DNA of 64,000 bases from a bacterium HR15 (GCA_002898555.1 BEHR01000003.1:28289-92288), one strand, 5' to 3'; shown: positions 1 to 64,000, counted from the first letter of the stretch. Program-made: numbers and translations. Notes: a model not told the origin generated them from the letters alone.

Positions 1-106
1 GGAGATGGGATACGGGGCGCGCATTAAAGCAGGAATTGCGGCGCTCAGGGAGAATTAGTTCGTCGTATTGGCATCCCGCGAACAGGCGTGGAACAGGAGA
101 AAACCG

Positions 107-1408
107 ATGGCGAAACAACCGAGTGCAGCAGTTGGGATTGATATAGGCACGCGCTTTATCAAGGTGGCGGAGGTACGGGCGGGCAAACCACCCGTGTTGA
201 CCAATGTGGGCATCGCGCCCACGCCAGAGGGCGCGGTGGATGCAGGTGGAGTGATCGACAAAAGCGCGGTCGCGGCGACGCTCAAACGCCTGCTTGCCGA
301 CAGCGGCATCGGCACGAAACAGGCGGTGTTCTCGCTGGCGGGGCAGAACGCGGTGGTTGTGCGCATCCTCGAAGTGCCGCGCATGAACCCCGTCGAACTG
401 CGCAGCCACATGGACTGGGAGATTCAACGCAACATCCCCTTCGCGGATACACGCGTGCAGTCCGCCTATGAAATCATTCATCGTCCTGGCGAAGACCCGC
501 AGGACCCGAACATGGAGGTGGTACTGGCGGTCGCGCAGCAGGACGCGGTGGATGGACTGGTCGATATAGCGGACAAGGTGGGGTTGGAACCGTACGCGAT
601 CGATGTGGAGCCGCTCGCGCTGGGGCGCAGTCTGGTGCTGAGTCCATCCGACATGCAGCAGGGTGCGGTGGTGGTGATTAATCTGGGCGCGAGCGCGACC
701 TCCATCGATATCTATGATCGGGGGCTGCTAAGCTTTCCGCGCGTGCTGCCCACCGGTGGCGACATGATGACCCGCGCGGTCGCCGAGCGATTGATGCTAT
801 CCGAAGCGGAAGCGGAACAGTTGAAAGTGCAGCTGGCTGAGGTGTTGATGGATCAAATTCCCATCGGTACACCGTTTGGCATGCCTGGTGGCGGATTCTA
901 TACTCCCACCTTGGGTGGACCTGCGCCGACCGTTTCGCCCGGCATGCCCTTCGCAGGGAGCGAATCGGCGCCGATACCGGGGCTGGGTGTGTCCGAAGGT
1001 GAGTCAGAAACACCGACAGAAACCCCGCCGTCACCGTTCGAAACGCCCACTGCGCCCGAACCCGAACTGCCCGCGGCACAACCTGCGACCGACGCCCGCA
1101 AGGTGCAGGTGTTTCAAGCCATCTACCCACTACTGGAGGAGCTGGTGAGCGAGATTCGCCGCTCCGTGGAATATTTCCGCAGCCGCCACACGGATGTCGA
1201 AATCCATCAGATTTTGCTTTGCGGAGGTGGCGCGGTCATCCCGAACCTCGACCAGTTCATCGCGACCTCCATCGGCATCCCTACGAGTATCGCCAACCCC
1301 TTGCGCGGCGTGCAACTCAATGTGAAACGGCATGGACCAGAATATGTTGCGGCGCACGCCCATCTGCTCGCCGTCGCCATCGGGATGGGCATGCACCCAT
1401 ACTTTTGA
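107..1408 (+). CDS. pilM: Type IV pilus assembly protein PilM
   Basis: GIDIG..IKV start, NLGA..T and LCGGGA actin-fold motifs, AVAIGM end; AGGAGA RBS before ATG107; Pro/Gly-rich insertion. Confidence 0.92.
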   Translation: MAKQPSAAVGIDIGTRFIKVAEVRAGKPPVLTNVGIAPTPEGAVDAGGVIDKSAVAATLKRLLADSGIGTKQAVFSLAGQNAVVVRILEVPRMNPVELRSHMDWEIQRNIPFADTRVQSAYEIIHRPGEDPQDPNMEVVLAVAQQDAVDGLVDIADKVGLEPYAIDVEPLALGRSLVLSPSDMQQGAVVVINLGASATSIDIYDRGLLSFPRVLPTGGDMMTRAVAERLMLSEAEAEQLKVQLAEVLMDQIPIGTPFGMPGGGFYTPTLGGPAPTVSPGMPFAGSESAPIPGLGVSEGESETPTETPPSPFETPTAPEPELPAAQPATDARKVQVFQAIYPLLEELVSEIRRSVEYFRSRHTDVEIHQILLCGGGAVIPNLDQFIATSIGIPTSIANPLRGVQLNVKRHGPEYVAAHAHLLAVAIGMGMHPYF

Positions 1409-1423
1409 GGAGGCAAGCCGAAC

Positions 1424-2302
1424 ATGAAACTGAACCTTGTGCCCGATTATGTACGCCAGCGGAAGGTCAACAAGCAGATTGTCGCCTTGCTGGTCGTGCT
1501 TTTTGTCGTGGTCAACGCGGCGATGGTGTTCTGGATGATCCAGACCCAGAGCCGCCTGGCGGAGTTGCAGGAAGAAAAAACCACGCTGGAGGCGCAGGCA
1601 AGCCAGGTCGATCAGTATGTGCAACAGGCACAGGAGCTAATCCAAAATGCCCAGCTCAAATTGGCGAAGTCGGAGTTTGTCAAAATGATTGAACGGCAGA
1701 ACCTGCGCTATCCCGAGCTTTATGGTCAAGTGGCGCAATATACCTCGCCGCGTGTGCGCTACTACCAGCTGCAAGTATCACAGGGCAATCAGCTCCAAAT
1801 CACTGCCTTTACGAAAGGACCAAAAGAGATAGGGCTGTATTTGCAGACGATGTATCAGTGCCCGCTCTTTAGTGCGGTGAGCCTGACCACGCAGACACCC
1901 GGCTATGCGACAGGCGGCGGCACAGGATCAGGCGCGTTGCCTGGTTTTGGCATTAGTGGCGGTGCGCCTGCGGGACCCACCATCGGCGGTTTAACAGGGG
2001 CAAGCGGTGGCGGCGCGCCATCCCCTCCTCCTTCCTTTGGCGCCCCTGCCGGCATGGGCTTGGGAGGCGCAGCCGGTCAGGCGGCATCCCCAGCAGGGCT
2101 AATGCAGTTTCAAGTGGTCGCTATCTTGAAAGAGCCTGTCACCCCGTTGCAACCACCTGCCCAGTTGGGCATTGGTGCAGCAGGCGGTATGGGCGGGATC
2201 GGCGGTGGCTTCGGCGGCCCGCCCATGATGGCGCCTGGACCTGTCCCGGGCGCAGCCCCCGGCGGACCGGGCTTGCGCGGGCGTGGTGGCGTCGGACTCT
2301 GA
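1424..2302 (+). CDS. pilN: PilN-like protein
   Basis: KLNLVP (INLLP-like) motif, TM helix, coiled coil; follows pilM. Confidence 0.75.
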   Translation: MKLNLVPDYVRQRKVNKQIVALLVVLFVVVNAAMVFWMIQTQSRLAELQEEKTTLEAQASQVDQYVQQAQELIQNAQLKLAKSEFVKMIERQNLRYPELYGQVAQYTSPRVRYYQLQVSQGNQLQITAFTKGPKEIGLYLQTMYQCPLFSAVSLTTQTPGYATGGGTGSGALPGFGISGGAPAGPTIGGLTGASGGGAPSPPPSFGAPAGMGLGGAAGQAASPAGLMQFQVVAILKEPVTPLQPPAQLGIGAAGGMGGIGGGFGGPPMMAPGPVPGAAPGGPGLRGRGGVGL

Positions 2303-2315
2303 AGGAGTGAGAGCG

Positions 2316-3056
2316 ATGAAGGGATTAACTCTCTTTGCGAAGGTCTCTATTGGGCTGGTCTCCACCATTGTGGTTGCGGCAGCAATCTATCTGTTGGGCA
2401 TCCGCCCCACAGCCCAAAACATTGCCTACCATGAAACTTATAACGAGAGCCTGCGTCAGAAAGCGGCGTTGATTCCGCAAGCGCAGGCGCTCGTGCAGGC
2501 AGCGGAGCGTAAGGTGAAGGAGGCGGAAGCCACGCTTGCCGTTATCCAGCGAAAGCGCATGCCGAAAAGCACCATCAATCTCGCGAACCGATTGCAAGCA
2601 TGGGTGCAGTGGCACGAAATGGTGCGCGAAATCGGCAAGAAACTGGAAGCATGGCCGGTCAAAACAGGCGTGGTGCCCCTTTATGCGGTGCAACTGCCAG
2701 GTCCGCCCACCGATCCGAACCAGATTCCGGAACTGGTGCTGGTGTTCCCTATCGGGCAGGTGCAAGTACGCGCCTCCTCCTTCAACGCCCTGCTCAACCA
2801 TGTGCGCAAGTGGAACGAGGTTCCTAACCTGCTGGTGCTGGCGGATGGGCTGGCGATTCAAGGCACCAGCCCGAACCTGATAGGAACCTATACCCTGACC
2901 GTTTTCGTCTACCCTTTGGGGCCGGCGGGACCCGCTGTCCCTTCTGGCAGTGGCGGTGGTGCAGGTGGTGGGATGCCTGGTGGTTTCGGCGGTGGGTTCA
3001 GCGGTCCCCCCGCAGCAGGCGGCGCACCTCCTGCTGGATTCGGTCCCGGCATTTAG
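2316..3056 (+). CDS. PilO-like protein
   Basis: N-terminal TM + coiled coil; operon position; GAAGGAG RBS. Confidence 0.6.
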   Translation: MKGLTLFAKVSIGLVSTIVVAAAIYLLGIRPTAQNIAYHETYNESLRQKAALIPQAQALVQAAERKVKEAEATLAVIQRKRMPKSTINLANRLQAWVQWHEMVREIGKKLEAWPVKTGVVPLYAVQLPGPPTDPNQIPELVLVFPIGQVQVRASSFNALLNHVRKWNEVPNLLVLADGLAIQGTSPNLIGTYTLTVFVYPLGPAGPAVPSGSGGGAGGGMPGGFGGGFSGPPAAGGAPPAGFGPGI

Positions 3057-3094
3057 ACCATGTAAGACACATGGTACAATAGGAGTGGGACACG

Positions 3095-3817
3095 ATGAAA
3101 AAAGAAACGCAGATCGCCTTAGCGGTAGCGGTGGTGTTGCTCGTGGTGATTGCCATCGCAGCGATCTTCATGCTGACTGGCGGGGGTGGCGAGCAGACGC
3201 AACCGACTCAGCCGCCTGTGGCGCAGCCACCTCCGATGCAACCGCCGACCATGGGCCCGAGTCAGCCCTCCGTTCCGAATTTGATGCCGCCGTCCCAGCA
3301 GTCCACGCCACAGCAGGTGGCGATTCGCCCGCGCAAGGACCCCTTCGCGCTTTTGCCCGAAGAGGTGGAAGCGATGCAGGCGGACGCCTTCACCCGCGCA
3401 CCGTTTGCGCTGGTGGCAAGCCCACCACCACCTCCCAAAGTGGAGCTTCCCGAACCATATGAACCGCAGCCCAAGCGGCGTGTGGCGGGTATCATTCTGG
3501 GTCAGACCGTCTCGGCGATTCTGGAGCAAGAGGGCGAGCTGCCCCAAATCGTCTATCCTGGCGATATGGTGGGCGAATTTCGGGTCGCCGCCATCACCCC
3601 AGAAGGAGTTATCTTGCGGCGGTCGAAAGGGAATCCACGCGAGGTGCGCGTGCCCTATGAGCCGCCCGGTGTGGCGATGGGTGGTGGCGCGGCAGCCCCC
3701 GGCGGAGGCGCAGGTGCTCCTGGTGCGCCCGGTATACCCGGCGCGCCTGGACCAGGTATTGGCACACCCTCAGGCGGGCGCGGTGGACCACGAGGCGGCG
3801 GCGCACCCGGAATCTGA
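3095..3817 (+). CDS. PilP/GspC-like protein
   Basis: TM anchor, RKDPF motif, VYPGDMVGEFRVAAITPEGVIL beta domain. Confidence 0.6.
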   Translation: MKKETQIALAVAVVLLVVIAIAAIFMLTGGGGEQTQPTQPPVAQPPPMQPPTMGPSQPSVPNLMPPSQQSTPQQVAIRPRKDPFALLPEEVEAMQADAFTRAPFALVASPPPPPKVELPEPYEPQPKRRVAGIILGQTVSAILEQEGELPQIVYPGDMVGEFRVAAITPEGVILRRSKGNPREVRVPYEPPGVAMGGGAAAPGGGAGAPGAPGIPGAPGPGIGTPSGGRGGPRGGGAPGI

Positions 3818-3871
3818 GCGCATGAAACATCACAGCGTCTGAAGCGTATAACTCTGTGGAGGTAGAGAACA

Positions 3872-4612
3872 ATGACACGAACGCTGATGTGGTTGATAGT
3901 GAGCGGATTGCTGCTTGTCGGAGCTGTCGCGTTAGCGCAGGAAGGCGGCGGGCAGCCCGACCTATCGCAAAAGCGTGTCACGGTCAAATATGACCAGGCG
4001 GACATCCGCTATGTGCTGAAGCAGCTGTTCGAGAGCGTCGGTGCGAACTATTCCATCGACCCACAGGTGCAGGGTACCGTGACTGTCTCGCTCACCGATG
4101 TGCCCTTTGAGGTCGCCCTGAACACCATTCTGCGCCAGCTCGATTTGACCTACCGCATCGAGAACGGCGTCTACTATGTCACTGTCCGCAAGCCGGAGGA
4201 GCCAACCACTCCCGCGGCTGGACCAGCCCCTGAGGAGACTGCACCCCAGGTCAATCTGCCCGAAAAAATTCAGCTGAACACCGCCAATCCATATCTGATC
4301 GCCGCCCTGCTGGGCGCTACCGTGGTTCCCTATAGCCAGTATGAGTTAGGTAGTACCGGTGGTTTTGGTGGTGGCTTCGGTGGTTTTGGTGGTGGCTTCG
4401 GCGGCTTTGGTGGCTTCCCTGGTGGCGGTTTTGGTGGCTTCGGTGGCTATGGTGGTTTTGGTGGTGGCTTCGGCGGTTTTGGCGGCTTCGGTGGTGGCTT
4501 CGGTGGCTTTGGTGGTTTCGGTGGCGGCTTTGGGGGCTTCCCCGGTGGCGGTGGCTTCGGTGGCGGCTTCGGACGCGGCGGCGGTGGCTTCGGTGGCGGC
4601 TTCGGACGCTGA
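3872..4612 (+). CDS. Secreted secretin/TonB N-terminal (STN/N0) domain protein with GGF-repeat tail
   Basis: Signal peptide; ADIRYVLKQLF..IDPQVQGTVTVSLTDVPFEVAL; ~85-aa GGF repeat; no secretin barrel. Confidence 0.75.
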   Translation: MTRTLMWLIVSGLLLVGAVALAQEGGGQPDLSQKRVTVKYDQADIRYVLKQLFESVGANYSIDPQVQGTVTVSLTDVPFEVALNTILRQLDLTYRIENGVYYVTVRKPEEPTTPAAGPAPEETAPQVNLPEKIQLNTANPYLIAALLGATVVPYSQYELGSTGGFGGGFGGFGGGFGGFGGFPGGGFGGFGGYGGFGGGFGGFGGFGGGFGGFGGFGGGFGGFPGGGGFGGGFGRGGGGFGGGFGR

Positions 4613-4707
4613 CACCCAGAAGGAGTTGGGCATGAGGGATTGGGGATTAGGAGCTCGAATAAGGGGCTAATCCCTCATGCCCGCAACATGGAGGAGGACA
4701 AACAGCA

Positions 4708-6339
4708 ATGAGAAAGGATATGCGACGGATCGTTACAGCAGGAGTAGTTGCTGCGCTGGTCAACCTGGTCGCCTGGGGCATGGAAGATCTGGTCACAGTG
4801 AACCTGATGGACGCAGATCTCATCTCGGCGGTGCGCGCAATTGCCCAGCATGCGAATGTGGAGGTGGTGTTCGAACCGACGGATCAGCCTTACAAAAAAA
4901 TCAGCTTTTTGAAGCTGGAGCGGAAACCGTTTGAGCAGGCGCTGGGCTATATCTGTCAGGCGGCGGGCGCGACCTATCGTAAGGAGGCAAATGGCGTCTA
5001 TGTGATAGGTCCTGCACGCCCTAAGCCAGAGACCCAGCCAGCGGTGGTTACCGCACCTGCCACAGAAGCGCCGAAACCACAGATCATTACTGAACCCATC
5101 CGGTTGCGCTATAGTCGTCCGTCCGATATCAAACGCATGATAGAGACCGAAATGATGACGGATGATCCCTTTGCTGAGCTACGCGACTTTGTCAATCGCG
5201 CTATCTACCAGAGCACGCCCGGGATGCACATGCCCGTGCCGCCTGCTGTGCCACTGAAGATGAATGGGAACTCCCTTGTGCCGTTTAATGCAACTCCGCC
5301 TGCGCCTTCTACCACTCCCGTACAACCGCCTGTCGACAGTGGGGAAGGTCAATATGTGGGTGGTCGAGGCGGACGCGGCTTTGGTCAGCCGGGAGGGGGC
5401 TTCGGTCAACCCGGTGGCGGCTTTGGTCAGCCGGGTGGCCCAGGCGGTTTTGGTCAACCGGGTGGTCCAGGTGGCTTTGGTCAGCCCAGTGGGGGCGTCT
5501 CTATCTTTCAACCTGAGGGTTTGCAGGGTATCTTCGCCAACGATGCTGATAATTCGCTCATTGTGCAGGGCACACCTGAAGCGATTGAGTACATTCGTCG
5601 CATCCTGCGCTTCATCGATATCGCGCCCAAGCAGGTGCTTATCCGTGCGGAGTTTGTCACCGTCTCCCGCAACGATGCCGAAAAGTTCGGAATCGATTGG
5701 AATCTGGCGCGAGTCAATTTGACAGCCGGTGCCAGCGGTATGGCAGATCGCACAGCACCTGTCTTCGTCAACTATGCGACGGGCAATTTGGCAGCTAATC
5801 TGCGGGCGCTAATTAGCCAAGGACGTGGGCGCGTGGTGAATGCTCCCATCGTCACAACGATGAATAATAGCCCTGCGACCGTGTTCTTCTCCACGACCGA
5901 TTACATCGAACAACAGGTGGTCATCTTCGATCAGAACGGTCGCCCAACCGTTTTCTCTCAGCCTTTTCCTGTGCCCGTGCCCACTCAGTTGACCGTGACT
6001 CCACGCGTTAATGCGGATGGCACCATCACCCTCACCCTCTTCCCACAGATATCGACGGTGGGGCGGGTACAGGTCGGCACCAATCTGTTGCCGCGTTTTG
6101 ATACCCAGTTTGTCTTTACGGTACGCCGTATCAAGAACGGCGAGACAATGGTGCTGGGTGGCTTGGTTAGCCGAACCGATAACAGCACAACCCTCAAGGT
6201 GCCTATACTGGGTGATTTGCCGCTGATTGGGCAATTCTTCCGCAGCAAGGATCGGGCGGTTGTGGAGAACGAGTTGCTCATCTTCGTCACCGCCACGGTC
6301 ATCGAGGATGACACGCCTTCGGGTGGACTTGCCCCATAG
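4708..6339 (+). CDS. pilQ: Secretin (PilQ/GspD family)
   Basis: QVLIRAEFV, GETMVLGGL, KVPILGDLPLIGQFF, ELLIFVT motifs. Confidence 0.88.
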   Translation: MRKDMRRIVTAGVVAALVNLVAWGMEDLVTVNLMDADLISAVRAIAQHANVEVVFEPTDQPYKKISFLKLERKPFEQALGYICQAAGATYRKEANGVYVIGPARPKPETQPAVVTAPATEAPKPQIITEPIRLRYSRPSDIKRMIETEMMTDDPFAELRDFVNRAIYQSTPGMHMPVPPAVPLKMNGNSLVPFNATPPAPSTTPVQPPVDSGEGQYVGGRGGRGFGQPGGGFGQPGGGFGQPGGPGGFGQPGGPGGFGQPSGGVSIFQPEGLQGIFANDADNSLIVQGTPEAIEYIRRILRFIDIAPKQVLIRAEFVTVSRNDAEKFGIDWNLARVNLTAGASGMADRTAPVFVNYATGNLAANLRALISQGRGRVVNAPIVTTMNNSPATVFFSTTDYIEQQVVIFDQNGRPTVFSQPFPVPVPTQLTVTPRVNADGTITLTLFPQISTVGRVQVGTNLLPRFDTQFVFTVRRIKNGETMVLGGLVSRTDNSTTLKVPILGDLPLIGQFFRSKDRAVVENELLIFVTATVIEDDTPSGGLAP

Positions 6340-6361
6340 GGCAGGTTCGGAAAGTAGCGCT

Positions 6362-6399
6362 ATTCAGCAGGGGTTCAAACAGCCCCTGCTGAATTTTAT
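6362..6399 (+). terminator. Intrinsic terminator
   Basis: attcagcagggg/cccctgctgaat stem followed by T-rich tail. Confidence 0.7.
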
Positions 6400-6405
6400 T
6401 GGGTG

Positions 6406-8016
6406 ATGCGCTTCGTCTTTCTAACTGGCAATATGGGCGCGGGCAAAAGTGTTGTTGGACGCGCGCTTGCCGAGCAGCTGGGCTGCCCCTTCTACGATAC
6501 AGATATCCTGATCGAGGCAGCCGCTGGCATGCGCATCGCCCACATCTTCACGCAGCGGGGCGAAGCACGCTTCCGACAGATGGAACATCAGCAATTGCGT
6601 CGACTGGTACGGCAGCCGCCGGGTGTCGTCGCGACAGGTGGCGGTATAGTAATAGACTCGCGCAATCGTGCCTTGATGCGCCGGCATGGCTGGGTTCTCT
6701 ATTTGCAGGCGCGTCCAGAAACGCTCGCTGCGCGTATTGAAAACCCCGATTCGCGCCCCTTGCTCCAAACCGCCACCACGCCCCAGCAAGCGTTGCAACA
6801 AATCGCCCAGCAGCGCGAACCCTTCTATCAGGAAGCCGATTGGATAATAGAAACGGATACGCTAACACCCGAACAGGTCATGGAGCAGCTGCAACGGCTC
6901 GTTGCCCCTACGCCCGAATCGCCTCTGCTTATTCCTGCACCGCGAAGCGAGGTTCTGCTTGCGCCCGGCATCCGACGCCAGATAGCGAATTCCCTGCTGA
7001 AGCGTGCGCGCCCCAGCCGCACCGTTGTGCTGACCCATCCCGTGCTAAAAGCCGAAGGCGAAAAGTTAGCGCAATCTTTGCAAGCACATAATGTCCCCGC
7101 TACACTTCTGATAGTCCCGGCAGGAGAGCGATTCAAAACCATGCGCACCGCCATGCGCCTCTATCGTGCGCTACTGACAGCACAGCTGGATCGGCGTAGC
7201 GTTATCATCGTGCTGGGCGGTGGCGTTTTGGGCGACTTGGGCGGCTTCGTGGCAGCCACTTACCTGCGCGGAATCCCCTTCGTGCAGCTCCCTACCACTT
7301 TGCTGGCACAGGTGGACGCGAGCATCGGGGGCAAGGTCGCTATCGACATGCCTGAAGGCAAGAACCTCGTTGGGGCGTTTCATCAGCCCCTGATGGTGCT
7401 AACTGATCCGGAGCTGCTCTGCTCACTGCCCACGCGCCAGTGGCGCAACGGATTGGCGGAGATGCTGAAATACGGCATCGTCTTCGATCGGGGGTTGTGG
7501 TTGCGTCTGCAAACAATGATTGAGCGGCAGGTAATCCGTCAGCGACGCATTCGCAAGGAGCCAGAGGAATGGCTGATCCCCATCGCGCGTTGCATCGCAC
7601 TGAAAGCGCAGATTGTCGCGCAGGACGAGCGTGACGAGCGCGGTCTGCGTGCCCTGCTCAACTTCGGGCATACGGTCGGGCACGCGATAGAAGCTGTGCT
7701 GGGCTACCGACAATGGTTGCATGGCGAAGCGGTCGCCGCCGGAATGTATGCCGAGGCGGTGCTGGGCATGCTGCTGGGCATCACACCTGCCGAAGTGGTG
7801 GACGCGCTGGAGCAAACCCTTCGTGCGGTGGGATTGCCCACCCGACTGCCCGCCCTACCCACTGAACGCCTGCTGGGTGCGATGCAATATGATAAGAAGC
7901 GGGTAGGTGAACGATGGCAGGTCGTACTGCTTCGCGCGATAGGACAAGCCCAGTTGATGCCTGATGTGCCCATCGAAACGATGCGAGAGGCACTGAGACG
8001 ATGCGGAGCGCAATAG
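6406..8016 (+). CDS. aroB: Fused shikimate kinase / 3-dehydroquinate synthase (AroK-AroB)
   Basis: GNMGAGKS, ATGGG; GGGVLGDLGGF, PTTLLAQVDASIGGK, LNFGHT. Confidence 0.95.
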   Translation: MRFVFLTGNMGAGKSVVGRALAEQLGCPFYDTDILIEAAAGMRIAHIFTQRGEARFRQMEHQQLRRLVRQPPGVVATGGGIVIDSRNRALMRRHGWVLYLQARPETLAARIENPDSRPLLQTATTPQQALQQIAQQREPFYQEADWIIETDTLTPEQVMEQLQRLVAPTPESPLLIPAPRSEVLLAPGIRRQIANSLLKRARPSRTVVLTHPVLKAEGEKLAQSLQAHNVPATLLIVPAGERFKTMRTAMRLYRALLTAQLDRRSVIIVLGGGVLGDLGGFVAATYLRGIPFVQLPTTLLAQVDASIGGKVAIDMPEGKNLVGAFHQPLMVLTDPELLCSLPTRQWRNGLAEMLKYGIVFDRGLWLRLQTMIERQVIRQRRIRKEPEEWLIPIARCIALKAQIVAQDERDERGLRALLNFGHTVGHAIEAVLGYRQWLHGEAVAAGMYAEAVLGMLLGITPAEVVDALEQTLRAVGLPTRLPALPTERLLGAMQYDKKRVGERWQVVLLRAIGQAQLMPDVPIETMREALRRCGAQ

Positions 8017-9422
8017 CGATCGGCTGGCTGATTGTCGCGCTGCTGGGCTTCTTCAGCGGAAACTTGCTGAATCTAAGTCCCGACGACCTGCTTGCGCGTG
8101 TGGGCATGGGACTGTACGCGCTGCTCCTAACGATCAGCTTGATCGTCGCGATTCTGACCCGTTTGCGGCGGACAAAAGGCACACCCAAGGCAGAGGGTGT
8201 GTCCAGGGACTATTTCTCCAAGCTTGTTATTTGTTTTTTGCTCTTTGCACTGCTTATGCCGAAGCTTGCCTGCGCGCAGTCGCTGGACGAGTCCCTCAAC
8301 CCCGTTTTCCCCTCGCGCTTTACGGCGGCTGCATCGCATGAGGGCGTTTGGGAGTATCGCTTGGAGTTTCCCAGTGCTTTTGTCAGCCCCTACCCGACGA
8401 ACAACACGGTGTATGCGCGGTGGTTGGTGCCGCAGATGTCCCCTGACAAGGCGAACAGACACCTGCCCGTCGTGATTCTGCTCCACAGTTTGGGTATTCG
8501 CCAGCCGGTGCTGGAGATGTCGCTTGCCCGCGAGTTGCTCAGGCACCAGATTGCGGTGCTGCTATTGACCCTGCCTTATCACATGGAACGCACGCCGCCG
8601 GGCTACGACAGTGGCGACCTGATTCTGCAAGGCGATGTGCCCCTCTTGCGCAGCGCGCTGATTCAGGCGGTGTGGGATGTGCGTCGCGCGATAGACTGGC
8701 TCGCGCGTCAGCCCGAGGTAGACCCTACGCGCATCGCATTAGTCGGTATCAGTCTGGGAGCGATTATGGGCGCGACGGCGCTTGGTGTGGAGCCGCGCCT
8801 GCACAGCGCGGTGCTCATTCTGGGTGGTGTTGATTTGGCGCATATTCTATGGCACTCCATCTTAGCCGTTCGCACGCGTATGCACCTGCGCGAACAGGGC
8901 TACACATTGTCGCGCCTGCGGGAGGCGATGGCTGATGTGGAGCCGATGCATCGGCTGACGCCCGCACTGGGCGAGAAAACCTTTGTGGTTGGGGCACGCT
9001 TCGATATTGTGGTGCCGACGGAAGATACCGAGAAGCTCATCCGCGCGCTGGGCAACCCGCGCGTGTTCTGGCTGAACACAGGGCACTTCGGGGGCGCGTT
9101 GGTGCAGCGTCCGCTCTTTCGGATGATACGGCGCTATCTGGTCGCCCGTTTTCGGGGCATCGAACCCCCGGTGGAAGCCGTCCCGCTGGTGCCGACCGTG
9201 CGTATCGGCGCGATTTATAGCACGGAGCGCGATTTCCGACTGGCGATGGGAGTGGACATCTGGCGATCCGATAAGCGCGGCACCCTGTTCGTAACGGGCG
9301 TGCTAACGCCGCGTGGCAGCTCGCTGTTTGCAGGCGTGCGGTTGCGACTGGGTTTTTCCGCTGGCGTGGAGATCACCGCTCGACGCACCACCGGCGCCAT
9401 CTTCTGGCACTTCGTGCTGTGA
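8001..9422 (+). CDS. Membrane-anchored/secreted alpha/beta hydrolase
   Basis: GISLG nucleophile elbow, FDIVVP, TGH; hydrophobic N-terminus; start uncertain. Confidence 0.75.
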   Translation: MRSAIAIGWLIVALLGFFSGNLLNLSPDDLLARVGMGLYALLLTISLIVAILTRLRRTKGTPKAEGVSRDYFSKLVICFLLFALLMPKLACAQSLDESLNPVFPSRFTAAASHEGVWEYRLEFPSAFVSPYPTNNTVYARWLVPQMSPDKANRHLPVVILLHSLGIRQPVLEMSLARELLRHQIAVLLLTLPYHMERTPPGYDSGDLILQGDVPLLRSALIQAVWDVRRAIDWLARQPEVDPTRIALVGISLGAIMGATALGVEPRLHSAVLILGGVDLAHILWHSILAVRTRMHLREQGYTLSRLREAMADVEPMHRLTPALGEKTFVVGARFDIVVPTEDTEKLIRALGNPRVFWLNTGHFGGALVQRPLFRMIRRYLVARFRGIEPPVEAVPLVPTVRIGAIYSTERDFRLAMGVDIWRSDKRGTLFVTGVLTPRGSSLFAGVRLRLGFSAGVEITARRTTGAIFWHFVL

Positions 9423-9881
9423 AAGGGCGCGCCGCCACTTCTCGCAGAGTTCGAGCGCGTCCCGTGCCGAACGCCACAGCGACTGCTCATAGCGCAACCG
9501 TTCCGCAGGCGAAAGACTCGGTTCCTGCTCTGTCAATTCGGGCACAGGCGTCTCCATATAGGTGCGCACACGCTCAAGGAAGGCATCATACAGCTGCATC
9601 AGCGATGGCTCCACCGCGTCGGGACCCTGATCCAGCCCAATAAGCTCTGCCAGTGTCTGTAGGCAGAACTGGCAGGCTGCCTCACGCACCGCTCGCCAGA
9701 GATGAGGAGGCAAGCGCTGGATCCGTTCAGACCTGCCCCGCTGATAACGCGCTAACTGCACAAAGGCATTCGCCGCCATCTGCACAGGGACGCTCAACAA
9801 GGGCAACTGGAAAGTGTTGGCAATCTCCTGCGCAATCCACCGCTGCGAAAGGGTTGCCCGCTGCCGATTGACCACCTTCAT
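9303..9881 (-). CDS. Hypothetical protein
   Basis: Helical ORF filling the gap; AAAGGGG before ATG; 3' end overlaps hydrolase. Confidence 0.5.
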   Translation of the reverse strand: MKVVNRQRATLSQRWIAQEIANTFQLPLLSVPVQMAANAFVQLARYQRGRSERIQRLPPHLWRAVREAACQFCLQTLAELIGLDQGPDAVEPSLMQLYDAFLERVRTYMETPVPELTEQEPSLSPAERLRYEQSLWRSARDALELCEKWRRALSQHEVPEDGAGGASSGDLHASGKTQSQPHACKQRAATRR

Positions 9882-9911
9882 CCCCTTTAAGGGGCAATAC
9901 CCCCCGCTGAA

Positions 9912-10007
9912 GGCAACACCCATCAGCGGTATAACCCCATCGAGCGTCTATGCCACTGCTTGTTATGATAAAAACACGGCAACACCCATCAGCGGTATAA
10001 CTCCATC
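9912..10007. repeat. Two 30-bp direct repeats separated by 36 bp
   Basis: ggcaacacccatcagcggtataac(c/t)ccatc at 9912-9941 and 9978-10007. Confidence 0.85.
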
Positions 10008-10397
10008 TTAGCGAGCAATCACCTCGTAGGTGCGGAAGTCAGAATGCATCGGTGGCTCCTCCCCACGCTCCTTTGCCTGACGCAGATCCTCAAAGCCGCG
10101 CCGATGCCCCTCCAGAAATTCGGGCGAACGGAGCCAGGCGCGAAAGTGTGCCTCACTCTGCCAATAGCTTACCACCAAGTAAGGCTCACCCTCGCGCTGG
10201 GGACGCAGCACATGCACCCCCAGAAAGCCTGGCATCCGATCAATTGCATGCGCCCGCGTGCGAAACAGCTCCTCAAATCGCTGCCGATAATCGGGCGTGC
10301 AGGTAATGTAGTTGATCGCCACAAAGCCCGCCGCTTGCGGAGTATCAGCATGTTCATCCAGCACCTGTGTCATCTCCTGATCCATCGCCGCCTCCAT
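10008..10397 (-). CDS. ABM-domain monooxygenase (IsdG/HmoA heme-degrading type)
   Basis: FVAIN..FEELFRTR..MPGF..YLVVSYWQSEAHFRAW..F..GH. Confidence 0.82.
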   Translation of the reverse strand: MEAAMDQEMTQVLDEHADTPQAAGFVAINYITCTPDYRQRFEELFRTRAHAIDRMPGFLGVHVLRPQREGEPYLVVSYWQSEAHFRAWLRSPEFLEGHRRGFEDLRQAKERGEEPPMHSDFRTYEVIAR

Positions 10398-10406
10398 TCT
10401 CTATAG

Positions 10407-10436
10407 AGTATACCTTTAGCCAGACTAAGAAATCAA
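10407..10436 (-). promoter_or_regulatory. sigma70 promoter with palindromic operator in the spacer
   Basis: TTGATT-N18-TATACT; spacer contains TTAGTCTGGCTAAA. Confidence 0.55.
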
Positions 10437-10500
10437 GTCCTTTGTGCCCATGCAGGAATCCCACCGTGCATCACCGTATTATAAGTATGGAGGTGAAGTG

Positions 10501-12072
10501 ATGCTCTTTTGTAGCCCCCATCCAACGGTGGAGATACCAGAGACGGGATTGGTGCAGTTTGTATATGCCAGCGCAGGCGCATACGGTGACAAGCCTGCCC
10601 TGATTGATGGGATGACAGGGCGCGTGCTGAGCTACGCCCAGCTCTGGCACGGTGTGCAGCGCGTGGCGGGCAACATGTCGAAGCGTGGGTTGAAAAAGGG
10701 CGAGGTAGTCGGTATTTACAGCCCCAACCTGCCCGAATATGCGCTGGCGTTTCATGGCGTTGTCCTTGCGGGTGGCGTCGTCACCACCGCCAACCCGCTT
10801 TATACCGTGGACGAATTAGCTTATCAACTGCGCGATTCGGGCGCAAAGTTCCTTATCAGTGTCGACGCCCTGCTGGAAAAAGCACTGCCCGCTGCCCAGA
10901 AAGCGGGGGTACAGGAGGTGTTCACGATTGGCGAAAGCCGGGAGGCAACTCCCTTCACCGAACTGCTTACCGATGCCGAGCCACCCGATGTGCCCATTCA
11001 CCCGCGCGATGATTTGGTGGTGCTACCCTACTCCAGCGGCACCACCGGACTACCCAAAGGCGTGATGTTAACCCACTATAACCTTGTGGCAAACATGGTA
11101 CAGGTGCTGGGGTCAGGGGTGAATCTTCAAACCGATGAGCGCGGGATGGGCATCCTGCCCTTTTATCACATTTACGGCATGCTGGTCATTCTGAACCTGT
11201 GCCTTTATAAGGGAGTGACCATCGTCACGCTGCCACGCTTTGACCTCGATCTCTTTCTCAAAACTTTACAGGACTACAAGATTACCCGCGCGAACCTCGT
11301 GCCGCCCATCATTCTGGCGCTGGCGAAGCAGCCCATCGTGGACCAGTACGACCTATCGAGCCTCAAGATTATCATGTCGGGCGCGGCGCCGTTAGGCGAG
11401 GAGGTCGCCCGTGCATGTAGTGAGCGACTGGGTTGCCTGGTATTGCAGGGCTATGGTTTGACCGAGACCAGCCCCGTCACGCATGTGAATCCTGAGGACC
11501 CCGCTCGTATCAAGCTTGCCTCCGTTGGTCCGCCCATCGCGAACACCGAATGCATGATTGTGGATGTCGGCACAGGGCAGCCCCTGGGCATTCGGGAAGA
11601 GGGTGAGGTCTGGATTCGTGGTCCGCAGGTGATGCGCGGTTATCTAAACAATCCGGAGGCAACCGCTGCCACCATCACACCCGACGGTTGGCTGCGTACG
11701 GGCGACATCGGCTATGCGGACGAAGACGGCTATTTTTACATTATCGACCGCGTGAAAGAGCTGATCAAATACAAAGGGCTTCAGGTGGCTCCAGCGGAGC
11801 TGGAAGCGGTGCTATTGAGCCATCCTGCCGTTGCTGATGCTGCTGTCATCCCCAGTCCTGACGAAGAGGCGGGCGAAGTGCCCAAGGCGTTCGTGGTGCT
11901 GAAATCACCCGCCACGGCCGAGGAGTTGATGGACTATGTGGCGCAGCGCGTCGCCCCCTTCAAAAAAATACGGCGCATCGAGTTCGTGGAGCAGATCCCG
12001 AAGTCGCCTTCGGGCAAAATCCTACGCCGCCTGCTGGTACAACAGGAACGCGGGCGTAAAGCAGCGGAATAA
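10501..12072 (+). CDS. 4-coumarate-CoA ligase-like acyl-CoA synthetase
   Basis: YSSGTTGLPKG, QGYGLTE, GEVWIRG, GWLRTGD, SGKILRR. Confidence 0.92.
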   Translation: MLFCSPHPTVEIPETGLVQFVYASAGAYGDKPALIDGMTGRVLSYAQLWHGVQRVAGNMSKRGLKKGEVVGIYSPNLPEYALAFHGVVLAGGVVTTANPLYTVDELAYQLRDSGAKFLISVDALLEKALPAAQKAGVQEVFTIGESREATPFTELLTDAEPPDVPIHPRDDLVVLPYSSGTTGLPKGVMLTHYNLVANMVQVLGSGVNLQTDERGMGILPFYHIYGMLVILNLCLYKGVTIVTLPRFDLDLFLKTLQDYKITRANLVPPIILALAKQPIVDQYDLSSLKIIMSGAAPLGEEVARACSERLGCLVLQGYGLTETSPVTHVNPEDPARIKLASVGPPIANTECMIVDVGTGQPLGIREEGEVWIRGPQVMRGYLNNPEATAATITPDGWLRTGDIGYADEDGYFYIIDRVKELIKYKGLQVAPAELEAVLLSHPAVADAAVIPSPDEEAGEVPKAFVVLKSPATAEELMDYVAQRVAPFKKIRRIEFVEQIPKSPSGKILRRLLVQQERGRKAAE

Positions 12073-12159
12073 ATAGGCAAGCGCAACACCCAGAACGCCG
12101 TGCCGAATGACAAGCGCCCCCACAAGCCGATTCTATCTTCGCCAGCGACCCTCCTCATC

Positions 12160-12188
12160 GTAGGGGCGATCTGTCGGGTCGCCCTTAC
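12160..12188. repeat. GTAG-type REP palindrome
   Basis: gtaggggcgatctgtcgggtcgcccttac; related copy at 51128. Confidence 0.65.
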
Positions 12189-12248
12189 AAAGTGTTTTGG
12201 GGCAGACACAGGGGTTTGCCGCTCCATGCCCTCCACGCGTGAGACAGA

Positions 12249-12350
12249 TCATCCTTCAGCGTATTACATGCCCATTTCAAGACCTTGTTCGCGAAAGTAT
12301 CGGCTCAGCTTCTGTGGGGTGCGTAGGTCAACTTTTCTGCCGTCTAATAA
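12249..12350 (-). pseudogene. Remnant of an MNT nucleotidyltransferase antitoxin (MNT-HEPN TA)
   Basis: Translates LLDGRKVDLRTPQKLSRYFREQGLEMGM*YAEG*; internal stop, 5' part missing. Confidence 0.6.
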
Positions 12351-12480
12351 GTTAGACCCTCTTCCCTGCCGCAGGATATTATTGGTGGATGGTAGGAAGA
12401 TCGCCATGCACAGCGAATAGGTCGATATCTGGTGCTGAGCCGAAAAGGCGGTTTCGCTAATAATGACAGGAGGGTAAACG

Positions 12481-13851
12481 ATGAGCCTTGCAGATCGGTT
12501 GGCAAGCTATGCCGTGTCGCTGCGCTACGAGCAGCTGCCGCCTGACACGGTGCACGAGGTGAAGCGTCGTTGGATCGATTCGATTGCCTGTGCCTTCGGT
12601 GCGTGGCGCAGCGAGACCGCTGACCTCGTGCGCCGCGTCGCGATGCAGGTGAGCAGCCCTTATGGCGCAACCATACTGGGCACCTCCCACAAAGCCTCAC
12701 CCGACTGGGCAGCCTTCGCGAATGGGCTGTTCATCCGCTATTTGGACTACAACGACACCTATCTTTCGAAAGAGCCTGCCCATCCGAGCGATAATCTGGC
12801 AGCGATTTGGGCGGTCGCCGAAGCGGAGCGCGCCACGGGCAAAGAGGCGATTGTGGCGACGGTGCTGGCGTATGAGATTCAGTGTCGGCTCTGCAACGCG
12901 GCGAGCTTGCGGGCGCGTGGCTGGGACCATGTGAACTATGGGCTGTTCTCCGCGTCCGCTGCCGCCTCGCGCCTGATGGGGCTTTCCCCAGAAGCAACGC
13001 GCCATGCCATGAGCATCGCGGGCGTCTCGGGGCTGGCAATGCGCCAAACGCGCGTAGGTGAGCTTTCCATGTGGAAGGGGTGCGCCTTCTCGAATGCCAG
13101 TCGTCACGCCGTGTTCGCCAGCTGGCTCGCCAAACATGGCATGACGGGACCTTCTGAAATTTTCGAGGGCAAGATGGGCTTTATGAAGCAAGTTTCCGGC
13201 GAGTTCCACCTGGGTGCACTGGGCGGCGAGGAAGGACGAACTTTTATGATTAATGAGACCTATATCAAATATTTTCCAGTAGAGTATCACGCGCAGAGTG
13301 CGGTTTGGGCAGCGCTCGCTTTGCGCGAACGGGTTGGGGGCGACCTGTCGCAGGTCGAGACGGTGGAGATCGACACTTTTGAGGCAAGCTATTCGATTAT
13401 TGGTAGTGAACCTGAAAAATGGTTGCCCCGAAGCCGCGAGACGGCCGACCACAGCCTGCCCTATATTGTGGGTGTCGCGCTGGTCGATGGGAAGGTTGAC
13501 CTCAACTCGTTTGAGCCGTCGCGTTATACAGACCCCGACCTGCTTGCCTTCTTGCAAAAAATTCATGTGCGCCACGATCCCGCGCTCGATGCGGGTTATC
13601 CCGCAGGCATTCCGAACCGAATCACCCTGTGCTTGCGTGATGGAACCGTGCTGACTGAGGAGAACACCTTCCCGCGTGGGCATGCCCGCAACCCGATGAG
13701 CGACGGGGAGGTAGAAGCCAAGTTTCGTCGCCTGACCGAATGGGCACTCACCCCGACGCGCCAAGATGACATCTTACACTTTCTGTGGAATCTGGAAGCA
13801 CAAGCCACGCTCCACCCTCTGATGGAGATGCTGGTGCTTCACCCCGCGTGA
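12481..13851 (+). CDS. prpD: MmgE/PrpD family 2-methylcitrate dehydratase
   Basis: IRYLDYND, HPSDN, LSMWKG, ETADHSLPY, GHARNP. Confidence 0.9.
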   Translation: MSLADRLASYAVSLRYEQLPPDTVHEVKRRWIDSIACAFGAWRSETADLVRRVAMQVSSPYGATILGTSHKASPDWAAFANGLFIRYLDYNDTYLSKEPAHPSDNLAAIWAVAEAERATGKEAIVATVLAYEIQCRLCNAASLRARGWDHVNYGLFSASAAASRLMGLSPEATRHAMSIAGVSGLAMRQTRVGELSMWKGCAFSNASRHAVFASWLAKHGMTGPSEIFEGKMGFMKQVSGEFHLGALGGEEGRTFMINETYIKYFPVEYHAQSAVWAALALRERVGGDLSQVETVEIDTFEASYSIIGSEPEKWLPRSRETADHSLPYIVGVALVDGKVDLNSFEPSRYTDPDLLAFLQKIHVRHDPALDAGYPAGIPNRITLCLRDGTVLTEENTFPRGHARNPMSDGEVEAKFRRLTEWALTPTRQDDILHFLWNLEAQATLHPLMEMLVLHPA

Positions 13852-14078
13852 AACCAGCAGGGCAGTCGCCTCTCCGTGCCTCCACTCATGGGTCAGGAGC
13901 GCGTTTCGAAGGGCAGCCGATAGCCACGCTGCACGAAAACCCGTTATCATCTCGGTGTGAAAATCGCGCCACGCCTGCGCCTCAGTATATGGCTCCATCC
14001 CGACGACCCGATGTTGCGCCATGGAGAGTATGGTACCCGTCACACGCTCTGACCGTTCCTCAACCCATCGGGACAAGG

Positions 14079-17000
14079 TTAGCCATCGAACGGCACTTCG
14101 CCCCAAGGCGCCAGCAGCGCTATGGTCAAGCGGCGCAGCGGTTCCAACAGCTGCTCTTGGGAGACGCGCTGCACTTCCTGACGGATTTGTTCCAGATTCT
14201 CTGGGGGTAGGTGCGCCTGGATGGCGTCTCGCCAAGCCGTGGGGGCTTCGGGGGCGAACCGCTCAAGCCATATCAGCCAGCGCGCCGCGTTATGGGGATC
14301 GTTGTTTTGGAGCGCGAGCTGGGCAAGTGCCTGCAGCGTGGGAGCTACCTGCTGGGGCTGTCCCTCGTGGAGGCTCACAAAAAGCCGTGCGCTTTGCCAG
14401 CGGATCGCTTCCTCCAGCGCGCCCTGCCGTTCCGCCAGTTCCGCCAAGTTCTGCAGCACGCGAGGCAGGTACCAGAATAATCGGTTGCGCAGGATACATT
14501 CCAAACTTCTGTGAAACAGAGTGGAGGCGGTTTCGTGGTCACCCTCGTGCAGGGCGATATCCGCCAGGTTGTTGAGGGCAGCCGCCTCACCGATGCCTTC
14601 GTGGAGCGCTTGCCACAGGGTGTTCGCTTGTAGGCACAATTCCCGTGCGCGGGCGTATTCACCTCGCTCGCGCAACCAGACGCTCCAGTTGTTCAGCAGG
14701 GTGGCGATGGTGCGCTGGTCGCCAAGCTGTTGCGCCAGTTGCAGTGTCGCGATGAGCAGGGCTTCTGCCTGCTCCTTTTGCCCCATTTGATAAAGCACAT
14801 TCGCCAGGTTGCTCATGATTTTCATTCGGAGCAGCGGCGCCGTATCGGGAACCGTGAGTTCCAGGGCTTCTTCAAGGGCGCAAGCCGCTGCGGACAGCTC
14901 TTCGCGGATCCAGAGCGCGATCGCCAGGTGGTTCAACGCCTCCGCGCGCTCTAACGGTGCATCGAGGGTCTGAAACCGCCGTATTGCCCGCTGCAGATAG
15001 GCGATGCTGCATTCGCATTCGCCCTGCATCCAGTAGTAGTAGCCCGCCATGACCCACAGCTGCGCGCTTACCCGCGATTCGGAACGCCGCTCCGCAAGCG
15101 GCAGGTATTGTTGTAATAACGCCTCCGCCTGAGCCATGTCACCCCGGCGCACCGCCAGATTCGTCACGATGCGCGCCGCTTGGAGCTGCTGCTCTATGTC
15201 CGCGAGTCGATCGGGCAACTGGCAAAGGAGCGGGTAGATTGTTTGCCCGCTGCCGCGCCTCTCCCAGAAAAGGGCGAGCGCGTTGGCAAGTCGCAGTGCT
15301 TGCCCGGGCGCATGCTCTAAGCCCCATGCGAGCGCGGCTTCCAAGTTTGCCCGCTCCTGTTCCAGCATCTCCCAGCTCTCCAATTTGTCCTGAAGCTGCT
15401 CCGCCAACATGACCATGTAGTTCAGATGTGCTTCGCGAGCTTGTTGCATCTGCCCCTCGGATGCGAGTTGCTCCTCTGCAAACAGGCGCACCGGCTCCAG
15501 CAATCGGTATCGCTCTCGGTCAGGGTGAGTAGCGAGTGGCGAGTAGCGAGTAATCAGGGAGACCCGCATGAGTTCGGATAAGGCTTCAGAGAGGCTCTTC
15601 TCCTTGTTGGCCGCGGTGAGTAGGGGGTCATTTAGGAGTGTGGAGGCGATGGCTTGTGCAGCGGCTTGGGTAAATCCCCCTCGAAAGACGCTCAACCACA
15701 TTAGTAAGGCACGTGCTTCTGCCGACAGCAGCGCATAGGTCGCTTTGAGTGAGGCTTGCAGGGTATGTCCGATGGCTCCTGACGGGCGCTTGCTAAGCCA
15801 CTTGAGGGGCGCGGGATGAGTGGATTGTAGCCGTTTTCGTATCTCAGCGAGGGAGCAGCTGCCCACTCGTGCTGCCACCAACTCAATCGCCAACGGCAAT
15901 CCCTCCAGCAGGCGACATAAGGCGGCTACCTCTGCTGCGTTCCGTTCGGTCAGCCGAAAATCGGGTGCTATCTGGCGCGCTCGCTCCACAAACAGCCGTA
16001 CGGCGGCATAACGCTGCAGGGCTTCCACTTCCTCCACCCCTTCGGGCGGCACCGGCAGTGGCTCCAGGGAGAACAGTTGCTCCTCCGTAATGCCAATGGG
16101 CTGTTGGGAGGCGACCATCACGCGCAAGCCTGTTATGCCCCTTAGCAGCTGTGTCAACTCCGCCTTTTGTCCCTCTGACCAGGCGTTTGCGCCGTCTATG
16201 GCGAGTAGTGCGGGACGACCACCGAGCGCTCCGCTGAGCGCGTGCACGAGTGGTTCCACGCCGCGCCACTCCCAGCCCAACCGCCGTGCAAGTGCTTCCG
16301 CTATGGATTCGCCCGCCGAGATGTCCTCGCCTGAGCTGCGCCGACTACCTGCTTGGTACTCCGCGGGCAAAGAGAGTTCGTCTCCGTGCAGGGTGATCCA
16401 CCAGCGCGCCTCCCCAAAGAAAGGCTCCATGCGCCATGCGCATTCCAAGATGAAGCGGCTTTTGCCCACACCCGGCGCCCCGACGACGGTGATCAGTTGC
16501 CCCTCGCTGGCTTGCAATAAGGCTTGCAACTGGGCTAACTCCATATCCCGCCCAAGAAAGGAGGTTGGCACGCGCGGGAGGGCAGGCTGCAGGGGAGATC
16601 GCGCCCGCAACGGTGCAAAGAGCTGTTCCCGCCCCGCAAAATCGAACTGATAGACCTGCTCATTACTGCCCTGCTCGCTCAAGCGATAACAGCCCAGATG
16701 GCGCAGAGTGAATCGGGTAACTCCCCGTGCCTGGGGCAGCAGTAAAGCTGCCCGCTCGGTGCAAAGGATCTGGTGTGGGTAGCCTGCCTGCAGCAGCTGT
16801 TCCACGACCTGCAGTGGCTTCCCACCATACCGTCCCAAACTATAGCGCAGCTCACCAATATCCATGGCGAAGCGAGCGGCTTTGAGCTGCGCGTGTAGGG
16901 GGTCCAGCGCTTTGAGCAACGCTTCCAGCGAGCTAAAGAAGGACCGAATGCCTGTCGTCGTCGCTTCCAGCACGAACCCGCCGCTGGCGCCAATCACTTG

Positions 17001-17642
17001 TCGCGCCCAGCTCCGTAGACGCTCTAAGGGGGTCTCATTCTCCAGTCCCAGCACGACGCCCAGCCCACAGGGCGGATTCGAAGCGATGAAGGTGGTCGGG
17101 TCGCGTGAAGACAGATTCGCGCGCGCTTCAGCCGGTTGGAGCTGCTGGAGGGCGTCGTGATAGAGCTGGCGCAGGCGTTCACGCTCCGCCTGAATCCAAG
17201 GCTCATCAAAGCCGATGAGAAAATCGCCAGTGTAGAGGCTGCAAGCGCGTTTCAGCAGCTGTCGCTGCTCGGCGGGGTTGGAAGCGTTCGCTGCCTGCTG
17301 AAGAGCGTCTTCGAAAGCAGCGACATCGGTTTCGATCAGCTCGGGATTCAAACCCACAAAGCGGCGGTCCGTTTGCAGTATCGTTCCAGCGGGCACGCTG
17401 AGCGGTTCCAGCAGTCGCCTCAGCATCGTCAGCGCCACGCGCAGATTGTTCCGTGCTGCCGCGGCGGGCAGGTCGCCCCAAAACAGTTTGAGCAGGCGCT
17501 CGCGCGGGTGTCGCTGAGGGTAGCGCAGCAAATAGGCCAGCAGTTGGGCCACCTTGCGCGTGCGAAACCGCGTGCACGGCTGTCCATTCACCTCTACTTG
17601 CAACTCGCCCAGCAGCCGCGCTTTCACCATTCCAACACGCAT
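14079..17642 (-). CDS. AfsR/SARP-family regulator (wHTH-BTAD + NB-ARC-like ATPase + TPR)
   Basis: RERLLKLFW, LYTGDFL..W; GAPGVGKS; LEGLPLAIEL; TPRs; start may be 17630. Confidence 0.88.
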   Translation of the reverse strand: MRVGMVKARLLGELQVEVNGQPCTRFRTRKVAQLLAYLLRYPQRHPRERLLKLFWGDLPAAAARNNLRVALTMLRRLLEPLSVPAGTILQTDRRFVGLNPELIETDVAAFEDALQQAANASNPAEQRQLLKRACSLYTGDFLIGFDEPWIQAERERLRQLYHDALQQLQPAEARANLSSRDPTTFIASNPPCGLGVVLGLENETPLERLRSWARQVIGASGGFVLEATTTGIRSFFSSLEALLKALDPLHAQLKAARFAMDIGELRYSLGRYGGKPLQVVEQLLQAGYPHQILCTERAALLLPQARGVTRFTLRHLGCYRLSEQGSNEQVYQFDFAGREQLFAPLRARSPLQPALPRVPTSFLGRDMELAQLQALLQASEGQLITVVGAPGVGKSRFILECAWRMEPFFGEARWWITLHGDELSLPAEYQAGSRRSSGEDISAGESIAEALARRLGWEWRGVEPLVHALSGALGGRPALLAIDGANAWSEGQKAELTQLLRGITGLRVMVASQQPIGITEEQLFSLEPLPVPPEGVEEVEALQRYAAVRLFVERARQIAPDFRLTERNAAEVAALCRLLEGLPLAIELVAARVGSCSLAEIRKRLQSTHPAPLKWLSKRPSGAIGHTLQASLKATYALLSAEARALLMWLSVFRGGFTQAAAQAIASTLLNDPLLTAANKEKSLSEALSELMRVSLITRYSPLATHPDRERYRLLEPVRLFAEEQLASEGQMQQAREAHLNYMVMLAEQLQDKLESWEMLEQERANLEAALAWGLEHAPGQALRLANALALFWERRGSGQTIYPLLCQLPDRLADIEQQLQAARIVTNLAVRRGDMAQAEALLQQYLPLAERRSESRVSAQLWVMAGYYYWMQGECECSIAYLQRAIRRFQTLDAPLERAEALNHLAIALWIREELSAAACALEEALELTVPDTAPLLRMKIMSNLANVLYQMGQKEQAEALLIATLQLAQQLGDQRTIATLLNNWSVWLRERGEYARARELCLQANTLWQALHEGIGEAAALNNLADIALHEGDHETASTLFHRSLECILRNRLFWYLPRVLQNLAELAERQGALEEAIRWQSARLFVSLHEGQPQQVAPTLQALAQLALQNNDPHNAARWLIWLERFAPEAPTAWRDAIQAHLPPENLEQIRQEVQRVSQEQLLEPLRRLTIALLAPWGEVPFDG

Positions 17643-17664
17643 GATACCAAATCGAAGACACCCG

Positions 17665-17700
17665 CTTAACCCACACTTAACGCCCCCGATAGGGTATGAT
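17665..17700 (+). promoter_or_regulatory. Candidate SARP operator and -10
   Basis: CTTAAC direct repeats at 17665 and 17676 (11-bp period); TATGAT at 17695. Confidence 0.45.
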
Positions 17701-17733
17701 TAAGCAGGGTTCCATCCCCAGAAAAGGAGGCTA

Positions 17734-18855
17734 ATGATGATGCGCACAAGTCTGATTCTGGCAGCAACGGCGGTATTGCTGGTGACCAGCCCCGCTCAGC
17801 AGGTGCTGGGCAACAACAAGGGCAAGGTGCGGGCGACGAACGCGCTCGCGGACATCAGCATGACGGAGAACCCACTCCAGTGGAGCCGACGCGATTTCCA
17901 GGACAGCACCAACTCCGAGAGCTTTGGCTTCTGGCCTGCCTATACCATCCAGAACAACACCTTTGACCCCGATTTCGGTCAGGGTGACGACACGGGCGAT
18001 GTGACGATTACAACCGTACAATCGCTGATCGACGCAGGCTGGCCCGCATCCTTCACCATTCCGCGCTATCTGTTCCGTCAGGGCGGTGCGTACACGAACA
18101 ACAGCCTGGTGGGCGACCACAACCCTGTCGGTACCGTTTGGATCAAATATGAGCTGGACGATAGCAATCCAAGCGGCTGGAATGTACGCAAGATCCAAGT
18201 GTTCGCTTGGGATGTGCGCGATGTGATTCACAAATCCATCGCGACCAAGACACGCTCCTTCTCGGACACTGCTGCGCCCTATCGCATCGATGTGTATGTT
18301 GCCAGCGCGGACAGTAACCCGGCCGCCAGCCCTGCAGGCAATCCCGAATGGACCTTCGTGGGCACGCTCAGCGTGGCAAACGGCACCATCCCGCTGGTTT
18401 GCCAATGGGATGCCAGCACGAACAATACCTTCGGTGAGTGCCCCCAGGCGTTCATCGACTTCATCAGTGGTAACAACTCCGCGGGCGTTGCCTTTCACCA
18501 GAACCCGACTCATGATATCTGGTACTCCACACTAAATGTGTCGGGGCAGAGCGGGATTCGATATGTGGCGCTGGTCATCCCCCAGGGCAATCAGTATGGT
18601 CAGGACCCCAACTTGAACGCCAGCAACCGCACCAGCTCGAGCCTGCGCTATACCAACTTTACCGATGTGCGGGTATTCGCTGGTGTGGAAGGGGATGTGG
18701 ACGGCAACGGTTGCGTGGATGATGCCGACTTGCTGGCGGTACTGTTCGCTTTTGGCTGCAGCTCGAGCTGCGGTGCCGAGGATGTGAATGGCGACGGCAC
18801 GGTGGACGATGCGGACCTGCTGGCCGTCTTGTTCGCCTTCGGGCAGGGCTGCTAA
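17734..18855 (+). CDS. Secreted protein with C-terminal dockerin/EF-hand-like double repeat
   Basis: Signal peptide; GDVDGNGCVDDADLLAVLFAFG and DVNGDGTVDDADLLAVLFAFG. Confidence 0.85.
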   Translation: MMMRTSLILAATAVLLVTSPAQQVLGNNKGKVRATNALADISMTENPLQWSRRDFQDSTNSESFGFWPAYTIQNNTFDPDFGQGDDTGDVTITTVQSLIDAGWPASFTIPRYLFRQGGAYTNNSLVGDHNPVGTVWIKYELDDSNPSGWNVRKIQVFAWDVRDVIHKSIATKTRSFSDTAAPYRIDVYVASADSNPAASPAGNPEWTFVGTLSVANGTIPLVCQWDASTNNTFGECPQAFIDFISGNNSAGVAFHQNPTHDIWYSTLNVSGQSGIRYVALVIPQGNQYGQDPNLNASNRTSSSLRYTNFTDVRVFAGVEGDVDGNGCVDDADLLAVLFAFGCSSSCGAEDVNGDGTVDDADLLAVLFAFGQGC

Positions 18856-18877
18856 CCCTGAAGCAACAGCCTGACTT

Positions 18878-18961
18878 AACCACAGAGTCCACAGAGGGCA
18901 CAGAGGGCATCACGCAAGGGCAACGGAAGATGTCTCCGTGAACTCTGTGTCCTCTGTGGTT
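18878..18961. repeat. CACAGAG-type palindromic repeat between convergent genes
   Basis: aaccacagag..cacagag..cacagag / ctctgtg..ctctgtggtt. Confidence 0.65.
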
Positions 18962-18984
18962 CAAGCAGGTCGCGATAGGGTCTT

Positions 18985-19242
18985 TTAATCCCCGCTGTCG
19001 CTGAAGAACACCTCGACAGGGATCAACCCCATCTGGGCTGCGCGACGGAACGCCTTCACCCGGTTGTTCACATTCAGTTTCTCGTAGATGTTCGCCAGGT
19101 GGAAATCCACAGTGCGCTTGCTGACGAACAGGGCGTCTGCCACCTCCTGTGAAGAGCGTCCCTGCGCAATAAGACTCAGCACCTCGATCTCACGCTTCGT
19201 TAGCCGAACGGGCTTCTGCGATTGCCAGTTCCTTTGGCTCAT
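18985..19242 (-). CDS. Stand-alone LuxR-type HTH regulator
   Basis: LTKREIEVL..G.SSQEVA..LFVSKRTVDFHLANIYEKL; GGAGGAG RBS. Confidence 0.9.
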   Translation of the reverse strand: MSQRNWQSQKPVRLTKREIEVLSLIAQGRSSQEVADALFVSKRTVDFHLANIYEKLNVNNRVKAFRRAAQMGLIPVEVFFSDSGD

Positions 19243-19332
19243 GGTTTCTCCTCCGGTCCATTGGTGAGTATCCGCCGCCCGTAAGGGGCTTATTCCATAT
19301 CCACCTCGCGTTTTCACATGGAGCGGAGGGCT

Positions 19333-19715
19333 GGGGGTGTTCGAAAATTCATGCGGCTCGCTGGAGGGCGAGGCTCCCGCCGAGCCGAATCTGGAGAGCG
19401 AGGCTCCCGCCGAGCCGTTAAAGAATATTGGCATAGGTGTTGGGGAGCAGACAAAATTTTCTTTTCCGGGGTACCCCCAAAATTTTTTCTCTGGGGTACC
19501 CTGCTGGGTCGGAAAAGAAAATTTTGCACGCAGGGCTGCCCCTCCACGCTGGGAGGCTCGCCTTCCACGCCCCTCGCCCTTTGGGAGAGGGTCTGGAGGT
19601 GCGGGTATGGGGCAGGCACGGAGGTCTGCCCCTACACGCCAGGAGGCTCGCCCTCCAGTTGGGGCGATGGGTGAGCAGCGAGTGGCGAGTGGTGAGCGGA
19701 TTTTTCGAACATCCT
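19333..19715. mobile_element. MITE-like composite element A
   Basis: TIR gggggtgttcgaaaa / ttttcgaacatcctc; internal REP modules. Confidence 0.7.
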
Positions 19716-19724
19716 CCAGAGGGC

Positions 19725-19754
19725 TTGACTTCTGCCTCCCGTTTGGAGTATAAT
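19725..19754 (+). promoter_or_regulatory. sigma70 promoter of the fur/ATPase operon
   Basis: TTGACT-N18-TATAAT. Confidence 0.65.
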
Positions 19755-19777
19755 TTGCTGTGGAGAGTGATTATCCG

Positions 19778-20254
19778 ATGGAAACGCGGATGATGAACCA
19801 TCTGATCGACGGGTTGAAGCGAGCAGGGCTACGCCTAACGCCGCAGCGTGTCGCCATCTGCCGATTGCTTGCCGAAAGCAAGGACCATCCGACTGCCTCG
19901 ATGATTTATCACGCGCTGCTGCCGCAGTTCCCCACCCTGAGTTTGGCAACCGTGTACAAGACACTCGATGTCCTAAAGCGGCTGGGGCTGGTGCAGTCGC
20001 TGGGTGATGCGGGGGATGGTTGCGAACATTATGACGCCGATCTGACCCCGCATATCAATCTGGTCTGCGTGCGCTGCCATCGGGTCAGCGACTATGTGGA
20101 GGAAGCCATCCAGCAGGTGGAGCAACGGGTGGCGGAGCGATCGGGCTATGAGATTCAGGGCGCGCGCATCGTCTATTACGGGCTATGCCCCACCTGTCGC
20201 AATGGTGAAAAAACGCCGCAGATTGAGGAACAAAGTTCAGGAGGTGTACGGTGA
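19778..20254 (+). CDS. Fur family regulator, PerR-like
   Basis: RLTPQR, HPTA, SLATVYKTL, CxxC twice; start uncertain. Confidence 0.9.
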   Translation: METRMMNHLIDGLKRAGLRLTPQRVAICRLLAESKDHPTASMIYHALLPQFPTLSLATVYKTLDVLKRLGLVQSLGDAGDGCEHYDADLTPHINLVCVRCHRVSDYVEEAIQQVEQRVAERSGYEIQGARIVYYGLCPTCRNGEKTPQIEEQSSGGVR

Positions 20255-22653
20255 TCCTGCTTCGGTGGCTGCGGAAACGGCTGGCTGAATCGGACTCTTG
20301 CTCCAACGAGATGGCGCGCACCATAGCCCAGCAGCCCGCTTTGCGACGCATCCGCTACGACTACACACGCGACACGGTGGAAGTGGAATATGAGGCGAAT
20401 CGTGTAAGCGCGTCCAAAGCACAGCAGGGCATCGAGCCGTTGCTGTATGCGTTGGGCGAACGCATCCCGACCTGCGCTCTACGCGACCCACAGGGCGGCA
20501 TCTGCGAGGACTGCCCCAGCGTGCAGCAACATGGCAAGCAGATGCGCATCAACGGCTCGCTCTTTCGCGCCCAGTTCGACGGGCAGGTGCTAACCGTGGA
20601 GCGTGCGGAGCCAGCACCTGTGCCTGACGCGCCTATCGACCGTTTCATCCGCCGCGTGAAAGCCATCGAGCAATCTGCCGAATCTTCTTCGTGGTACCCG
20701 TCTGGGTCAAAGAAGAAAATTCTGGCTCTGCTGTGGCGTGGTCGTGCTTTTTGGGAGCCAGTGCTGACCGGCGTGAACTTACTGATGTTGGTGCTGGGTG
20801 GACTGGCGAACTCCTGGGGCGCGACCGCCCTGGCGACCGTTGCCTATGTGATTGCCTATTTGGCGGGGGGCTACTATGGCGCGCTGGACGGGCTCCAAAC
20901 TCTGCGTGCGCGACAACTGGATGTAAACTTGCTGATGATTATGGCAGCCATTGGTGCTGCCGTTGTGGGTGAGATGGCGGAAGGAGGCACGCTCCTGTTT
21001 CTGTTCTCGCTGTCCAACACCCTGCAGAGCTTTGCATTGATGCGTAGCCGTCGTGCTGTACGCGCCCTGATGGCGCTTCAGCCCGATCTTGCCACCCGCC
21101 TCACCGATCAGGGCGAACAAATCGTGCCCGTTGAGGAGCTTCTGCCTGGCGAGCGCGTGCTGGTGCGTCCCGGCGAACGAATCCCGACCGATGGCATCGT
21201 GCTGCGCGGCGAATCGCATGTCGATCAGTCCCCCATCACGGGCGAATCGGTGCCTGTGCATAAGACAGTAGGCTCCCAAGTGTTCGCGGGCACGATTAAC
21301 ACGGGTGGCGTTCTGGAGATAGAAGTGTCGCACCCCGTGAGCGAGACACTGCTGCACCGTATTCTGCGTTTAGTGGAGGAGGCGCAGGAGCAGAAGGCGC
21401 GCACGCAGCGCTGGCTGGAGCAGTTCGAGCAGCGCTACGCGCTTGCCGTGATAGGTGCTTCTGCCGTAGTCGCCCTCGGGCTACCCCTTTTGGGCTGGGC
21501 ATTCCACGACGCTTTCTATCGCGCTATGACCTTGCTGGTCGTCGCCTCGCCCTGTGCTTTGGTCATCAGCACACCGGCTACCTTGCTTTCCGCGATTGCC
21601 AACGCCGCGCGACACGGCATCTTGTTCAAGGGGGGTGAGCCTATCGAGCGACTTGCGTCGGTGCGAGCGATCGCCATCGATAAAACAGGCACCCTCACCG
21701 AGGGCAAGCTGGTGTTCACCGATCTCGTACCGATCGGGGATACGCCCGAATCGGAACTCTGGCAGTGTCTCCTCGATGTGGAGGTGCTGTCGGAACACCC
21801 GCTGGCACAGGCACTGGTCAAGGAGGCGCAAGCGCGTGGCTTCCATCCTCAGCCCGTAGACGGGTTCGAAGCGTTGCCGGGCAGAGGGGTGCGTGCCCTG
21901 CGCAAGGGGCAGCTCGTTCTTATCGGCAATTTGCGCTTATTCGAAGGCAGCGCAACGATCCCCGACGAGGTGCAACAGGTGGTGCAGCAACTGCGCGCGC
22001 AGGGCAAAACCGCTATGCTGATCGCGACGATGCCATCTGACCGATCGGGCATGTCCGAGCCGTTTTCATCGCTGCGCTTCCTTGGTGTCGCCGCGGTGGC
22101 TGATCAAATACGCCCAACAGCGGCACAGGCTGTGCAGCAATTGAAAGCACAGGGCATTCCCTGTATCGCCATGCTGACAGGCGACGCTGAACCCATCGCG
22201 CGTGCCATTGCCCAGCAGACGGGTATCGAGCGCGTTTATGCCGACCTGCTGCCTGATGAGAAGCTTCAAGTGCTACGCCAGCTCAGTCAGGAATGCGGTC
22301 CGGTGGCGATGGTGGGTGATGGGGTCAACGATGCGCCCGCGCTTGCCGCGGCGGAAGTGGGCATCGCGATGGGGGCAGGTACCGATGTCGCACTGGAGAC
22401 TGCGGATGTCGCTCTGGTCGGCAACGACCTGACCAATCTGCCCTACGCGGTCGCGCTAAGCCGTCGCGCTATGCAGGTGCTAAAGCAGAACCTTCTCTTT
22501 GCAACCGCTGTCATCGTGATGCTGATTATCCTCACCTTCACCGCGGGGCTGCGCCTGCCACTCGGTGTGGTCGGGCACGAGGGTAGCACGCTGCTCGTTG
22601 TGCTGAACGGCTTGCGATTGCTGGCTTTCCGTCGGGAACAGGTATACTCTTAA
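20251..22653 (+). CDS. Heavy-metal P1B-4-type ATPase (Fe/Co efflux type)
   Basis: TGES, SPC, DKTGT, SEHP, GDGVNDAP, HEGST. Confidence 0.9.
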   Translation: MILLRWLRKRLAESDSCSNEMARTIAQQPALRRIRYDYTRDTVEVEYEANRVSASKAQQGIEPLLYALGERIPTCALRDPQGGICEDCPSVQQHGKQMRINGSLFRAQFDGQVLTVERAEPAPVPDAPIDRFIRRVKAIEQSAESSSWYPSGSKKKILALLWRGRAFWEPVLTGVNLLMLVLGGLANSWGATALATVAYVIAYLAGGYYGALDGLQTLRARQLDVNLLMIMAAIGAAVVGEMAEGGTLLFLFSLSNTLQSFALMRSRRAVRALMALQPDLATRLTDQGEQIVPVEELLPGERVLVRPGERIPTDGIVLRGESHVDQSPITGESVPVHKTVGSQVFAGTINTGGVLEIEVSHPVSETLLHRILRLVEEAQEQKARTQRWLEQFEQRYALAVIGASAVVALGLPLLGWAFHDAFYRAMTLLVVASPCALVISTPATLLSAIANAARHGILFKGGEPIERLASVRAIAIDKTGTLTEGKLVFTDLVPIGDTPESELWQCLLDVEVLSEHPLAQALVKEAQARGFHPQPVDGFEALPGRGVRALRKGQLVLIGNLRLFEGSATIPDEVQQVVQQLRAQGKTAMLIATMPSDRSGMSEPFSSLRFLGVAAVADQIRPTAAQAVQQLKAQGIPCIAMLTGDAEPIARAIAQQTGIERVYADLLPDEKLQVLRQLSQECGPVAMVGDGVNDAPALAAAEVGIAMGAGTDVALETADVALVGNDLTNLPYAVALSRRAMQVLKQNLLFATAVIVMLIILTFTAGLRLPLGVVGHEGSTLLVVLNGLRLLAFRREQVYS

Positions 22654-22659
22654 ATCAGC

Positions 22660-22770
22660 CGCGGGGGGTGCTGCCGTCAGGCGGCTGAGATCTCCCTTTC
22701 GGGAGAAACCCCTGGAACCTGATCCGGGTAATACCGGCGGAGGGAACGCGGGAAACAGGCATCGCATGGT
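22660..22770 (+). ncRNA. TPP riboswitch
   Basis: GGGGTGC..GCTGAGA..CCC..GAACCTGATCCGGGTAATACCGGCGGAGGGAA upstream of thiC. Confidence 0.95.
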
Positions 22771-22804
22771 TTGGGCACCTTGCCCTTTTTAAGGGCAGAC
22801 CTGA

Positions 22805-24226
<1,422 letters not shown>

Positions 24227-24250
24227 TAAGGGGCAGTGTTGCGGAGAGTC

Positions 24251-24483
24251 GAGGGTGTTCGAAAAATCGGTGCGCGTAGGGTATCCTAATCCCTATGAAA
24301 CGAGGCGACCTCCCACGACCAACCCTTACCACCCTGCAGGGGAAAACCATCTACGCCATCATCCAAAATTTTCTTTTCCGACCCAGCAGGGTACCCCGGA
24401 AAAGAAAATTTTGTGGTTGGGGAGGGTAATTTTGTGTGTTGTGTGTGGGTGGTGATTGTCTACGCGAATTTTCGAACACCCTC
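24251..24483. mobile_element. MITE-like element B
   Basis: Perfect TIR gagggtgttcgaaaa / ttttcgaacaccctc; shared palindrome aaaattttcttttccg..cggaaaagaaaatttt. Confidence 0.75.
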
Positions 24484-24486
24484 GTT

Positions 24487-24845
24487 GGGCTATGACTTGG
24501 AGGGCAACTTGGTGAGTTTGAAGCGTCAAGGGGCAAGTGTTGGCTGGGTCTATACTTATGACGGTTTAGGTCGTCGGGTGAGGGCGCAGCTGGGCAGCAA
24601 TACGCTGGAGTTTTTGTACGGTGCTGGTGATGCGGTGCTTGCTGAGCGTGCGAACGGTGGTGCGTGGGTTGTTGATAGTTTCGGAGCGTGGTTGTACCAG
24701 CGCGGGAGCGACTACCTGCACTGGAGTTTGCATGGGGATTTGGCAGGGATTAATGCCTCCAGCGCGAATGTGCCGATAACGGATGCGTTTGGGGATTTGG
24801 TGAACGGGATGCGAGCGGTGTACGACTGGAACGGGGCGTGGTGGT
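24487..24845 (+). pseudogene. RHS/YD-repeat protein fragment
   Basis: GYDLEGNL, YTYDGLGRRV, TDAFGD, YDWNGAW; no start, no complete core. Confidence 0.7.
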
Positions 24846-25035
24846 GCTTGGCAGCATTGGGGTTGGCGTGGGGAGTGTGTTCATCGGTTCGATGCTTTGT
24901 GGGGTGTGGCAGAAGGGATGTCCATTGTGAGCTGCCCGCGATAAGACAAGGTAGGAAACCCTTGTGCTATGGCGAACCCCCGATAGGGTACAATAAGGAT
25001 ACGGGCGCTTATAGCCCGCAAACAGATGGAGGCGA

Positions 25036-26418
25036 ATGAACATGAAGCGTGTGGCGATAGGGTGGTTAATACTCGTTGGTTGCGCGTGGGCGCAAGCCCC
25101 GTTCACGATTTTGCGCCCTGTGGAAGGGGCACGGGTACGCGAGAAGGTGGAGGTGCGCGTGCCTTTACATAGTGTGCCGCCTGAAGGGTTTATTGGGGTT
25201 AGCATCGACGGCAAATTTGTCGAGGCGGTCGCTCCCGCTGCGCTCCGAACCGATAAGGAGAAAGGGCATCTCATCTATGAATGGGACACCAAAGCACGCA
25301 ACATCCCCGACGGCAAGCACACCATCGAACTGACCCTGTACAGCGGCGGCAACGATCGCCGCATCCTCGCGCGCAGCGCGGTGAATGTCGTCGTGGAGAA
25401 CAAAATCAAGATCCCCGCTGACGGCATCCGTCTCCAGTACAAGTGGATACCAGGACGCAACTTCCATTACCGCGTGCAAGTTGCGGCGAAGGATCAGACG
25501 GAGCTAAAGGACACCGGACTGAGCCCAGAAGAAACCCTGCTGATGGATGTCAAATTCGGGGTGGATCTCTTCACCCACGATTTTACGCCCCCACTTGCGC
25601 TGATTGCATGGATGCCAGTGCCTCCTGCCGTTATTTTGGAGGGGGGGCAGTACAGCGTGATTACCGGCGAGAACATGGCGCCCGTCTATCAGGAAATCGA
25701 GACGACAGGGCGTGTGCGGTATCAAGAATCGCGGCTGGGACAATCGCAGCAGTACGAGTATTACTATGTGACAGCGGGCAATTTGCCGGAGCTGCCGCCG
25801 ACGAAGGTCAAGGAGGGATTCCGCTGGTCGATGACCTTGGTGCAATATGATCCCCTGGAAACAGGGGAAGGCGGTAACCCGAAAGTGGCAGCCCGCTTTC
25901 CTATCCCGGCACGCATCGAAAGCTTCGAGTGGGAACGCGGCTACAAGTGCGCGAAAATCGTTTGCGAATTCACTGGCAATATCCCCGGTCGGTTCGATAT
26001 GGGCGAGTTCCGACTCGAAAAGCCCAAGGTCAAGGTGAAGCGAACGATCTATTTCGCCTATGACATCGGGCAGGTAGTGCGTATGACCACATCCATCGAG
26101 TTTGAGACGACGGTGCGCGAGCAGATTGGCGGCTCAGGTGGAATCGGTGCCCCCCCAGGTCGCTGGGGACCTCCGGGCGGCGGACGCGGTGGCATGGGCG
26201 CGGGTGATGAGGAAGGCGGAATGCCTGCCTATGGTAGTCGGGGTGGACGCGGCGGACGCGGAGGCATGGCGGTCGGCGGTCAACCCCCCGGCTATGGCGC
26301 CCCAGGCGAAGGCATGAGACAGCCCGGCACAGGGCGCGGCGCCGCCACGATGCCCGGTCAGGCAGTTGTCAGCCGCTTGATTCTCACCGAAGAGTGGGTG
26401 CTTGCGAAAATCTTTTGA
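25036..26418 (+). CDS. Secreted hypothetical protein (Ig-like N-terminus, Gly/Arg-rich loop)
   Basis: Signal peptide AWAQA; WDTK..PDGKHTIEL. Confidence 0.75.
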   Translation: MNMKRVAIGWLILVGCAWAQAPFTILRPVEGARVREKVEVRVPLHSVPPEGFIGVSIDGKFVEAVAPAALRTDKEKGHLIYEWDTKARNIPDGKHTIELTLYSGGNDRRILARSAVNVVVENKIKIPADGIRLQYKWIPGRNFHYRVQVAAKDQTELKDTGLSPEETLLMDVKFGVDLFTHDFTPPLALIAWMPVPPAVILEGGQYSVITGENMAPVYQEIETTGRVRYQESRLGQSQQYEYYYVTAGNLPELPPTKVKEGFRWSMTLVQYDPLETGEGGNPKVAARFPIPARIESFEWERGYKCAKIVCEFTGNIPGRFDMGEFRLEKPKVKVKRTIYFAYDIGQVVRMTTSIEFETTVREQIGGSGGIGAPPGRWGPPGGGRGGMGAGDEEGGMPAYGSRGGRGGRGGMAVGGQPPGYGAPGEGMRQPGTGRGAATMPGQAVVSRLILTEEWVLAKIF

Positions 26419-26463
26419 TGAACAAGAAGCACAAGCAACTGCCGTCCATGAGGGAGTGAGAGA

Positions 26464-27294
26464 TTGGCAAGCCCAGCAGGACTGGAACCGCCCCAGACAC
26501 GCATGCAGGGTGATGAGCCGCGAGCGACCTTTATTGAGCATCTGGAGGAGCTGCGCAAGCGTATTTTCCGCGCATTGCTCTATGTGATGCTTGGCTGGGT
26601 TGTAGGGTTCTTTATCGAACCCTATGTGTACCATTTTCTGGCGACCCCCCTGCTGGGCACAATGCCCAAAAGCACACGCTTCGTGTTTACGCATGCGACC
26701 GAGCCGTTCTTTTTGAAGTTCAAGCTCTCGCTGATTCTGGGGCTGTTGCTGGTCGTGCCGCTTATCATGCGCGAGGTGTGGGGCTTTATCGCGCCTGGCT
26801 TGACCCGCCAGGAGCGTCGGGCGGTGATGTTTGTTGCCCCCTTCAGCGCGTTCCTCTTCTTCTTCGGCGCCGCATGTGGCTACTTCATCCTGCCGAAGGC
26901 GTTCGACTTCTTTCTGAGCTATCTCAAGGACTATCCCGACGCCGTGCTATATCAGAACCCGGCGCAATATGTGACTTTCGTGGTAAAGATGATGTTGGCG
27001 TTTGGGCTGGGGTTCCAGATGCCGGTCGTGCTGATGTTTCTGGCGCAGGTCGGGCTGGCGACCCCCGAATCGATGTGGCGCTACTGGCGGCATGCAATAG
27101 TCATTATTGGATTTCTGGCAGCATTACTAACCCCTTCAGGCGATGCCTTTTCGATGCTGGCAGTTGCGCTACCGATGGTGTTTCTCTATTTCTTGAGCAT
27201 CCTTCTGGTAGGACGCATTGCCAAGCGGCGTCGCCAACGCGAACAGCAGATGCGCACCGTCAACACCGCTTCACATTTCCGGGATGTTAGATAA
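26464..27294 (+). CDS. tatC: Twin-arginine translocase TatC
   Basis: EHLEELRKR, FIAPGL, FQMP, LTPSGD. Confidence 0.95.
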   Translation: MASPAGLEPPQTRMQGDEPRATFIEHLEELRKRIFRALLYVMLGWVVGFFIEPYVYHFLATPLLGTMPKSTRFVFTHATEPFFLKFKLSLILGLLLVVPLIMREVWGFIAPGLTRQERRAVMFVAPFSAFLFFFGAACGYFILPKAFDFFLSYLKDYPDAVLYQNPAQYVTFVVKMMLAFGLGFQMPVVLMFLAQVGLATPESMWRYWRHAIVIIGFLAALLTPSGDAFSMLAVALPMVFLYFLSILLVGRIAKRRRQREQQMRTVNTASHFRDVR

Positions 27295-27321
27295 CCTAAT
27301 CTGGTAATGGAGGACACAGCG

Positions 27322-28452
27322 ATGGGAACCGCCTACACACCGGGATTGACCGTCAGCGGCAATACGATTGTGCGTAAGACGCGCCGCCTGCCCATCAAGG
27401 GTGAGGTATTGGTGCAGGAAGGCGACATGGTGGAAGCCGACACGGTTGTCGCCCGCGCCTACCTGCCCGGCATCCTGCAGACGGTGCGCGTCGCACAGAC
27501 GCTCGGCATCGAGCCGAAACAGATTCGCGAAGTGCTAAAAGTCAAAGAGGGCGACCCAGTGGAGAAGGATCAGGTGATTGCCGAAACCAAAGGCATCTTT
27601 GGACTCTTTCGTGGAATCTGTAAGTCACCTGTGCGGGGCACTGTGGAACTCATCTCGCCGGTCACAGGGCATGTGGGCGTGCGTGAACCACCGACCGTGA
27701 TCGAGGTAAACGCCTATGTGCGCGGGCGCGTGGTGCAGGTGATACCCGAAGAGGGCGCGATTATCGAGACACAGGGGGCATTCATTCAAGGTATTTTCGG
27801 CGTGGGTGGCGAACGCCAGGGCGTTCTGCGCATGCGGGTTCAATCACCCGACGAGGTGCTGACTGAGGCACACCTGAACGATGACCTTGCAGGCACGATC
27901 GTGGTCGGGGGCGCAGGCATCGAAAGCGGTGCACTGCGTAAAGCCGCTCGACTGGGCATCGTGGGCATCGTGGCAGGCGGCATTCGCGACGCCGATCTGG
28001 TCGAATTTCTCGGATTCGATATCGGCGTCGCCATCACCGGGCAGGAAGACATCCCACTCTCGGTTATCGTCACCGAAGGCTTCGGTGTGATGCGCATGGC
28101 GCAGCGCACCTTTAACCTGCTCAAAAGCTTAGAAGGTCGCTTGGCGTCCATCAATGGCGCAACGCAGATCCGTGCAGGCGTCATTCGTCCGGAGATTATC
28201 GTGCCGCAAGAGGCGTCGGATCACCCCTTCGAGGCGATGCCAACCGCGGAAAGCCAACAGCTGAGCATCGGCGCACCTATCCGTATCATTCGCGAACCCT
28301 ACTTCGGTAAGCTGGGGCGTGTGCGCGCCCTCCCACCTGAACTGATGGAGATTGAATCGGGCGCGCGTGTGCGCGTGCTGGAAGCGGAATTGGAAGATGG
28401 AACGATGGTGACCGTGCCACGAGCCAATGTCGAAATTATCGCGGAGGGCTAA
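27322..28452 (+). CDS. Conserved hypothetical protein
   Basis: Long ORF with GGAGGA RBS; lipoyl-like VQEGDMV / VKEGDPV segments, KOW-like C-terminus. Confidence 0.8.
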   Translation: MGTAYTPGLTVSGNTIVRKTRRLPIKGEVLVQEGDMVEADTVVARAYLPGILQTVRVAQTLGIEPKQIREVLKVKEGDPVEKDQVIAETKGIFGLFRGICKSPVRGTVELISPVTGHVGVREPPTVIEVNAYVRGRVVQVIPEEGAIIETQGAFIQGIFGVGGERQGVLRMRVQSPDEVLTEAHLNDDLAGTIVVGGAGIESGALRKAARLGIVGIVAGGIRDADLVEFLGFDIGVAITGQEDIPLSVIVTEGFGVMRMAQRTFNLLKSLEGRLASINGATQIRAGVIRPEIIVPQEASDHPFEAMPTAESQQLSIGAPIRIIREPYFGKLGRVRALPPELMEIESGARVRVLEAELEDGTMVTVPRANVEIIAEG

Positions 28453-28454
28453 AG

Positions 28455-29228
28455 ATGGCGAGCGGTGAATGGCGAATGATGCGTGGCGCGACTCCCTCCC
28501 TCTCACCGCGTGGGCAAGGGGCGTTGGACGAAGGCAACCCGTCCACGGCACGCGCCTATCGGGTGCTGATCGTTGAAGACGACACTGTGCTGCTGGAAAC
28601 GCTCCGCTATAACCTGGAGCGTGAGGGATTTGAAGTGTGGACAGCCACCGACGCCGAATCTGCCCTTAAAACCTTTCACGCGCACCTGCCCGATGTGATT
28701 CTCCTGGATGTGATGCTGCCCGCACGCAGTGGGTTCGAACTCTGCCGGCTCATCCGCCAGCACAGCCAAGTGCCGATCCTCTTTTTGACGGCGCGCACAG
28801 CGGAGGAGGACCGCGTACTCGGGCTGGAGATGGGAGGCGATGACTATATCGTGAAACCGTTCAGCATGCGCGAACTGATGGCGCGTATCCGCGCTATCTT
28901 GCGTCGTGCTGCGCCAGAGCCTGTGCCCATGAAACGGCAATTTGGCGAGCTGGAGATCGATCTGGAGGCGCGGCGGGTGCTGCGCAACGGTGAGGAAATC
29001 ACCCTGTCGCCCCGTGAGTTCGCATTGCTTGCCTTGCTCACCAGCCATCCAGGAAGGATATTCTCACGCGATGAACTGCTCAATCGGATATGGGGACTGA
29101 ATGTGTTTGTCAGCCCACGCACCGTCGATGTGCATATCCGCTGGCTACGCATCAAAATTGAACCTGACCCCGAACATCCCCGCTATATCCACACCGTGCG
29201 CGGACTTGGCTACCGATTCGACGGGTGA
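28455..29228 (+). CDS. OmpR/PhoB family response regulator
   Basis: VLIVEDD, LLDVMLP, DDYIVKPF, RTVDVHIRWLR, TVRGLGY. Confidence 0.93.
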   Translation: MASGEWRMMRGATPSLSPRGQGALDEGNPSTARAYRVLIVEDDTVLLETLRYNLEREGFEVWTATDAESALKTFHAHLPDVILLDVMLPARSGFELCRLIRQHSQVPILFLTARTAEEDRVLGLEMGGDDYIVKPFSMRELMARIRAILRRAAPEPVPMKRQFGELEIDLEARRVLRNGEEITLSPREFALLALLTSHPGRIFSRDELLNRIWGLNVFVSPRTVDVHIRWLRIKIEPDPEHPRYIHTVRGLGYRFDG

Positions 29229-29309
29229 AAAGGTATCCTAATATAGGGGGGTTGACAATGAAAACCGAATCGGTGGAAGAAATCTATCGAGTGAGGCGAA
29301 TGATTCCTA

Positions 29310-30629
29310 ATGGGGTTTCGAGGGCTTGGGGTGATGCTGGGCGCGAGCGCAGTGCTGCTCGCAGCAGTTGCGCTTGTTGAAGTGCCCCCTCCGGGGCGCG
29401 AGTTGCTGATCGTGCTGGCGCTGGGCGCGGTTCTCACCGCAACCTACTTCGCGATTCAGGCACAGCGTCGATGGCGACAGGCGCTGCAACAGGCGCATAC
29501 CTTTCAGGCACAGGCTCAGGCTCTTGAACACGCGCTGGCTCGAAAACGCTATGCGCAGAACCTCTTGCTGGACGGGCTACCTATCCCCCTCATCTTATGC
29601 GAGCGCGACAGCACCCTCCGTTATGCCAATCAGACCGCGCTGGAGTGGTTCGGTTTTCGGGAGGTACGGGGCAAGTCGCTGCTGGCACTCACGCTTTGCT
29701 ATGACCTGTATCGCTTTTTCCAGCAAGGCGTGCGACGCGCAGCACAACTCACCTGCCCCCTGACGCTCAACTTCCCTCATGAGCGACATGTGATGGCGTC
29801 TGTCTGGCCAATAATGGATGAAAATGGCACGGAGCTATTTGCTCTCATCCTGCTGGACCGCACCGAGCTGGTGCGCATCGAGCAGGTGCGTCGCGACTTC
29901 GTTGCGAATGTCTCCCACGAGTTTCGTACGCCGCTCGCCTCCATTCGCTCATTAGCCGAGACGATCCAGGAAGATCCCACTATGCCTGCTGAAACGCGCA
30001 CCCGCTTCCTGACAATGATTGTTCAGGAAGTAGAGCGTATGGCACGCATTGCCGAAGACCTGCTGACGCTCTCCCATGCCGAGTCGCTCCCGCCACGAAG
30101 GGAGCTGGTCGATTTGGTGCCCCTCGTGCTGCAAGCAGTGCAGCAAGTACAGGCTGAGGCGCAAGCACACGGGGTGCAAATCGAGGCCGAACTGCCCGAA
30201 CGGCTGACCTTGCTCGCCCAGCGCGACCAGATGGTGCAGGTGGTACTGAACCTGCTGACCAACGCCATCCGCTACAACCAGCCAAACGGGCATGTGTGGG
30301 TACGCGCTTTTCAAAGGGCAGCATCTGCCATGTCCGACTCGGCGGACCAGTCAGTCGCCTCCGACAGGTCGGAAGTCGTGCTGGAGGTCCAAGACACGGG
30401 GATCGGTATTCCCAGCGAGGATTTGCCCCGGATCTTTGAGCGGTTCTATCGGGTCGACAAAACGCGCTCGCGTGAGACGGGCGGCACAGGGCTGGGGCTA
30501 TCGATCGTGAAACATATCGTGGAGGCGCATGGCGGGCGCGTGGAAGTGGAGAGCGAATATCGGGTGGGTAGCACTTTCCGCGTCATCCTGCCTGCACCTC
30601 CACAGGCTACTCCAGAATCTCATGGCTGA
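29310..30629 (+). CDS. PhoR-like sensor histidine kinase
   Basis: DFVANVSHEFRTP, NAIRY, FERFYRVD, GGTGLGL; PAS-like region. Confidence 0.92.
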   Translation: MGFRGLGVMLGASAVLLAAVALVEVPPPGRELLIVLALGAVLTATYFAIQAQRRWRQALQQAHTFQAQAQALEHALARKRYAQNLLLDGLPIPLILCERDSTLRYANQTALEWFGFREVRGKSLLALTLCYDLYRFFQQGVRRAAQLTCPLTLNFPHERHVMASVWPIMDENGTELFALILLDRTELVRIEQVRRDFVANVSHEFRTPLASIRSLAETIQEDPTMPAETRTRFLTMIVQEVERMARIAEDLLTLSHAESLPPRRELVDLVPLVLQAVQQVQAEAQAHGVQIEAELPERLTLLAQRDQMVQVVLNLLTNAIRYNQPNGHVWVRAFQRAASAMSDSADQSVASDRSEVVLEVQDTGIGIPSEDLPRIFERFYRVDKTRSRETGGTGLGLSIVKHIVEAHGGRVEVESEYRVGSTFRVILPAPPQATPESHG

Positions 30630-31785
30630 TGGTCTCGCGAATGCGGAACCCACGCCGCAGGAACTCCTTAACAAAGGTGTGTCCGCTCATCGACTGCTCA
30701 TAGGGGATCAGTCCCCGAGGCACCGTCCCCTGAGCCACCCCTATTGCGATAATCGAGGCGGAGAAGCCTGTGCAGCGCTCCATCGCGGTGAAGCCTGTCT
30801 CTTCATCATGGTAATCGATGAGCTGGAGCGTGATGGCGAAGGGGCAACCACTTTTGACCCCCGTCGCATGGGCGTAGACCACCACCAGATCCTTCTCTTC
30901 GGGGAACTGGATACGCGGTGGGATCACCGTCACGCTGAACTGGCGCGGGGTCACTAAGGCATCCCCCACTTTCACTGGCTCCTCGTCGAAGAAGCCGAGA
31001 TCGCGCAGGGCGCGCATAATCGCCCAGTGTCCTGGGTAGCGCAGCGTTTTGTAGTCGTATTCACGCACTTTGCCTTCCAGGGTGAAAGGCGCAGTAGAAG
31101 TGCCGCCTGAAGTGGAGGCGGCTTCCAGCACGCCCAGCCCTTCAATTTCTATGGTCTCCACATCGTCCATCGTGGGCACATAGGTTGGCTTGCCCTCGCG
31201 TAGCGTCAATGCCTGACCAGTATACTCCGAGATGACCCCGATCATATTGAACACCAACTTGTAGCCGAGCGGTCCCACCGGGCGTTGGGGCAGTCCGCCG
31301 CAGCGCAGGCGCACTGTGTCGCACCGATCCATCTTCTCGATGCAGTAAAGCCCCAGATGGTTCACCATCCCGGGCGCAAGTCCGCAATCGGGCACAAGCG
31401 CGATGCCCGCCTCCTGCGCTTCTTCATGACGCTTGCGGAATTCGAACCAGAACCATTCAGGCTCGTTGCCCATGTCAATAAAGCTGCGCCTCGCCTCCAG
31501 TGCGAGTTGCGCCAAGCGCATATTCATCTGCCAGGGCACGGCGCTGATAATCACATCGGCTTGCTCGAAGTAGTCCCGCACCTGCTTTTCGTCGCGGGCA
31601 TCCACCCGTTTAGGATAGACCAGCGTGCGCTGAATTAATTGGTTGATCCACTCGGCTTTGAGGGTCGCCTTTTCTAAGTCGATATCTGCCAAGTAAATTA
31701 GCTCAGGGTCGCCGAACCGCGCCAGGTCATAGGCAACCGCGGGACCCTGCATACCCGCGCCAAGAATCGCATACCGTGTCTTCAT
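30607..31785 (-). CDS. Saccharopine / lysine 6-dehydrogenase family protein
   Basis: LGAGMQG, DCGLAPG, CGGLP, KTLRYPGH, TAMERCTG. Confidence 0.88.
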   Translation of the reverse strand: MKTRYAILGAGMQGPAVAYDLARFGDPELIYLADIDLEKATLKAEWINQLIQRTLVYPKRVDARDEKQVRDYFEQADVIISAVPWQMNMRLAQLALEARRSFIDMGNEPEWFWFEFRKRHEEAQEAGIALVPDCGLAPGMVNHLGLYCIEKMDRCDTVRLRCGGLPQRPVGPLGYKLVFNMIGVISEYTGQALTLREGKPTYVPTMDDVETIEIEGLGVLEAASTSGGTSTAPFTLEGKVREYDYKTLRYPGHWAIMRALRDLGFFDEEPVKVGDALVTPRQFSVTVIPPRIQFPEEKDLVVVYAHATGVKSGCPFAITLQLIDYHDEETGFTAMERCTGFSASIIAIGVAQGTVPRGLIPYEQSMSGHTFVKEFLRRGFRIRETISHEILE

Positions 31786-31803
31786 CGCTGTATTCCTCCT
31801 TCT

Positions 31804-31839
31804 AAATAAAATGGTGGGGGGTCAACTACGACCCCCCAC
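31804..31839 (-). terminator. Flagellin terminator
   Basis: gtggggggtc/gaccccccac stem with T-rich tail on the minus strand. Confidence 0.7.
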
Positions 31840-31863
31840 TGTAGGAGTATACCCGACGGCGCG

Positions 31864-33312
31864 TTATCGGATCAGCTGCAGCACGGCTTGCGGCGCGAAG
31901 TTCGCCTGACCGAGTACTGCCATACCCGCCTGCTGCAGGATCTGGAACTTGGTGAAGCGGGTAATCTCTTCCGCGAAGTTCACATCGCGGATGGACGATT
32001 CGGAAGCGGTCAGGTTCTCCTTCGCCACGCTGAGCGAGCGCATGTTGCTTTCGAGAATGTTCTTCTGGAACGCGCCCATATCGCCACGCAGCTTGGAGAC
32101 CTGGGCGATGGCAGCGTCGATGATGCGCAGAGCCTCCTCGGCGCCCCCTGCTGCGGTCACATCGATGTCGGCGAGGCTCTTGCCAGCCACCACGCCTGTA
32201 CCCAGCTGGGTGGTGCTCATGTTATTGAGCGAAAGGGCAACGGTCTGACCGGCGTTTGCCCCGACTTGGAACTGCAGCTGTCCCGTGGTGATGCGAGCTA
32301 CTTGCACCAAGCTGGTGGTGGCGTTGCCTGCCTCGGTCAGCAAGATCACATTGCCGTAGGTGTCGGTCAGGCGCAGCCCCGATTCGCCTGCGCTGCGTCC
32401 ACCCACGAACTTGACTGAGGTGACGCCTGCCGAGGTGTTGATCGAAACGGTGTACTCGGCGTTGCGCCCCGTCACATTGGTCGCCCCGCCGCTGCTAAGC
32501 ACCAGCCCGCGCGAATCGTCGAGGTTCACTCGGAAGTTCGCGCCGTACTCGCTGGAGCGCAGGCGAATGACATAGCTGCCGTTGGCGAAACTCGCTTCAG
32601 CAACTACGCCCGTGACCGAGGTGGCGGCGTTAATCTTGTTCAGGAAGCTCTCCAGCGTCTCGGTGCCGTCTGTGGAGAAGGTCTGCCCGTTAATCACGAT
32701 GCTGCCCGCGGCAACCGTGCTGGCAAGCGAGCCATAAGACACACTGCCCGCCACGACGGCGCGCGCCGCCGAGGTAATCTGCTGGATGCTTACTTCCCCG
32801 GAAGCCACCGCGACGCCGTTGAAGGTGCCCGTGAAGAAGGCGCCGCCGACTAAGTTCGTGTTGGTCACCGAGGTGCTGACGCCCGCGGTTCCATCCAGCA
32901 GCTTCTTCGTGCCAAACTGGGTCTGCTGGGCGATACGGTTAATACTCTCCAGGGCGGAACGGATTTGGTTCTGATCAGCCTGCAAAGCGGTCAGGTCGTT
33001 CGTGCCTGTGTTGCCCGCGTGCACGGCGAGTTGGCGCATACTGCGCAGCAGGGTGTGAATCTCTTCGAGAGCACCCTCTGCGGTCTTCACGAGGTTGCTT
33101 GCGTCTTGCGAGTTGGCAATCGCCTGCTCCAGCCCCGCAATCTGGGCGCGCAGGTTCTCGGAGCGAATCAGACCAGCGGGGTCATCTGCACCGCGAATGA
33201 CGCGCAGACCCGACGCCAGCCGTTCAATCGAGCTCGAAAAGCCATCCGATGCGCTTTGCACATTGCGCAGCGCAATCAGCGACGACATATTCGTGTTGAT
33301 GCGCAGACTCAT
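31864..33312 (-). CDS. fliC: Flagellin
   Basis: RINTN, RLASGLR..ADDPAG, QVGAN, SESSIRDVNFAEE. Confidence 0.95.
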   Translation of the reverse strand: MSLRINTNMSSLIALRNVQSASDGFSSSIERLASGLRVIRGADDPAGLIRSENLRAQIAGLEQAIANSQDASNLVKTAEGALEEIHTLLRSMRQLAVHAGNTGTNDLTALQADQNQIRSALESINRIAQQTQFGTKKLLDGTAGVSTSVTNTNLVGGAFFTGTFNGVAVASGEVSIQQITSAARAVVAGSVSYGSLASTVAAGSIVINGQTFSTDGTETLESFLNKINAATSVTGVVAEASFANGSYVIRLRSSEYGANFRVNLDDSRGLVLSSGGATNVTGRNAEYTVSINTSAGVTSVKFVGGRSAGESGLRLTDTYGNVILLTEAGNATTSLVQVARITTGQLQFQVGANAGQTVALSLNNMSTTQLGTGVVAGKSLADIDVTAAGGAEEALRIIDAAIAQVSKLRGDMGAFQKNILESNMRSLSVAKENLTASESSIRDVNFAEEITRFTKFQILQQAGMAVLGQANFAPQAVLQLIR

Positions 33313-33490
33313 CGTTCCATCCTCCTTGACTCGTTGGATTGATGCGTGCTATGCCCGCCGCTCCATCGGCAGGGTGCGTCGCACGCTACAAGGGATTGTG
33401 GGCAAAAGGTTCACAAGCTCTCTCCGCAAAAATACGGGGATTGTGCTAAAAATAGTAAAACTACGGGGAGCCTGTGCAAAATACGAGGAT

Positions 33491-34543
33491 TTAACCGAGG
33501 AGCTGCTGACGGACGCGCTCGCGGATCAGCGCACGGATGGCACGCGGTATATGGAACAGCTCGACACCACATAGATAAACCGGGGCGCCCGCTTCGGTGA
33601 GAGCCATCGTATGTCGCACAACACCTTCACTCTGGAAACGGTGGAGCGCTTCGCCTTCCTGCCATTCGATGAGCAGGCGCAGGGGTGTTCCCCGATTTAG
33701 CTCCACCGGCAGTTTCAGCGCAACACCATGCGTACTCAGGTCGATAAGCTCGCCCTCTGTGGTACGCAATAATCGCCCGGCAGCAGAGATGACAGCACGT
33801 CCGCGTGCAGGCAAGCGTGGTTCGCGCCGCCGTTGAATCCGTCGTATCTGGCGGGGACGGCGCAACAGCCACCAGTCGCTCTCCCCCCGATGAGAATGCT
33901 CCAGGAGGCGCGTGCTGAACTGATAGAGCGCGTCCCTGCCCGTAAGTTCTACCCGGAGGCGCGCCGGGAGAACCTCGGGGGCGGGAGGGGTTTCTACCGC
34001 GAAGGTCAGCTCGTTGCCCGCATGCACTCTGCCTATCAGCCGTCGCCCCTCAAAATGCAGCGTGACCACTTCGCCCACAGGTGGAATCGCCAACCATGTC
34101 GGAATCGGGTGGACCCCAGCCTCCAACACACCCTCCCGCGGCATCTGCACTGCTGCATGGGTCGCGGAAGTCGCCTGACGCTTGAGTAGCAGATGCCGCA
34201 TGCTAGTTAGCAAGGTGTCGATGTCAAAGGGCTTGAAGAGCACCGCGTCCACACCTTGTTGCACGGCTTGCTGCAACTCTGCCTCCGCCGCATACGCCGT
34301 GATAAGAATAATGGGCATGGTTGGATCAATCTGGTGGGCTGCCTGCACAATCGCAGCCCCGCTGATGTCGGGCAGGCGCACATCTTGAATGAGCAGGTCA
34401 TACGCATGTTGCCGTAAACGCTCCAACGCCTCCTGACCCGTACGCACTACCTCACACGGAAGCCCAACCAATCGGGCAGCGTCCTCCATCACCTGTTGCA
34501 GCAACACCTCATCCTCAACCACCAGTATACGGAACCCTTTCAT
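33491..34543 (-). CDS. Receiver + YcgR/PilZ domain protein
   Basis: ILVVEDE, QDVRLP, KPF; QRRREPR and DLSTHG PilZ motifs. Confidence 0.8.
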   Translation of the reverse strand: MKGFRILVVEDEVLLQQVMEDAARLVGLPCEVVRTGQEALERLRQHAYDLLIQDVRLPDISGAAIVQAAHQIDPTMPIILITAYAAEAELQQAVQQGVDAVLFKPFDIDTLLTSMRHLLLKRQATSATHAAVQMPREGVLEAGVHPIPTWLAIPPVGEVVTLHFEGRRLIGRVHAGNELTFAVETPPAPEVLPARLRVELTGRDALYQFSTRLLEHSHRGESDWWLLRRPRQIRRIQRRREPRLPARGRAVISAAGRLLRTTEGELIDLSTHGVALKLPVELNRGTPLRLLIEWQEGEALHRFQSEGVVRHTMALTEAGAPVYLCGVELFHIPRAIRALIRERVRQQLLG

Positions 34544-34738
34544 CGATGCTCCTCCCTGACTGTGCCGCCTGTAAAACTTTGGAGAGCGCGGCTCCTTATT
34601 GCCACCTTCCTTCCAAACCAGAAACGACACAATGGTTCAGATAAGTCGGACTCTCTTTATAACACAGAGCAGCAATTTCTGTGCCACAAGGTGCTCTCCT
34701 GCTTCTTTTTTTCGCGTCGAATCTTCAGGTTTCCTTCA

Positions 34739-34980
34739 GAGACTGTTTAAAAACTGGAGTTCAAGGAGATGGGCAGGCATTCACGCTGGAGCATTTTGGA
34801 GGGCGAGGCTCCCGCCGAGCCGAATCTGGAGGGCGAGGCTCCCGCCGAGCCGTTCCAACCGACGCCGCACCAAGACAGGAATGTCTTCGTCACGCATGTC
34901 GGCTCGCGGGGACGCTCGCCCTCCACTGTGAGGTTCGAGCAGATACACCAGTCTGTCCCTACCATTCTTAAAACAGTCTC
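34739..34980. mobile_element. IS5 (IS1031-like) MITE C with TCA target duplication
   Basis: tca|gagactgttt ... aaacagtctc|tca; internal gagggcgaggctcccgccgagccg twice. Confidence 0.75.
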
Positions 34981-34992
34981 TCAGAATCTGGT

Positions 34993-36081
34993 TCACCCTT
35001 TCAGGATTGCTCTGAGTTTCTCGATCACGCGCTGTGGACGAACGCTCAGCATGCACTGGTGGCGTGGCAGCAGGCACTCGGCGTTGCGAAAGCGGTTCTC
35101 GTAGCAGCGCGGGCATGGCTCTTCTGGCAGCATTAGATGTAGATGGGGCAGCGGGGGTGTCCAGACCCACCAGGGGCTGGCGCCAAAGAGTGCGATAGTG
35201 GGCGTGCCGACACTATAGGCGAGATGCATAATGCCGTTATCCACCGAAACGCACGCTTTCGCCCGTTGCAGCGCGCCCGCCACTTGGGGCAGACTGAACC
35301 GCCCACGCAAATCCAGCAGAGCCGTTTGCTCCAGCAGCCAAGACTCGGTATCGCCGGTGTGATAGACCGCGTTCTGACGCTGGGGCTGATCACCAATCAG
35401 TCCGACGGTCAATCCTTGCGCGGTACACCAATCGATGAGTTGTTTCCAGTAGTCGCGGCTCCAAAGTTTTGCGGGGCGGCGACCACCTGTGGAGATGAGG
35501 AGGTCGGGAATCGGGCAGCCTGGCTCGTGGGTGGGAACCTCCGTGCGATAGAAATCGGTCTCCACGAACGCCAGCCGACACCAGATTTCACCGATGTAGG
35601 TGCTTTTCAAGATATCGCCATATCGTTGTAGCAGGTCGGGAGCGGACCAGAACTCCTCGTGCAGTTGGTGCCGTTTGCCGGGTGGGCGCGGTACCTCCTC
35701 GCGCCAATCTTCGCTAAGGCAGCGACCCACCACATAGCGCGGCTCCAGCAAGCGCGCCACGAACGCCATCGTGGGATGGAAATCACAGTTGATGACCAAA
35801 TCGTAGGGACCCGCCCGCTCGCGCCGCGCTTGAATAAAGGCGGGTAGCTCCTTCAGGGCATTTGGGTTGCCAAAAACGGAGAAGCGCGCGTCGATATAGG
35901 GCAACGCCTCCTCCAACTCGCGCGTGCGCTCACCACTGAAATAGTCCAGGGTGCAGCCCGGATATTTCTCCTTTAGCCCGCGCAGTAGAGGCGTCACAAT
36001 CACGAAATCGCCGATCGCGTCATAGAACAGCACCGCGAGATGAGGTCGCTCCCGCAGTGGCTGATCGTTGAACCCTTCCAT
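34993..36081 (-). CDS. Glycosyltransferase family 9 (heptosyltransferase-like)
   Basis: AIGDF, KLWS, DLRG, DNGIMHLA, PTIALFG. Confidence 0.88.
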   Translation of the reverse strand: MEGFNDQPLRERPHLAVLFYDAIGDFVIVTPLLRGLKEKYPGCTLDYFSGERTRELEEALPYIDARFSVFGNPNALKELPAFIQARRERAGPYDLVINCDFHPTMAFVARLLEPRYVVGRCLSEDWREEVPRPPGKRHQLHEEFWSAPDLLQRYGDILKSTYIGEIWCRLAFVETDFYRTEVPTHEPGCPIPDLLISTGGRRPAKLWSRDYWKQLIDWCTAQGLTVGLIGDQPQRQNAVYHTGDTESWLLEQTALLDLRGRFSLPQVAGALQRAKACVSVDNGIMHLAYSVGTPTIALFGASPWWVWTPPLPHLHLMLPEEPCPRCYENRFRNAECLLPRHQCMLSVRPQRVIEKLRAILKG

Positions 36082-36097
36082 CAGAAAAGATTCTACC

Positions 36098-36949
36098 TTA
36101 CCGATGGCGATCGTCGGACTGGTCGGATGAGGCGGGTGAATTGGGTGGCTTGGAGTGTGTGTGGCGTGGTATCCAAGCGTATCCGCGGGCGCGCATCTGA
36201 CCTCGCTCGCTGATAACCTGCTCCACATATAACCCGTCAGAGATGCCCAGATCGCGATCGGCATCGATCAACGGGTTCAGCCATTGACGCATCCTCTCCA
36301 CCGCCGCAGGGGGCAGCTCGGTGCCCTCCATCTCGATGCGCGCCTCGGCAAGCTCCAGAAAGCGTCCCTCGCGTGGGGTCAGCTGTCCCACCGCCTGAAA
36401 ATGCACCTCGCTGCCCAGAAAGACCACGGTGCCGCGCACATGCGTCTCGGTTGGGGTAATTTCTACCTGCACTTCGCGCACATAGGGCGCGTATTTGCGA
36501 CGAATGTACACTGCCAAATCCTCTTGACGCACCACCATTTCGGCGCGCCCAACGCCCGTATCGGAAAGGCGAAAGATTCGCTTGCGCATCGCCAGCTTGC
36601 GATCATAGCGCACATCAGGAATTTCGGCATCCACCCGCTCCGCCCGCAAGCCGCGCAGGGTCACATCCTGCAGCCGCATGACAAACTGCTTGATCCAGCC
36701 CGTTTTAGGGCGATGTGTCTCTAAGGTGAAGGGTAAGCCGTCCAGCGTGAAATGGCTCGCTTCGACGACGAGCCGCTTCAGACGCCCATCAATAAGCCCA
36801 TCGATGCCGTCGGGCTCGATGCGCACACGAATGTCGCCCCCACCTACCCGCTGGCGAATTTCACGGGTGGCACTCTTTTCCACCTCGCGAATCGCGCTCT
36901 TGCCCAGCGTGAGCAAGATAGCCAATACCGCCAGCCATTCACGCTTCAT
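36098..36949 (-). CDS. DUF2993/LmeA-like protein
   Basis: N-terminal hydrophobic segment; GRLKRLVVEA, QEDLAVYI, NPLID. Confidence 0.65.
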   Translation of the reverse strand: MKREWLAVLAILLTLGKSAIREVEKSATREIRQRVGGGDIRVRIEPDGIDGLIDGRLKRLVVEASHFTLDGLPFTLETHRPKTGWIKQFVMRLQDVTLRGLRAERVDAEIPDVRYDRKLAMRKRIFRLSDTGVGRAEMVVRQEDLAVYIRRKYAPYVREVQVEITPTETHVRGTVVFLGSEVHFQAVGQLTPREGRFLELAEARIEMEGTELPPAAVERMRQWLNPLIDADRDLGISDGLYVEQVISERGQMRARGYAWIPRHTHSKPPNSPASSDQSDDRHR

Positions 36950-37006
36950 GGGAACAGGTAGCGCAGGATAAGCAGTTAGTGAGGCTACTTTTTGTCGTCG
37001 GCAGGC

Positions 37007-39607
37007 TCATGGCGTGCGCTGAGGCGCCGAGGGCGATGAGGTTGAAGAGGTGGAGTTCAATCGGCGTTTGACTTCCTCGTTATTGGGGAAGTTTTCGCTG
37101 AGCTGGCGCAGCAGTTGCTGGGCGCGTTCACGATTGCCCAGCTGCTCGTAAAGCGTGACGAGTTTCAGTCCTGCCGACACATCGTCGGGGAAGGCGCGGA
37201 ACAACGCCTCGTAGGCATGCAGGGCATCGAGCGTGGTGCCATACTCATCCGCGCGGATTGCCCAACTGCGCAGCAGGGCGGTGTCGTCGGGCACCAGGCG
37301 GGCGAGCCGCGCATAGAGAGGGAGCGCAGCCTTCTGGCGTCCCAACTCCTCCAGCAGGCTCAGCTGCAGGCGTAGGAGGGGCACATCATCGGGGCGCTGG
37401 CGCAGGCGCGTCTCCAACCAACGGAGTGCATCCTCCGCTTGACCCGAACGCCGCAACCACTCCACATACGCCTTAGCCGCCTCCTGACCCGGCGTGTCCT
37501 GCTGTGCCAGCCGTTCGATCAGCGTGCGATAGTCCGACCCGCGCTGAAGTTCCGCAGCAAGCCGTTCCATGAAGGGATAGAGGCTGAGGTCATCGGGATT
37601 CGTCTGCAACGCCCTCACCAAGGTCTCCCATGCCGCCACTTTGTTGCCCAGCTGTTGTTGCAGTTCGGCAATCTGGTAGAGCGTCCATGTGCGCGTCGGG
37701 TTGAGCTGAGAGGCTCGCTGAAACGCTTGCAGCGCATCTTGAGGACGATTCAACTGGCGATAAATCAGCCCCAGTTCTTGATAGAGCGCTTCAAGGGTTT
37801 TGACCCGCTCTTGTTTTGGCTTAGAAGGCGCCTCGCCCTCCCGTTTGGGTTGTTTCGGCTCGGCAGGCGCCTCGCTCTCCAAGGTGCGAATTGCCTGCTG
37901 ATATTCTTGGATTGCTTCCTCGCTCCGCTTGTGCCGGATGAGGAGGCTGGCAAGCAGGTTCAGGTAGCGATAGCCGTGCATGCGGATACATTCACGCAGG
38001 AAGGCGACCGCATCGTCGACGCGATTGGCTTGCTGATACATTTCGATGGCGTTGGAGATAGCCAGTTCGCTTGGTTCGGGTTGCAACGCTTGCTGGCGAT
38101 AGAGCTTGCCCGCCTCGTCGATCTCGCCTAACTCGCGATACATCGCGGCGGCGCCCAGGGCAGCCACTGTATTCAGCGGCTCCTTCGCCAGCACTTTGAG
38201 ATAGAGTTGCAGCGCATCGCGATATTGCTGGCGCCGCTCCAGCAGGCGCGCCTTGCCCAGCAATGCACCCAGCTCATCGGGTGTCTGCTGCAGCAAGAGA
38301 TCATACTGTTGAACAGCCTCGTCCAGTCGTCCCTGTCGACTCAGAAATCGGGCATATTCGCGACGCAGCTCGGGGCGATTCGGAAACTTCTCCAGCAGGC
38401 TCTTGTATTCCGTCTCGGCAAGCGTGTACTCTCGGTTGCGTTCATAGATAAGCGCAACCTGTAAGCGTGGATACGGCTCCTCCGGAAGATTTTCCGCCCA
38501 GCGACGCAGCAGGGGCAGTATCTCTTGCTCCGCCTCCTGACCTTGCAGGACACGGAACTGCCCCTCATAGGCGCGTCCGTGGCGTGGGTTGTATTTCAGC
38601 ACCTCCGCGAAATGTTCACGCGCCTTGCCATACTCTTTCAGGTTCAGCTCGCAATAGGCGATCTCGGTGAGTATCTCCCAGTAGAGCGGCTCGGCGGCAT
38701 TGTGCAGTTGGAGCGCTTGCCCGAGATACTGCTTGGCTTCCGCATAGCGTTGCAGGCGCATCAGCATCAGCCCTGCCCCCAGATGCACATCAGGATTCTT
38801 GGGGTAGATTTTTGCCAGATGCTGATAATCCGCGCAGGCGTTCTCCCATTCCTGCAATTGCTGGAACAGCTGGGCGCGTTTGAGCCGGGTGGGAAGGTCG
38901 TCTGGTTCCAATTGGAGTGCTTCGGTGTAAGCACGCACTGCCTCGCGGGGCTGCTGCAGCGCCTCATACACCATGCCGAGCGACTTCCATGCGGTGCTGT
39001 AATCGGGTTTGAGCTGGACGGTTTTCTGCAGGTGCTGGCGCGCCTCCTCCTTGCGCCCCATCTGATAGGCGGCGATGCCCAAATTGTAATGGATACGAAA
39101 ATCGTTCGGATGGGTCTTGAGCGATTTTGTGAACTCGGCATAGGCTTGCTTCCAATCGCCTTTTAGCGCGGCGAGCGAGCCAGTGAGTAAAGGCAGTTCG
39201 GGATGGTTCGGGAAATGGTCGCGCAGCATGCGTAGATAGCCAGATGCCTCGTCCAGCCGGTTGCGGTCCAGCGCGAGGCGTGCTAACTCCACCAGGGGCA
39301 TAGGATTACGAGGGTCCAGCTCCGCTGCGCGACGCAGATGGTGTGCCGCCTTCTCTGATTGACCCTGCATGCGATAGACCAGCCCGAGGTTCAGGTGGGC
39401 AGGAGCAAGGTTCGGTTGCTCCTTGAGAATCTGTCGCAGCAGGGTGGCTGCTTGCTCATATTTGCCCTGCCGCGCCAGCTGAATGGCGCGGTCAAACCGT
39501 TGCTGCAGGGTACTCACGCTCGGCGATGCGCCACTCTTGCCTGCTTGTGCCAGCACCAGCCCGACCGATAGGCTCAACCAACCAAGCAGCAATCCCATTC
39601 GCCTCAT
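37007..39607 (-). CDS. Secreted TPR-repeat protein
   Basis: Signal peptide; many TPRs (AHLNLGLVY, IHYNLGIA). Confidence 0.9.
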   Translation of the reverse strand: MRRMGLLLGWLSLSVGLVLAQAGKSGASPSVSTLQQRFDRAIQLARQGKYEQAATLLRQILKEQPNLAPAHLNLGLVYRMQGQSEKAAHHLRRAAELDPRNPMPLVELARLALDRNRLDEASGYLRMLRDHFPNHPELPLLTGSLAALKGDWKQAYAEFTKSLKTHPNDFRIHYNLGIAAYQMGRKEEARQHLQKTVQLKPDYSTAWKSLGMVYEALQQPREAVRAYTEALQLEPDDLPTRLKRAQLFQQLQEWENACADYQHLAKIYPKNPDVHLGAGLMLMRLQRYAEAKQYLGQALQLHNAAEPLYWEILTEIAYCELNLKEYGKAREHFAEVLKYNPRHGRAYEGQFRVLQGQEAEQEILPLLRRWAENLPEEPYPRLQVALIYERNREYTLAETEYKSLLEKFPNRPELRREYARFLSRQGRLDEAVQQYDLLLQQTPDELGALLGKARLLERRQQYRDALQLYLKVLAKEPLNTVAALGAAAMYRELGEIDEAGKLYRQQALQPEPSELAISNAIEMYQQANRVDDAVAFLRECIRMHGYRYLNLLASLLIRHKRSEEAIQEYQQAIRTLESEAPAEPKQPKREGEAPSKPKQERVKTLEALYQELGLIYRQLNRPQDALQAFQRASQLNPTRTWTLYQIAELQQQLGNKVAAWETLVRALQTNPDDLSLYPFMERLAAELQRGSDYRTLIERLAQQDTPGQEAAKAYVEWLRRSGQAEDALRWLETRLRQRPDDVPLLRLQLSLLEELGRQKAALPLYARLARLVPDDTALLRSWAIRADEYGTTLDALHAYEALFRAFPDDVSAGLKLVTLYEQLGNRERAQQLLRQLSENFPNNEEVKRRLNSTSSTSSPSAPQRTP

Positions 39608-39734
39608 CAAGAAAAGTATACCCCCATCCTCCCGACAGTTGCCCAACACCGCTGCCCTCGCATGGATAATTTCCTTCTACCATCAATCGCCCATGTTTTG
39701 AACTCACATGGCATCACTCAGCCCTGAGAATGAG

Positions 39735-39753
39735 TGTAACGACTTTGTAACGA
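39735..39753 (+). promoter_or_regulatory. Candidate wHTH operator
   Basis: TGTAACGA direct repeat with 11-bp period. Confidence 0.4.
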
Positions 39754-39803
39754 ACACGGTTTGTCAAGGTGATATATATATAGGCGGTATAGGAGGCAGA
39801 GTA

Positions 39804-40628
39804 ATGATTAACCAACTGCATCGTTTCGGATTGAGCAGCGGGTTAGCTTGGGTGTTGCTGATAGGGGCTGCTTTTGCACAGTCAGGGTGCCCCAATGACC
39901 CCATCTACTCTCCGCTCGTCAGTTGTTGGGATAGTATTCAGATTGAGCACTGTGGTATACAAGGCGCCGCTAATTCTCCTTCTTGTTCTTGTGGGAGCCA
40001 AAACGATACGGACTACATTCATATTATTCCATGCTGCGATTCAGACTCAGGCTGTACTTATGCAGGATGTAATGCCAAGGGTATTGTTTACTATCATTAT
40101 ACGGGTGGAAATTCTTACAGTTCTATATATTCAAAATTCAAGATAAAATTTGATCTAAAATGGGGTAGATTCACAGATTGCATGGACTTTTTTATTGCGC
40201 GAAATATAACTAATAATCCTGTACAATATTCAGGTCCATATGTTGTTGTTCGATTCAAAATGGGACCGCAACTTGCCCAAATAGATGAGCTCAAGCCTGT
40301 ACCAGCCTTACTCAGTCCAAGTATTGTTGTCTTGGATAGCGGAGGGCACCCAGTTGCGATCCACAGTCCGCTACTGGAATATCGGAATGGAAATTTGGAT
40401 ACTCCTCTCTGGTTTGATGGTGAGATTCATACGGTTGAGGTGTCTTATCATCCAACATCAGGGCGAATCGCGGTTAAAGTCGATGGACGGTTATTAATCA
40501 AGTGCGAGGTTCAACAAGTTCCTTCTGCACCGCCCAGCTTCTACGCAGGTTTTTACGCGTTCCGCGGAGCGGGCTACCTGGATGCCCAATTGCACGGCTG
40601 GTGTCTCGGTTTAACAAGAACCGAGTGA
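39804..40628 (+). CDS. Secreted Cys-rich protein, possible lectin/concanavalin-like domain
   Basis: Signal peptide; DGEIHTVEVSY..IAVKVDG; AT-rich relative to flanks. Confidence 0.65.
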   Translation: MINQLHRFGLSSGLAWVLLIGAAFAQSGCPNDPIYSPLVSCWDSIQIEHCGIQGAANSPSCSCGSQNDTDYIHIIPCCDSDSGCTYAGCNAKGIVYYHYTGGNSYSSIYSKFKIKFDLKWGRFTDCMDFFIARNITNNPVQYSGPYVVVRFKMGPQLAQIDELKPVPALLSPSIVVLDSGGHPVAIHSPLLEYRNGNLDTPLWFDGEIHTVEVSYHPTSGRIAVKVDGRLLIKCEVQQVPSAPPSFYAGFYAFRGAGYLDAQLHGWCLGLTRTE

Positions 40629-40656
40629 CAGCTCGCAAAAAATAGGAGGTGAGAGA

Positions 40657-43600
40657 ATGCGCCAGAGTATGGTTGCTGCTGGTCGGAAGGTAATGCTGCT
40701 GATGGTGGTTGCTGGCACGATAGTGGGTTTCGTGAACGCGCAAACACGCCCACGACTTGAACCCAGACCTGTTCCTGCGCCAGTGGATTTCCCTCCTCCC
40801 GCAATCCCCTACATGTTCGGACTGAATATGAACTTCGAACGGGAGGGGTTGAACGGCAATCTTTACCAATATTACTGGTTCAACCCTTCGTTTTTGTATT
40901 ATCTTTTCCTGGATGATATACCTACTTTGGGACTGTATCGTGCCGATTTGCATCTTTTCCCAGTAACCAATGCCCTGTTTGGCAAGCATCTCACGGCAAG
41001 CAATGTGTTCCGCCCGTCCATTCTGCTTGTTAACTATCCGGCACACCGAAACTGGTGGATTTGCGATCTGGATAGTTCAAGTTCTATAGGGGATTATCTC
41101 ATTGAAGATATTTATGATAGTGCTATAAAACGAGTAAAAGAGGTACTTTACTCGCAACCTACCCCTTATCTTATCTGGGAGTTCTTTAACGAGCCTGAAG
41201 CGTTCTATCGATGGCAACCGCACTGGGCCGATCTACGGTGGAATAATGGATGGAATAGTAGCTCTATTAATATAGTCCACAGTTATCCCAAAGTGGCAAT
41301 GGTGCATGCAAAGGCGGTGCGAGATGTCTATAGCAAGCCATTGAAAGCTTTGACGGAGTGTGCTGGCTCCGCTACAGCATGGCAAATACTGCCTCGTCCA
41401 TTGATTCTCGGTGGTGGCTGGGGAAACCCCCAAAGCTCAATCATCGAGGAAGTTCTGCGCTACCAATTTGATCTTTTGTCTGAACTTGAAGATTGGAACA
41501 GCGATATCGATAGGCTAATTGGCAAACACCTTTATGAAGTTGTAGATGGTTTCAGCTTTCATACTTACTCTCCAAGCTTGCTTCCAGATTTTGATCAACT
41601 CTATTATAACCGAATGCGCAGGGTTGTTGTGCGCCATGCCCAGCGATTGATGCCTCTGGTGATGAGCGAACGGGGATATGCTACAGAAAGAGGACTAAGT
41701 TGTTATATTGATGCTGACAATAATGATGGTATTAGATGTAGGCTTAACCCTCCGCCTATCAATATCTATCCTGCCGAGTGCATGCAGGCGAACCAGTTGA
41801 TACGCCGGTACCTCACCGATATGTTCAACGAGGCACGCGGCAGTGTCTTTTACTGTAATGTTGACAAAGCAGATCCTTGTCAGGACGGCGCGGATGCATG
41901 TGATTCAACTCGCCTCGATCCTGAAGAGTTTTTCGGGATTTTCAAAGTGGATACTTCTTCGGGAAATCTCATTCCTAAACAGGCATATCTGGCACTGCGG
42001 CACTTTGTTCAAAGGCTGTATGGGTACGAGTACTTTGCTCGTATCTATCATGACTGGAATGGTGATGGCAGCTATACCATGAGCGATGAATCGGTATGGT
42101 GCCTGGTGTTTCGTCGCTGGAATGCCAGCACCAATCGTTATGATTACGCTCTCGTAGTATGGGCAAGTGGCTTTGCCGCTCCTAACAACATTTCTCTGCC
42201 GACACCACTAACGGGTACGCTACATTATCCTAATGGTGGTGCATGTAATAGTAGCGTTCCGTCATATTTTCGCCGCTGGGACCCGGATAGTTTTGTAGAT
42301 GATCCTTCTTCCCCTCGTTCCACAGTGCAGCTCTGGAGCGGGACAACCTTAGAGACAACCTTAGAGGGACCATACATTATCCATCTTACAGGTGTAGTAC
42401 CGCCATGGATTCGCTGGCGGCTCACGCCGGGCTTCACTGAGGCTGAAGCGCGTCCCGATGGAACAGCGAAAATTGTACTCCGGTTCACGGCGGGCCTGCC
42501 GCCTGGGCAGTATCGCCTCGAACTGCAAGTTGCTCGTCGGCAGGGAACAGGCTCTGGGTATGCGCAGTACTTTTTGACGGCTGATGAAGGTGGAATTAAT
42601 CAAAACATTGTCTTTTCGTTCCCCTGCACACGCGCGGAAGAGGTGAACTTGATACGCGCACGCTTGTCTATATTTGACCCGCTGCGTCGTCTTTGGGTGC
42701 CCTTGCCAGGGGAGCGCTGGGTGCGGGTGTATTTGACGAACCCCATCCGTCTTGATCTACGCCCAATAGAGTCGAGGGTGGATCGCTGGATCTTAGCCGA
42801 AATCAGCCACTTTCCTGGTCCCCGGGATAATAGCTCTCTTAATTGTAATTTAGAATACAAGGTTTATCAAGTTAATTCAGATGGCTCTACAGGAACACTA
42901 TTGTCACAAAGTAGAGGATCAATTTCCTGTGAGAACTCTCGTGAGATACGCAATCAGGTAGCATATGTTATGATACCGACAAATGATAATAGTAGTTCTG
43001 GATACGAAGTTCATGTCAGATTATTATCCCGCTCTGTGCCAGAAGAACCAGAAATCGCTTCTTGGAAACGCAGAATATACTTTTTGGATAAGTTCAATGT
43101 TAATGATGTGAATTGGTCCCAAGATTCTAACACCACCGCATATGATTCCGATCCTTGGCGCCCCCATACCTGGCAACCTACTCAACCTACTCTTGATTGT
43201 AGTAGTAACTCCACAAGGTGTAATTTTAATGTCCAGTACAAGAAAAACGGCAACGATGTTACGGTTCCATTTTATCCCTATTCCTTCCCTTGGAACTGGA
43301 ACTCGTCAACCACCGATTCCCCCAACTGGCAGCTCTACGAGGCAGGGATGTGGCGATATTTAGAACAGAGTAGCGGTAGTAACAACTGCACAGTTGACTC
43401 CATTCCCATCGGTTCCAACCATGTTGACTACTATCGCATGGATTTATGGATATCATTTTTTAATAGTAATTATACTATTGATGCAATTGCACATAACTAC
43501 CCCAGCAAGGAGGCAGACGAGGCGGCGCGTAACACACAACATGTGAATAGCTATAACTATCGTCCGCTGAGTCGAACCAGGCCGGGCTGGCGTTTCATTA

Positions 43601-43791
43601 GCGACATCATCTTCCCTGCCTATTTCGCCATCGCTTGGAAAGTGCCCGATAGCGATGATGCTTTATCTCCCACCTCGTTGAGCGTGAGAATCGGTGGCAC
43701 TCTGCCCAGCTGCGATGGACAATCTCGTTATAACCTCCAGATTGGCACAGGGGGAGTGATCTACATCCCGCTGGAAGACGCCTGGTATTGA
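40657..43791 (+). CDS. Large secreted clan GH-A-like glycoside hydrolase
   Basis: WEFFNEP acid/base, DGFSFHTY, VMSERGY nucleophile, FGIF..PKQAY. Confidence 0.7.
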   Translation: MRQSMVAAGRKVMLLMVVAGTIVGFVNAQTRPRLEPRPVPAPVDFPPPAIPYMFGLNMNFEREGLNGNLYQYYWFNPSFLYYLFLDDIPTLGLYRADLHLFPVTNALFGKHLTASNVFRPSILLVNYPAHRNWWICDLDSSSSIGDYLIEDIYDSAIKRVKEVLYSQPTPYLIWEFFNEPEAFYRWQPHWADLRWNNGWNSSSINIVHSYPKVAMVHAKAVRDVYSKPLKALTECAGSATAWQILPRPLILGGGWGNPQSSIIEEVLRYQFDLLSELEDWNSDIDRLIGKHLYEVVDGFSFHTYSPSLLPDFDQLYYNRMRRVVVRHAQRLMPLVMSERGYATERGLSCYIDADNNDGIRCRLNPPPINIYPAECMQANQLIRRYLTDMFNEARGSVFYCNVDKADPCQDGADACDSTRLDPEEFFGIFKVDTSSGNLIPKQAYLALRHFVQRLYGYEYFARIYHDWNGDGSYTMSDESVWCLVFRRWNASTNRYDYALVVWASGFAAPNNISLPTPLTGTLHYPNGGACNSSVPSYFRRWDPDSFVDDPSSPRSTVQLWSGTTLETTLEGPYIIHLTGVVPPWIRWRLTPGFTEAEARPDGTAKIVLRFTAGLPPGQYRLELQVARRQGTGSGYAQYFLTADEGGINQNIVFSFPCTRAEEVNLIRARLSIFDPLRRLWVPLPGERWVRVYLTNPIRLDLRPIESRVDRWILAEISHFPGPRDNSSLNCNLEYKVYQVNSDGSTGTLLSQSRGSISCENSREIRNQVAYVMIPTNDNSSSGYEVHVRLLSRSVPEEPEIASWKRRIYFLDKFNVNDVNWSQDSNTTAYDSDPWRPHTWQPTQPTLDCSSNSTRCNFNVQYKKNGNDVTVPFYPYSFPWNWNSSTTDSPNWQLYEAGMWRYLEQSSGSNNCTVDSIPIGSNHVDYYRMDLWISFFNSNYTIDAIAHNYPSKEADEAARNTQHVNSYNYRPLSRTRPGWRFISDIIFPAYFAIAWKVPDSDDALSPTSLSVRIGGTLPSCDGQSRYNLQIGTGGVIYIPLEDAWY

Positions 43792-43899
43792 GCTTTCTCT
43801 TTGTAGCACAGCAGGTGTGGCTGCCTGTAAGGGAATGTGGAGGGGTTTCTTTCCAGACAGGGGTATCGCACTTACTGTGCTTGCCCAACCGGGCGAGGA

Positions 43900-43980
43900 T
43901 GAGCCAGAGGGTAAACGCGCCCCCGGCGAGCGTGTTGCTCGCATCGGGCTGTCCAATGCGGGCAAGCGTACACCGCCGAG
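43900..43980 (-). pseudogene. Fragment of a secreted-protein motif
   Basis: IGQPDASNTLAGGAFTL with no intact ORF. Confidence 0.4.
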
Positions 43981-44000
43981 GGGAGGCGAACTGGGCGCGC

Positions 44001-45095
44001 TCAGCGTTGGACGGGTGCGCGTTGCACGCGCTTCCTACGACCCCCAAGGAGCCACTTGAACAGTTTCAGCGCGCCCTGCTCCCACGCCACACGATGCGTC
44101 ACGCCCGTGCCGACCTCCAGCCCCGACGCATGCTCCAGATACCATTCATAGGAACGAATCAGTGCCTCAGCGTTGCTGTAGCGTGCGCCCCAGCCGAGCT
44201 TCGCCTTCGCCCGCTCCACCGACACGAACGAATCCTTATCGGCAGTCTCATACACCCATTTGTAAAGGGGGGACAGTTTAAGCCACTCCAGAAGGCGCAG
44301 GACGAGCTTGACCAGCGCTGCGGGCGTGCCCATCGGTCGCGCCCCTGAACCTGCAAAATCGCATAACGCTTGCAAATCTTCACGCACGGTCTGAAACCGC
44401 TCCGCGCCAATATTGAAGGTGTCATTCGCTTGAGCAGGGTCCACCGTACAGACCAGCCAGTATGCTTCGCACAGATCGGACACCTCCAGCAGTTGATAGC
44501 GGTTGCGCCCGCTGCCAATCATCGGGATGCGTGCCCCCGATTCCACCCAGTCATACAGAATCTGGAACACACCGAGCCGCGCCGGTCCGATGAAGGTCTT
44601 GGGGCGAATAATCGGCACGATATGCCCCTTCTCGCGAAACTCCAGACAGACCTGTTCGGCAAGGATTTTGCTCTCGCCATAGGGACCGACCCCGATAAGC
44701 GGATCCGTTTCCTCGATAGGATGTTTCAGCGGCACGCCATACACCGCCGTAGAAGAGACATGGGCGACACGCTCCACGCCCACACGGAACGCCTCCTCCA
44801 GCACGATACGGGTGCCGTCCACATTGGTAGAGAAGATATCTTCCCGCCTCCAAAGGGGCAGCGCGGCAGCCCCATGGATAACCCATCGTGGACGCACCGT
44901 CTCTATGACTTGACGCACCGCCTCCCGATCGCGCACATCGCCTCGATAAAACTCGGTGCCCGACGGATATTCCGACTCCTCGTAGGGCACGATGTCCAAC
45001 AACGCAACGCGAACCCCTTTATCGGCAAAGTGGTGCGCCAAATGATAGCCCAAAAAACCTGCGCCTCCCGTAATCAGCACCTTGTCCATCATCAT
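44001..45095 (-). CDS. NAD-dependent epimerase/dehydratase
   Basis: ITGGAGFLG, SSTAVYG, YGESK. Confidence 0.92.
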   Translation of the reverse strand: MMMDKVLITGGAGFLGYHLAHHFADKGVRVALLDIVPYEESEYPSGTEFYRGDVRDREAVRQVIETVRPRWVIHGAAALPLWRREDIFSTNVDGTRIVLEEAFRVGVERVAHVSSTAVYGVPLKHPIEETDPLIGVGPYGESKILAEQVCLEFREKGHIVPIIRPKTFIGPARLGVFQILYDWVESGARIPMIGSGRNRYQLLEVSDLCEAYWLVCTVDPAQANDTFNIGAERFQTVREDLQALCDFAGSGARPMGTPAALVKLVLRLLEWLKLSPLYKWVYETADKDSFVSVERAKAKLGWGARYSNAEALIRSYEWYLEHASGLEVGTGVTHRVAWEQGALKLFKWLLGGRRKRVQRAPVQR

Positions 45096-45158
45096 GGGGA
45101 TTATACCATCCAGCGGGTATAATCTAACAGTAGGCGATTTGCCTATATGGAGGGAACT

Positions 45159-45482
45159 ATGGCAGCCAAAGCGGTTACGGAACACGAATGGGAAGCGGAA
45201 GTGTTGCAGTCGCCCGTGCCAGTGCTGGTCGACTTTTGGGCTATCTGGTGCGGTCCTTGTCGGTTGATTGCGCCTATTGTCGAGGAGCTGGCGGTTCAGT
45301 ACGCGGGAAAGCTGAAGGTGCTCAAGGTCGATGTGGATAAGGAGCAGAACCTGGCGATTCGGCACGGAATTATGAGCATCCCCACCCTGCTCCTGTTCAA
45401 AAACGGGCAAGTGGTGGATCAGATTGTAGGTGCACTGCCGAAAGGCGTGATCGAGGAGCGGGTGAAGCGGCATCTGGATTGA
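45159..45482 (+). CDS. trxA: Thioredoxin
   Basis: WCGPC, SIPT. Confidence 0.97.
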   Translation: MAAKAVTEHEWEAEVLQSPVPVLVDFWAIWCGPCRLIAPIVEELAVQYAGKLKVLKVDVDKEQNLAIRHGIMSIPTLLLFKNGQVVDQIVGALPKGVIEERVKRHLD

Positions 45483-45487
45483 GCGGT

Positions 45488-46616
45488 ATGGTAGACCTAC
45501 GGAGCATCAGTGAATCGTTGCAGGAGGCACGCCGACGCCTGATGGTGATCGGGGAGCATCTTTGACCTCGACGCGCTGAAATCGGAGCTGACGCGCCTGG
45601 AGCGCGAGACCGAAAGCCCCGATTTCTGGGCGGAGCCTGCGCGCGCACAAGCCGTCATGCAGCAAATCGCACGGCTCAAAGCACGAATCGAGCCGTATGA
45701 GCAGCTGCGAGCACAAGCGGACGAGTGCAGCGAGTGGCTGAGCCTGCTCCAGATGGAGTATGACGAAGCAACCGCGAACGAAGTGGCGGCGCAGGTGGAG
45801 CAGCTCAAGCGTGAGGTCGAAAAGCTCGACCTGCTGACCCTGCTTCGCGGGGAGTATGACCGTCAGAACGCCATCTTGGAGATCGATGCGGGCGCAGGCG
45901 GCACCGAAGCGTGCGACTGGGTGCAGATGCTGCTGCGTATGTATCTGCGCTGGGCACAAAAGCACGGTTTCCGCACCGAAATCGTGGATGAAACACCCGG
46001 CAGCGTCGTCGGCTACGCCAGCGTCGGCATTCTGGTAGAAGGCGACTACGCCTACGGACTGCTCAAATCGGAGCACGGCGTGCACCGCCTCGTGCGCATC
46101 TCCCCTTTTGACGCCAATAAACGACGCCATACCTCCTTCGCCTTAGTCGAAGTGATGCCCGAAATCGAAGAGGCGGAGATCCAGCTCCATCCCGAGGACC
46201 TGCGCATCGACACCTATCGGGCGAGCGGGCATGGCGGACAGCATGTGAACAAGACCGAATCGGCGGTGCGCATCACCCATATCCCGACAGGGATCACCGC
46301 CAGCTGCCAAAACGAACGCTCGCAACACCAGAACCGCGCCGTCGCGATGAAAGTGTTAGCCGCGCGTGTCGCGGAACATTACCGTCGCCAGCAGGAACAG
46401 AAACTGAAGCAGCTCAAGGGCGAGACCGTGCCCGCCGAGTGGGGACATCAAATCCGCTCCTATGTGCTTCAGCCCTACACACTGGTCAAAGACCACCGCA
46501 CAAACTATGAAACGAGCAATGTGCAAGCGGTGCTGGATGGCGAGATCGACGACTTCATCGAAGCGTACCTCCGCTGGAACGCTTCGCGCCAGTCCGTCGT
46601 AGATATACATGGGTAG
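45488..46616 (+). CDS. prfB: Peptide chain release factor 2 with programmed +1 frameshift
   Basis: 25-codon ORF ending CTT TGA C (45560-45566) with upstream GGGGAG; SPF and GGQ motifs in the +1 frame. Confidence 0.96.
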
Positions 46617-46667
46617 CAAATGGCGAAGCGGGTGTCTGCGCCCTGCCGATGGAAAACGGGTGAAGCG

Positions 46668-47309
46668 ATGCAGAGGGTCTGGTGTATCATCGCGCTGATG
46701 GGGCTGGTTCTGGGAGATGCCGTTGCCCAAACCATTTCCCTGCCTAAGTCCATCACGATGGAGAATGTGGGAGAGGGTTCCAATCCCATCGCCCAGACCA
46801 TCGTGGAAGCCATGCGCGCAGCGACCGGAGCGGACCTGGCAATGTTGGGCGCTGCCTTTCTTGACGAGACGGTGCAGTTCCCTGCGGGGCCGCTCTCGGT
46901 GGACGCGCTCCTGAAAGCCGTGCGCTACCCCGATGATGAGGTGGTGGTGCTGAGCCTCACGGGCGAACAGCTATTGCAGGCGCTGGAGCGCTCCGCGGAA
47001 CTCTATCCCCAGAAAAACAACGCCTTCCTGCAGCTCACGGGTGCCGAGGTGCGCTTCGACCCGAAAGCGGCGCCAGGCAAGCGGATACAGAGCGTGTTCA
47101 TCAGCGGCGCAAAACTGGATCCGAAGCGCACCTACCGAGTGGCAACCATTGCGCCCCTTGCCCGCGGCGCGCTCGGCTACTTCCGTATCTGGGGCAAGGA
47201 GCAAATCAGCACCAGCACGGGACGCAGCCTCGCGGAGGTGTTGCGCGACTACCTGCAGCGCACACGCTCGCTTATCGGTGAACCTGCTTGGGTCGCACAG
47301 GAGAGATAA
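46668..47309 (+). CDS. Secreted 5'-nucleotidase C-terminal-domain-only protein
   Basis: Signal peptide; LTGEQLLQALE, FLQLTG, LDPKRTYRVAT. Confidence 0.8.
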   Translation: MQRVWCIIALMGLVLGDAVAQTISLPKSITMENVGEGSNPIAQTIVEAMRAATGADLAMLGAAFLDETVQFPAGPLSVDALLKAVRYPDDEVVVLSLTGEQLLQALERSAELYPQKNNAFLQLTGAEVRFDPKAAPGKRIQSVFISGAKLDPKRTYRVATIAPLARGALGYFRIWGKEQISTSTGRSLAEVLRDYLQRTRSLIGEPAWVAQER

Positions 47310-47360
47310 GTGGCAATGCGCCTCCCCACCCCGACGAGGGAGCCGCCTTCATCGTTCTGA

Positions 47361-47552
47361 GCACCTCCCGCGCAAACCCCGATTCGCAACCGAACACGAC
47401 GGGTTAGCCACGCGTTTGGAACAATGCATCTCCCGCGCAAACCCCGATTCGCAACCCCCCTGGCCCACGAGTCAAATTAAGCCCGATCGAGGGGAGGTTC
47501 TGAATCGGGACTTGCATTTTGAGTTCGCAATGGGGTATAATAGAGGCGCAGG
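47361..47552 (+). promoter_or_regulatory. CRISPR leader with promoter
   Basis: Duplicated 31-mer at 47361 and 47426; TTGCAT-N18-TATAAT (47512-47541) just before repeat 1. Confidence 0.65.
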
Positions 47553-47735
47553 GTCCAAAGGGACAGCCCCTGCGCAGGGGATTGAAACAAATTGTTGCTT
47601 GCTCAACGGGGTTGGCCTGGGCATGGGATGTCCAAAGGGACAGCCCCTGCGCAGGGGATTGAAACGGTCTTAGCTTCTCTGTACCTCATCGTTGGTTCCG
47701 TCCAAAGGGACAGCCCCTGCGCAGGGGATTGAAAC
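47553..47735 (+). CRISPR. Orphan CRISPR mini-array: 3 identical 36-nt repeats, spacers of 41 and 34 nt
   Basis: GTCCAAAGGGACAGCCCCTGCGCAGGGGATTGAAAC at 47553, 47630 and 47700; CCCCTG/CAGGGG hairpin; ATTGAAAC 3' end. Confidence 0.93.
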
Positions 47736-47798
47736 CTCTCTGCGCAACGGAACCATTCCTCGCATCAGAGAGGTTCTCAGGGTATACTTTAAGCTGAA

Positions 47799-48200
47799 AT
47801 GAAACGCACTGATGAAGTCATACCAGGGTTCGAAGATTTTCTGGCGCAACCGCCCGAATGGGTAGACAACCCTGTCACGCGATTCAGAACGCTGCTGGCA
47901 ATCGCCTCCAACTGCCAAGATACGCCCAGCAAACACCAACCCCAACTGATGATGGATGCACTCGAAAAACTCGCCAACGATGTCCAGCACTTCCCCTTCG
48001 ATGCGGACGACCCCTACAGCCTCCTGTTCGCAGATGATGTCAGCTTCGTGCTTGAGATCGCATACCCCACCGCTATGGCAACCGACCCGCAACGGTTCAA
48101 ACAGATCGCAGCGCAAATCGAAAGCGCGATGCCCACCCCTGAAACGAAGGCGATACTCAAACGGATCGAGAACACCCTGGCTGGTAACGATGCGCAATAA
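47799..48200 (+). CDS. Small acidic hypothetical protein
   Basis: 133-aa ORF; TATACT 10 nt upstream. Confidence 0.65.
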   Translation: MKRTDEVIPGFEDFLAQPPEWVDNPVTRFRTLLAIASNCQDTPSKHQPQLMMDALEKLANDVQHFPFDADDPYSLLFADDVSFVLEIAYPTAMATDPQRFKQIAAQIESAMPTPETKAILKRIENTLAGNDAQ

Positions 48201-48301
48201 CGGGCCGAACCTACCCATGAAACGGCAGGACTTGACTTCTGCGATGCAGGGTCAAAGTCAGTGAGACAGGTGATGTGCGTAGAATCAGCGAGGGTATCCG
48301 C

Positions 48302-49495
48302 ATGCGTGAGGGTTTAGTGAAGGTACTGATTTTACGACGCGACGGGGTGCGCCAGCACTACTGGGTTCGCCCTGATAAGCTGCCGTCGTTCATCCGCGAG
48401 CAGCAGCGTCAGGGCAATACCGTGCTGGGCATGCCGACGCCTGCGCTCCAGATGGCGACGACGCCTGCGCAGCCTGACCCGCAACACGAGCAACAGCTGC
48501 ACCAGCTCTTGGAACAGCTGAAAAGCCGCGATGAGTGGGAGCGTCGTGCAGCCGCGTGGGAGTTAGGCGAGTTGGGCGATCCACGCGCGGTGCAACCACT
48601 CAGCCAAACATTGAGCCAAGATGAGTCCCCGCCTGTGCGTCGCGCAGCAGCACATGCGTTAGGCAAGCTGGGGGATCCACGCGCGGTAGAACCGCTCAGC
48701 AAAGCCGCACTGAACAACGATAAGCACCCCGATGTGCGTGTTGCAGCGGTTGAGGCGTTAGGCAAGCTGGGCGATAGGCGTGCAGTGGAACCACTCAGCA
48801 AAGCACTGATCAACGATGCGAACCGGTCAGTGCGTGCTGCAGCAGCGGAGGCGTTAGGCAGGCTGGGCGACAAACGCGCCGTAGACCCGCTCATCGAGGC
48901 AATGTACGATGAGGAAGTGACTGTGCGTGAAGCAGCAGCGATTGCGTTAGGCGAGCTGGGCGACCCACGCGCCGTAGAACCGCTTATTGAGGCACTGCAC
49001 GATAACAATGTTTATGTGCGTGCTGCAGCAGCGGAGGCGTTAGGCAAGCTGGGCGACCCACGCGCCACCGAACCGCTCATCGACACGCTGCGCCACGATG
49101 AGGAATGGACTGTGCGTGCTGCTGCAGCTCATGCGTTAGCCGAGCTGGGCGACAAGCGCGCCGTAGACCCGCTCACCTTAGCCGTCTTTGAAGATGCCGA
49201 TCGGGGAGTGCGCAAGGCAGCCATCAAGGCGCTGACTACGATGGTGTTCAGTGAGGGGGAGGCGTGGAAGCCAGCCGAAGAGACCCTGTACAGGCTCCTC
49301 GGCTCGAACTTCGACGAGCAGCTCGTGCTCGCGGCGCTGGACACGCTCTCCGCCTATACAGGTCATCCGAGGATTCGTGGTGCGTTGCGTGAATTGCTGT
49401 ATGATCTCGCCAAGTTTGCACGCAGCGAGCAGGTACGGGAGCGTGCGCGGGCGCTCTTTCAAGCGATTCCTTCTGAGGAGACGGCAGTTTCGTAG
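48302..49495 (+). CDS. PBS-lyase-type HEAT-repeat protein with shared N-terminal module
   Basis: 7 full + 1 partial VRxAAAxALGxLGDxRAVEPL repeats; start may be 48275. Confidence 0.88.
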   Translation: MREGLVKVLILRRDGVRQHYWVRPDKLPSFIREQQRQGNTVLGMPTPALQMATTPAQPDPQHEQQLHQLLEQLKSRDEWERRAAAWELGELGDPRAVQPLSQTLSQDESPPVRRAAAHALGKLGDPRAVEPLSKAALNNDKHPDVRVAAVEALGKLGDRRAVEPLSKALINDANRSVRAAAAEALGRLGDKRAVDPLIEAMYDEEVTVREAAAIALGELGDPRAVEPLIEALHDNNVYVRAAAAEALGKLGDPRATEPLIDTLRHDEEWTVRAAAAHALAELGDKRAVDPLTLAVFEDADRGVRKAAIKALTTMVFSEGEAWKPAEETLYRLLGSNFDEQLVLAALDTLSAYTGHPRIRGALRELLYDLAKFARSEQVRERARALFQAIPSEETAVS

Positions 49496-49503
49496 AATCG
49501 AGC

Positions 49504-51120
49504 ATGCCGACCAGTATGCCTCCGCGACCAGGCTTAGTGAGCGTGCTGATACTCCGTCGGGACGGGGTACGGCAGCATTACTGGGTAAAGCCTGAGGGTC
49601 TGCAGGCGTTCATCCGTGCGCAGCAGCGCAAGGGCAATACCGTGCTGAACATGCCTGAACTCCAGCCCATGCTCCAGACCATGCAGCAGCCGATGCTGGA
49701 GGCAAGGCTGCAGCGTGGCTCAGAGCCACTCAGGACACCTGCGGAAGAGCCAACCGCACCAGCTGCTCCCTCTGCGGAAGAGCGTGGCAGCACCGCTGCG
49801 GGGCAGCAAGGGGATATAGTAGAAATCGGACAAGGCGATGATTCCATCTTTGTCTTAAGGAAATACAGGCGATTGTACGAGCAGATGCGCTCCTACCATC
49901 CTGATGCGAGCAAGGTGCTGCTGGCGATGCTGACCAAACGCGCCGATCCAACCCGCACGCTCAGCGCAGGCTACCCCATCGCGCTCTGGGGCCCACCGGG
50001 TGAGGGCAAGACGACCCTGTTCCGCTTACTGAGCCAAATGCCTGATTCCCCGTTCGAAGTGGTCGTCATACCAGCCAGTTCGTTGATGCACGCGGGCGAG
50101 ATTTTCGGTGTACCTGTCACCAAGACAACGGAATCGGGTGATATCGTACTGACCTACGCTCTGCGGGAAGAATTCTCCCCTGATAGGCTGCGTCGCCTCC
50201 GTGAGGAGGGGAAGGTGCTGGTGGTTGTACTGGACGAACTCTTCTTAGCGAGCGATGAGGTCAAGGGGCAAATGCAGACCTTCCTCACCGAGTACCGAAT
50301 CTCAGGTATCAAACCTGAGGATCAGCCACCCTTGCTCCTCGTCGCGACGGGCAACCCTGAAGCAGGTACGGATATGACCACTCCCTTCGCTGACCGATTC
50401 GTGCATCTCCCCTATCGTGGCACGGGAACCAGCCCAGAATTTAGCCCCCACAAGTCAAAACCGCTCTCTCCAGAGGCGCGACAGACTGAAAGCCAAATTA
50501 GACAGTCTCTGAGAGAGATGATAGCAGGGCGTAGACCAAGCGCGATGAGTACGGAAAGTGAGGAAGAGTTCGCCTATGAGAAGGAAATCGGGGCACCGCG
50601 TTTTCCCATCAGTGCGCTTGAGCTGCGTTCGGCATTCATCCATCCCGACCGTCGACGAGTTCCCTCAGATGAATTACTGAGACGCGCCAATATGGTTAAT
50701 TATAAATTCGTGCGTCTTGTGATCGATCGTTTCTATTTCACGCACCAATCGGTTACGAATGCGTTGGAAGCATCGCGTTCCCGTCCTCCGAACCCCCATG
50801 CGGACATCGTTGCTCTGGGGCTTGATCCGAACCAGCGAGCAAGCTTGTTTATGGCTCCCACCTTGCGTCGCATGTTCATGATGGATGACATAATCACATC
50901 CGCGCTCACGATGGGGCTGACGCCCGATGATGACGAGCTATCGGATATTATAGTGCGCAATCTGGGGTATGAGTGCGGCACGGGGCTTCTGCAAGAGCTT
51001 AGGCACGCCATAGAGGAGCTGGGCAAGCCAATGTCCGAAGAGGAAACCATTATCAAGGGACTGATACAGGCACAACTGCCCGATGATATTTGGGATTTGC
51101 CTGGGCTCAGTGAACCTTGA
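49504..51120 (+). CDS. MoxR/dynein-related AAA+ ATPase with shared N-terminal module
   Basis: LWGPPGEGKT Walker A, VVVLDE Walker B, ATGN sensor 1, DRF Arg finger. Confidence 0.85.
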   Translation: MPTSMPPRPGLVSVLILRRDGVRQHYWVKPEGLQAFIRAQQRKGNTVLNMPELQPMLQTMQQPMLEARLQRGSEPLRTPAEEPTAPAAPSAEERGSTAAGQQGDIVEIGQGDDSIFVLRKYRRLYEQMRSYHPDASKVLLAMLTKRADPTRTLSAGYPIALWGPPGEGKTTLFRLLSQMPDSPFEVVVIPASSLMHAGEIFGVPVTKTTESGDIVLTYALREEFSPDRLRRLREEGKVLVVVLDELFLASDEVKGQMQTFLTEYRISGIKPEDQPPLLLVATGNPEAGTDMTTPFADRFVHLPYRGTGTSPEFSPHKSKPLSPEARQTESQIRQSLREMIAGRRPSAMSTESEEEFAYEKEIGAPRFPISALELRSAFIHPDRRRVPSDELLRRANMVNYKFVRLVIDRFYFTHQSVTNALEASRSRPPNPHADIVALGLDPNQRASLFMAPTLRRMFMMDDIITSALTMGLTPDDDELSDIIVRNLGYECGTGLLQELRHAIEELGKPMSEEETIIKGLIQAQLPDDIWDLPGLSEP

Positions 51121-51127
51121 TCAAACG

Positions 51128-51156
51128 GTAGGGGCGACCCACCGGGTCGCCCCTAC
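51128..51156. repeat. REP palindrome, possible terminator
   Basis: gtaggggcgaccc acc gggtcgcccctac. Confidence 0.7.
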
Positions 51157-51255
51157 TTGTGGTGAGGGTATTCGAATTCATCAGCGGCACAAAAATGAGC
51201 AGATTCTACTCACCACTCGCCACCTCGAGACGCGGTAGGGTATGATACACTCACT

Positions 51256-51771
51256 ATGAGCGCACAGAGCAGGCAAACCCCTGCGTGGCTGATTATCCTG
51301 TTGGTCATAGGCGGGTTGTGCTTTCTCGGCATGTGCGTGCTTCTGCCCGCGATTCTGTTTCCCGTCTTTTCACAGGCACGGGAGCGTGCGCGTCAGATCG
51401 CCTGCCTGAGCCATCTAAGGCAACTGGCAACCGCACAGGAGATGTATGCCAACGACTACGACGGTCGCTTCCCCGCTGCCGCGCGCTGGGGCGACCTGAC
51501 CCGTCCCTATGTGGCGGACTCGGAAGCCTATCGCTGCCCATCGGTACCGCAGGGACAGGGCTTCGGCTACGCGATGAATGTAAACCTCTCGCGGAAGAAG
51601 CTGAACGCGCTCCCGAACCCTGCTCAGATACCTCTGCTCTACGATTCGTCTAACCTGGCATGGAACGCGCATGATCCAGTGACCAGTTTGCCGAATCCGC
51701 CCCGTCATCAGCGAGAAGTGAACAATATCGCTTTTGCCGATGGGCATGCCAAAGCTGTCCGTTTGCCCTGA
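51256..51771 (+). CDS. DUF1559 / H-X9-DG domain protein
   Basis: AILFPVFSQARERAR..CLSHLRQL..Y..DYD; HQREVNNIAFADGH. Confidence 0.85.
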   Translation: MSAQSRQTPAWLIILLVIGGLCFLGMCVLLPAILFPVFSQARERARQIACLSHLRQLATAQEMYANDYDGRFPAAARWGDLTRPYVADSEAYRCPSVPQGQGFGYAMNVNLSRKKLNALPNPAQIPLLYDSSNLAWNAHDPVTSLPNPPRHQREVNNIAFADGHAKAVRLP

Positions 51772-52328
51772 TGGAGCCATTGCAGGCGTGGGATCAACAG
51801 GTTCTCTACGCGATTAATCACGGGCTGCACCATCCGTGGCTTAGCCCGCTGATGTGGTTATTCACGAGTTTGGGGCTGGGTTGGGTGCAGCTGCTATTAC
51901 TGCTTGGAGCGACGCTGGCGTTGCGTTGGGAGCGTCGCTGGCGGCGGGTGTTTTTGCCGGGCTTCGTCGCATGGCTGGGCAGCGGAGCAACCGTGCAGGT
52001 TCTAAAGCATCTTTTGCCCCGCGCACGCCCCTCAAACTTGCCCGATGTGCTGGTCGCGCCCGATGAGCGCATCTTTGCCAACTCCTTTCCGTCGGGGCAC
52101 ACGGCGACAGCGTTTGCCATGGCGTGCTGGCTCTGGCTGATGGTGCGTGGCACGCGCTACCGATGGCTGGGCTGGTTGGGCTGGTTGCTGGCGATGCTGG
52201 TGGGGCTGTCGCGCATTTATCGCGGCGTGCATTACCCCTCCGATGTGCTGGCAGGGGCAGCCATTGGTGCTCTGTGGGGGCTAATCGCCTTTTTTTGGCT
52301 AAGCGATTCGGCAAAGCGAAGGCGTTAG
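51771..52328 (+). CDS. PAP2 family phosphatase
   Basis: K..RARP, SFPSGH, SRIYRGVHYPSDV. Confidence 0.92.
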   Translation: MEPLQAWDQQVLYAINHGLHHPWLSPLMWLFTSLGLGWVQLLLLLGATLALRWERRWRRVFLPGFVAWLGSGATVQVLKHLLPRARPSNLPDVLVAPDERIFANSFPSGHTATAFAMACWLWLMVRGTRYRWLGWLGWLLAMLVGLSRIYRGVHYPSDVLAGAAIGALWGLIAFFWLSDSAKRRR

Positions 52329-52378
52329 TTTCGGCTCGGCGGGAGGCGCGCCACCCAGTTGGGGCGTGTCGCTCTCCA

Positions 52379-53110
52379 TCACTTTTGCATATTTGCGATT
52401 TCGCCCTCGATATGCCAGCCGTCAGGTGTGCGGGTTAGGTGCAGCACGCCGATGCCACGCGCGAAAGGCTTCGCCTGAGCCACCCAAACCGTGCCGATGC
52501 GTTCTGGGCGTTCCAGCGGGGTGTGCGAGTGCCCCCCAATAATCAGATCGAATTCGGGGCATGCGGCTGCCAGTTTGCGGTCCTGGTCGATGCCCAGATG
52601 GGTGAGCGCGATGAGCAAATCGACCTGCGGGCGCAGTCGTGTCGCCCATTCGCGTGCGACAGTGAGCGGTGGGTCAAACAGATATGCGCTGAGCCGTGCG
52701 CTCTGCATGCGCGGTGTGACCATCGGTATAGTCAGCCCCACGATGCCGATCTGAACGCCAGCACGCTCGCCCCGCCATACGGATTGCACGGGCAGGGGGG
52801 TATCGGGGTGTTTGGGGCGGATGTTGGCACAGAGTAGCGGACACGGCGCGCCCTGAACCTTTGCCAGAAAGCCCTTCGGCAAGATATGGAACTCGCGATT
52901 GCCGATTGTTATCGCGTCATAGCCCGCTTGGCGTATATAATCCCATTCGGCTGGTGGTTTCATCGGGATGGCGATATTGCCTGTGCGGAGGCAGTCGCCC
53001 GCATCCAGCAAGAGCGCCGCATGTTGCTCCCGCAATTGGCGCAGTTTCTCCACGAAGGGCATCTTCCAACGCCCATGCGCATCGTTTGTGTGCAGAATCG
53101 TCAGCGTCAT
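52379..53110 (-). CDS. Metallophosphoesterase (5'-nucleotidase N-terminal domain only)
   Basis: HTNDAHG, DAGD, GNRE, THLG, GGHSH. Confidence 0.88.
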   Translation of the reverse strand: MTLTILHTNDAHGRWKMPFVEKLRQLREQHAALLLDAGDCLRTGNIAIPMKPPAEWDYIRQAGYDAITIGNREFHILPKGFLAKVQGAPCPLLCANIRPKHPDTPLPVQSVWRGERAGVQIGIVGLTIPMVTPRMQSARLSAYLFDPPLTVAREWATRLRPQVDLLIALTHLGIDQDRKLAAACPEFDLIIGGHSHTPLERPERIGTVWVAQAKPFARGIGVLHLTRTPDGWHIEGEIANMQK

Positions 53111-53913
53111 CGGCAGGCGTCCATCCATGCGCGAATGAGCGGACGCGGGTCATCCGCCCGCATCAGCGTCTCACCGACCAAGATCGCCTTCACACCCGCC
53201 TGCTGGAGTGCACGCACCTGTTCGGCGGTCTCGATACCGCTCTCGCTGACCACCAGCACCTCAGGTGGCACACGCGGTAGCAGGTCAAAGGTGGTCTGCA
53301 GGGTGGTTTCGAAGGTATGCAAGTTGCGGTTGTTGATTCCGACGAGGGTCGCACCGCTGGCAAGGGCGCGTTCCAGTTCTGCTTCCGTATGTACTTCTAC
53401 CAGCGTGTCCAGCCCCAACGATTCGGCAAGCTCACGCCATTCACGCAAGGCAGCGTCGCTTTCTATCGCCGCCACAATCAGCAGGATCGCATCCGCGCCC
53501 ATCACGCGGCTCTCATAAATCTGAAAGGGGTCTACAATAAAATCTTTGCGCAGCAGCGGCAGGCTCACATGCGGGCGAATAAGGTTCAGGTACTCCAGCC
53601 GTCCCCCGAAATAGGGTTCATCGGTCAAGATGCTGAGCGCGTCTGCTCCTGCCTCTTGGTAGCGCAGGGCGACGGTGAGCGGGTCAAACTCCTGCCGAAT
53701 GACCCCCTTGCTGGGCGAGGCGCGTTTCACTTCCGCAATCAGCGCGATGGGGTTGGGCGTATGGCGCAGGGCCTGTCCAAAGCTGCGCGTTGAGGGCAGG
53801 TCCACCAGCCGTGCCCGCAACTCCCGCTCTGGCAATCGCGCCCGCCGCGCCACGACCTCCGCTCGTTTCGATTCGATAATCCGCGCGAGAATGGTCATCA
53901 CTGTCCACGCCAT
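53107..53913 (-). CDS. trpC: Indole-3-glycerol phosphate synthase
   Basis: IAEVKRASPSKG, LRKDFI, GINNRNL, SESGI. Confidence 0.96.
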   Translation of the reverse strand: MAWTVMTILARIIESKRAEVVARRARLPERELRARLVDLPSTRSFGQALRHTPNPIALIAEVKRASPSKGVIRQEFDPLTVALRYQEAGADALSILTDEPYFGGRLEYLNLIRPHVSLPLLRKDFIVDPFQIYESRVMGADAILLIVAAIESDAALREWRELAESLGLDTLVEVHTEAELERALASGATLVGINNRNLHTFETTLQTTFDLLPRVPPEVLVVSESGIETAEQVRALQQAGVKAILVGETLMRADDPRPLIRAWMDACR

Positions 53914-54485
53914 GTCGCTTTCTGAATAACACTGAACCGATCCTTTACACCAAACTCCTCGTAAAGCTCTTTGGTTAACGAGCCGGTAGGATAGTTAGTT
54001 TTCTCTTGAATAAAAATCAATTCGCTTACCACCAGCATAAATTCAACGCTAAATTCGCCTACGGCATCCAGTGCCTTGAAGGGCTGCTCATGTCCAGGTT
54101 GATAAATCTGCAGTGAAGGTGGAAATTTATTGACTGGTTTTATTTTAGAGAAAACATCAAGCAAATGATTTCTTAGTTGGTGTGTAAGGTCGCGATTATA
54201 AGCTTCTTTCACATAGAGTTCGACGATTAGATGAACATGCTTCGGTGTACGCCATCTCCCGCTACGCTTCGGATCCCTGAAGCGAACCATGAAGTCATGG
54301 GGTGAATTAGATTTTTGTCCTTGCCTCACAGCAATTTCTATACCATCTTGAGTCGTATGGATTAGATGGTTTCCAGCAAGCCTTAGAAGCCATTGCTGAA
54401 CTCCATTCCATAGCCATGCCCATAACGGGCCCAGATCTCTTTGCCACCGAGCGGGATTAAGAATCAACGCGACCTGTTTGACCAT
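53898..54485 (-). CDS. Hypothetical protein, possible restriction endonuclease
   Basis: AT-rich; overlaps the MTase 3' end; PKHVH and IQEKTNY motifs. Confidence 0.55.
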   Translation of the reverse strand: MVKQVALILNPARWQRDLGPLWAWLWNGVQQWLLRLAGNHLIHTTQDGIEIAVRQGQKSNSPHDFMVRFRDPKRSGRWRTPKHVHLIVELYVKEAYNRDLTHQLRNHLLDVFSKIKPVNKFPPSLQIYQPGHEQPFKALDAVGEFSVEFMLVVSELIFIQEKTNYPTGSLTKELYEEFGVKDRFSVIQKATWRGQ

Positions 54486-55416
54486 TGAGCATGCTCCCCT
54501 CAAATTTGCGTAAATCCTCACCCGTGTCAGGTTTTCGGAAAATGAACAGATGTTCATGGAAGATGAGCATAAAATCGTGGTCGCGTCCTATACCCCATCG
54601 TTCACGGGTGGATTTCATTTTCCACTGAACCTTGATGATATCCTCGCGTAAGATAAAGCCGACTTTCAAAAACCGCTCCATCACACGATAGGCAACTGGA
54701 ACATAGTGTTTATGCTTTCTCGTATCGCCGATCAGGATAGCACAGTGTTTGTTCGGCTTTAGGACGCGATAGCACTCGCTTGCGACCTGTTCCATTGCAT
54801 CCAGGAAATCTTCCAGTGAGCGTAGCAGCGATAGATCGCCCTCAACAGGGCTGTGTTTAGAATAGGTTATCATACGGGCATAAGGCGGATGAGTTGCCAC
54901 GAGGTCAATCGTGTTGTCCGCTATTTGGTTGAGCCATCTGGCATCCCCATGATAGACATGAATCTCTGAAGGAGGCAGCTGCTCATATAGATTGGTTGGC
55001 TCGAAGTTCAAACGATCCAGAGTGAGCATTAACGCGTGCGGATTGATATCCACCCCAATACCATTACGCCCAAGCAAGCGGCATTCGACAAGGGTTGTGC
55101 CACTGCCGACCATCGGGTCAAGCACCCATTCGCTCGGCTGGGTGTATCGCAAGATGAGATTGCGCGGTATTTGTGGGGCCCAGTTCCCACGGTAATCCCC
55201 TTGATGGGTTGCCCAATTCCCACGCTCAGGAAACGACCAAACTGTGGTGCGTTCCAACTCAAAGTTCTCAGGATGGAAGCACTCTACTTGTTTGCGGCCA
55301 GTAAGTGGGATATGGATGTCCTCGATGACCACCTCTCGCTGTTCGTTCACGAACCGCTGGTATTCATCCCAGCCTATTTCGGTCATCGGTATTCTATCGG
55401 TTCCAGTGGTTACCAT
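54457..55416 (-). CDS. N4/N6 amino DNA methyltransferase
   Basis: VLDPMVGSGTT motif I precedes THPPY motif IV; HEHLFIFRK. Confidence 0.85.
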   Translation of the reverse strand: MVTTGTDRIPMTEIGWDEYQRFVNEQREVVIEDIHIPLTGRKQVECFHPENFELERTTVWSFPERGNWATHQGDYRGNWAPQIPRNLILRYTQPSEWVLDPMVGSGTTLVECRLLGRNGIGVDINPHALMLTLDRLNFEPTNLYEQLPPSEIHVYHGDARWLNQIADNTIDLVATHPPYARMITYSKHSPVEGDLSLLRSLEDFLDAMEQVASECYRVLKPNKHCAILIGDTRKHKHYVPVAYRVMERFLKVGFILREDIIKVQWKMKSTRERWGIGRDHDFMLIFHEHLFIFRKPDTGEDLRKFEGSMLNGQTGRVDS

Positions 55417-55443
55417 GCAACTCATTATACCCTGTGCCATGAG

Positions 55444-55467
55444 AAAGGGCGCGGTGGAACCGCGCCC
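55444..55467 (-). terminator. sufB terminator
   Basis: gggcgcgg/ccgcgccc stem followed by TTT. Confidence 0.55.
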
Positions 55468-55500
55468 TCGGGATGCCCACTTCGTTGCGTTCGGAGCGGC

Positions 55501-56910
55501 TTAGCCTACAGAGCCTTCCATCTCCAGTTCGATCAGGCGGTTTAGCTCGACGGCGTACTCCATAGGCAGCTGTTTTGCCAGTGGCTCGATGAAGCCCGAT
55601 ACAATCAGCGTGAGTGCCTCATCTTTTTTGAGCCCGCGGCTTTGCAGGTAGAACAGCTGCTCCTCACTGACCTTACTCACTCGTGCCTCGTGCCCGATAG
55701 TCACTTGCTGTTCGTTGACCTCGATATAGGGGTAGGTGTCGGTGCGGGCGTTTTCGTCGAGCAGCAGTGCGTCGCACTCCACATTGCATTTGCTATGATG
55801 TGCGCCTTCCAGCACCTGCACCAGCCCGCGATAGGAGGCGCGCCCGGTGCCTTTGGAGATCGACTTGGAGGTGATGCGGCTGCTGGTATAGGGCGCGGCG
55901 TGGATGGCTTTGCCACCTGTATCTTGATGCTGTCCATCACCCGCGAAGGCGACCGACAGCACCTCCCCGCGCGCGCCCGGCTCCAACAGATAGACCGACG
56001 GGTACTTCATCGTGACGCGGCTCCCAATATTGCCGTCCACCCATTCCATCACGGCGTCACCATAGACCACGGAGCGCTTCGTCACAAGGTTATACACATC
56101 CTTGGACCAGTTCTGGATGGTGGTGTAGCGCACGCGCGCGCCACGCTTCACGATAATCTCCACGACTGCGCTGTGCAGCGCTTCCTCGGCATACACAGGG
56201 GCAGTGCATCCCTCCACATAGTGGACGAACGCGCCTTCCTCCGCGATAATCAGCGTGCGTTCGAACTGACCTGCGTTTTTCGCATTAATGCGGAAATACG
56301 CCTGCAAGGGAATTTCGACATGCACGCCTGCGGGCACATAGACGAACGAGCCGCCCGACCAGACCGCCGAGTTCAGCGCGGCGAACTTGTTATCATGGGG
56401 TGGGATGACCGTGCCGAAATATTCGCGCACCAGATCGGGGTACTTTTGCACAGCGGTATCGGTGTCCACGAAGATGACGCCCTGCTTTTCAAGGTCTTCT
56501 CGCAGGCGATGATAGATCACCTCGCTGTCATACTGCGCACCGACACCTGCCAGGAACTTACGCTCCCATTCGGGGATGCCCAGGCGGTCAAAGGTGCGCT
56601 TGATTTCCTCTGGCACCTCGTCCCAGCTGCGTCCCTTTCGGTCGGTCGGCTTGATATAGTACACGATTTCGTCGAAGTTCAGCCCCGACAGGTCGGGCCC
56701 CCATGAAGGCATCGGCTTGCTGAGAAAAATCTCGTAGGCACGCAGCCGAAACTCGCGCATCCACTTTGGCTCGTTCTTCTCGTAAGAGATTGCCTCCACC
56801 ACCCGGCGGCTCAGCCCGTGCCCTGTCTGGAACACAGGCTGGATCGCATCGTAGAAGCCGTATTTGTGGAGGTAATCCTCACCAATTCCCAAAACCTCTG
56901 GCTTTGCCAT
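55501..56910 (-). CDS. sufB: Fe-S cluster assembly protein SufB
   Basis: [37 protein letters not shown]. Confidence 0.97.
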
Positions 56911-56913
56911 TGC

Positions 56914-57699
56914 TTATCCCTCCTGTACGACGCCTGCCAGTTCGCTGCGCACCCAATCGTAGCCTTGCGCTTCGAGCTGCAACGCCAGTTCGGGTCCGCC
57001 GGAGCGCACGATGCGCCCATCTACCATCACATGCACATAATCGGGCGTGATGTAGTTCAGTATGCGCTGATAATGCGTGATGACGAGAAAGGCGCGATCG
57101 GGCGAGCGCATGCTGTTCACGCCGTTTGCCACCACTTTCAGCGCGTCGATATCCAGCCCCGAATCGGTCTCGTCCAGAATAGCGAGCCCCGGTTCCAGCA
57201 ACGACATCTGCACGATTTCGAACCGCTTCTTTTCGCCGCCGGAGAAGCCTTCGTTCACCGCGCGACTGGCGAAAGAGGCGTCCATCTCCAGCTTTTTGAG
57301 ATGCTCCAGTAAAATCCTATAGAACTCGGTGTATTTCACCTCGCGGTTGAAGCGCCGCTGATATGCCAATCGCAAGAAGTTGGCGATGGTGACTCCGGGC
57401 ACCTCCATGGGGTACTGGAACGCGAGGAACAGCCCTGCGCGCGCCCGCTCATCAGGCTCCATTTCCAGCAGGTCCTCGCCGCGGAAGCGCACCTCGCCAC
57501 GAATCACCTCATAACCCTCGTGCCCCGCAAGCACCTTTGCCAGCGTCGACTTGCCCGAGCCGTTCGGACCCATCAGCGCGTGTACCTCCCCCGCGTCAAG
57601 GGTCAGGTTCACCCCGCGCAAAATAGGCTCCTCCTCGTCAGGCAGTTTGACCCACAAATCGCGTATCTCCAAAAGCGGTATCCCGTTGCTCACTTCCAA
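56914..57699 (-). CDS. sufC: Fe-S assembly ATPase SufC
   Basis: [35 protein letters not shown]. Confidence 0.97.
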
Positions 57700-57709
57700 C
57701 CTCCTGTTG

Positions 57710-57753
57710 TTTAGCCTGACTAAATATTACCCGATGGAAGACGGCTTTGTCAA
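57710..57753 (-). promoter_or_regulatory. suf promoter and operator
   Basis: TTGACA-N18-TAATAT followed by TTAGTCAGGCTAAA. Confidence 0.6.
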
Positions 57754-57760
57754 GGGGGAG

Positions 57761-58100
57761 GAGGATGTTCGAAAAATCCACCAAGCATTTGGAGGGCGAG
57801 CCTCCTGGCGAGCTGAACCCTCACCCCCAACCCCTCTCCCAGAGGGCGAGGGGAGTGGAGGGCGAGCCTCCCAGCGTGTAGGGGCTGACCTCCGTACAAA
57901 ATTTTCTTTTCCGACCCAGACGCAAAATTTTTTTCTCTGACCCAGACGGCAAAAACGGCTCGGCGGGAGCCTCGCCCTCCAAGCTCGGCTCGGCGGGAGC
58001 CTCGCCCTCCAAGCTCGGCTCGGTGGGAGCCTCGCCCTCCAATCTCGGCTCGGCGGGAGCCTCGCCCTCCAGCAAGCCGTATGAATTTTCGAACACCCTC
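57761..58100. mobile_element. MITE-like element D
   Basis: TIR gaggatgttcgaaaa / ttttcgaacaccctc; four tandem 30-bp REP units from 57956. Confidence 0.75.
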
Positions 58101-58294
58101 CCTTATCCCTTGACAGGGTAGACAAATGATGGTGTACAATATTCTACATGATGGGAGCCATTGCTCCATCTGCTGTTCGTATCTAAGCGGAGCGTAAGCC
58201 CGCCTGTTCAACGGGTGGGCTGGGATGAACCCCCTTCCCACGCATGGGGAGGGGGGAACACCTATATCATTAAACTTACAGGAGGCGAAAAGCA

Positions 58295-58930
58295 ATGGCA
58301 AAAGGGCTAACGAAGCAACAGAAGGCGATTTTGCAGTTCATCGTGCGCTTCACGCGCGAGCACGGCTACCCACCAACTCTGCGCGAGATTCAGCAAAGCA
58401 TCGGCACGGTCAAAAGCTTGCGTGGCGTAGCGCTCCACCTGGACGCGCTGCAACGCAAGGGCTATATCGAGCGCGGCAGCCAAGCACGCTCCATCCGCAT
58501 CATCCATCCCGATTATCAGCCCAACCGCGAACGGGTCGCCTATTTGCCCCTGCTTGGCACCATCGCGGCAGGTACACCCATCCTCGCTGAGCAGAACATC
58601 GAGGACTTGATCCCTGTGCCTGCGGATATGGTGCGCAATGTGGAGAACGCCTTTCTGCTGCGGGTCAAGGGCGACAGTATGGTGGGCGAGCATATCCTCC
58701 CGCGTGACCTGGTCATTATCAAGCCGCAGCAGACCGCATATAATGGCGAACTGGTCGCTGTGCTGGTGGGTGACGAGGCGACGATTAAGCGCATCTTCTA
58801 TGAGCGCCGCTATGTGCGCCTCGAATCGGCAAACCCTGCCTATGAACCCATCCGTGTGCCGGCCGATGAAGCGCGGGTCATCGGGAAGGTCATCGGGCTG
58901 ATACGCGACTATGGACAGATGAGCATGTGA
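58295..58930 (+). CDS. lexA: LexA repressor
   Basis: GYPPTLREI, IAAG cleavage site, GDSM, ATIKR. Confidence 0.96.
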   Translation: MAKGLTKQQKAILQFIVRFTREHGYPPTLREIQQSIGTVKSLRGVALHLDALQRKGYIERGSQARSIRIIHPDYQPNRERVAYLPLLGTIAAGTPILAEQNIEDLIPVPADMVRNVENAFLLRVKGDSMVGEHILPRDLVIIKPQQTAYNGELVAVLVGDEATIKRIFYERRYVRLESANPAYEPIRVPADEARVIGKVIGLIRDYGQMSM

Positions 58931-58934
58931 GCTT

Positions 58935-59261
58935 TTACCAGCCCTGTACCGGTTCCCAGTGGCGGCTGGCGTAATCGGCGAACGCGAAGGCGAACATAAT
59001 AATCAGCCAGAAAAAGCCTGCCCCAGCAAACAGCCACGCCAGCTTGCTGCTGAAGCGTACATGCATGAAGTTCATAATCACAATGGTCGCCTTCGTCACG
59101 GCAATCGTCAGCGCGACGGCGATACCAAGCCAGTCGGGCAGCTTCAAAAAACCTGCCCATACCGTGACCACCAGTAGCACCATCAACACCCAAAGCGTCT
59201 TCGCATAGAACGAGACGCGCTGCGCATGGGTATGTTCTTCATGAGAATGCGCTGCCATCAT
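58935..59261 (-). CDS. Cytochrome c oxidase subunit IV
   Basis: IAVTKA..FMH; 3 TM helices. Confidence 0.85.
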
Positions 59262-60022
59262 TGACCTCCCATGAGATAGAGCAGTGGGAACAGGAAAATC
59301 CACACGATGTCCACAAAATGCCAGTAGAGACCGACCATCTCTACGGGCATGTAGTCGGCATGGGGCACTCTACGGATGTGGTCCGAGTAGGCACGCACCG
59401 CCAGAATCGCCAGAATGATAATCCCAACTAACACATGCAGTCCGTGCAGCCCCGTCATGATGAAGTAGAAGCTGAAGAAGAGCTTGGTGCGCCCAGTGAA
59501 CTCCTCCAGCGAAACCTTTCGCTTGCCCAGATCCACCATCCCGTTGTCCACTTTCAAGTGGTTGTGGTGAATCACCTCCTCGGCACTATAGCTCTGGTTA
59601 GGAATCAGTTGATGGTGGTACTTAGAGGAATACTCAAAGTACTTGTTCACCATGAAGATGCTGGCAAAGAAAATCGTCCAGAGCAGATATTTAAACTGCG
59701 TCTTGTGTTGCTGGAGCATCGCGGCGCGCACGGCACGCGCCATCGTGTAGCTGCTGACCAGCAGCACGAAGGTATTAAGGGCACCGAACACCACGCTGAG
59801 CGTATGGTGCGCCGCCACGAATTCATACAGATATTTGAAGCGGTAGACGGCATAGCTGGCGAACAGTCCACCGAAGAACAGCACCTCCTGCACGATGAAC
59901 GCCCACATGCCAATCGTGTAGGCGTCGTTCTGCTGTTCGATGGTCTCATACTGTTCGCCTAAGTGTGGAACCTCGCGCCCATGCTCTATCAGATGCAGTT
60001 CTGCTTCTCTGACGCTCACCAT
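59258..60022 (-). CDS. ctaE: Cytochrome c oxidase subunit III
   Basis: [19 protein letters not shown]. Confidence 0.93.
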
Positions 60023-60064
60023 AACCCTCCTTCTTCGATGGGACTACTTGCCACTTATCTGCGC

Positions 60065-61744
60065 TCAGCCATCTTTGCCTCCGCCACCCACATAGGCAGG
60101 TCGTGGCGCCGGGAAGATGGCGGTTGGCTCCTCGGGATGGGCATAATCATACGCGGGGCGTGTCACAATCGGCGTGCGTTCGAAGTTATGCGGATGTGGC
60201 AGCGTATCGACCACTTCCCACTCCAACCCGCGCGCGCCCCACGGGTTCTTCTCGGCGATCCTGCCGTACTTCAGCGACCAGACCAGATAGATGGCGGGCA
60301 GCAGGTAGCCCAGTCCCAGAATCGACGCGCCCGCGCTGGAGAGTAGGTTCAACGCCCACCACTCCTCTGGGTAGCTGTGATAACGGCGCGGCATACCCAT
60401 GTAGCCCAGAATGAACTGCGGGAAGAAGGTCAGGTTGAACCCCACGAACACCATGAGCGCAGCGAGCTTCGCCCAGCTCTGCGGGTACATACGCCCCGTC
60501 ATCTTGGGCCACCAGTAGTGCAGCGCCGCCATATACGCCATAATCGCGCCACCCACCATCACATAGTGGAAGTGCGCCACCACAAAGTAGGTATCGGTCA
60601 GATGCACATTGGTCGCCAGGGAAGCCAGATGCAGACCCGTCAGCCCACCAATCACGAACAGTCCCAGAAAGCCCAGCGCATAAATCATCGGCGCTTCCCA
60701 ATGGACACGCCCCTTCCAAATAGTTGCCATCCAGTTGAAGGTCTTGATGGCTGACGGAATCGCCACCAGGAAGGTCAGGAAGGAGAACACGATACCGGCA
60801 TAGATCGATTGACCTGTGCTGAACATGTGGTGTCCCCACACCAGGAAGCCAATAATCGCAATCGCTAAGCTGGAGAACGCTACAAAATGGTAGCCAAAGA
60901 CGCGTCGGCGTGAGAAGGTTGCAATCACCTCGCTGATAACGCCCATGCCGGGCAAAATCATGATATAGACGGCAGGATGTGAGTAGAACCAGAACAGATG
61001 CTGGAACAGAATGGGATCGCCGCCGCGATTGGGGTCGAAGATGCCGATACCGAAGGTGCGCTCCACCGCCACCAGCAGCAGCGTAATCGCAACGACAGGC
61101 GTGCCCAGCACCTGAATCAGGCTCGTGGCATACATCGCCCATACAAACAGCGGCAGACGGAACCATGTCATGCCCGGCGCGCGCATTTTATGGATCGTCA
61201 CAAGGAAGTTGATGCCGGTGAAGATGGAGCTGAACCCCACCAGAAACACGCCCACAATCGCCAAGCTCACTTCCCCTTTGGCGAACGCGCTGCTGTAAGG
61301 GGTATAGAAGGTCCAGCCCGTATCGATGCCGCCCTTGAGCAGAGCAATGGTCGCCAGCACGCCGCCGATCATATAGAAATACCAGCTCAACAGGTTCAGG
61401 CGAGGGAACGCCACATCGCGCGCCCCAATCATCATCGGCAGCACAAAGTTGCCAAACGACGCCGGAATGGAGGGGATCAAGAAGAAGAAGATCATCAGCA
61501 CCCCATGAATGGTGAACATCTTGTTATAGGTGTCGGAGGTCATCAAGTCACCCTTCGGCGTCGCCAGCTCCAGCCGAATCGCCGCGGCTGCCAAGCTGCC
61601 CAAGAAGAAGAAGAGGGTAATGCCGAGCAAATAGAGAATGCCGATGCGCTTGTGGTCCAGTGTTAGGAGCCACGAAGCGACCGTCGTCCTAACATTCAGA
61701 TAATTGATCCGCTCAGTGCCTGTTTGCGCTGTGATCGTTGCCAT
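60065..61744 (-). CDS. ctaD: Cytochrome c oxidase subunit I (type A2)
   Basis: WFYSHPAVY (YS motif), WGHH, AHFHY. Confidence 0.96.
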
Positions 61745-61746
61745 CT

Positions 61747-62724
61747 TTACTTCCCTCCTGCTGGCTGCTCTTTCGCCAGCGATTTGATATAGGCGGTCAA
61801 CTGAATAATCTGCTCCTCGCTCAACACGCCCTGATAGGGGGGCATTACGGGTTGATAGCCTTCCACAACCTTCGCCCCCGGATTGAGTATCGATTCGCGG
61901 ATGTAGGCTTCGTCCGCCACGACGGTGCGTCCATCTGCTAATTTTACCTTACTGCCGAACAAGCCGCGCAGGTCGGGTGCTTTAACCGCCGCGTTCGGGT
62001 TCATATGGCAGGAGTTGCATGCTCCCACACCCTCAAACACCTGTTTGCCCTGTTCTTCCAGCGATAGCCCCACCGCCGCGGCGCCTGCCCCACCAGCTCC
62101 CTTCGCCAGCCACTGCTGGAACTCTTCCGACGGCAGCACATAGACCCAGCCGATCATCTCGGAGTGTTTCGTGCCGCAGTATTCGGTGCAGAACAGGTGA
62201 TATTTGCCCGGCTGGGTGGGTGTGAAGTACACCGTGTTGTAGCGTCCTGGCACCGCATCCCGTTTGACCCGAAAGGCGGGGATGGAAAAAGCATGGATCA
62301 CATCTTGCGAGATGACCGTCACCTTGACCAGTCGCCCAGCGGGGAGATGGAGTTCGTTGTTCTCGCGTATCCCGTTTGGATGTTGGCAGTGCCACATCCA
62401 CTGCTTGCCCACCACGAACACCTCATAGGCCCCTTCGCGAGGTGCATAGATGTCGCCATAGAGTTTTGCTGACCAGCCGAAAATTGCCAGCGCCAGCACC
62501 AGCGGGATGAGTGTCCAGCCCAGCTCCAGCCGCAGGTCGGTTTCCACGGCGTCATCGCGGCGCACCGCTTCGTTGCTGGCGCGATATTTGACCGCCAGAT
62601 AGATCGCGCCGAACAGCACAATAGCGCCGAAGAAAATCGCCAGCCAGGTAATCGTCCAATAGAGGGTAGAGATAGCCTCACCCTCTTTCGATGCCGTTGG
62701 CGGAAAGAACGGAATGTTCCACAT
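61747..62724 (-). CDS. ctaC: Cytochrome c oxidase subunit II with fused cytochrome c (caa3)
   Basis: [16 protein letters not shown] CuA site, CNSCH. Confidence 0.95.
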
Positions 62725-62730
62725 GGCTTT

Positions 62731-63660
62731 TCACCTCGATTCGGGCGTATCCGACGGGGCGGACGAGTCGGGCAGCTCAGCCGCTTCTGACAGCCTTGGA
62801 TGGCGACGCTCCAGCCAGAGCATGCCGCCAATCAGCAATCCCAGTCCCAGCACGGTGAGCACGCCACCCAGCTGTACCAGCCGAATAATTACCAGTCCGT
62901 ACTTGCCTGTGGCAGGATCGTACTGGTAGCAGTAGAGTACCACCCGCTCCACGGGGTTACCGATTTTGCCTTCGGACGCTTCCATAAGCGCGAACTTCAA
63001 ATCGCGTGGGGAGTAGTTCACGCCCAGCAGGTAGCGCGACAGCCGCCCATCGGGCGTCAGCACCATAATCGCTGCCGTGTGCGCGTATTGCTTCGTGCGT
63101 GGGTCATACACATACTGGAAGCCAACGGCATCCGCCAACCGGCGGATATTCGCCTCCTCGCCTGTTAGGAAGTGCCAGCCTTGTTCCGCGCCCCCGTGCC
63201 GATAGGCTTTCACATAGTTCGCCTTCTTTTTAGCTGCCAGTTCAGGCGTCTCGTTGGGGGCGATGCTGACCGTTACCACCTCGAACTCCTTGCCGATGCG
63301 ATAATCCAGCGCGTTCAGCGTGCGCGTCAACTCGTTCAATATCACCGTGCAGAGCATGGGGCACTCGTAGTAGTTCAGCGTGAGGATCACGGGGCGTTTG
63401 CCGAAGTAATCACCGAGCCGAACGGTTTTGCCCATCTCGTCGCGGAAGTTTAAATCAAGAGGGATCTGCGCGTTCAGCTTCTGTTTGATATCCACCTGAC
63501 GCAGCACCTGCTGGTTAAGTTCTGGGGTTAGCTCAGGTGGGCGGCGGTACATCTGGGCATGCGTCAGATTCAGCAGCCCAGCGAGCAGTAGCACCGTCGT
63601 ACCCAGCAGCCACGCTCGCCTCCGCTCGCCATTCGCCATTCGCCATTCGCTATTTCGCAT
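62731..63660 (-). CDS. SCO family protein
   Basis: YYECPMLC, WHFLTG, YAH. Confidence 0.9.
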   Translation of the reverse strand: MRNSEWRMANGERRRAWLLGTTVLLLAGLLNLTHAQMYRRPPELTPELNQQVLRQVDIKQKLNAQIPLDLNFRDEMGKTVRLGDYFGKRPVILTLNYYECPMLCTVILNELTRTLNALDYRIGKEFEVVTVSIAPNETPELAAKKKANYVKAYRHGGAEQGWHFLTGEEANIRRLADAVGFQYVYDPRTKQYAHTAAIMVLTPDGRLSRYLLGVNYSPRDLKFALMEASEGKIGNPVERVVLYCYQYDPATGKYGLVIIRLVQLGGVLTVLGLGLLIGGMLWLERRHPRLSEAAELPDSSAPSDTPESR

Positions 63661-64000
63661 TTGTCTTCACCCCTTGGGGCGCGGGCGTGCCTGGCAGCCC
63701 GCGTTGTAAAATCAACTCTTTTGCCCGTTCCACCGGGATGCGTGCTATGCCGGTTTTGGGATCGACGGAATAGGTCGTGGTCTTTTCGATCTCCTGAGCG
63801 TAAAACTTCTCCCAGTCCTGCATGGGGAAGCCCTGCACACGCGGCTCCGGTGGCAGCTGCCTCTCCAACGCCTCTTTACGCACGGAGGGCAAACTCGGTT
63901 CCTCCTTGGGAAGAATCCATTGAAAGACAAAATAAGAAATGATGAGCGAGCCGATAATGGTGAAGAAGATGAGCGCGAGAAACTGCACCATCGCGCGCAC
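63650..64000 (-). CDS. Membrane protein of the oxidase operon (5'-partial)
   Basis: TM helix, PPEPRVQ, RIPVERA; runs off the window edge. Confidence 0.6.
   Translation of the reverse strand: MRAMVQFLALIFFTIIGSLIISYFVFQWILPKEEPSLPSVRKEALERQLPPEPRVQGFPMQDWEKFYAQEIEKTTTYSVDPKTGIARIPVERAKELILQRGLPGTPAPQGVKTNAK

Follow-up and report, generated by a model that had tools for sequence, protein, structure and literature searches.

A 44-residue module shared by two unrelated proteins of a bacterial genome, and its candidate role as a head-loading label of tailed phages

Two unrelated proteins encoded in a 64,000-nucleotide stretch of DNA from bacterium HR15 (GCA_002898555.1 BEHR01000003.1:28289-92288; referred to below as the window) were found to begin with the same 44-residue module, which is a real, undescribed domain. 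Judging from sequence relationships, we lean toward the view that the module is a portable address label that directs unrelated proteins into the head of a tailed phage during its assembly, because it is portable, occurs in several copies per phage, is fused to three head proteins, lies in head-gene neighborhoods, is joined to cargo of head-packaged types, and is present in one protein reported from virions. The features of the locus are listed in Table 1.

Translation of the two copies gave 34 identical residues out of 44, as the preliminary description had stated, and 99 of 132 bases were the same. Codon comparison showed 20 identical, 14 synonymous, and 10 non-synonymous codons; identity at the three codon positions was 37, 37, and 25 of 44, with divergence mostly at third positions, and the 15-residue core was indeed invariant in the face of 9 synonymous changes. 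When copy 1 was compared by BLASTP with the 80,525 six-frame frames of the genome, copy 2 was matched with an E-value of 2e-18 and the next match had an E-value of 1.1; therefore, the likeness of the two copies is not due to chance. The genome contains two full copies only, and a word-index search with copy 1 returned itself as the sole match.

The two cargoes were unrelated, with HEAT_2/HEAT_PBS repeats (E 3e-69) in the protein carrying copy 1 and AAA_5 (E 1e-9; 38.6 bits, over the cut-off) in that carrying copy 2. The latter has the features of MoxR AAA+ proteins as read in the sequence, including Walker A/B, a sensor-1 Asn, and an Arg-finger-like motif. Among 8000 candidates scored, this ATPase had no relative besides itself, and its single-sequence structure model was poor (pLDDT 42). 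Both copies are followed by Q/P/A-rich linkers, have net charges of +5 and +6, and display no hydrophobic signal-peptide core by eye, in agreement with earlier remarks on the linkers and on the lack of a Sec or Tat signal. These results show that the module recurs under purifying selection on unrelated cargo.

Table 1. Features of the module locus in the window
Feature	Position	Strand	Remarks
Strain-specific insert between 5'-nucleotidase-like gene and DUF1559 gene	47300..51238 (about)		Absent at the same site in three congeners
CRISPR leader	47431..47552	+	Common to arrays on contigs C35 and C22
CRISPR mini-array	47553..47735	+	Three identical 36-nt repeats, spacers of 41 and 34 nt
Orphan ORF, 133 aa	47799..48200	+	Without module; cluster of one
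397-aa protein	48302..49495	+	Module, Q/P/A linker, PBS-lyase-type HEAT repeats
Module copy 1, 44 aa	48305..48436	+	Predicted strands 5-10 and 16-21, helix 23-35, strand 39-42
534-aa protein (538 aa from upstream ATG at 49504)	49516..51120	+	Module, linker, MoxR-like AAA+ domain, helical C-terminus
Module copy 2	49525..49656	+	49534-49557 and 49595-49629 match CRISPR-type records elsewhere in the genome
GC-rich palindrome just past last gene	51128..51156		Seen in the sequence; presumably REP-like or terminator-like

Both module genes lie inside a 3.9-kb insert. At the same site, three congeners have 20 nt (G002), about 115 nt (G001), and about 800 nt of other sequence (G003), and the region holding the insert's three genes (47736-51150) was found in none of 60 relatives. 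Third-position GC was 0.62-0.65 in these three genes versus 0.68-0.76 in four flanking genes. The 133-aa orphan ORF matched no Pfam or PHROG family. Six queries covering portal, capsid, terminase, protease, and vWA proteins gave no match in the genome, and since no head genes were found with them, the insert is not an intact prophage of the types queried. No vWA partner gene is present in the insert next to the ATPase gene, and tblastn with the partner encoded by phage contig G575 (see below) gave no match in the genome. The host belongs to the phylum Armatimonadota, in which the module was clearly matched in 1 of 400 genomes, with 3 further weak matches; it was found in none of the 60 relatives and none of 227 genomes of the class. 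Elsewhere in the window, a 1044-aa ORF (40657-43791) in a low-GC stretch (0.46-0.50 over 40-44 kb) is probably a separate acquired gene.

The repeat of the mini-array is an ordinary host CRISPR repeat found in four arrays of the genome; together with its leader, it also heads the arrays on C22 and C35, the latter adjoining a Cas1-containing frame. Spacer 31 of 32 in the array on contig C15 encodes M-R-E-G-L-V-S-V-L-V-L-R, and matched each window copy at 29 of 39 bases (for all spacers, the median best match was 0.55 and the next best 0.63) and copy 2 at 23 of 24 contiguous bases (49534-49557). In hot-spring run X1, one contig links the end of the HEAT gene to a module gene that starts with the first 15 spacer bases and continues from 49534 onward; therefore, the target of this spacer exists as a natural variant, on the evidence of one run from one study that is possibly close to the source of this genome. 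In the same run, 17 short contigs with differing letters stack on the module, where depth gives no copy number; this is compatible with several paralogues. On contig C16, a 35-nt piece identical to copy 2 at 34 of 35 bases (49595-49629; best elsewhere 24/35, copy 1 aside) sits between perfect 31-nt direct repeats with a period of 66, and likely arose by off-target spacer integration. The C15 spacer and the C16 insertion are independent-looking CRISPR records of the module. Since module DNA is present in a spacer of the host and again in a spacer-like insertion, the source of the module genes was an invader. These results show that the two window genes are foreign DNA, relatives of which were sampled by the host CRISPR system; this DNA is probably viral. 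No host spacer matched any of 12 viral loci. The locus is a record of kilobases of invader DNA taken up by the host behind a CRISPR array, and two spacer-type records of the module lie at other sites of the genome.

Several other observations were made on the arrays. Two repeat families were seen on contigs C3, C22, C25, C35, C7, C12, C15, C16, C19, and C53, and near-identical units of leader plus array, some with 2-3 repeats only, are scattered at many genome sites. Cas1 on C35 (917-1753) is part of a 901-residue frame adjoining an array with the window repeat, and the upstream part of this frame has, by eye, what we take to be Cas6- and reverse-transcriptase-type regions. Past the last repeat of a 31-repeat array on C16 (47202-48000), about 700 bases of foreign-looking ORFs hold the 35-nt module piece; foreign DNA is therefore seen at the trailer end of an array both in the window and on C16. 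Assignment of the C16 flank to a virion-morphogenesis protein gene was dropped for lack of tblastn support.

The AlphaFold2 model of the module displayed a beta-beta-alpha-beta fold with a pLDDT of 93. The module had no sequence match in Pfam, PHROG, NCBIfam, or PDB, the PDB search giving chance helix matches only, and thus did not turn out to be a characterised Pfam domain, an outcome the preliminary description had considered. The ESM Atlas contained no usable match to the module of carrier P0008, and fold searches gave nothing at E<=0.001 or Z>=8. Below significance, phycobilisome linker domains occupied the top rows of both fold searches (Foldseek E 0.02; VIA Z 6.0, rmsd 2.3, 43 aligned). 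Linker domains of the CpcD/ApcC type have the same order of strands and helix (TM about 0.8), but no sequence profile match to the module, and the likeness is likely that of a common small fold. Weak likeness was also seen to the ssDNA-binding protein DdrB (Foldseek E 0.34, VIA Z 5.7; below significance) and to T7 Gp2 and YkzG. Prediction of a module homodimer scored 0.04 versus a mark of 0.42. No description of the module was found in the literature searched, in which a short motif is hard to find and subscription papers are missing.

A profile built from four sequences was searched against 1.84 billion representatives. Of its 17 matches, 4 were the queries themselves, 12 were new carriers, and 1 was a false match of low complexity. 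The two window copies are therefore not alone. Exact-motif scans gave no match, and tblastn of copy 1 against a phage collection gave no relevant one. Four candidates (L009, L021, L024, and P0019) were dropped as chance matches. Over the 44 columns of the alignment, V7, R11, D13, G14, Q17, Y19, and W20 are invariant in all 16 carriers. The module was joined to unrelated cargo in 16 of the 17 matches, which supports the earlier suggestion of a portable module on phage-associated proteins; its N-terminal position, as described, holds for both window proteins, but internal and C-terminal positions also occur in the family.

Fusion partners in the new carriers included portal, MuF, prohead protease, ADP-ribosyltransferase (ART)-like, metallopeptidase, and vWA domains. 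Head proteins were fused in 3 of the 14 carriers outside the window: P0010 (MuF-module-ART-like, the MuF match being under cut-off), P0013 (prohead protease-module), and P0020 (portal-module-...-MuF). The remaining architectures were module-ART-like in P0011 and P0015 (by eye, from resemblance to P0010), module-zincin in P0016 (by its HExxH motif) and P0018, module-peptidase-vWA in P0014, methyltransferase-DUF5661-module in P0006, whose gene lies between minor-head and protease genes, module-helical domain in P0008, P0009, and P0012, and a C-terminal module on small proteins in P0007 and P0017. Of the 10 carriers in which the module is internal, 7 have a K-[A/G/S] dipeptide, which we take to be a prohead-protease cut site, within 25 residues upstream of the module (background 0-0.64 per 25 residues); the dipeptide was absent from the 6 carriers starting with the module, both window proteins included. 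In another Armatimonadota genome (L023:366-785), the module forms the C-terminus of a 139-aa ORF just upstream of BREX-looking genes; the genes beside P0007 resemble those of BREX systems.

Shorter variants, consisting of the hairpin without the helix and third strand of the module, were found in phages. A relaxed motif scan of viral contigs gave 19 contigs, and we judged 9 of them real. The other 10 were not used: 4 carried copies of one protein matched weakly at an internal site, 2 were weak, and 4 had no score. The conserved hairpin pattern is V-x-I/V-x-R-x-D-G-x-x-Q-H/T-Y-W, and the variants begin 2-5 genes per phage; tagged proteins numbered 2 in the window and, as hairpin-only forms, 4 in G575, 4 in L028, and 5 in G578. 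Six of the viral contigs have 60% GC and 2-4 tandem HEAT-like genes, each started by a hairpin; they are apparently variants of one virus population and are to be counted once. One of the six, G575, has terminase, portal, Mu-like protease, and major capsid genes, after which come genes for a MoxR-like ATPase, a peptidase-vWA protein, and two HEAT-like proteins, all with hairpins. The ATPase and peptidase-vWA proteins each start with a longer hairpin variant, and the tagged HEAT genes are on the strand opposite to the capsid operon. With tagged MoxR, vWA, and HEAT genes after the capsid genes, G575 carries the cargo set of the window in a head module.

In the complete phage G578 (70.5 kb), the hairpin is near the start of 5 unrelated proteins, including an RNase Z-like enzyme and a CCA/poly(A)-polymerase-like enzyme, the gene for the latter being directly upstream of the protease gene. 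The hairpin was also observed on an ART-like protein (by eye) encoded after portal and minor-head-like genes in L043, at the start of the YungSlug PARP and its LysYB1 counterpart, whose genes are directly upstream of the portal gene, in phiMa gp19, and in the DarB-like Gp2 of Thermus Lalka phages, where it spans residues 102-123 in Lalka27a. Mass fingerprinting reportedly places Lalka27a Gp2 among the minor components of the virion (10.64898/2026.04.20.719267). Lvh, the other large virion protein of Lalka, has no hairpin. A profile of 12 hairpin variants put the window copies in the top two places among 80,525 frames (E 5e-4; next 0.22). With a profile made without Lalka, Gp2 stood alone among 84 Lalka proteins (E 1e-5; next 0.38). 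These reciprocal profiles appear to tie the hairpin variants to the window copies through a link of about 20 residues, which is partly circular in that several variants were recruited with a window-derived pattern.

If the module is a head-loading label, the conserved hairpin would bind an inner procapsid component, such as the scaffold, the inner face of the capsid, or the portal, and the flexible Q/P/A linker would leave the cargo free. The cargo could then act in head maturation, as for the MoxR ATPase with a vWA partner, or be delivered with the DNA, as for ART-like, peptidase, tRNA-repair, and DarB-like enzymes; the order of these events and any protease step are suppositions of ours. The two window genes would be a piece of such a phage left stranded in the chromosome. 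Since the queries used revealed neither head genes nor a vWA partner, the label in this chromosome probably has nothing to address unless a related phage infects.

Comparison with known systems placed the module in neither of two groups by the tests made, those of T4 and P1 signals and of MuF, portal, and protease carriers, and it would work like the former. The capsid targeting sequence (CTS) of T4 internal proteins and the P1 DarB signal are likewise short, N-terminal, portable elements on unrelated cargo, as far as the accessible text goes (PMC9024508), with head loading as the job proposed here. The present element differs in being a folded 44-residue domain or a hairpin of about 20 residues, in occurring also at internal and C-terminal positions and on structural head proteins, and in being a shared sequence, whereas no consensus is reported for the P1 Dar N-termini in the accessible part of the same paper (PMC9024508). 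ART, zincin peptidase, and methyltransferase types are described as head-packaged effectors, and the MuF (PF04233), portal, and protease fusions and polyvalent proteins resemble the module carriers in cargo spectrum (ART, zincin peptidase, methylase-helicase) and head-gene context, according to the accessible portions of PMC5512222 and PMC9503650. In P0010, the module sits between MuF and the ART-like domain. However, it matches no Pfam family, also occurs without MuF at the start of cargo, and is carried by several genes per phage; in a MuF/LPD profile test, 0 of 16 members reached a curated Pfam, PHROG, or NCBIfam match (best E 0.003-0.03, single members).

The window ATPase is AAA_5/MoxR-like, as in the phage pairs of MoxR AAA+ and peptidase-vWA chaperones (PMC7824862, PMC7911831), and is 25% identical to the G575 ATPase over 188 residues (E 2e-7). 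As in these pairs, P0014 and the G575 partner are peptidase-vWA proteins, the latter being adjacent to its ATPase; the accessible text of those two papers makes no mention of an N-terminal module shared by the partners. The Herelleviridae virion structural protein phrog_1917 has a similar-looking hairpin and was matched by the N-terminus of the YungSlug PARP (E 1.4e-4), but by 0 members of the 16-sequence alignment, and its hairpin had an E-value of about 1-2 with our profile.

Several points stand against head loading. Of the 14 full-module carriers, 10 show neither a head-protein fusion nor a visible head-gene context. A different signal may package Gp2, a DarB-like protein whose hairpin spans residues 102-123, whereas in P1 the first 30 residues of DarB direct its packaging (PMC9024508). 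The basic, aromatic hairpin could equally bind nucleic acid, and the main rival is that its Arg, Lys, Tyr, and Trp residues bind phage DNA or RNA, the cargo being co-packaged, co-ejected, or held on the genome in the cell. This reading, which is not exclusive of head loading, is favored by the net charge, by the invariant R, Q, Y, and W, by the weak likeness to DdrB, and by several cargoes that act on nucleic acids (DarB-like, RNase Z-like, CCA-like); we regard it as unlikely, with fold matches under significance and with portal, MuF, and protease fusions and HEAT or vWA cargo that require no DNA tether. Improbable in our view is a co-assembly tag by which MoxR ATPase, vWA adaptor, and HEAT proteins meet each other or a common phage scaffold in the cytoplasm, independently of the head. 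The joint tagging of these proteins in G575, and partly in the window and P0014, and the protein-binding nature of the phycobilisome linker domains that gave the best fold matches would suit it, but those matches are not significant, and portal, protease, PARP, and tRNA-repair carriers make no single plausible complex.

Docking to one conserved host machine, e.g., RNA polymerase, to which effectors would be brought, is quite improbable: the fold has the weak likeness to T7 Gp2 and YkzG mentioned above, but the carriers infect hosts as distant as Armatimonadota, Thermus, and Bacillus, and head structural proteins carry the module. The mini-array, lying directly upstream of the module genes on the same strand, raises a further alternative in which the module binds its repeat RNA and the proteins are its effectors. 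Two complete module-bearing phages, G578 and Lalka, also have arrays of their own. Yet the repeat and leader belong to the host, the window repeat was present in 0 of 18 loci of other module-bearing records, and the repeats of the G578 and Lalka arrays are unrelated to it, these phage arrays having a TnpB/Cas12-like gene of their own (partly by eye), so that this alternative is scarcely credible and the binding to the repeat RNA hairpin proposed earlier is unsupported. Among the four functions put forward in the preliminary description, capsid loading best fits the fusions and gene neighborhoods.

To our knowledge, few capsid-loading signals have been established experimentally (T4, P1). A shared, folded, sequence-recognizable label would let injected anti-defense proteins be listed directly from genomes, and a tagged MoxR/vWA/HEAT set would be an unusual cargo. 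A wider proposal, which we hold only tentatively, is that the module is the folded form of a widespread unnamed family of hairpin labels. Phages whose hosts include Armatimonadota, Thermus, and Bacillus might use these labels to pack a whole set of proteins into the head for delivery at infection; this kit would possibly comprise a MoxR-vWA remodeling machine, HEAT proteins, ADP-ribosyltransferases, tRNA-repair enzymes, and DarB-like proteins. Sequence alone would then suffice to predict virion cargo from the label, and the label could serve to bring foreign proteins into thermostable capsids.

Some further features of the hairpin-bearing phages were observed. G578 (L050:14549-17260) contains a TnpB/Cas12-like ORF (by eye) followed directly by a CRISPR-like array of six 36-nt repeats. 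In Lalka8 (L058:14675-18890), vWA, hypothetical, and AAA genes form a triad between minor head and terminase genes that resembles the PrkA type; the vWA and AAA genes, both without the hairpin, were not used as support. Other short basic-aromatic N-terminal motifs were seen on Lalka gp4 (L058:7672-8955) and on an SNF2-type helicase encoded between terminase and portal in G575 (L054:1536-4700), and these may represent further tag families.
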